Assembly (NCBI GenBank): GCA_030427725.1
Contig: JAUICV010000002.1
Coordinates: 136,436-200,435 of the forward strand
From: Chlamydiia bacterium
GTDB lineage: Bacteria; Chlamydiota; Chlamydiia; Chlamydiales; GCA-2402025
Length of the DNA stretch: 64,000 bases
Reading direction: 5' to 3'
The notes beneath the pieces are model-generated. The model was not told the DNA's origin, did not search any database, and saw only the letters and a program-made list of their open reading frames with translations. The position numbers were made by a program, and so were the translations under genes. Position 1 is the first letter of the stretch, and each line of letters begins with the position of its first letter. This document shows, in pieces, positions 1 through 64,000 of the stretch.

Positions 1-239
1 TGTTATTTAGAATGGAAGAACATTTCGATCCGCAAATTTATTTCCATATAGAAAGCAGCTTAAAAGCAGAAGCTAAGTTTGTTTGGCAAGCCTTTGTAGA
101 GCAGAAATTAATAGACTTTTCTACAGGACGAATAGACACCTTTTCTGAATACGAAAATAGTTTTCAACCTCTGTTCAAGAGCTATTTCGAGAGAAGAGCT
201 TCCCTTTTAGAAAAAAATCTTTTTCAAAGTTTTTCATAA
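1..239 (+). CDS. 3' end of a hypothetical protein gene (5' end probably outside the window)
   Basis: Frame is open to the window edge (no in-frame stop upstream of the ATG at 12); stop TAA 237-239. No recognisable motif. Confidence 0.3.
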   Translation, partial: LFRMEEHFDPQIYFHIESSLKAEAKFVWQAFVEQKLIDFSTGRIDTFSEYENSFQPLFKSYFERRASLLEKNLFQSFS

Positions 240-280
240 GATCGTTAAGATAGGCCAAAAAGTGATTACACAATTTGCCT

Positions 281-3200
281 ATGTCTCGACCCAATATCCC
301 TGAAAAAGCCAATAGAGTTTTAAACTACATTCTATTGGCTCTCTTTCTTATTTTATTAAGAGTTTGGTATTTAGGAATTTTTCAATATGACACCTACTTA
401 GAAATAGCAAAAAAACCAAAACAGAAAATAGAACTGATCACACCTTCAAGAGGGACTATCTACGATCGCGATCATATCGCGTTAGCAATTAATAAACTGC
501 AATATGACGCTTGTATCTTGTACGAAGACCTTCGCGAAATCCCAAGAGTCAAATGGATCAAAAAAGAAGGAAAAAAAACTAAAATTTATCCTCGGCAGGA
601 CTATATTGACAGTCTATGCCAACTCCTTTCTAAGGAACTATCACAAGATGCTCAAGAGATAAAAGATATCATTTACAGCCTAGCGGCTCTTTTCCCCTCA
701 ACCCCGATGACCTTGAAAAAGGATTTAACTGAGAGCCAGTACTATAGAATAAAAACCTTAGAGCGCACAAAAAAAGGTATCTATGCAAAAAAATCAGCAA
801 AGCGTTACTACCCCCAAGGAGCAATAGCCAGCGATCTCATAGGATATATTGGACAAGTCTCTGAAAAAGAATACTTTTACTATCAAAACACTGTAAAAAA
901 ATTACGAAAATATCTCAAAGAATACGAAGAGGGATTGCCTGTATTTCTTCCTGAAGGATACCACTCTGCAGAAGACGTAAAATTAAAGCTGAACAAATTA
1001 AACGAAAATCCATTACTACTTAGTGATATGACAGGTAAAAGCGGGTTAGAGCTGCAGTTTGATAAAGAGCTAAAAGGCCATTTTGGAACAACTCACTACG
1101 AAGTAAACAATAATGGGAAGTATCTTCGCAAACTTCCAGGATCTTGCGGCGCCATATCAGGAAAACAGATACATCTAAATCTCTCGTCAAAACTTCAAGC
1201 CCACGCTGAAAAGCTACTAGCTGAAAATGAACATCTACGCGATGTACGTTTTGAAACACTTGCAAAAGACAATCATAAAATCCCGAATCCCTGGATAAAA
1301 GGTGGCGCTATTGTCGCTTTAGATCCTAAGACAGGCCAGGTTTTGTGCATGGCCTCTTACCCCAGAATTAACGGAAATGACTTCATAGAAAAAAACAATA
1401 ATTCAACAAGGTGGCTCGAGTCCTCGCAATTTGTGGCCAATCTGTGGGATGGGATCTCATCGATGGAAAAAGAAATTTTCGATTTTAAAAGTAGCAAATA
1501 TGAAGTTAAAGAAAGAAAACTAACCTTCGAAACCTACCTCGATATGACTTTATCTCCTTACTGTCAGGTTAAGAAGTCGATAAAAAAAATCCCATCTATT
1601 CAAGAAGCTCGTAAAATAATTGAGTCCGTTGAGTCTTTACTAGATCTTTCAGAGCAACCATACATGTATGCTCTAATAGATACTATCTTCCCTAAAGACC
1701 CCTCAACAGTTTTTGGGACATCTAACAACGAACAAAACCTCATAAAAGACGCTTTAAACGAGCACCCTCAGCACGCGCAAAGCTTACTGTCTATTATCAA
1801 AACTTCATTCCAAAGCATTTCGAAAAATGATGATAAGCTATTATTTTTAGATCTTTTGAGACTTTTTTCACTGTCTAAAAATAGATTTGAAGAAGAGTCG
1901 TTTGATTTTTTATCTCTTCAACATCACTTCGAGATATCTCAAGCTTATTCTGTCATAAACAATCATCTAAAACCTCTTGCTAAAGAATGGTTTTTAGAAA
2001 ACAACTTTAAGATCTGGAGACAAGATTGCTTTTCACAGTTTTTGAAAGAAAAAAGAAAGGAAGAAAGAGAGAAAAAAACCTATCAAAGGCCCTACTTAAC
2101 CTATTTAAACCAAGCAAAAAAAGACCTTTTCGAGACTTTTTGGAATAATTACAAATGGGACTTATTTTTAGCGTTTGTCTTTGAAAAATCCTCCTCGAGC
2201 TTCGAAATTCAAAAGCACCTTCTAGCAATAGAACGCCATAAGGACCTAATTTTTACATCGTCTGAAAAGAACCCCACATTACTCTTATCTCTAGCAAAAC
2301 TTCAAAAACATCTAAAAGATTATGATGATGAGGCCAAGCTTTCTTTTTTAAAATCCCTTAGATCCTTCAAGGATTTAAAAGATCCTCTTTATGGGTACTA
2401 CAGTCAACTTCAAAAGAAAAAATTTTCACAAACTTTACAAGATTTAGCTAGAGCCTTTTACCCTCCTCGAAACTTTGCTTTTGGGAGATCTTATGCCTAT
2501 AGACAGGCTACACCACTGGGGTCTATTTTCAAGGTGGTCACAGGATACGAAGCAATCAGACAACAAACATTAAAAGACCCTTCTAAGAGCCTAAACCCTA
2601 TGACCGTCATTGATGAAACACAAGCCCGGCGAAAAAATTCCCCGCAAGTTCTTGGATTTACAAATGAAGGCAAAAAAATCCATAGACGCTACAAAGGAGG
2701 CACCCTTCCTAGATCTCACGATAGGCTCGGAAAAATTGATTATTTACTGGCTATGCAACGCTCTAGCAATATTTACTTCTCTCTTCTTGCTGCAGACGTT
2801 ATTGAAGATCCAAACGACTTAGTCACAGCTTCAATGAACTTTGGATTTGGATCGCGAACTGGCATTGATCTTCCAGGAGAAATCGCAGGTATCTTACCTC
2901 AAGATTTATCAAAAAATAAAAGCGGGCTCTATTCATTTGCTATTGGTCAACACTCTTTGATAGCTACGCCTCTTCAAACAGCTATCATGCTCAGCTCTCT
3001 TTGCAACGATGGGCACATTTTAAAACCTCAGATTATTCATAAAACTATTGGGAAAGAAGCTAAGTCTTTGAGTTGGGAAGACTCTAGTACAGGCTTTCTC
3101 TACGAGAACTATCTAAAATCTGTAGGAATTTATTTCCCTTTCTTTTTTGAAACTCATAAACAAGATGAAGAAGCTCTTACGACCCGGTATAAAAGACAAC

Positions 3201-3604
3201 TTCTTAAGAAAATCTATCTTCCAAAACACATTAAAACCTACCTTCTACAAAGCTTACATGGCGTTGTTTCTTCAGTAAAAGGATCCGCAAGGCCTCAGGC
3301 TATCAAATATCTTCGAAGAAATAATAAAGCATTTAGAAACTACGTTAAGCTACGCCATCAGTTAGCAGGAAAAACCTCTACTGCTGAGATTATGTATAAC
3401 CCTACCTTAGACAGGGAGTGTCCACCTCTTCTTACTAAAGATATTTGGTTTGGTGGTATTTCTTTCAAAGAAGATGACTCCAAATCAAAAGTTCCCGAGC
3501 TTGTAGTTGTTGTCTATTTAAGATTTGGAGACTACGGAAAGGAAGCCGCTCCATTAGCATCAGAGATTATCCACGAATACAGAAATCTGTGCCAATCTAA
3601 TTAG
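281..3604 (+). CDS. pbp2: Penicillin-binding protein 2 (class B transpeptidase), long chlamydial-type form
   Basis: ORF track starts at TTG 275; first ATG is 281. N-terminal TM helix (VLNYILLALFLILLRVWYLGIF) and PBP-dimerisation-like segment GTIYDRDHIALAINK. Transpeptidase motifs SxxK (SIFK), SxN (SSN) and KTG-like (KTST, Gly to Ser). About 1100 aa with large insertions, as I recall for Chlamydia PBP2. Confidence 0.85.
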   Translation: MSRPNIPEKANRVLNYILLALFLILLRVWYLGIFQYDTYLEIAKKPKQKIELITPSRGTIYDRDHIALAINKLQYDACILYEDLREIPRVKWIKKEGKKTKIYPRQDYIDSLCQLLSKELSQDAQEIKDIIYSLAALFPSTPMTLKKDLTESQYYRIKTLERTKKGIYAKKSAKRYYPQGAIASDLIGYIGQVSEKEYFYYQNTVKKLRKYLKEYEEGLPVFLPEGYHSAEDVKLKLNKLNENPLLLSDMTGKSGLELQFDKELKGHFGTTHYEVNNNGKYLRKLPGSCGAISGKQIHLNLSSKLQAHAEKLLAENEHLRDVRFETLAKDNHKIPNPWIKGGAIVALDPKTGQVLCMASYPRINGNDFIEKNNNSTRWLESSQFVANLWDGISSMEKEIFDFKSSKYEVKERKLTFETYLDMTLSPYCQVKKSIKKIPSIQEARKIIESVESLLDLSEQPYMYALIDTIFPKDPSTVFGTSNNEQNLIKDALNEHPQHAQSLLSIIKTSFQSISKNDDKLLFLDLLRLFSLSKNRFEEESFDFLSLQHHFEISQAYSVINNHLKPLAKEWFLENNFKIWRQDCFSQFLKEKRKEEREKKTYQRPYLTYLNQAKKDLFETFWNNYKWDLFLAFVFEKSSSSFEIQKHLLAIERHKDLIFTSSEKNPTLLLSLAKLQKHLKDYDDEAKLSFLKSLRSFKDLKDPLYGYYSQLQKKKFSQTLQDLARAFYPPRNFAFGRSYAYRQATPLGSIFKVVTGYEAIRQQTLKDPSKSLNPMTVIDETQARRKNSPQVLGFTNEGKKIHRRYKGGTLPRSHDRLGKIDYLLAMQRSSNIYFSLLAADVIEDPNDLVTASMNFGFGSRTGIDLPGEIAGILPQDLSKNKSGLYSFAIGQHSLIATPLQTAIMLSSLCNDGHILKPQIIHKTIGKEAKSLSWEDSSTGFLYENYLKSVGIYFPFFFETHKQDEEALTTRYKRQLLKKIYLPKHIKTYLLQSLHGVVSSVKGSARPQAIKYLRRNNKAFRNYVKLRHQLAGKTSTAEIMYNPTLDRECPPLLTKDIWFGGISFKEDDSKSKVPELVVVVYLRFGDYGKEAAPLASEIIHEYRNLCQSN

Positions 3605-4592
3605 AGTTTACAGAAACATCATCTATTACAAGAGCTTGTTTGTAAAAATTTATAGTTTTTCCCAAACCTTGCTCTAAGGATATTTTTGGCTGCCAGCCTA
3701 AAATATTTTTTGCTTTGGAAATATCTGGACATCTTAGTTGAGGATCATCTTTTGGCAACGGGTGAAATTTAATTTCTGATGATGAACAGCTCATAGCTAT
3801 GATTTTTTCTGCCAGCTCTTTTATAGAGATCTCTTCTGGATTCCCAAGGTTCATAGGCCCCTTGCACTCATCTTGATTCATAAAAGCTAGAATCGCTTCG
3901 ATTAAATCCTCAACATAACAAAAAGATCTTGTTTGTAAGCCATCGCCATAAATTGTTAGAGGTTTATCTTGCAAAGATTGACAGATCAAATTAGAGATAA
4001 CTCTTCCATCATCTTTATCCATAAAAGGTCCGTATGTATTAAAAATACGCCCTATCCTGATATCAACTCCAAAGAGATTTGAGTATTCCATAAAAAGTGT
4101 TTCTGACAGTCTCTTAGACTCATCATAGCAAGCTCTCGGCCCGACAGTATTTACAGACCCTAGATACGTTTCCTTTTGAGGGTGCTGTTTTGGATCACCG
4201 TAAATTTCACTTGTAGAAGAAAAGAAAATTTTTGCTTTGTTTTTTTTAGCAATCTCTAAAGTATTTTTCGCACCTAAAAAAGACGTTTCAATTGTCTTAA
4301 TGGGATCTTTTTGGTAATACTTCGGAGACGCCGGACAAGCTAGATGATAAATTTCATCACACTGAATATCAATTGGAGTTCTAATGTCGTGCTCAATGAT
4401 CTGAATGTTATCTTGAATCTCTTCTAAGTTTTTATAAGAGCCTGATGAAAAATCATCTATGGCAATAACTCTATGATCTAGATCTAACAGCTTCCTGCAA
4501 AGGTGCGACCCAATAAATCCTGCCGCTCCAGTTACTAAAACTGTTTTTTTTTCAGATAGTTTCTCATTATATCCAGAATACCCTTCAGCCAT
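3597..4592 (-). CDS. UDP-glucuronate decarboxylase (UDP-xylose synthase), extended SDR
   Basis: Rossmann motif VLVTGAAGFIGSHL; YDESKR (YxxxK); STSEIYGDP, GPRACYDE, RIFNTYGP and DGRVISN all match the UXS family closely. ORF track start 4658 is TTG; ATG at 4592 (MAEGYSGY...) gives a normal ~331-aa length. The 3' end overlaps the pbp2 3' end by 8 nt (convergent). Confidence 0.85.
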   Translation of the reverse strand: MAEGYSGYNEKLSEKKTVLVTGAAGFIGSHLCRKLLDLDHRVIAIDDFSSGSYKNLEEIQDNIQIIEHDIRTPIDIQCDEIYHLACPASPKYYQKDPIKTIETSFLGAKNTLEIAKKNKAKIFFSSTSEIYGDPKQHPQKETYLGSVNTVGPRACYDESKRLSETLFMEYSNLFGVDIRIGRIFNTYGPFMDKDDGRVISNLICQSLQDKPLTIYGDGLQTRSFCYVEDLIEAILAFMNQDECKGPMNLGNPEEISIKELAEKIIAMSCSSSEIKFHPLPKDDPQLRCPDISKAKNILGWQPKISLEQGLGKTINFYKQALVIDDVSVNSN

Positions 4593-4675
4593 AAAGCACC
4601 AAAAACATAGTATGTAAGTTGATATCACAAACACTTTTCTTCTCACAATACCTTCCAAATGTCAAAAAAAACCAC

Positions 4676-7606
4676 TTATAGTTTCATTTTAGAAAAGAGC
4701 AATCCGAAATTTTTTTTCTCTCCCACAAAAGACTGTAGATCATCTATAGACTCATTGTTTAGTGAAAGAACAGAAAAATCAGCCTTGTGAAATAAGTTTT
4801 TAGAAAAGGAGGTGTTATAGCCTTCTTTTGTTACCAAAAACACCACGTCATATCTTTTTTTCCAGGACTCTAATAGCTGCCCAAAAAATGGTCTTGCTAA
4901 AAGCTCCGTAAGATATTTTGTCTCTCCACCTAAGGGTAGCTTATGAATTTTTCCTATTTTTTCATAAACCAAAGTATCTTCAGCTTCTAAGATAGCGTGT
5001 AAGAGCCCCCCTTCAGATTCCTTACCTGAAAAAAGCTCAACAATTAAAACCTTTTGATCCGAGAGACTCATAAGATGAGCTAAAAAGATCTCATAAGAGG
5101 GCCCTTGCCTTTGAAATAACGAGACTACCTTAACGGGGTTTTGTCTGATCTGGCAGCAGATATTTCTAAGGGACTTAAGATCTCTATCACCTAGAGTTGT
5201 AAAGTCTTCCTGTAGCTTATTTTCATCATACTGCCCAAAAACAAGAACGTTTCTATCCTCTGCTCCAGCTAGCGATAGAACCAATCCTTTTCTAATACGA
5301 AAGAAAAGAAAAACCGTTAAATAAATCAAAGATGAAAAAATAGCTCCAATAACAGACCAAAGCACTGGCCTTCGTTTTATTGGGGCTAAGGAAGCCTCAG
5401 CCAAATCCACAGGACCTGATCCAATTTGCATGAGATGATGATCAATATTTTTTGATTCCACAAGTCTTGTAATACTTTCCATTGTTGCAAGGTTCAAATC
5501 TGCATCGAATTTCAATTCATTTTCCAATAGCCATTTCTGAGGAATAGATCGTGATTTTTGTTTTATCTCTGAAAGTTTTTCTTCAATAAATTCTTTTTCT
5601 TTTCTAAGAGATGAGACTTCTTGATTCACTTGTTTTTTTATTTGATTTTCTATGAGAGCTATCTCAGTTTCGAGCTGTTGAAATTGAGCTTTTTTAATTG
5701 CCTTTAGCTTTTTTTCACCTATCTCTTTTTGAGACTCAAATAGCTTTTTTTGATATCTCAAATATTCAATAAAAAGCCTTTCTTCTAACTTAAGCTTTTT
5801 TACAAGCCTTTGCTTTTCCTTTAAGGTCAACATTGATTGGTCTTTTAATTCATCTGAGACCTTAATCAACACCTGTAACTTTTGAAGCCCCTTTTGGGGA
5901 AGGTTTGTTGTTGCTAGCGCATTTGGGTCATATTTTTTTATCTGAAGATGCTCTAAGGCCAGGTCAATTTGTTGAGTTTGTAGTTTTAGTTGCTCTAAAA
6001 GATCTATTGTCTCAACGCAAAGTTTATCAATTGTTTTTAAATCAAGCCCTGCAAAAGCTTTATCGTCTGAACCTTTTTTATAAAAGGGGCTACTCAGCAG
6101 TCTTTCTTCTAACTGAACCATCTCAAGATAAGATTCTAAATAACCCTGAATCAGTTTTGTTTCTGTATTTTTCGCTGATAATAAAGTCGCTTTATCAAAG
6201 ACATTTGAAAAACTAGTCCTTTCTAGATGAATACTTTCACCCATTTTAAGTTGTCTAAGGAGTGTTTTAGCTTCTATTTTCAAGCGAGCTATCCTATCCA
6301 ATTCGCTTACCTTATTTTGGATAGCATCCTCATCATTTTGCTTTTTCAGCGAAAATTTCTGTTTGATCTCTTGAAGGCCTGGAAAAAATTCCTTATAAAT
6401 CGAGCTTGAAAAGATCTTGCTTTCTGGTTTTTGTAACCTAACAAACCCTAAAAAAGGCTCTTTTTCATGAGAGTTTTTTATATAGTCAGATAAATCTTTA
6501 GAAAAACCTCTATGTAAAAAGGCTGCTTTTCTCTTTTTTAACTCCGTAAGCTGAGCTCTCTCTCCAAAATTTTCATTAAGGGGACATTGTGACCCTTCAA
6601 TATGTGATAACTTCAAGCTAAGTCTTGTTAGATCTTTTAGAAGAACTTTTTTTCGCTCTTCAAACAGTTTCATTTGTTGGTTCAAACTAAAAAAGGCTTC
6701 CCCTCCATACTGGGACTTAATGTACCCTTTGTAGTTTTCCAGGCTTTGCTTTAGACTTTTCTTAATTTCTTCTTGTCGCTTTGCAAGAAAATTTAATTGC
6801 TCAACAGAGATTTTTTTATGATCAGATGCTAAATAGTCTTTATAGGTCTCCATATGAGTATTTAGAACTTTTGCAGCTAGAGCGCTATCTGTAGATCTGA
6901 AGCTCAAATCCAAAAGCCTTGGTTCATCTTTTCTAACTTTAATATTGAGGCTTTTAAAAAACGTTTTCAGAGCATCTTCTTTTGTCATGATTTTTAGAAG
7001 GTAAGTCTTCCCAAAAGACTTAAAATCTTTGGGGACATGAACTGAAAAGCTACAGTTTTCTACCCGAATTTTTTCTCGCAACAAGCCTTTGTAAATAAGC
7101 TTAGAACCCTTTTTAATTTCAAGGTGATGAGGGTCTTTGATTGTTACAAATAAAAAGAGGGTATCTTCCAAATTTGCTGAAAGATCCTTAATCTGAAACA
7201 GCGTTTTTTTTGATAGTTTTTTCCTAAAAAAAAGCGTCCCATTTTGAAAAAGGTCCTCCTTGATCTTTATGAGCGAATTTTCTGGGTAAACCTGCGCCTT
7301 TAAGGAAAGTTTATCGATCGTTTTAGAAGCCAAATTTTTTGAAAGCATTAGCTGCTGAGAGTAATTTCCAATCTCCGATGTCGCACTTAAATTAGTCAGC
7401 TGTTTCAAAAAATTCGCAGAGTTTGTTCCCTGCGATGCACTTGACTCTTTAAATACAGCTTTCGATTGATACTGGGGCTCTACTAGAAAAAACGTAAGTA
7501 TCAATACAAAAAAGGACAATGTAAACCACAAAAAAACCTTTTTTGATTTGTTTTTAATTTCTAGAGTTACATCAGAAATATGTACAAATTCTAGATGCTC
7601 TTTCAT
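4676..7606 (-). CDS. Polysaccharide co-polymerase (Wzc/PCP-2a-like) with long coiled-coil periplasmic region and degenerate C-terminal kinase-like domain
   Basis: Wzz-like N-terminus with TM1 (VFLWFTLSFFVLILTFFLV...PQYQSKAVFKE), ~690-aa helical/coiled-coil region, TM2 (VLWSVIGAIFSSLIYLTVFLFF), ~210-aa cytoplasmic domain. ATG at 7606 overlaps the wza-like stop as ATGA; track start 7639 is TTG. Confidence 0.65.
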   Translation of the reverse strand: MKEHLEFVHISDVTLEIKNKSKKVFLWFTLSFFVLILTFFLVEPQYQSKAVFKESSASQGTNSANFLKQLTNLSATSEIGNYSQQLMLSKNLASKTIDKLSLKAQVYPENSLIKIKEDLFQNGTLFFRKKLSKKTLFQIKDLSANLEDTLFLFVTIKDPHHLEIKKGSKLIYKGLLREKIRVENCSFSVHVPKDFKSFGKTYLLKIMTKEDALKTFFKSLNIKVRKDEPRLLDLSFRSTDSALAAKVLNTHMETYKDYLASDHKKISVEQLNFLAKRQEEIKKSLKQSLENYKGYIKSQYGGEAFFSLNQQMKLFEERKKVLLKDLTRLSLKLSHIEGSQCPLNENFGERAQLTELKKRKAAFLHRGFSKDLSDYIKNSHEKEPFLGFVRLQKPESKIFSSSIYKEFFPGLQEIKQKFSLKKQNDEDAIQNKVSELDRIARLKIEAKTLLRQLKMGESIHLERTSFSNVFDKATLLSAKNTETKLIQGYLESYLEMVQLEERLLSSPFYKKGSDDKAFAGLDLKTIDKLCVETIDLLEQLKLQTQQIDLALEHLQIKKYDPNALATTNLPQKGLQKLQVLIKVSDELKDQSMLTLKEKQRLVKKLKLEERLFIEYLRYQKKLFESQKEIGEKKLKAIKKAQFQQLETEIALIENQIKKQVNQEVSSLRKEKEFIEEKLSEIKQKSRSIPQKWLLENELKFDADLNLATMESITRLVESKNIDHHLMQIGSGPVDLAEASLAPIKRRPVLWSVIGAIFSSLIYLTVFLFFRIRKGLVLSLAGAEDRNVLVFGQYDENKLQEDFTTLGDRDLKSLRNICCQIRQNPVKVVSLFQRQGPSYEIFLAHLMSLSDQKVLIVELFSGKESEGGLLHAILEAEDTLVYEKIGKIHKLPLGGETKYLTELLARPFFGQLLESWKKRYDVVFLVTKEGYNTSFSKNLFHKADFSVLSLNNESIDDLQSFVGEKKNFGLLFSKMKL

Positions 7607-8670
7607 GGCAATGCAATAACCCCTGTCATACTTCTGCAAAATAAATCTATGGCTGTAAAGCTTGGGAATAGCTGAGATATAAATCTATTCCATTCTGTTA
7701 TCGGAGTTGCTGCAACATAGACAATGTCTCCAGGAATGAGTAATAAACTCTTCGAAGGAAGCCTTACAATATGCTTCCAATGAAGGGTATAAATTTTTGG
7801 CTTTAGGATATTTCCTCTAATCACTTGGATAAAAGAACGGTCTCCCGTAAATGGGATCCCTCCAGCTTTTGCTAAGGCTTCTCTAAGCGGGATGGATCCG
7901 CTAGTTACTGGAACCAACCCTCTTTGAACTACCTCTCCAAGCATCATCACATTAGAAGATGTTGGACTAGCTATATAAATTTTATCCCCACCTTTCATTA
8001 CAATGTTTTGTGACATATCTCCCTTAAGGAGTAGTTTGCTTAAGTCTACTGGCACAAAATGGTCTTTTCTTACAACGTAACTTAAAAACAAATTGGCGCT
8101 TGTCGGGACTTGCGCTCTAGAGACAACATCAAAAAGTCTGGTTTTCCCATCAATTGGAATTGAAGGTGTTTTAACTTCACCTGCAAGCTCCACTCTTTTC
8201 TCTAATCGATCTTTATAACTTAAAAAAATTTGAGCATCTTCTAGCTCTTCTTTATAAGCTAAATCAATTCTATTTTTTGCCTGTTCTATACTGAGCCCTT
8301 GAACTTTAATAAGGCCAAGATCCGGCAGGTTTATCGTCCCTTCTACAACTTGAAACCCTACCCCAGATTTTATTCTCTCAATTGCTGAGATCAAATCATT
8401 TCTAGTTGGGTGATATAACGAGATATTTAAAACATCCCCTTCTTCAATCACGTCATGATGCTCATCTAACAAAGCTGGATCTAAGTCTTCGATTTTAGCC
8501 CCTTCCATCTCTAGAATTGCATATTTACCATCTTGAATCTTGTATGAATCTAAAACTAGCTCTTCAGCTCCAAAGTGTTTATCTGAAAAATATGGCGGGG
8601 CTGAGGAGCAACTGGTTAACAAAACACCCAAGAAACCAATCACAAAATGCCACCGAAAAAGATTTTTCAT
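7603..8670 (-). CDS. wza: Outer-membrane polysaccharide export lipoprotein (Wza/OPX family)
   Basis: Signal peptide plus lipobox (FLGVLLTSC). Poly_export-like segment (EEGDVLNISLYH). Two SLBB-like segments (VELAGEVKTPSIPIDG; VMMLGEVVQRGLVPV). Confidence 0.75.
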   Translation of the reverse strand: MKNLFRWHFVIGFLGVLLTSCSSAPPYFSDKHFGAEELVLDSYKIQDGKYAILEMEGAKIEDLDPALLDEHHDVIEEGDVLNISLYHPTRNDLISAIERIKSGVGFQVVEGTINLPDLGLIKVQGLSIEQAKNRIDLAYKEELEDAQIFLSYKDRLEKRVELAGEVKTPSIPIDGKTRLFDVVSRAQVPTSANLFLSYVVRKDHFVPVDLSKLLLKGDMSQNIVMKGGDKIYIASPTSSNVMMLGEVVQRGLVPVTSGSIPLREALAKAGGIPFTGDRSFIQVIRGNILKPKIYTLHWKHIVRLPSKSLLLIPGDIVYVAATPITEWNRFISQLFPSFTAIDLFCRSMTGVIALP

Positions 8671-8791
8671 AGTTAGGCTCGTAAAATATTAATTCGGGTG
8701 AAGATAGCAAATCTTATCGATTTCGATAAAGCAGATAGAACGTTAAAGAGGATTCTTTGTTGTCAGACTTTTGAGACAGGGCTTTTAAAAG

Positions 8792-9799
8792 CTACGCCAT
8801 GTGACCGCTTAATAAGTCTTCTGGAGTCGACCTAATATCCATCCCAAGGTATTTCATGCAGCTCCCGATACTATAATCGTGAGACTTTGAGCGATCTTCG
8901 TAGGCTGTTGGTATCATAAATTTCTCTCCAAACCGACCAGGTGTTTTAATGCAAAAAATAGATGAAGCAACATCTAATACGGTATAAATTTTTCTGTCAC
9001 TAACCCAATCACTTTTGACAGTGAGATGTGTGATAAGATCTCTGGCTTTTTTTAGTTTTTTTCTTCCCAATTTTTGTTGCAACCCAGCTCCTAGTTGAAG
9101 AGAATTTGTACAAAACGCTTCTGTGTCATTATTCAATGCCACATAAGAAGCAATGGAGCCTCCAAAACATTGACCAGTGAGTATGATATTTTTCCCCTTT
9201 AATCTCGGATCTTTCATAAGATCCTTAAAGAGAACTTCTGCTTGAAGATAGACCTTTGGAGTGATACCCGTCATATTCCCCATAGCACTCCAATACATTT
9301 TGAGATGAAGGCTTTTCTTCATTTTGTCGTCAGATACTTCAGAATGATGTGACCTCAATGCTCCAAAAGAAATGATGACCTTATTTTCTTTTAAAGAAAC
9401 TGCGGCTTTTAAACCGGATTTAGGATCAAAAAAACAGAGATCCTTTTTCTCAAGCCCAGAGCTAGAAATGGCAAACGACTTTGGAGGTAGCACTTCATAT
9501 CCGAATGGCTCAATCCATTTTTTATCCGAAGAGTGAACTAAGGCAGTTGAGCACACTAGATCCATATTTTTAAGTAGCTTGTCTTTCGGGTAAAAACCTT
9601 TATGGAAAAATTGATGATTCAGACCAAATTTTGTCCCCACATATCTAACTGGGAATAAAAGAGTGTCTTTTAGAAAAACTACAAAAGCTTTTATCGCTCT
9701 ATAAGCAACCAAACAGATTTGCTTAAGTTTTTGCGAAGTGTTACTATTTTCTTGCTGAAAATGATCAATCTGAGAGTATGGAATTGAGCTTACTTGCAT
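8792..9799 (-). CDS. Alpha/beta-hydrolase, class-3-lipase-like fold with Cys in the nucleophile elbow
   Basis: ISFGAL...ILTGQCFGGSIASYVAL resembles lipase_3 (FRGT...GHSLGGALA) but with GxCxG. Candidate Asp (KSDWVSD) and His (SKSHDYS) lie downstream. The start ATG lies 1 nt after the glgA-glgB stop. Confidence 0.45.
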   Translation of the reverse strand: MQVSSIPYSQIDHFQQENSNTSQKLKQICLVAYRAIKAFVVFLKDTLLFPVRYVGTKFGLNHQFFHKGFYPKDKLLKNMDLVCSTALVHSSDKKWIEPFGYEVLPPKSFAISSSGLEKKDLCFFDPKSGLKAAVSLKENKVIISFGALRSHHSEVSDDKMKKSLHLKMYWSAMGNMTGITPKVYLQAEVLFKDLMKDPRLKGKNIILTGQCFGGSIASYVALNNDTEAFCTNSLQLGAGLQQKLGRKKLKKARDLITHLTVKSDWVSDRKIYTVLDVASSIFCIKTPGRFGEKFMIPTAYEDRSKSHDYSIGSCMKYLGMDIRSTPEDLLSGHMA

Positions 9800-9800
9800 C

Positions 9801-28068: not shown

Positions 28069-29445
28069 ATGGAATTTGTTCACGGATCATACGAAAAAGG
28101 CCGCACAATAGCAGCTATTGCAACACCTCCAGGAGAAGGTGGAATAAGCGTTATTAGAATTTCTGGAAATGAAGCTCTAACAGTTGCAGATAAGCTGTTT
28201 TCTGGAAATGTGTATTCATATAAAACTCACACAGCGCACCTTGGAAAAGTTTTAGACCCTAAAGGTTTTGTAATCGACGAAGCGTTGCTTCTTGTCATGC
28301 TCGGGAACAAGTCTTTCACAGGAGAAGACACCGTTGAGATTCAATGCCACGGAGGAAGGCTGATCACTCAAAAAATCTTGCAAACCGTATTAAGCTTTGG
28401 AGCTTCCCCTGCTTTAGCAGGAGAGTTTTCTTTCAAAGCCTACATGAATGATAAAATTGACTTAACTCAAGCAGAAGCTATTCAAGACCTTATCTCTGCA
28501 AAAAACGGCTATGCAATGAAAACAGCCAAAGAGCAACTTCTTGGTAGTCTTAAAGACTTAGTTAACAGCTTCCAAGCAGAACTTGTTGAAATTGCAGCTG
28601 TTTTAGAAGCATGGGTTGACTATCCTGAAGAGGGGTTAGACTTTATGGGTGCAACAGATATGTACGCCTCTTTAAAAAACACATTATCCTCGATGAAGCA
28701 TTTAAGAGACACCTTTCATGATGGCCACATCATAAAAGATGGGATCTCTCTATGTTTAGTAGGCCTTCCAAACGCAGGAAAATCTTCCCTATTAAACGCT
28801 CTTTTGAAAAAAGATCGAGCAATCGTTACAGAAATTGAAGGAACAACTCGAGATGTTTTAGAAGAGGACCTAACTCTTGGGAATTTAAACTTCAGGCTTA
28901 TTGACACTGCTGGAATCCGTAAAACGCAAGAACTCGTTGAAAAAGAAGGTATTAAAAGATCTGAAAAAGCGTACCAAAGTGCTGATATTATCTTATTTGT
29001 AATTGATCTAGAGCTTGGGTTCTGTGAAAAAGCACTCGCCTTATACAAGAACCTACCTAAAAACAAGACCATCTTGGTCTTTAATAAAAATGATAGCAAA
29101 CAAAAGAAAGCAATTACAACAAACCATACTAGGAATGTTTTTATTTCCGCAAAAAACAAAACAGGTCTTTTGGAACTCAAAGAAGAAATCTTTTCTCTTT
29201 TATGGGAAGGCGGAACTCCTCCTACAGAAGAAATATTGCTAACTAACTCAAGACATTTTCATGCCTTATCAAGTGCTATTATGCATTTAGAAAATGTGCT
29301 TTTAGCCCTTGAGACTAACAACTCACCTGAAATTATTTGTTTAGATATAAAAGACGCTTTAAAACAGCTTGGATCTATTTCAGGAACCGACATAACAGAG
29401 GACGTCTTGGGCGCAATTTTTTCTAAATTCTGTGTTGGTAAGTAA
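28069..29445 (+). CDS. mnmE: tRNA modification GTPase MnmE (TrmE/ThdF)
   Basis: TIAAIATPPGEGGISVIRISG, G1 GLPNAGKSSLLNAL, DTAGIR, NKND, C-terminal FCVGK. Confidence 0.9.
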   Translation: MEFVHGSYEKGRTIAAIATPPGEGGISVIRISGNEALTVADKLFSGNVYSYKTHTAHLGKVLDPKGFVIDEALLLVMLGNKSFTGEDTVEIQCHGGRLITQKILQTVLSFGASPALAGEFSFKAYMNDKIDLTQAEAIQDLISAKNGYAMKTAKEQLLGSLKDLVNSFQAELVEIAAVLEAWVDYPEEGLDFMGATDMYASLKNTLSSMKHLRDTFHDGHIIKDGISLCLVGLPNAGKSSLLNALLKKDRAIVTEIEGTTRDVLEEDLTLGNLNFRLIDTAGIRKTQELVEKEGIKRSEKAYQSADIILFVIDLELGFCEKALALYKNLPKNKTILVFNKNDSKQKKAITTNHTRNVFISAKNKTGLLELKEEIFSLLWEGGTPPTEEILLTNSRHFHALSSAIMHLENVLLALETNNSPEIICLDIKDALKQLGSISGTDITEDVLGAIFSKFCVGK

Positions 29446-29448
29446 AAC

Positions 29449-30078
29449 ATGACAACAAAAAAACAAAGAGCTGCTTTTGTTCAAAAAATTTTAGATGAAA
29501 AATTTCCGAACCCAGACATTCCCCTGGATCACAAAGACCCTTTTACTCTTTTAATAGCCGTTCTGCTCTCAGCGCAATGCACCGATAAAAAAGTCAATGA
29601 AGTAACTCCCAAGCTTTTTACATTAGCGTCTACTCCAAAAGCTATGGCTAAACTCTCTTCTCAAGATATTGAAAAAATCATAAAACCCTGTGGGCTTGCC
29701 CCAACAAAATCTAAAGCCATTCAAAAGCTATCTAAAATCCTTGTAGAATCCTATAACTCATATGTTCCTGAAACATTAGCAGAGCTTGAACATCTACCAG
29801 GAGTAGGACATAAAACAGCATCAGTTGTGCTATGCCAAGCCTTTAAAAAACCTGCTTTCCCCGTGGACACTCACATACATAGGTGCGCTAAAAGGTGGAA
29901 ATTAAGCTCTGGGAAAAATGTGACTCAAACAGAAAAAGATTTAAAAAAACTTTTCCCGAAAATGTCCTGGATAAAACTTCACCTTCAAATTATCTATTTC
30001 GCAAGAAAATACTGTCCTGCAAAAAAACACGTCGTAGAAGATTGCCCCATATGCTTAGGGCTGAAAGACCTTTCCTAG
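29449..30078 (+). CDS. nth: Endonuclease III (HhH-GPD DNA glycosylase)
   Basis: LLSAQCTDKKVN, HhH LPGVGHKTASVVL, VDTHIHR. The C-terminal Cys cluster is CPAKKHVVEDCPIC: only three Cys with non-canonical spacing versus the usual C-x6-C-x2-C-x5-C. Confidence 0.85.
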   Translation: MTTKKQRAAFVQKILDEKFPNPDIPLDHKDPFTLLIAVLLSAQCTDKKVNEVTPKLFTLASTPKAMAKLSSQDIEKIIKPCGLAPTKSKAIQKLSKILVESYNSYVPETLAELEHLPGVGHKTASVVLCQAFKKPAFPVDTHIHRCAKRWKLSSGKNVTQTEKDLKKLFPKMSWIKLHLQIIYFARKYCPAKKHVVEDCPICLGLKDLS

Positions 30079-30972
30079 CCTTTGTCCAAAAAGGGCCCTA
30101 ACTTCCAGCCCCTGTTTAGAATAGAGCTTTAAGTCCTTTTCGAATTCAACCCGATTTTTTTCAAAAAGCATGATGACGCTAGACCCTCCAAACTCAAAAA
30201 AACCCTTTTCCTCGCCTTTTTTGATACAGCTATTTTCTTTGAAGGTCTGCTTGATACTTCCAACGAACGTAGCTCCTACTTCAACAAACAGTATTTCGCC
30301 AAAATGTTCTGTCTGAATGAGCGTCATCTCTCTTTTGTTTTGCCATAAAATTTTAAGCCGCTTTCTTAAAGCTAAGGGGTTTACTGAATACAAAAAACCG
30401 TTAATAAGTTTGGTTTTTTTCGCTATCCCATCACATGGAAAATGAAACCTATGATAATCAGTTGGACAAAGCCTAGCCAAAACTAAAGATCCCTCTTTAT
30501 ATTTTTGGACCAAGCCATCATTTTTCAAAAGTTTTGAAAGATTAAACTTTTGACCCTTAACAAAAAAACCTTGCTGATCTGATAAGTTTTCAACAACCAG
30601 ATAACGTCCATCAGCTGGCATCACAATAGATTTTGAGTCCCAATCTATAGGTCTTGCACTCGGCTTGAGTTTACGGATAAAAAAATCATTAAAATTTTCA
30701 AAACCATTAATTTTTTTTTCAAATTCAGAAACATCTATGTGAAATTTTTCTATAAAAGGCCTAATTTTCTTTTTAGAAAATCTTTGTGTTTGTATCCATC
30801 CATAGAATCTAGACATCAAGGAAAGTTTTGAAAGAATAGGTCTAATTAGCTTGGCAAACGCCCTACAAAATCTATTGTTTCCATAGAGAAATTCTAAAAA
30901 AATTTGTCCATAAATCTTTTCTTGTTCAACTTTTCCTGAGGTTCGGTCAAAGAAAAAAACCCTGTTTTTCAT
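30055..30972 (-). CDS. psd: Phosphatidylserine decarboxylase proenzyme
   Basis: FDRTSGKVEQEKIYG N-terminus; HRFHFPCDG; self-cleavage site FEFGGSSVIMLF. I prefer ATG at 30972 (MKNRVFFF...) over the track start 31020. The 3' end overlaps nth by 24 nt (convergent). Confidence 0.85.
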   Translation of the reverse strand: MKNRVFFFDRTSGKVEQEKIYGQIFLEFLYGNNRFCRAFAKLIRPILSKLSLMSRFYGWIQTQRFSKKKIRPFIEKFHIDVSEFEKKINGFENFNDFFIRKLKPSARPIDWDSKSIVMPADGRYLVVENLSDQQGFFVKGQKFNLSKLLKNDGLVQKYKEGSLVLARLCPTDYHRFHFPCDGIAKKTKLINGFLYSVNPLALRKRLKILWQNKREMTLIQTEHFGEILFVEVGATFVGSIKQTFKENSCIKKGEEKGFFEFGGSSVIMLFEKNRVEFEKDLKLYSKQGLEVRALFGQRLGKVFQP

Positions 30973-31120
30973 AGAAGTAGAAATTGCTCCATGCAGAATA
31001 AAAATTACCATTTTAATCAATTATGACCTAAAATAGAATGGTAAAAAAAATGTTTGGTGCTCTATAGCTCTCAAAGAAATTCTTACAAAAAAACTTCTTC
31101 AATAAAGGTTTGTTTTACAG

Positions 31121-34078
31121 ATGTCAGCTCTCTTAAAAAAACTCTTTGGAACCGCTCAAAGTAGACAATTAAAAAAATATTCAAAACTCGTGAAAGAGGT
31201 CAATAGCTTCGACGAGAAATTTCAATCTTTATCAGAAGAGGAGCTTCGCTCTAAGACAGCTGAGCTCAAAAATCGCTACAAACAAGGCGAGTCTCTCGAC
31301 GCTCTTCTACCAGAAGCCTATGGACTTGTCAAAGTTGCGTGCCGGCAATTAGTAGGTACAGAAGTTGATGTTTCTGGATATTCCCAAAAATGGGACATGG
31401 TACCCTATGATGTTCAGATCCTAGGAGCTATTTCTATGCACTATGGAAGTGTATCAGAGATGCAAACTGGAGAAGGTAAAACGCTAACAGCTTCAATGCC
31501 CCTTTTTCTAAATTCCTTATCTGGAAAGCCTGTCCACTTAGTCACCGTAAACGATTACTTAGCTCAAAGAGACTGTGAATGGATTGGGGCTATTTTTAGA
31601 AAGCTTGGCATCATCGTTAAACCTCTTACATCGCAAACACCTCCACAGGAAAGAAAGGATGTATATCAGGCAGATATCGTCTACGGAACCTCCTCTGAGT
31701 TTGGATTCGATTACCTAAGAGACAATTCTATGGCGCATCGTATTGAAGAGCAGTGCCAAAGAGGTCATTTTTTTGCCATCGTTGATGAAATTGATTCTAT
31801 TTTAATCGACGAAGCTAGGACGCCTCTTATTATTTCAGGGCCTTCAAATGCCTCAACACAAATGTATGACACTTTGAAAGATCCCGTAAGTTATATCGTG
31901 AAAAAGCAAAGAGATCTTTGTAACAAGTTGGCGTCTGAATCAAAAAAAGTATTGGACAACCTTGGAAGTCTAAAAGAATACACAGCTGATGAGAGCAAAC
32001 CAAAGCTATCTAAAGATCAAAATGAACAACTTCAAACTGCCCTTAGAAACCTTTGGCTTGTCAGCAAAGGAACTCCTCAAAATAAGCTTCTAAAAAGGGT
32101 TAAAGAACATCCCGATATTAGAGCTGATCTTGAGAAAATAGAAACCTATTTCCATGCTGAACCTAATAAAGAAGAAAGACAGGACATCCTCTCTGAGCTA
32201 TATATCATCATCGAAGAGCGTTCTAGCGAATACGAATTGACAGACAAAGGTATACAAACCTGGTCTACTTACCAAAATTCCCCAGATGCCGCGAATGATT
32301 TTGTCATGCTAGACTTGGGAGAAGAATATGCTCGCATCGATGACAATCAAGAGTTTTCTGAAGAAGATAAAATGGCTGAAAAAGTTCGAGTTCGAGAAGA
32401 AGATGCAAAGCGTAAAGAAAGGGCTCACAACTTAAGACAGCTCTTTAGAGCTCACCTTCTTATGGAAAAAGATATCGACTATATCATCGAAGATCGAAAG
32501 ATTGTGATTATCGACGAAAATACAGGGCGACCTCAACCTGGAAGAAGATTCTCTGATGGTCTGCATCAAGCTATTGAAGCAAAGGAAAGCTGCCCTATTC
32601 AGCAAGAAACTCAAACTTACGCTACGATTACTTTGCAAAATTACTTTAGAATGTACGACAAGTTAGCCGGCATGACAGGTACTGCTATGACAGAGGCTAA
32701 TGAGTTAAAGCAAATATACAAGATTGATGTTTTAGAAATTCCAACTCACAGAAAGTGCGTTCGTCAAGATCTTAACGATGAAATTTATATGACAGAGCGT
32801 GAAAAATATAACGCTATTGTCAAAGACATCACCGAAATCCACTCTAAAGGACAAGCGATTCTAATAGGAACGGAGTCTGTTGAAGTTTCTGAAAAACTCT
32901 CCAGAATTTTAAAACAGAACAAACTTCCTCATACGATCTTAAACGCTAAAAACCACGCAAAAGAAGCAGAGATTATTGCTGATGCTGGGAAAAAAGGAGC
33001 CATAACAGTGGCAACCAACATGGCAGGGCGTGGAACAGATATTAAATTAGATACAGAGGTCGCTCAAAATGGAGGCCTTTATGTCATTGGTACGACAAGG
33101 CACCAATCAAGAAGAATCGATAGACAGTTAAGAGGTCGTTGCGCTAGACAAGGAGATCCGGGCGCTTCGAAATTCTATGTCTCTTTTGAAGACTCTTTAA
33201 TGAGGCTTTTTGCGTCTCCAAAGTTAACCATGTTTTTACAGAAGTTTAGACCTCCTGAAGGAGAGCCAATTTCTGCTCCGATTCTTAATAAATCTATAGA
33301 AACTGCTCAGAAAAGAGTTGAGCAAAGAAACTATGCCATTCGAAAACACACTCTTGAATATGACGATGTCATGAATAAGCAGCGGCAAGAAATATACGCC
33401 TTTAGAAACGAGATCCTGTCTACAGATGATCCGATTTCAATCTGCTATGGCATTATCGAAAACATGAGTGAGATGAATGCAGAAAAATTCTTTACCTCGA
33501 GATCCGATGAATTTGGTTGGGACGCTAGAGGATTTGCAGATTGGATTATCAGCAACTTCCCGGTTTCTGCCGAAGCTAAAGAGTTTGATAATGACGATAT
33601 TACAATCGAAGAGATCAAACAAACAGCTTCAAAAAGAATTTTAGATGCCTTTAAAAAGAAGCTTGATCATCAAGTAGATATCATTGCGCACATACAAAAA
33701 TCTGCTCAACGAGACATTGAGCCAATTTCTGTGATCAAAGACATTGTTAGAAGCGTATTAATAGCCAATATAGACAGACACTGGCAAGAGCACTTGTTAG
33801 CTATTGATCATCTAAGAACTGAAGTGAACTTACGAGTTGTTGGGCAAAAAGACCCTCTACAAGAGTTTAAACATGAAGCGTTTTATCTCTTTGATCAGTT
33901 CACAACAACTGTTCGAGAAGAAATAGCTCATGCTCTTTATAAATTCGAGATGATGCCCCCTCAAGAACAACCTCTACATGAATCTATCTCGTCTTTACAA
34001 AGTAGAAACTATCCAAGATTTTACTCTGAAGAAAGTGAAGTAGAAGTCGAGTCAGAACTAAAGCTCATTAAAAGTTAG
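31121..34078 (+). CDS. secA: Preprotein translocase ATPase SecA
   Basis: MQTGEGKTL (Walker A), VDEIDSILIDEARTPLIISG, TNMAGRGTDIKL, LRGRCARQGDPG; 985 aa. Confidence 0.95.
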   Translation: MSALLKKLFGTAQSRQLKKYSKLVKEVNSFDEKFQSLSEEELRSKTAELKNRYKQGESLDALLPEAYGLVKVACRQLVGTEVDVSGYSQKWDMVPYDVQILGAISMHYGSVSEMQTGEGKTLTASMPLFLNSLSGKPVHLVTVNDYLAQRDCEWIGAIFRKLGIIVKPLTSQTPPQERKDVYQADIVYGTSSEFGFDYLRDNSMAHRIEEQCQRGHFFAIVDEIDSILIDEARTPLIISGPSNASTQMYDTLKDPVSYIVKKQRDLCNKLASESKKVLDNLGSLKEYTADESKPKLSKDQNEQLQTALRNLWLVSKGTPQNKLLKRVKEHPDIRADLEKIETYFHAEPNKEERQDILSELYIIIEERSSEYELTDKGIQTWSTYQNSPDAANDFVMLDLGEEYARIDDNQEFSEEDKMAEKVRVREEDAKRKERAHNLRQLFRAHLLMEKDIDYIIEDRKIVIIDENTGRPQPGRRFSDGLHQAIEAKESCPIQQETQTYATITLQNYFRMYDKLAGMTGTAMTEANELKQIYKIDVLEIPTHRKCVRQDLNDEIYMTEREKYNAIVKDITEIHSKGQAILIGTESVEVSEKLSRILKQNKLPHTILNAKNHAKEAEIIADAGKKGAITVATNMAGRGTDIKLDTEVAQNGGLYVIGTTRHQSRRIDRQLRGRCARQGDPGASKFYVSFEDSLMRLFASPKLTMFLQKFRPPEGEPISAPILNKSIETAQKRVEQRNYAIRKHTLEYDDVMNKQRQEIYAFRNEILSTDDPISICYGIIENMSEMNAEKFFTSRSDEFGWDARGFADWIISNFPVSAEAKEFDNDDITIEEIKQTASKRILDAFKKKLDHQVDIIAHIQKSAQRDIEPISVIKDIVRSVLIANIDRHWQEHLLAIDHLRTEVNLRVVGQKDPLQEFKHEAFYLFDQFTTTVREEIAHALYKFEMMPPQEQPLHESISSLQSRNYPRFYSEESEVEVESELKLIKS

Positions 34079-34084
34079 TATGAA

Positions 34085-34111
34085 GAGGGACTTTTAGTCC
34101 CTTTCTTCTTC
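34085..34111 (+). terminator. Possible intrinsic terminator after secA
   Basis: GAGGGAC-TTTTA-GTCCCTT (7-bp stem including one G-U) followed by the pyrimidine-rich TCTTCTTC. Overlaps the 3' end of the convergent gene. Confidence 0.35.
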
Positions 34112-34615
34112 AAATTCTTTAGCTCCCCTAAGAAGCTTCCAGCCAAAAGCTAGAAGTGGGGTAGATAAGATGCAATATATGAACCAAAAATGACTGTTCC
34201 ACTCAAGTGTTAAAACGCCTCTATCTGAGAAGAAAAACAAAAGCAAACCAAGCGTCATCAAATTCATACCAAGCGAAAGAAATAAAAGAGGCCAAACACC
34301 CGGCTCTGATTTAACGTCTCTTTCAAAGCTTTCCTCATCCTCAAACTGATAAGATCGGTCCATCTCATCATCCACGTCTTCTTCGTACATAGACTCTTCT
34401 TGAGTTTCATAACTCGGAATCCCAAGCGATGATCTTGTTGGACTATAAGGAGGATTATAAAGATTAGAAAGCTGCTTTTCAGAAGCAGGGCCATCATCTA
34501 ATGATTTTAGATCCTCGATGAGGTTGCTTCCACAAAAAGGACAAAACTGAGCCTCGACACTAACGTGCCCGTCGCAGTTCCAACACATTTTAGATGTATG
34601 ATTTGCTATATCCAT
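34094..34615 (-). CDS. Zinc-ribbon membrane protein (hypothetical)
   Basis: CWNCDGHVSVEAQFCPFCGSNL (CxxC...CxxC zinc ribbon), acidic linker, two C-terminal TM helices (VWPLLFLSLGMNLMTLGLLLFFF; FWFIYCILSTPLLAFGW). Confidence 0.6.
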   Translation of the reverse strand: MDIANHTSKMCWNCDGHVSVEAQFCPFCGSNLIEDLKSLDDGPASEKQLSNLYNPPYSPTRSSLGIPSYETQEESMYEEDVDDEMDRSYQFEDEESFERDVKSEPGVWPLLFLSLGMNLMTLGLLLFFFSDRGVLTLEWNSHFWFIYCILSTPLLAFGWKLLRGAKEFEEERD

Positions 34616-34767
34616 GAAATATTAAGCCTCTCCGGAGACCTCAGCATATGTTTTTAACACAATAAATCCAAGGAAGATATCCCCATTAGACAGATATCCT
34701 CATAAGTGGACAGATATCATATGAGTTTGTAATTAGAAAGATTTTTTTCTACTTTAGTTTGATCTCT

Positions 34768-35619
34768 TTATCTCCAACTCTCAGCCCAGTAATGAATTGC
34801 AAAAGTTTCCGGAATGCAAAAGCTTCTTATTTGACTATCTAAAAGAACTCCCTTCCGATAGTCAAATCGATAACTATTCGGGAGAGGATGGAAATATCTC
34901 GTTGGATAAATCATGTAATTTTTAGGTGATTTTTTCAAAGACCTACACAAACTACGAGTCAAAAGGAAGGGCCCTGTTTGATACCATGGATTATTTAGTT
35001 GATTAGCCTTTATACCCTTCAACTTGTCTAAAAGATCTTTTATTGCAGGGTGGCCTGGGATGACACCTATGACAGAGTTTGCAATATATGTCTGATCTCC
35101 TAGGGATGTGAAAAAACTATGAGCATTAACTAAAACATCTAAAGGCCTGATGCACTCAAAATCGATATCAACATAGACACCCCCAAATTGATAAAGGATT
35201 TCATAGCGAAGTATATCTGCTTTTGCTCCAATAGAAGCTACTTGATTGAATGCCTTACGACACATCGTAAACTTAAAATTCTCTAAGTCTTGATCGGTCC
35301 AAAGCTTGTATTCCCAATCTGGATGCTTTTTCTTCCAAGTCTCTATTAACCCTTGGAATTTCTTCGGCAAAGGTCCTCCTATCCAAATCTGGTGGAGTTT
35401 TTTTGGAATTCGCTTATGAGCCTCTGGTGCAATTTCGAAATGATTTGTTTCAAAAAGTTTTTTCACAAAATGACAGAGTTTGTTTGCTTTTGAGTTGCTA
35501 TACTCACTTTCCATAGACTGCTCAAAACATGTAAATGATAGGCAACTTACTGAAAAAAATCCCAAAATTCTAAATATTTTTTTGTTTTTTGAATCTTTCT
35601 TCTCTATAAAATGCGTCAT
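34768..35619 (-). CDS. DXD-motif glycosyltransferase (GT32 / Gly_transf_sug-like) with N-terminal membrane anchor
   Basis: IPKKLHQIWIGGPLP...HPDWEYKLWTD...KADILRYEILYQFGGVYVDIDFECIRPL matches the Och1/Sur1/TcdA-type sugar-binding region. N-terminal hydrophobic segment IFRILGFFSVSCLSFTCF. Confidence 0.75.
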   Translation of the reverse strand: MTHFIEKKDSKNKKIFRILGFFSVSCLSFTCFEQSMESEYSNSKANKLCHFVKKLFETNHFEIAPEAHKRIPKKLHQIWIGGPLPKKFQGLIETWKKKHPDWEYKLWTDQDLENFKFTMCRKAFNQVASIGAKADILRYEILYQFGGVYVDIDFECIRPLDVLVNAHSFFTSLGDQTYIANSVIGVIPGHPAIKDLLDKLKGIKANQLNNPWYQTGPFLLTRSLCRSLKKSPKNYMIYPTRYFHPLPNSYRFDYRKGVLLDSQIRSFCIPETFAIHYWAESWR

Positions 35620-35685
35620 AAGTTTGTAATGCTAGAAATTCAATTTTTGCTTATCCTTAAAGGTTGAATCATATGGATAGAGAAG

Positions 35686-37089
35686 ATGAAAAATAAAGAT
35701 AATTTTGACATTGTTGTTATAGGAGCTGGCCCAGGGGGTTACGTTGCAGCTATAAAAGCTGCTCTAAAAGGGAAAAAAGTCGCCCTTATTGAAAAAAGTC
35801 ACCTTGGGGGAACGTGTTTAAATGTCGGGTGCATTCCGACTAAAACTCTCATTGCAAATGCTCAAATTTTAGAAAAAATTGCAAAAGCTTCTCAATTTGG
35901 TATCAATATTAAAGACTACTCTTTTGATTATTCCAAAATGAAAGAGAGAAAAGACAATGTTGTTGAGACCATTAGAAAAAGCTTAGGCTCTTTATTAAAA
36001 AGCCACGGCATCCATGTTTTTTTTGGTGGTGCAAAATTTTTATCTCCTAAAGAAATTAAAATATCCGGTGAAGAAAAAAAGGTTCTTAAAGGTGATAAAA
36101 TCATTATTGCTACAGGATCCACAACCCTGGATATAAAAGCATTTCCATGCGACCATAAAAACATCTTAAACTCTACCTCTATCTTAGAGATGAGCTCACT
36201 TCCAAAATCACTTATTGTCGTCGGAGGAGGTTATATTGGCTCCGAATTTGCATCGCTTTTTGCAGAAATGGGAGTCAAGGTGACAATTTTAGAGGCTTTG
36301 GATTCTATCGTTAAGGCTCAAGGCGCTTCTATCTCCAATTTCCTAACAAAAAAGTTTAAAGACAAAGGCATCTCGATCAAGACATCAGTGAAAGTCTCCT
36401 CTATTGAGTCTTTTGAAAATAGCGCTACCGTTCACTTAGAAAATGGAGATACTTTATCTGCAGATAAAGTATTAATCTCTATTGGTAGAAAAATAGTATC
36501 TGACAACTTAGACATTACAAAAGCTGGGCTTAAAACAAATGCAAATGGTTCAATCGATGTCGATGAAAGAATGCAAACAGAAGTTCCTGGGATTTATGCA
36601 ATTGGAGATGTTACAGGAAAAGCTATGCTAGCTCATGTAGCTTCCCATCAAGGTATAGTAGCTGCCACCAATGCTACAGGTGGAAATGCCCTTATGCACT
36701 ATCATGCAGTTCCTGCTGTTATTTTCACTTTACCTGAAGTTGCAGTTGTTGGAATGACTTTAGAAGAAGCCCTACAAAAAAATTATAAAGCAAAAGCTGG
36801 CGCATTTCCTTTTCAAGCACTTGGAAAATCCCAAGCTACCATGGATACGGAAGGATTTGCTCAAGTGATCTTTGATGAAGACACACACGAGATCTTAGGT
36901 GCACAAGTTATCGGTCACGACGCCTCAGCGCTTATAGGAGAGATGGCACTAGCCATTCAAAATGAATTAACTTTGGAGTGTATCACAGAAACCATTCACG
37001 CTCACCCAACCGTTGCAGAGGCGTGGCTTGAAGCTGCTTTGATAGCAAATGATACCCCCATCCACTTTCCACCAAAACTTAAAAAATGA
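35686..37089 (+). CDS. lpdA: Dihydrolipoyl dehydrogenase (E3)
   Basis: VVIGAGPGGYVAAIKAA, redox disulfide GGTCLNVGCIPTK, VVGGGYIGSEFA, C-terminal HAHPTVAE. Confidence 0.9.
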   Translation: MKNKDNFDIVVIGAGPGGYVAAIKAALKGKKVALIEKSHLGGTCLNVGCIPTKTLIANAQILEKIAKASQFGINIKDYSFDYSKMKERKDNVVETIRKSLGSLLKSHGIHVFFGGAKFLSPKEIKISGEEKKVLKGDKIIIATGSTTLDIKAFPCDHKNILNSTSILEMSSLPKSLIVVGGGYIGSEFASLFAEMGVKVTILEALDSIVKAQGASISNFLTKKFKDKGISIKTSVKVSSIESFENSATVHLENGDTLSADKVLISIGRKIVSDNLDITKAGLKTNANGSIDVDERMQTEVPGIYAIGDVTGKAMLAHVASHQGIVAATNATGGNALMHYHAVPAVIFTLPEVAVVGMTLEEALQKNYKAKAGAFPFQALGKSQATMDTEGFAQVIFDEDTHEILGAQVIGHDASALIGEMALAIQNELTLECITETIHAHPTVAEAWLEAALIANDTPIHFPPKLKK

Positions 37090-37096
37090 GAAAGCT

Positions 37097-38068
37097 ATGA
37101 CACAAGAGCTTTTCGATATCAAGCCCAAGATAAAAAAGAACAAACTTCCAGAAAACCCAGATGACAACTCATCGCCTAACCTTAAGCTCGGTCGCTTTCC
37201 TAAATGGCTCCATCGAAAACTTCCTGAAGGCGGCAAACTTTTTAAGACAAACACTATTATTGATAAATATCAGCTAAACACTGTTTGTGAAGAAGCAAAA
37301 TGCCCAAACAGACTTGAATGCTACTCTAAAAAAACAGCTACTTTTCTAGCGCTTGGTAAAACTTGTACAAGAGCATGCGGATTCTGTGAAATCGATTTTG
37401 CGAAAAACCCCAAAGCGCCTGATGAAGACGAGCCTGCTCGCATTGCCCTATCTGCAAAAGAACTTGGTCTTAAACATGTCGTTATTACCATGGTTGCTAG
37501 AGATGACCTACCAGACCAAGGCGCTATGCATATTGCTAAAATTATCGATGCTATTCATGAAGAAATGCCAGAGGCAACAACAGAAGTTTTAACTTCTGAT
37601 TTTTCAGGTAATAAGGAAGCTTTAGACCTTTTAGTAACAAGAGATATTGATGTTTTCAACCACAACTTAGAAACAGTTAAAAGACTAACACCAAAGGTAA
37701 GACACAAAGCGACTTATGAGAGAACCCTCGAAGTTCTCAGCTATATGAAAAATAGCAGCTTTAAAGGACTCATTAAGTCTGGAATTATGGTCGGTCTAGG
37801 AGAAACTATTGAAGAGGTTGAGCAAGCATTAAAAGATTTAAAAGAAGCTGGCTGTGATATTGTCACTATTGGTCATTACCTTCAGGCTTCAAGGTTAAAA
37901 ATCCCCGTAAAGAAATTTGTGAGCCCAGAGGAATTTAAACATTTTGAAACCTTTGGTCATAGCATAGGCATCTCAAATGTTTACTCAGGTCCCTTTGTCA
38001 GATCAAGCTATAATGCAGACCTACTTCAATCACTAACACACGAAAAAAAACTAAAGCAAAAATCATGA
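37097..38068 (+). CDS. lipA: Lipoyl synthase
   Basis: VCEEAKCPNRLEC (auxiliary cluster), radical-SAM CTRACGFC, MVGLGET. ATG at 37097 (MTQELFD) is preferred over track start 37049, which overlaps lpdA. Confidence 0.9.
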   Translation: MTQELFDIKPKIKKNKLPENPDDNSSPNLKLGRFPKWLHRKLPEGGKLFKTNTIIDKYQLNTVCEEAKCPNRLECYSKKTATFLALGKTCTRACGFCEIDFAKNPKAPDEDEPARIALSAKELGLKHVVITMVARDDLPDQGAMHIAKIIDAIHEEMPEATTEVLTSDFSGNKEALDLLVTRDIDVFNHNLETVKRLTPKVRHKATYERTLEVLSYMKNSSFKGLIKSGIMVGLGETIEEVEQALKDLKEAGCDIVTIGHYLQASRLKIPVKKFVSPEEFKHFETFGHSIGISNVYSGPFVRSSYNADLLQSLTHEKKLKQKS

Positions 38069-47226: not shown

Positions 47227-48408
47227 TTAAACTCTAATATCTATTGTTAAAATTGAGCCCTTGGGTAAATTATCCTCAACATGAACCGTGCCTCCATGCT
47301 TCGTTACGATAGTCTTTACTAGGGATAAACCAAGTCCGGCCCCACCTAACTTCCTGGAAGCTACTTTATCAACAGTTGCAAATCGATCAAAGATATGTTT
47401 TTGATATTCTTTCGGGATCCCTTCTCCCTCATCCGCAATGTTGAGCTCTAATTTTCCTTCGTTGATCTTAAAACTAACTTTGATTTTAGCTGGAGACTCT
47501 GAATATTTCACGGCATTTTGAAGAAGATTCATAATAGCTAGCTCCAAAAGATCTGGGTCCGCAATAAATTCTGACTGCTTTGATTTTTGCTCTATAGAAA
47601 ACTGAACCTCTGGGTAAAGAGAAAGCAAGTTATGCTGGCAGTGCTCAATCAACACCTTTAAATCAAAAACCTTTTTCTGAGGCTTTGATAGATGGTCCAA
47701 ATCAGTCAGAAGCAAAAGATTTTTTACAATCTTATCCATCCTATGACAGGACTTTAAAACTTTCTCACAGATTCCTTCCAACATATCTTCAGAAATCTCA
47801 GGAAGATCTCTCAAGGTTTCGATAAAACCTTTAATAATTGTAATAGGAGTTCGAAGTTCATGAGAAGCGTTTGAGATGAATTCTTTCCCCATGACGACTT
47901 GCTTTTGATCTTCTGCTATACCTTTTATGATGAGAGTGTAGTACTTTTCATCCTCAATTGGAGAAATAACAACCTCGAAAAGTTCTTTTGGATTATCTCC
48001 TGAGTATTTTTCTCTAATCAAACTTTTGTACTGATAAGATCTATTTAGCTTTTTCTTTAAAAAGTCAAAAAGTTCTAAATTTCTTTTCGGCTCTATCTCA
48101 TAAAATGACCCCTTGTAAAGCTTTGAAACCCCAAAAAGTTTAGTAAAGGAACTATTACTTCCCTCTATCATTAATCGTTTGTTTAAAATAAGGCCTGAAT
48201 CATCAAAGAGCTCGAGAAGTTCTTGATGAGTTTCCCCTTTATACTTCGACCGAGTTTTTCTTTTCATTAAAGACAAAACTCCCCACCCAAAGAGCCCTCC
48301 TAGAAACAAAACCCACTTTATCAATAAACCGCTAGTTTGAGATATCATCAATTCTGGAAAAATAATCAGAAGGATCCCAGCGATGACAAAAGCTAAAAAG
48401 ACAATCAA
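47227..48408 (-). CDS. Sensor histidine kinase (no adjacent response regulator)
   Basis: Two N-terminal TM helices; H-box SHELRTPIT; N-box LLQNAVKYS; G1 DEGEGIP; G2 GGAGLGLS. The start is TTG at 48408; an alternative ATG lies 20 codons in. Confidence 0.85.
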   Translation of the reverse strand: MIVFLAFVIAGILLIIFPELMISQTSGLLIKWVLFLGGLFGWGVLSLMKRKTRSKYKGETHQELLELFDDSGLILNKRLMIEGSNSSFTKLFGVSKLYKGSFYEIEPKRNLELFDFLKKKLNRSYQYKSLIREKYSGDNPKELFEVVISPIEDEKYYTLIIKGIAEDQKQVVMGKEFISNASHELRTPITIIKGFIETLRDLPEISEDMLEGICEKVLKSCHRMDKIVKNLLLLTDLDHLSKPQKKVFDLKVLIEHCQHNLLSLYPEVQFSIEQKSKQSEFIADPDLLELAIMNLLQNAVKYSESPAKIKVSFKINEGKLELNIADEGEGIPKEYQKHIFDRFATVDKVASRKLGGAGLGLSLVKTIVTKHGGTVHVEDNLPKGSILTIDIRV

Positions 48409-48534
48409 AAAAAGAACCTATTTTTCTTATAAACTTTCCAAGGAAGTTTACAAAAAGACTTCGTTTTTTAATAGATTTGCTCATAAAAAACATATCTTCT
48501 GAAGCAAGATTTTTTAGCGTATATTTTGAAAAAA

Positions 48535-50916
48535 TCAGCGCTGGTCACCTTTTAGGGACTGTAATTTGTAAATAGACAGCTTATCTGTAAATCCTTTTAT
48601 ATCGATATTTTCCAGCGGCTCAGCTTCGATAACTTTATTGACCTCAGCATCATCAAAGACTTGCTTGGAAAGATAAATTTCCGTTGGCTTCGCTAAAGAG
48701 CACAGCCTAGACCCTAGATTCACATTCGACCCTAATACTGTATAATTGAGTCTATTTTCAGCGCCCATATTCCCAACAACCATGTTCCCTTTGTGGATGC
48801 CTATTCCCATTTCGATTTTAGGCAAATTGGCACTGACTCTTTCATTATTCCACTGCTTTAAGACCGCTTGAACTTCTACAGCACACTTAATTGCATGAAG
48901 GCAGCTCTCTGGCTTTGAAATAGGTGCTCCAAAAAGAGCCATAACTTCATCTCCTACGTATTTGTCGATAACGCCGCCATATTTATCAACAACAGTAGAC
49001 ACTTTTGTCATGCATTCATTTAGAAGTGTAATCACCTCTTGTGGGCTCATCTTTTCTGTTAAGCTTGTAAATCCTCTGATATCTGCAAAAAATACTGTGA
49101 CGTCCCTTTCCTCTCCACCAAGATGTGTATCGCCTTTTAAGATTGCATCTGCAATTTCTTGAGAAACCACTTTGTTAAGGACTCCTCTAACTCTTTCTTT
49201 TTCTTTCAGTCCTTTAACCATTTCAGAAAATGACTGATATAAAACATCAACTTCATTGCGTTTTGAGATTCTTTTAAGCTCTGGGATATTGACTTTGTCT
49301 AAGTTGCCTTCTTTTACAAAATGTGTTGCTTGAGCGAGCACTGAGATAGGTTTTGTAACTCTTCGAGCTATTTGTGATAACACAAGCAGCACTATGACAA
49401 GCGCTATAAGAGCGCTTAGTCTCATTTGCATTGAAACTTGAGAAATTAAATCTTTAGCATCTGAGGTCAAAGACCTTACCAAACCAAACTCTTCTTCCAT
49501 AGGAGTTAGTGTAAAAAAGTGAAAATCCAACCCTTCTAAGGGCGTCATATGGATAAAATAATAATGTGCCCCCTCCAGATCTATCTCTCCAGATCTACTT
49601 GACAACATCCTTCTTATATCGTGTTTATCAAAAAGGCTCGTGCTCATTTTTTGACCATCTTGGCTATAAGCACTGACAAGGTGGTCTTTTGAAATAAAGG
49701 CAGACACCTTATGTGTTGATAAAGAAAGATCCTTTAAAATATTCCCTCCATTTATCCCTACAGTTAAATCAGAGACCCCTTCTTTTCCTTTGATGGAAAG
49801 TGTATTCCCAAAAAACAGCTCTTCTTCCTTTTTAGAAAGAAACGCAGCTAGTGTATGCTCAAAATGATCGCTTCCACTAGATTCTTGTAAAGATGTAAAA
49901 GGTTGCTTATCAAACACCTGATCATTATATAGCACAGACGCTTGCTTTTGACCGGCCTGTTGTCTAGCAAAACCCACTGGAGCTAAGTCGCTGAAAGGAT
50001 CGTACTCAAAAGGACCTGAAGAAACTAAAATAGATAAGCCCCATATCATTCCAATCTGATCGTATCTAGAAATAAATTTTTGTAACTCTATCTCTTCTTT
50101 TCTTTGTTTTTCCTCACTTTCGGGAGCAATCAAATACTGATAAGAGCGCTGTAATAAAGCTGGATCTTTTTTCAATGCAAGCTTTGCTTTTTTTAAATCT
50201 TCTTTGAACTGTACAATAGAGCTTGTAGGAGCTTCTGTTTCAATCCAATGGATATAAGGCTCTATTGGGTTAATGCTTAAGTTTAAGCTCTTAAATTTAA
50301 TATGATCTGGATCTATTTTTGCTAAATCGTCTTGAGAGAACAGCCCGTAAAATCTTGATAGATTTTTTTCAGGATTTTTAATAGGCGGAACATCTGCCAA
50401 AAAATCACTCATTGTGACTGGAATTGCAATCATAGGTCTATGATTTTTTTCATCTGAAAATGGAATAGCCAAGGTTAAACCATCATCTAACTTTACAATA
50501 TGAACCGACTTCAAAGGATCTGTATCCACAGCCATTAAAGCAGAAAGCTTACCATTTCTTTGTGACTGGATCATATCGATCCACTTGTTTGAAGACAAAA
50601 GAGTCGCACATTCAAGCCAGATATTTTGAGAATATTCCAATTTTTGAGACTTAAAAACCCTCTTCATGGGAACAAAGTTATTAATGCGGGATAATAAAGC
50701 GTTAATTTTAGCAGCTTCTTTAGCTAAAACATCAGAGAGATATTTTTCTATTTCTAGTCTTTTTTTCTCATTGGCCTGTTCTATTTGTTGAATGAGTTTT
50801 TTCTCAGATGCATTTAGTGATTTCTTTGTCATGTAGTTTTCCATAACATACGAAACAACAATGACGATAAAAAATAACGCTCCGATATTAAGAAATAATT
50901 TCGTTCTTAGCCGCAT
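48535..50916 (-). CDS. Membrane-bound class III adenylate cyclase with large extracytoplasmic sensor domain and HAMP
   Basis: TM1 LFLNIGALFFIVIVVSYVM, ~470-aa extracytoplasmic region, TM2 LSALIALVIVLLVLSQIA, HAMP (RRVTKPISVLAQATHFV). Cyclase motifs VTVFFADIRGFT, DKYVGDEVMALFG, YTVLGSNVNLGSRL (metal Asp x2, Lys, Asn, Arg present). Confidence 0.85.
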   Translation of the reverse strand: MRLRTKLFLNIGALFFIVIVVSYVMENYMTKKSLNASEKKLIQQIEQANEKKRLEIEKYLSDVLAKEAAKINALLSRINNFVPMKRVFKSQKLEYSQNIWLECATLLSSNKWIDMIQSQRNGKLSALMAVDTDPLKSVHIVKLDDGLTLAIPFSDEKNHRPMIAIPVTMSDFLADVPPIKNPEKNLSRFYGLFSQDDLAKIDPDHIKFKSLNLSINPIEPYIHWIETEAPTSSIVQFKEDLKKAKLALKKDPALLQRSYQYLIAPESEEKQRKEEIELQKFISRYDQIGMIWGLSILVSSGPFEYDPFSDLAPVGFARQQAGQKQASVLYNDQVFDKQPFTSLQESSGSDHFEHTLAAFLSKKEEELFFGNTLSIKGKEGVSDLTVGINGGNILKDLSLSTHKVSAFISKDHLVSAYSQDGQKMSTSLFDKHDIRRMLSSRSGEIDLEGAHYYFIHMTPLEGLDFHFFTLTPMEEEFGLVRSLTSDAKDLISQVSMQMRLSALIALVIVLLVLSQIARRVTKPISVLAQATHFVKEGNLDKVNIPELKRISKRNEVDVLYQSFSEMVKGLKEKERVRGVLNKVVSQEIADAILKGDTHLGGEERDVTVFFADIRGFTSLTEKMSPQEVITLLNECMTKVSTVVDKYGGVIDKYVGDEVMALFGAPISKPESCLHAIKCAVEVQAVLKQWNNERVSANLPKIEMGIGIHKGNMVVGNMGAENRLNYTVLGSNVNLGSRLCSLAKPTEIYLSKQVFDDAEVNKVIEAEPLENIDIKGFTDKLSIYKLQSLKGDQR

Positions 50917-50957
50917 AGTTTTTGGTCTGTCTAATAACTTTCACTAAAAGTTCGACC

Positions 50958-52019
50958 CTAACAGATTGGCATATTTTTATAGAAATTCTTATACCCTGTT
51001 TTAGTTACAAGAATCATTTCTTCTAACCGAATCCCAACACTCTTGGGAATATAAATTCCAGGTTCAATTGTAATAACCATGTTTTCTTCTAATTTCAGAG
51101 AAGAATCCCTTGAATTTATCAATGGTTTTTCATGAAGTTCTATACCCACTCCATGTCCAAGCGAATGCGGCATCGGCTCAAAACCATGTTTTTCTATCAC
51201 AGATCTTGCTAGCTCATCTAACGTTTTAAAGGAAACCCCGGCTTTTACTTCTTTTAAAACCGCCTTTAATGAGGCTAAACAAGCATCGTAGACTTTTTGA
51301 TGCTCCCCTGAAATATTTCCAAATGGAAAAACTCGCGTCATGTCAGAGGCATAACCATCTACTGTAAAACCCGCATCAATCAGCACAAAATTTGAAGAAA
51401 CTAGCTTTTTATGAGAGCTTTTATGATGTGGGATCGCTGCATTTTCACCAAAAGCCACTATAGGTCTAAACGAAGCTTTTTCAGCCCCAAGTAGCAAGGC
51501 TTTTGATTCTAAAAGAGCAGACAGTTCAAGCTCTGTCATACCCTCTTTAAACTGACCACTGATATAAGTCATGGCGTTCATTAACACCTTAGAACTTTTT
51601 TCAAGACAAGCTATCTCATCAGCATCTTTTGTTTGACGAAGTTTTGTTAAAGGATTGGGCAAACCTTCAAGCTTTAATCCTAGCTTTGCAAGGGCTTGAT
51701 ACTTAGAAAAAACGACTTTCTCCGGATCAAATCCTACTTTCCGCTCCTCCGATAAGGTCATTTTAAGATCACTGTATGGATCTTTTTTTAAAGAATTAAA
51801 AACTTCAATATGAGAAACAGATTCTTTCACTGCAAAATAATACCTCCCATCAACATAAAGCTCAGCTTTATCTTGATAAAGGCATAGCGTTCCTCTAGAA
51901 AGATCTACTCCTGTAAGATAAAAAATATCTGTAGGATCTTCTAACAAATAAACAAAGATTTTTTCTTGCTTTAGTAAAGTCTTTGCGTTTTCAAGTCTTT
52001 TTTCTAAATAACTGTTCAA
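50958..52019 (-). CDS. pepP: Xaa-Pro aminopeptidase (M24B)
   Basis: VLIDAGFTVDGYASDMTR, HSLGHGVGIELHE, ITIEPGIY. TTG start; 29-nt overlap with the mutL 3' end. Confidence 0.85.
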   Translation of the reverse strand: MNSYLEKRLENAKTLLKQEKIFVYLLEDPTDIFYLTGVDLSRGTLCLYQDKAELYVDGRYYFAVKESVSHIEVFNSLKKDPYSDLKMTLSEERKVGFDPEKVVFSKYQALAKLGLKLEGLPNPLTKLRQTKDADEIACLEKSSKVLMNAMTYISGQFKEGMTELELSALLESKALLLGAEKASFRPIVAFGENAAIPHHKSSHKKLVSSNFVLIDAGFTVDGYASDMTRVFPFGNISGEHQKVYDACLASLKAVLKEVKAGVSFKTLDELARSVIEKHGFEPMPHSLGHGVGIELHEKPLINSRDSSLKLEENMVITIEPGIYIPKSVGIRLEEMILVTKTGYKNFYKNMPIC

Positions 52020-53790
52020 GATCGCCCTCTTTGATAAACGTTACAACTCGCTCTCCATCAAAAACATAGTCATTAGATACATTATCTAAACCTTTAGAGA
52101 CCAACGCTATTATTTCAGCCTTCGACATCTCGTTTATATTTCGTTTACAAAATGATGAAAATTTTTTAGCTAGTTTCTGATACAACTTCTCTAACTCTAT
52201 CTCTTTTGAAAAAAACGTCTGATCCAATTGATCAGTTAAAAACATTTTAACTTCATTTATTTCATACATAGGCGATAACGCCTCTAAAACAAAACTGTCT
52301 CTATCTAAAACCCTAAGCTCTATTCCTAAATTTAAGAATAGATCTAATTTATCTCCAAGCTCCATGGCTTCTAATTTTGAGAGTTTTATTATTTCAGGAA
52401 ATAGCAATGCTTCTCTTCCTATATCCTTGCCACTAGATTTTAACGACGTCAAAAGTTTTTCAAAATTTAGTTTTTTTTGAAGGCGATTTATATTAATTAA
52501 AACAAGTTCATCTTTTTTTTCTGGAAATAGCTCCTCTAATTCATTGACTGAGAAAAAGGCAAAATGTAAGAAAACTCCTATAAAAGCTTTATCGAAAGCT
52601 AACGAGCTATTACAAAAAGACGAACTAGCTACCACTGGAAAGGTTGGAAGTAAATCTTCTTGGATCTCATTTTTTAACTCTTTAAAGTTTTGACGGTAAA
52701 CCTCTACACTGTTTTTTAAGTCTTTCTTTAGAGGGAAATTGTAGGACATATCGATAGAAACCTTTGATGTTTCCTCTGCTCTTTCGTCAAGTGTCTGCCC
52801 AACTGCTTGTCTGATGAAGTGCTTAACAGCTCTTTCATCTTGAAATTTCACCTGTTTTTTCTGTGGATGAATATTTACATCGAGAAGACTTTGGTCTAAG
52901 TCAAAATAAAGTAAAAACACAGGAAATCGTCTTTCGGGGAGCATGCTTGCGTAACCGTCAGAGACAGCAAAAGAAACCTCTGGAGAAACAACAAAACGAT
53001 GATTAATAAAAAGATGCTGAGATAATCTATTGGGACGTGACTCTAAAGGATTTCCTAAAAAGCCTTTTAATTTAAACCCTCCAAACTCTTTTGAGATCCA
53101 CTTACTTTGCTTCACAAAATTTTTCCCAAGAACATCTTCGGCTCTTTTCTTTAGCATTTCATCATGAGATAAATTTGGATCGACTTTGGCATGGATTAGT
53201 TTTTTATCATCTACAATATAGAGAAATTCAATCTTAGGATTTGAAAGTGCAATATTTGAAACGACTTTGGAAATGTCTGCTAAGGCCATAGGAGCAGATT
53301 TTTGAAATTTCTTCCTAGCTGGTACGTTAAAGAAAAGAGCTCTAACATCAATTGTCGTCCCCTTTTGCCTAGAAGCTTTATCAATAGATGTAACCTTGCC
53401 TCCATTTACAACGAGCGTTGTACCTAAATTATTTTTAAGATCTTGAGATGTCAAAATCGAGAGCTTGGAAATCGAGGCTATCGAAGCTAAAGCCTCTCCT
53501 CTAAACCCCATTGAGCTGACTCTTAGTAGATCTGTAATCTTTTGAATTTTCGACGTTGCATGTCTTTCGATACTCAATAGAACATCGTCATAGCTCATCC
53601 CCACGCCATCATCGCTAATTTTGATTAGTTGAAATCCCCCAGCTCTTATCTCAATGACAATAGATGAAGCTTTTGCATCTATTGCATTTTCTAAAAGTTC
53701 TTTCACTACACTCGATGGACTCTCTACAACTTCCCCTGCCGCAATTTGATTGATTGTTTGATCTTCTAAGACTCGGATAACACTTGGCAT
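51991..53790 (-). CDS. mutL: DNA mismatch repair protein MutL
   Basis: NQIAAGEVVESPSSVVKELLENAIDA, DDGVGM, GFRGEALASI (GHKL ATPase). C-terminal dimerisation region. Confidence 0.9.
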   Translation of the reverse strand: MPSVIRVLEDQTINQIAAGEVVESPSSVVKELLENAIDAKASSIVIEIRAGGFQLIKISDDGVGMSYDDVLLSIERHATSKIQKITDLLRVSSMGFRGEALASIASISKLSILTSQDLKNNLGTTLVVNGGKVTSIDKASRQKGTTIDVRALFFNVPARKKFQKSAPMALADISKVVSNIALSNPKIEFLYIVDDKKLIHAKVDPNLSHDEMLKKRAEDVLGKNFVKQSKWISKEFGGFKLKGFLGNPLESRPNRLSQHLFINHRFVVSPEVSFAVSDGYASMLPERRFPVFLLYFDLDQSLLDVNIHPQKKQVKFQDERAVKHFIRQAVGQTLDERAEETSKVSIDMSYNFPLKKDLKNSVEVYRQNFKELKNEIQEDLLPTFPVVASSSFCNSSLAFDKAFIGVFLHFAFFSVNELEELFPEKKDELVLININRLQKKLNFEKLLTSLKSSGKDIGREALLFPEIIKLSKLEAMELGDKLDLFLNLGIELRVLDRDSFVLEALSPMYEINEVKMFLTDQLDQTFFSKEIELEKLYQKLAKKFSSFCKRNINEMSKAEIIALVSKGLDNVSNDYVFDGERVVTFIKEGDLEQLFRKKT

Positions 53791-53929
53791 TTTCTCTCCT
53801 ATTATCTCTTGGAATTAGGGTAACACCTCCTCAAATTTTTGAACTAGCAAATCTCAAAACGCTTGCCAGAGCTTTGACCTTTCGATATTCTGAGGATTCA
53901 ACGTAATCTGATTTCCGAAGGCCCCTGCT

Positions 53930-55690
53930 ATGAGTACAACCAATACATTTCCTAAAGTTTGGGATTTAAAATCTATTTTCACTAAAAATAAGACTGAGTA
54001 CAACTTTGAGGAATTTGTCTCTTCTATAGAGATAAATTTAGCGTCTTTACAAGACTCTATTTCCGATTCAAATATTAGTTCATGCATATCTCTTGAGCAA
54101 GAGATCTATCAAGACTTATATACACTCTCAGCTTTTGGGACTTGTTTGTTTTCTGAAAACACAAAGAACATAGAAGCATTACAAATCCAAGAAAAGTACA
54201 GGCTATTACAAGCTGAGTTTGAAAAGCTTTCTTTAAAACTAGACCTTCAATTCAAAGAGTTGTCTGAAGATGCGTTTGAAAAACTTTTAGAAGACCCTTC
54301 ATTGCAATCTGTAAGCTTTTATCTTCAAGAAAGGAAGCATCTCGCCAAAGACTTACTTTCTGAAAAAGAGGAAGAGCTTATCTGTGATCTGTCTATTGAT
54401 GGTTATCATGGTTTTTCTCAAACTTTTGAGACTCTTCATGGCGGGCTAAGTTTCCCCTTTAAGGAAGAAAATCTCTCCTATGGACAAATAGAAAATAAGC
54501 TTTGTAGCGCCAATAGAAAAGAGCGAATAGAGAGTTTTGAAGTTTTCAAAAAGGTATTTAAACAAAACGAAGACCTTTTTGCTCAACTTATAAACCATAT
54601 CGCAGGGTTTAGACTAAAGCTCTATGAAAAAAGAGGCTGGGACAGTCCCGTTTTCGAACCTCTTTTTAGAAATCGCATGAAAAAGAGCACATTAGATGCT
54701 ATGTTTTCTTCTATTCAAAGAAAAAGCGATATGCTTTCTCAATTCATGCAGAGAAAAGCTTCGCTTTTAGGCCTAAAAGAACTTAGCTGGCATGACATCG
54801 AGCCTCCTGTTTTCGAAACAGATTCTCACGTTTCTTATGATAAAGCCGCTACACTGATAATCAACCAATTCGAAACGTTGAGCAAAGATTTAGCAAGTTT
54901 TGCAAAAAAAGCTTTAGAAAGTCCTTGGATTGACGCAGAGGACAGGTCTGGGAAATCAGCAGGTGGATTTTGTATTGGATTTCCTCATATAAAGCAGTCT
55001 CGCATCTTTATGACTTACAATGGCACTAAGCAAAACGTAGCAACACTTGCTCATGAACTTGGCCATGCTTATCACAATGAAGTCATCTTTGATCTTCCAG
55101 CTTTTGCCCAGGTGATAAAAATGAATGTTGCAGAAACAGCCTCCACCATGGCAGAGATGATTGTTTCCCAAGCTCTCTATCAAAAAGCTCAAACAAAAGA
55201 AGAAAAAATTTCAGCCCTAGATGAAAAAATCTCAAGAGCCATAGCTTTTTGTATGAATCTTCGAGCAAGATTCCTTTTCGAAAAAGAATTTTATGAGTTA
55301 AGAAAAAAAGGGTACGTCCCTTCAAATAGACTCTCTGAGCTAATGGAAAATGCTCAAAAACAAGCCTATAACAACTCTTTATCAGAATATCACCCACATT
55401 TTTGGGCTTCAAAACTTCATTTTTATTTTACTGACGAGCCGTTCTATAACTTTCCTTATATCTTTGGTTTTTTACTAAGTCTTGGTTTTTACGAATCATT
55501 TAAGAATGATCCCAAGCTCTTTGAGGAGAAATTTCGAGCCTTTTTATACGATAGTGCTCAAATGGATGTTGAAACACTTTGCAATAAGCACCTTGGAAAA
55601 GACCTGGGATCTCAAGAGTTTTGGGATTTAGCCATGGACTCTATTGAAAAAGACATCAAAGAGTTTCTATTACTTACGGACGAGCAATGA
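53930..55690 (+). CDS. pepF: Oligoendopeptidase F-like M3 metallopeptidase
   Basis: HELGHAYH (HEXXH) with downstream E (AETAS). About 586 aa, typical M3B length. Confidence 0.8.
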   Translation: MSTTNTFPKVWDLKSIFTKNKTEYNFEEFVSSIEINLASLQDSISDSNISSCISLEQEIYQDLYTLSAFGTCLFSENTKNIEALQIQEKYRLLQAEFEKLSLKLDLQFKELSEDAFEKLLEDPSLQSVSFYLQERKHLAKDLLSEKEEELICDLSIDGYHGFSQTFETLHGGLSFPFKEENLSYGQIENKLCSANRKERIESFEVFKKVFKQNEDLFAQLINHIAGFRLKLYEKRGWDSPVFEPLFRNRMKKSTLDAMFSSIQRKSDMLSQFMQRKASLLGLKELSWHDIEPPVFETDSHVSYDKAATLIINQFETLSKDLASFAKKALESPWIDAEDRSGKSAGGFCIGFPHIKQSRIFMTYNGTKQNVATLAHELGHAYHNEVIFDLPAFAQVIKMNVAETASTMAEMIVSQALYQKAQTKEEKISALDEKISRAIAFCMNLRARFLFEKEFYELRKKGYVPSNRLSELMENAQKQAYNNSLSEYHPHFWASKLHFYFTDEPFYNFPYIFGFLLSLGFYESFKNDPKLFEEKFRAFLYDSAQMDVETLCNKHLGKDLGSQEFWDLAMDSIEKDIKEFLLLTDEQ

Positions 55691-57333
55691 AACTCTTATG
55701 TCATTTAGCTCTGATCACTTTTTTTTCTACAGGATTTTGTAGCTATCCAAAGCTAGAGAACCTTTCCATCGAAGAAAAAATAGGTCAGATGCTTATGACG
55801 CATTTTAATGGTATCGAGTTAAATGATTCAGCTAAAACCTTAATCGAAAAAGCCCATATTGGCGGAATCATATATTACAGCTTTTCAAACCCATTTAAAT
55901 CACCTGAAGAGGTTTTAGATTTAAGTAACGCTTTGCAAGCTCATACTCAAGTCACACAATCGAAAATTCCCCTCCTAATCTCCATCGATCAAGAAGGCGG
56001 TCTAGTATCGAGATTGGAACATGGATTTACTATTTTTCCATCTCCAAAAGCGGTAGCCAAAGCAAAAGATGACAAACTTGCTAAAAACATAGCCGAGCTT
56101 ATTGCATTGGAACTCAAAAGCGTTGGGGTTAATATGAACCTATCCCCACTTGCTGACATTAGCTCAGAAAAAAATCCGATTATTGGAATTCGATCGTTTG
56201 GAGCTAAAGCAGAAACAGTTACAAAATTTACAGGAGCTTATTTAAAAGGTTACAAAAAAGCCCAAGTGATTTCTTGTATGAAACACTATCCGGGACATGG
56301 CCCTGTTTTTACTGACCCTCATCACTCTTTACCTCGCTGTGAAAAAACATTAAAAGAACTCGAAAGCAAGGACCTCATCCCTTTTCAAAAGCTACACTCA
56401 AAAGCTGAGTGTATCATGACCGCCCATGTTCTGTACTCGAAAATAGATTCTGAGTATTGCGCTACTCTTTCTGAGAAAATTCTAGAACAGCACCTTAGGA
56501 AAAAACTTAAATTCCAAGGGGTGATCGTTTCTGATTCTTTAGTGATGGATGGACTGCTTGAAAACCTTCCAAATATTGAAGAAGCTTCTTTAAAAGCTCT
56601 GCAAGCTGGATGCGACCTTCTTATTTTAGGAGGCAAAAAACTATTTGGAAAAGAGATTGGTTTTGAACTGACCCCCAACGATATTTTAAAAATTCATAAA
56701 TTTCTTTGTATGGCTGTTCGAGAAGGAAAGTTAAACCGCTCAAAAATTGATCAATCTGTGCAACGTATTTTAAAAATGAAAAAAAAATATCGTCTCTTCG
56801 AGAGGAAATCCTTACAAACCACTAAACTTAAGCACTGCATTGATACCGCCAAGGCTCGTTCACTGATTCAAAAAGTTGCAGAAAAATCTTTGGATATCTC
56901 CATACAAAAAGAATTAAAACACCCTGCAAGCTCCTATAACTTAATTGCTCCAACCATTTTATCAAAAGCTGTACTAAACTCTTCGATGCCCAATGTCTTT
57001 AAAAATTTAGTCTTCTATGATTCACTTAATCCTAGCGATAAAGAAATAGAACAAATTTTAAGTCAGACAGACCCTCACTCAAACCTTTTGATTCTTACTT
57101 ACAAAGCTTGGAAAAATCCCAAACAGCTTGACCTTCTAAAAAAAATAAAAGAAAATAGGGAAATCATTTTACTTTCTTCGACAGAAGAAATTGATACAGA
57201 AAATCTTAAGAAGCTATCTCACGTATTATTACTAGCTCACTCTCCAACTCCTAGTTGCTTAGATGCCTCTTTAAATGCTCTAAGCTCTTACCTGCCACCC
57301 TCTCCTCCATCTCCTATAGAGAAAAATTCTTAA
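55687..57333 (+). CDS. Glycoside hydrolase family 3 beta-N-acetylhexosaminidase-like (NagZ-like) with signal peptide and C-terminal extension
   Basis: Signal peptide MKLLCHLALITFFSTGFC; ISIDQEGG; KHYPGHG; GVIVSDSLVMDG. ATGA overlap with the pepF stop. Confidence 0.75.
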   Translation: MKLLCHLALITFFSTGFCSYPKLENLSIEEKIGQMLMTHFNGIELNDSAKTLIEKAHIGGIIYYSFSNPFKSPEEVLDLSNALQAHTQVTQSKIPLLISIDQEGGLVSRLEHGFTIFPSPKAVAKAKDDKLAKNIAELIALELKSVGVNMNLSPLADISSEKNPIIGIRSFGAKAETVTKFTGAYLKGYKKAQVISCMKHYPGHGPVFTDPHHSLPRCEKTLKELESKDLIPFQKLHSKAECIMTAHVLYSKIDSEYCATLSEKILEQHLRKKLKFQGVIVSDSLVMDGLLENLPNIEEASLKALQAGCDLLILGGKKLFGKEIGFELTPNDILKIHKFLCMAVREGKLNRSKIDQSVQRILKMKKKYRLFERKSLQTTKLKHCIDTAKARSLIQKVAEKSLDISIQKELKHPASSYNLIAPTILSKAVLNSSMPNVFKNLVFYDSLNPSDKEIEQILSQTDPHSNLLILTYKAWKNPKQLDLLKKIKENREIILLSSTEEIDTENLKKLSHVLLLAHSPTPSCLDASLNALSSYLPPSPPSPIEKNS

Positions 57334-57374
57334 ATGAGTTATACCTAAAGAAAAAGGTAAAACAGGTCTTTTTC

Positions 57375-64000: not shown

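Follow-up and report, generated by a model that had tools for sequence, protein, structure and literature searches.

The gene wzcL encodes a membrane protein that we consider likely to be the PCP-2a partner of the outer-membrane protein Wza, with a cytoplasmic domain that is a dead kinase kept as a phosphorylation-independent scaffold. The gene lies in a 64-kb window, by which we mean the whole stretch of DNA analysed here, directly downstream of wza (Table 1). The wzcL ORF is real, as the identical protein of 976 amino acids is called in both the NCBI and the Logan assemblies, and its ATG at position 7606 overlaps the stop codon of wza (ATGA). Wza contains the Pfam domains Poly_export, SLBB_2 and Wza_C, matches NCBIfam PRK15078 at an E-value of 7.7e-28 and possesses a lipobox, LLTSC, at residues 17-21.

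Table 1. Genes of the wza-wzcL locus and features of WzcL. Positions are those of the 64-kb window, and residues are those of WzcL.
Feature	Residues	Position	Strand	Description or evidence
wza		7603..8670	-	Class-1 OPX outer-membrane polysaccharide export lipoprotein, 355 aa
wzcL		4676..7606	-	PCP-2a-like co-polymerase with predicted dead BY-kinase domain; 976 aa + stop
epim1		3597..4592	-	SDR-type nucleotide-sugar dehydratase/decarboxylase-like; downstream of wzcL; Pfam and NCBIfam matches
epim2		14578..15531	+	GalE/TviC-like nucleotide-sugar 4-epimerase
TM1	22-44	7475..7543	-	Kyte-Doolittle window scan
Periplasmic region	45-746	5369..7474	-	Alpha/beta base, then helical arm; AF2, Foldseek, hhalign
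Main arm insertion	314-523	6038..6667	-	210-residue query-only block in the hhalign segment map, without canonical PCP-2a counterpart
TM2	747-771	5294..5368	-	Hydropathy scan
Cytoplasmic BY-kinase-fold pseudokinase domain	772-976	4679..5293	-	Profile and Foldseek matches
R814	814	5165..5167	-	Only conserved ExxRxxR residue; 148/151 family members
Degenerate Walker A, FQRQGPSY	831-838	5093..5116	-	hhalign, family column counts
Degenerate Walker A', LIVELF	854-859	5030..5047	-	E857 and F859 replace two Asp (context VLIVELFSG)
Degenerate Walker B, YDVVFLVTKE	919-928	4823..4852	-	V925 for Asp; K927/E928 for Pro-Pro

A family profile was required to reveal the homology of WzcL. Searched as a single sequence against Pfam, NCBIfam and the PDB, WzcL yielded only sub-threshold or chance matches, the Pfam Wzz match being sub-threshold (E = 0.0023) and that to NCBIfam PRK09841 having an E-value of 2.8e-6. 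When an 80-sequence family alignment was compared by hhalign with 10 canonical PCP-2a kinases, residues 4-953 were aligned with 99.9% probability (E about 1e-33). Against the PDB, the family profile matched E. coli Wzc (7NHR) at an E-value of 2.4e-36 over Wzc residues 26-371 and 411-654, and the kinase domains of Etk, VpsO, BceF, Wzc and CapAB at E-values from 7e-11 to 1e-4. On the basis of these alignments, WzcL is homologous to PCP-2a proteins in both its Wzz/PCP N-terminal part and the membrane-proximal part preceding TM2. An AlphaFold (AF2) model built with the 80-sequence alignment has a pLDDT of 82.8; it replaced a model built with 3 sequences, which was unusable (pLDDT 43.8). By Foldseek, the model matched full-length Wzc chains at an E-value of 1e-25, both the base and the helical arm being matched, and the kinase domains of Etk, Wzc, BceF and CapAB at E-values from 1e-7 to 1e-5 with TM scores of 0.61-0.70; sequence identity in the structural alignment of WzcL with Wzc is about 10-12%. 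Within the cytoplasmic domain, the means of most 10-residue blocks have pLDDT values of 81-96, and those over the last 20 residues range from 63 to 81. Thus, profile and structure comparisons both place the C-terminal domain in the BY-kinase fold, and the possibility, considered in the initial annotation, that it is unrelated to that fold did not hold.

The topology is that of a PCP-2a protein, as the initial annotation had proposed. Helices are found in the AF2 model at both positions identified as trans-membrane segments, and these segments delimit a periplasmic region of 702 residues and a cytoplasmic tail of 205 residues. The base of the periplasmic region (residues about 45-240) is mixed alpha/beta and corresponds in position to the jellyroll of E. 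coli Wzc; AF2 assigns strands to residues 104-238 and helices from residue 241 to 729. The earlier claim that the periplasmic region is far longer than the approximately 400 residues of Wzc was borne out as a length in residues, and it extends to the family, where the median is 664 aa, compared with 401 aa in the canonical comparators. In total, 313 periplasmic residues of WzcL are query-only relative to canonical PCP-2a proteins in hhalign, mainly in the arm. The largest insertion varies across the family, with an occupancy of 0.59 and a mean identity of 25%. Duplication of the arm as the origin of this 210-aa insertion was rejected, as arm segments compared with one another by hhalign scored probabilities below 8%. 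The arm may be called long in residue count, and the 313 extra residues may mean either height or girth. Because they are inserted in the arm region that, at its tip, meets Wza in E. coli, the contact between WzcL and Wza is probably made differently from that in E. coli.

All catalytic motifs of a BY-kinase are degenerate in WzcL. The Walker A, A' and B strings that had been quoted as degenerate in the initial annotation are exact in position, and hhalign aligns each of them with its motif. In Walker A, G835-P836 stands in place of Lys-Ser/Thr, and the P-loop is 5 residues shorter. The family consensus of this loop is the Gly-rich GGKGP, relative to which the WzcL loop, QRQGP, is more degenerate: the residue before the GP pair is K in 51 of 151 family members and Q in WzcL. 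Across these 151 members, the seven commonest residues at the Walker A Lys position do not include Lys; at the Walker B Asp position V, Y or F is present instead, and Asp is missing from the seven commonest residues there. The second Walker A' Asp is retained in 43 members. An intact P-loop was found elsewhere in the cytoplasmic domain of WzcL neither by profile alignment nor by motif search, and the pattern G.{4}GK[ST] is present in the cytoplasmic domain of none of the 151 members nor of WzcL. The C-terminus, which ends in FSKMKL, is also devoid of the Tyr cluster, in agreement with the initial annotation: beyond residue 916, tyrosine occurs only as Y919 and Y930, and at most one Tyr is found among the last 20 residues in 124 of 151 members. 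Because the P-loop is short and without Lys-Ser/Thr, the Mg-binding or catalytic aspartates in Walker A' and B are gone and there is no Tyr tail, the cytoplasmic domain of WzcL is predicted to be unable to work as an autokinase. The positions of the ExxRxxR motif are occupied by R808, K811 and R814, of which the family conserves R814 alone. Given the Gly-rich consensus loop, atypical nucleotide or phosphate binding is conceivable in some members.

An exhaustive HMM search identified 630 cluster representatives of the family at E<=1e-30, and the confirmed genome matches are mostly Chlamydiota MAGs. A word-indexed protein search had found only 2 relatives; when it was run with the 80-sequence profile, the sole additional matches were canonical Wzc proteins. 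Judged from these sequences, a dead kinase domain and a long arm are traits of a large family, mainly of Chlamydiota bins, and are not peculiar to the wzcL gene described here. The family member P0025 is annotated as 'tyrosine-protein kinase Etk/Wzc', which is a misannotation.

Related loci (L001-L016) were collected by a contig scan seeded with a 15-sequence subset, the 80-sequence alignment being too diverse as a seed. The gene order epimerase / wza-wzcL-epimerase / PBP2 is conserved in these relatives. In all loci with DNA upstream (L001, L002, L004-L010 and L012-L016), wza is directly upstream of the wzcL homologue; L003 includes only the 3' end of the gene, and L011 begins inside wzcL. 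Where the whole gene is present, wza shares 47-74% identity with that of the window. A homologue of epim1 follows wzcL immediately in L001-L003, L005-L012 and L015 and in L004 and L016 is displaced downstream by about 1.8-2.6 kb; none was detected in L013 or L014. The two sugar-nucleotide SDR genes are usually linked to wza-wzcL, as is a GT2 gene in some loci, and genes for PBP2 and LPS-core heptosyltransferase-like proteins also show conserved adjacency. Neither the 64-kb window nor the flanking DNA of 13 related loci yielded a gene for Wzx, Wzy or an initiating PGT, and no polytopic membrane proteins that might be Wzx or Wzy candidates were found among the window ORFs without Pfam matches. 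Similarly, tblastn detected no second BY-kinase in the window and none within 10 kb in the relatives, and no LMW-PTP or PHP phosphatase was found among the scanned window ORFs of at least 100 aa. In the closest relative, L001, a gene for a dual-specificity phosphatase (DSPc) is located about 2.5 kb from the cassette; neither the window nor any other related locus contains it.

According to the current model, PCP-2a proteins have to cycle between a phosphorylated, dissociated state and a dephosphorylated, octameric state to polymerise and export capsule. We propose that WzcL is probably an inner-membrane co-polymerase of the PCP-2a type that pairs with the adjacent Wza and would act without the cycle of phosphorylation and dephosphorylation that controls E. 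coli Wzc. The pseudokinase domain would survive as a structural ring or scaffold, serving oligomer cohesion or partner docking. The initial annotation had likewise suggested a pseudokinase scaffold; the pseudokinase part is supported by the loss of the motifs in a BY-kinase fold, and the scaffold role may follow from it. Of the three ExxRxxR interface residues, only one is conserved, which counts against a ring.

Several other explanations must be weighed against this proposal. The loss of every catalytic motif might suggest that the C-terminal domain is a decaying, pseudogene-like remnant. The reading frame is intact, however, and the domain is modelled with confidence. Mean family identity in the cytoplasmic domain is 31%, compared with 23-34% elsewhere in the protein, and G774, G791, R814, G867, G893, E901, F908, Y919 and E952 are near-invariant in at least 80 diverse members. 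Because the domain is as well conserved as the rest of the protein, it is retained rather than decaying, and conservation effectively refutes the remnant explanation, which we regard as extremely improbable. Another alternative is a divergent but active ATPase or kinase with a non-canonical nucleotide site, a reading favoured by the automated annotation of a family member as a kinase and by the K that precedes the GP pair in a third of the members (51/151). This reading is very improbable, as the P-loop is 5 residues short and lacks GK[ST], residues at the Walker B Asp position are hydrophobic across the family, and WzcL itself has Q before the GP pair and no alternative Walker A in the domain.

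A dead kinase might still serve as a regulated switch and not as a passive scaffold, either by binding a small ligand or a partner protein or under trans-acting control from an active BY-kinase or a phosphatase whose gene is elsewhere in the genome. The window represents only 64 kb of the genome, a DSPc gene is near the L001 cassette, the GGKGP loop and, in 43 of 151 members, the second Walker A' Asp are kept, and cycles of binding and unbinding have been proposed for EcpK by Blocher et al. Against such a switch, the DSPc gene is found neither in the window nor in the other loci, no kinase gene is within 10 kb in any locus, and WzcL has no Tyr tail as a target; we consider it unlikely. It is also conceivable, although quite improbable, that Wza and WzcL have been co-opted for a role other than exporting a capsule- or EPS-type polysaccharide, such as another envelope polymer or a purely structural trans-envelope link. 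Co-option is suggested by the lack of Wzx, Wzy or PGT genes nearby and by the conserved PBP2 and LPS-core heptosyltransferase-like neighbours, and no report of capsules in environmental chlamydiae was found in the literature. Wza, however, keeps all its OPX domains, including the Wza_C helix, the pair has two linked SDR genes for sugar nucleotides, joined in some loci by a GT2 gene, and the adjacency of PBP2 may be mere inherited gene order. A phosphorylation-independent PCP-2a partner of Wza remains the reading that we prefer.

Like E. coli Wzc (7NHR, 9R62-9R6B), WzcL has two TM helices, a base with a helical arm, a fused BY-kinase fold and an adjacent wza. Unlike E. coli Wzc, it is without Walker A, A' and B and the Tyr tail, has a P-loop shorter by 5 residues, keeps only the last Arg of ExxRxxR and has a periplasmic region of 702 rather than about 400 residues, and no wzb phosphatase gene is linked to wzcL. 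In E. coli, Wza is engaged as a consequence of kinase-domain oligomerisation (PMC12881504). PCP-2 systems with pseudokinases have already been described, namely EcpK/EpsV, HfsB/HfsA and fused forms (PMC12004946). EPS synthesis requires the pseudokinase EcpK, which binds its partner PCP-2 protein (PMC12004946). Like the WzcL domain, EcpK has a BY-kinase fold without Walker motifs or a Tyr tail and is a proposed phosphorylation-independent PCP-2 scaffold; the role that we suggest for the WzcL domain is that proposed for EcpK and HfsB. EcpK is, however, a separate protein, whereas the pseudokinase of WzcL is fused in one ORF, and EpsV partners with a D1D2 OPX protein and a beta-barrel, whereas the partner of WzcL is a class-1 Wza with a C-terminal helix. 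The cytoplasmic fold is also like that of S. aureus CapA/CapB (PCP-2b; Foldseek TM 0.61-0.70), but CapB is an active, separate protein with a Tyr cluster. Fused PCP-2 proteins with a BY-pseudokinase include S. meliloti SMc01795, Mesorhizobium Mlr8439 and V. vulnificus VV1_2305 (Cuthbertson et al., 2009, as cited in PMC12004946). As described there, these proteins, like WzcL, combine a PCP part and a kinase domain without catalytic residues in one polypeptide; unlike WzcL, they come from proteobacteria, and what is reported of them derives from sequence analysis only. An enlarged helical arm such as that of WzcL is not reported for them in the literature that we found.

A large family of fused Wzc-like proteins predicted to be non-phosphorylatable, each paired with a conserved Wza, supports the emerging view of a phosphorylation-independent mode of PCP-2 function. 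It also points to polysaccharide export in chlamydia-like bacteria, for which the literature found includes only a Wza cluster in a list of predicted outer-membrane proteins. More tentatively, environmental Chlamydiota may carry an ancient, widely conserved, envelope-spanning Wza-WzcL exporter in which phosphorylation control has been given up and the arm has become nearly twice the usual length, although we hold this broader view to be somewhat doubtful. If it is true, these intracellular bacteria would have an unrecorded surface or secreted polysaccharide, and WzcL would be a natural fused Wzc, always kinase-dead and tail-less, for testing the need of phosphorylation cycling in PCP-2a proteins. 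The many sequences of the WzcL family also offer a test of which interface residues matter.

A scan of positions 3300-9900 for promoters and terminators gave fewer sites than shuffled sequence and was uninformative. The start of epim1 is probably M23 of the listed ORF. In the relatives, epim2 is divergent from wza; in the window, an inserted block at positions 8792-14240 separates the two genes.

The wzcL ORF is intact and comprises 976 codons. The mechanical ORF list puts its start at TTG 7639; the true start is the ATG at 7606, because this codon overlaps the stop of wza, the gene upstream (GCC ATG A), homologues share the opening M-x-K-E, and NCBI and Logan assemblies already contain a called protein identical to the 976-aa product. 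A hydropathy scan found exactly two membrane segments, which enclose 702 aa of periplasmic region and leave 205 aa for the cytoplasmic tail. This agrees with the PCP-2a-like topology of the initial annotation (TM1, periplasm, TM2 and a cytoplasmic domain of ~210 aa), and a coordinate check found every WzcL motif string quoted there in its place.

As a single sequence, WzcL is nearly invisible to standard libraries, so a family profile was needed. Pfam gave a sub-threshold Wzz match (E 0.0023), NCBIfam gave weak matches to an Etk/Wzc-type model (residues 22-297) and, over residues 867-938, to two BY-kinase models, a PDB search gave no meaningful match and a word-indexed protein search found two relatives at 33% identity. 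An exhaustive HMM search seeded by a three-sequence WzcL profile recovered 970 cluster representatives at E<=1e-3, of which 630 reached E<=1e-30; the best 150 of the 970 matches each scored at least 335 bits and were 717-1034 aa long. The WzcL family is large and is overlooked by word-based searching. In the PDB, the profile of the 80-member family alignment matched full-length Wzc of E. coli K30 and K-12 (E 2.4e-36 and ~1e-30), split into an N-terminal periplasmic part and a TM2-plus-kinase part, as well as isolated kinase domains of Etk, VpsO, BceF, Wzc and CapAB (E 7e-11 to 1e-4). Profile-profile comparison by hhalign gave 99.9% probability over residues 4-953 against a set of ten canonical PCP-2a proteins, in which Pfam finds Wzz, GNVR and AAA_31/CbiA domains and the Walker A GK is invariant. 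The AlphaFold2 model built from the 80 sequences is confident (mean pLDDT 82.8), and by Foldseek it matches full-length Wzc chains (E 1e-25) and kinase-domain crystal structures of Etk, Wzc, BceF and CapAB (E 1e-7 to 1e-5, target TM 0.61-0.70). These sequence and model matches identify WzcL as a genuine PCP-2a-type co-polymerase whose C-terminal domain has a BY-kinase fold, as the initial annotation held.

The catalytic motifs were mapped by hhalign alignment against canonical PCP-2a kinases (see table). The WzcL C-terminus lies ~20 residues past the last aligned strand, with no Tyr beyond residue 930. The losses of Walker A, A' and B and of the tyrosine tail, as originally noticed in WzcL, are common to the family and not peculiar to one gene: G.{4}GK[ST] occurs within the kinase-like domain of 0/151 members; the column equivalent to the Walker A Lys is Gly in 84/151, and the list of its seven commonest residues does not include Lys; V, Y or F fill the Walker B Asp column, for which Asp is likewise not among the commonest residues listed; and 124/151 carry no more than one Tyr within their final 20 residues. 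Databases call family members anything from 'hypothetical protein' to 'tyrosine-protein kinase Etk/Wzc'; the latter name is misleading and a misannotation, given the family-wide loss of the catalytic motifs. For two members, P0025 and P0165, the source annotation uses either the kinase name or 'uncharacterized protein involved in exopolysaccharide biosynthesis'.

The periplasmic region is, as had been claimed, unusually long: the two TM segments lie a median 664 aa apart in the family (interquartile range 603-690), versus 401 aa for the canonical comparators in which both were detected, and 313 periplasmic WzcL residues have no counterpart in the canonical profile. The main insertion, modeled as helices plus a disordered linker, varies more within the family than any other region (occupancy 0.59). 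It has no detectable similarity to the remaining arm, so its origin by simple arm duplication is unsupported. In E. coli, cryo-EM places the Wza contact at Wzc 332-338, at the helical-arm tip (PMC12881504); the WzcL insertion sits in this same arm, so other residues probably form the chlamydial Wza-WzcL contact.

A scan of GTDB representative genomes yielded 11 confirmed loci, six labelled Chlamydiota, Chlamydiia, Chlamydiae or Parachlamydiales and five with other or uninformative labels, most of which have the same chlamydial gene order; one NCBI family member comes from a Simkaniaceae bin. The common order is GT9-GT9-GpsA-YjeF, the 4-epimerase gene epim2 on the opposite strand, wza-wzcL-epim1 and PBP2 on the opposite strand. 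Across loci, conservation is far higher for Wza (47-74% identity) than for WzcL (23-33%). In a Parachlamydiales bin (L013), the wza-wzcL pair adjoins type III secretion genes and a GT2 gene. In the closest relative (L001), YjeF and the wza cassette flank a gene for a dual-specificity phosphatase (DSPc), found neither in the window nor in the other related loci. The window and the flanks examined yielded no Wzx, Wzy or initiating transferase, nor a further BY-kinase or any LMW-PTP or PHP phosphatase. The window also holds a GlgA-GlgB fusion gene, reported only from Waddliaceae and Criblamydiaceae (PMC7935935); hence the source is a chlamydia-like organism.

By sequence and model, the WzcL cytoplasmic domain is conserved and folded yet catalytically empty, and it offers no phosphorylation substrate. 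Together with the Wzc body plan and the translational coupling of wzcL to wza, this points to a scaffold role: as a structural ring or docking platform, the domain would organise the oligomer and Wza engagement without a phosphorylation cycle. Such a role was proposed for the pseudokinases EcpK and HfsB (PMC12004946), and the reading is consistent with E. coli, where kinase-domain oligomerisation drives Wza engagement (PMC12881504). The likeliest of four alternatives is a switch regulated by a ligand or partner, or in trans by a kinase, followed by residual non-canonical nucleotide binding and then by a role other than polysaccharide export. Simple decay is the least likely, being contradicted by the conservation of the domain. 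Its mean pairwise identity in the family is 31%, equal to or above most other WzcL regions (23-34%), and several glycines, E901, F908, Y919, E952 and above all R814 (148/151) are nearly invariant; the domain is thus not decaying.

BY pseudokinases and non-canonical PCP-2a proteins without catalytic residues have been described (PMC12004946, which lists, after Cuthbertson et al., 2009, fused examples from alpha-proteobacteria and Vibrio). None of the literature found describes the WzcL family, mainly of Chlamydiota bins, its shortened P-loop, its arm enlargement of ~300 residues or its wza-wzcL-epimerase cassette, which stands isolated; Heinz et al. (2009) only listed a Wza cluster among predicted chlamydial outer-membrane proteins.

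Features of WzcL, the window and related loci (strand in brackets; residues are those of WzcL)
Feature	Position	Canonical form	Observation
wzcL	4676-7606 (-)		PCP-2a-like co-polymerase
wza	7603-8670 (-)		class-1 OPX: Poly_export, SLBB, Wza_C, lipobox
epim1	3597-4592 (-)		SDR-type sugar-nucleotide enzyme, downstream of wzcL
Membrane segments	residues 22-44, 747-771		
Main periplasmic insertion	residues 314-523	absent	210-residue block
Smaller WzcL-only periplasmic blocks	residues 108-136, 140-148, 590-610, 658-665		
ExxRxxR		E, R, R	R808, K811, R814
Walker A		..TS..P.EGKT/S	..FQR-----QGPS; G835 for Lys, P836 for Ser/Thr, loop 5 residues shorter
Walker A'		LLIDxDxRkP	LIVELFSGK; E857, F859 for both Asp
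Walker B		YDxhhhDsPP	YDVVFLVTKE; V925 for Asp, K927/E928 for Pro-Pro
Type III secretion genes, GT2	L013 3888-8417, 12534-13469		SctJ, SctL, SctR, SctT beside wza-wzcL; GT2 in epimerase's place
DSPc gene	L001 5818-6396		
PBP2	275-3604 (+)		1109 aa, large insertions in otherwise standard domains
SecA	31121-34078 (+)		985 aa, large insertions in otherwise standard domains
GlgA-GlgB fusion	9801-14240 (-)		1479 aa; starch-synthase domain, CBM48, alpha-amylase, alpha-amylase_C
GlgA-GlgB gene plus unannotated 335-aa ORF	8792-14240		inserted between wza and divergent epimerase gene
GlgC-like ADP-glucose pyrophosphorylase	39037-40317 (+)		separate gene, 25 kb from GlgA-GlgB
IS30-like transposase	18408-19349 (-)		HTH_38, rve
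IS4/IS5-like DDE transposase	20589-21701 (-)		
Second DDE transposase copy	22145-23141 (+)		split into two ORFs
Paralogous ORFs	19470-20600 (+), 23433-24530 (+), 46261-47208 (-)		motif GR(T/L)GDRxxSL
PAPS synthase region	42308-46245 (+)		fused ATP-sulfurylase/APS-kinase (42870-44618), flanked by small ORFs
283-aa protein	34768-35619 (-)		DXD sugar-binding region; TcdA/TcdB catalytic glycosyltransferase domain match

Waddliaceae and Criblamydiaceae are said to have lost glgC (PMC7935935); with both the fusion and a GlgC-like gene, this genome may represent an intermediate state. The wza and divergent epimerase genes, separated in the window, are adjacent in all related loci carrying both, and the transposases at 18408-23141 break the GT9-GpsA order conserved in relatives. 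The three paralogous ORFs have hydrophobic, signal-peptide-like N-termini and matched no Pfam or NCBIfam family. The N-termini of the small ORFs flanking the PAPS synthase look like those of pseudopilins (e.g., HPLTLLEILLSL), and a link of this region to sulfated glycans is possible. The 283-aa protein may be an effector-type glycosyltransferase.
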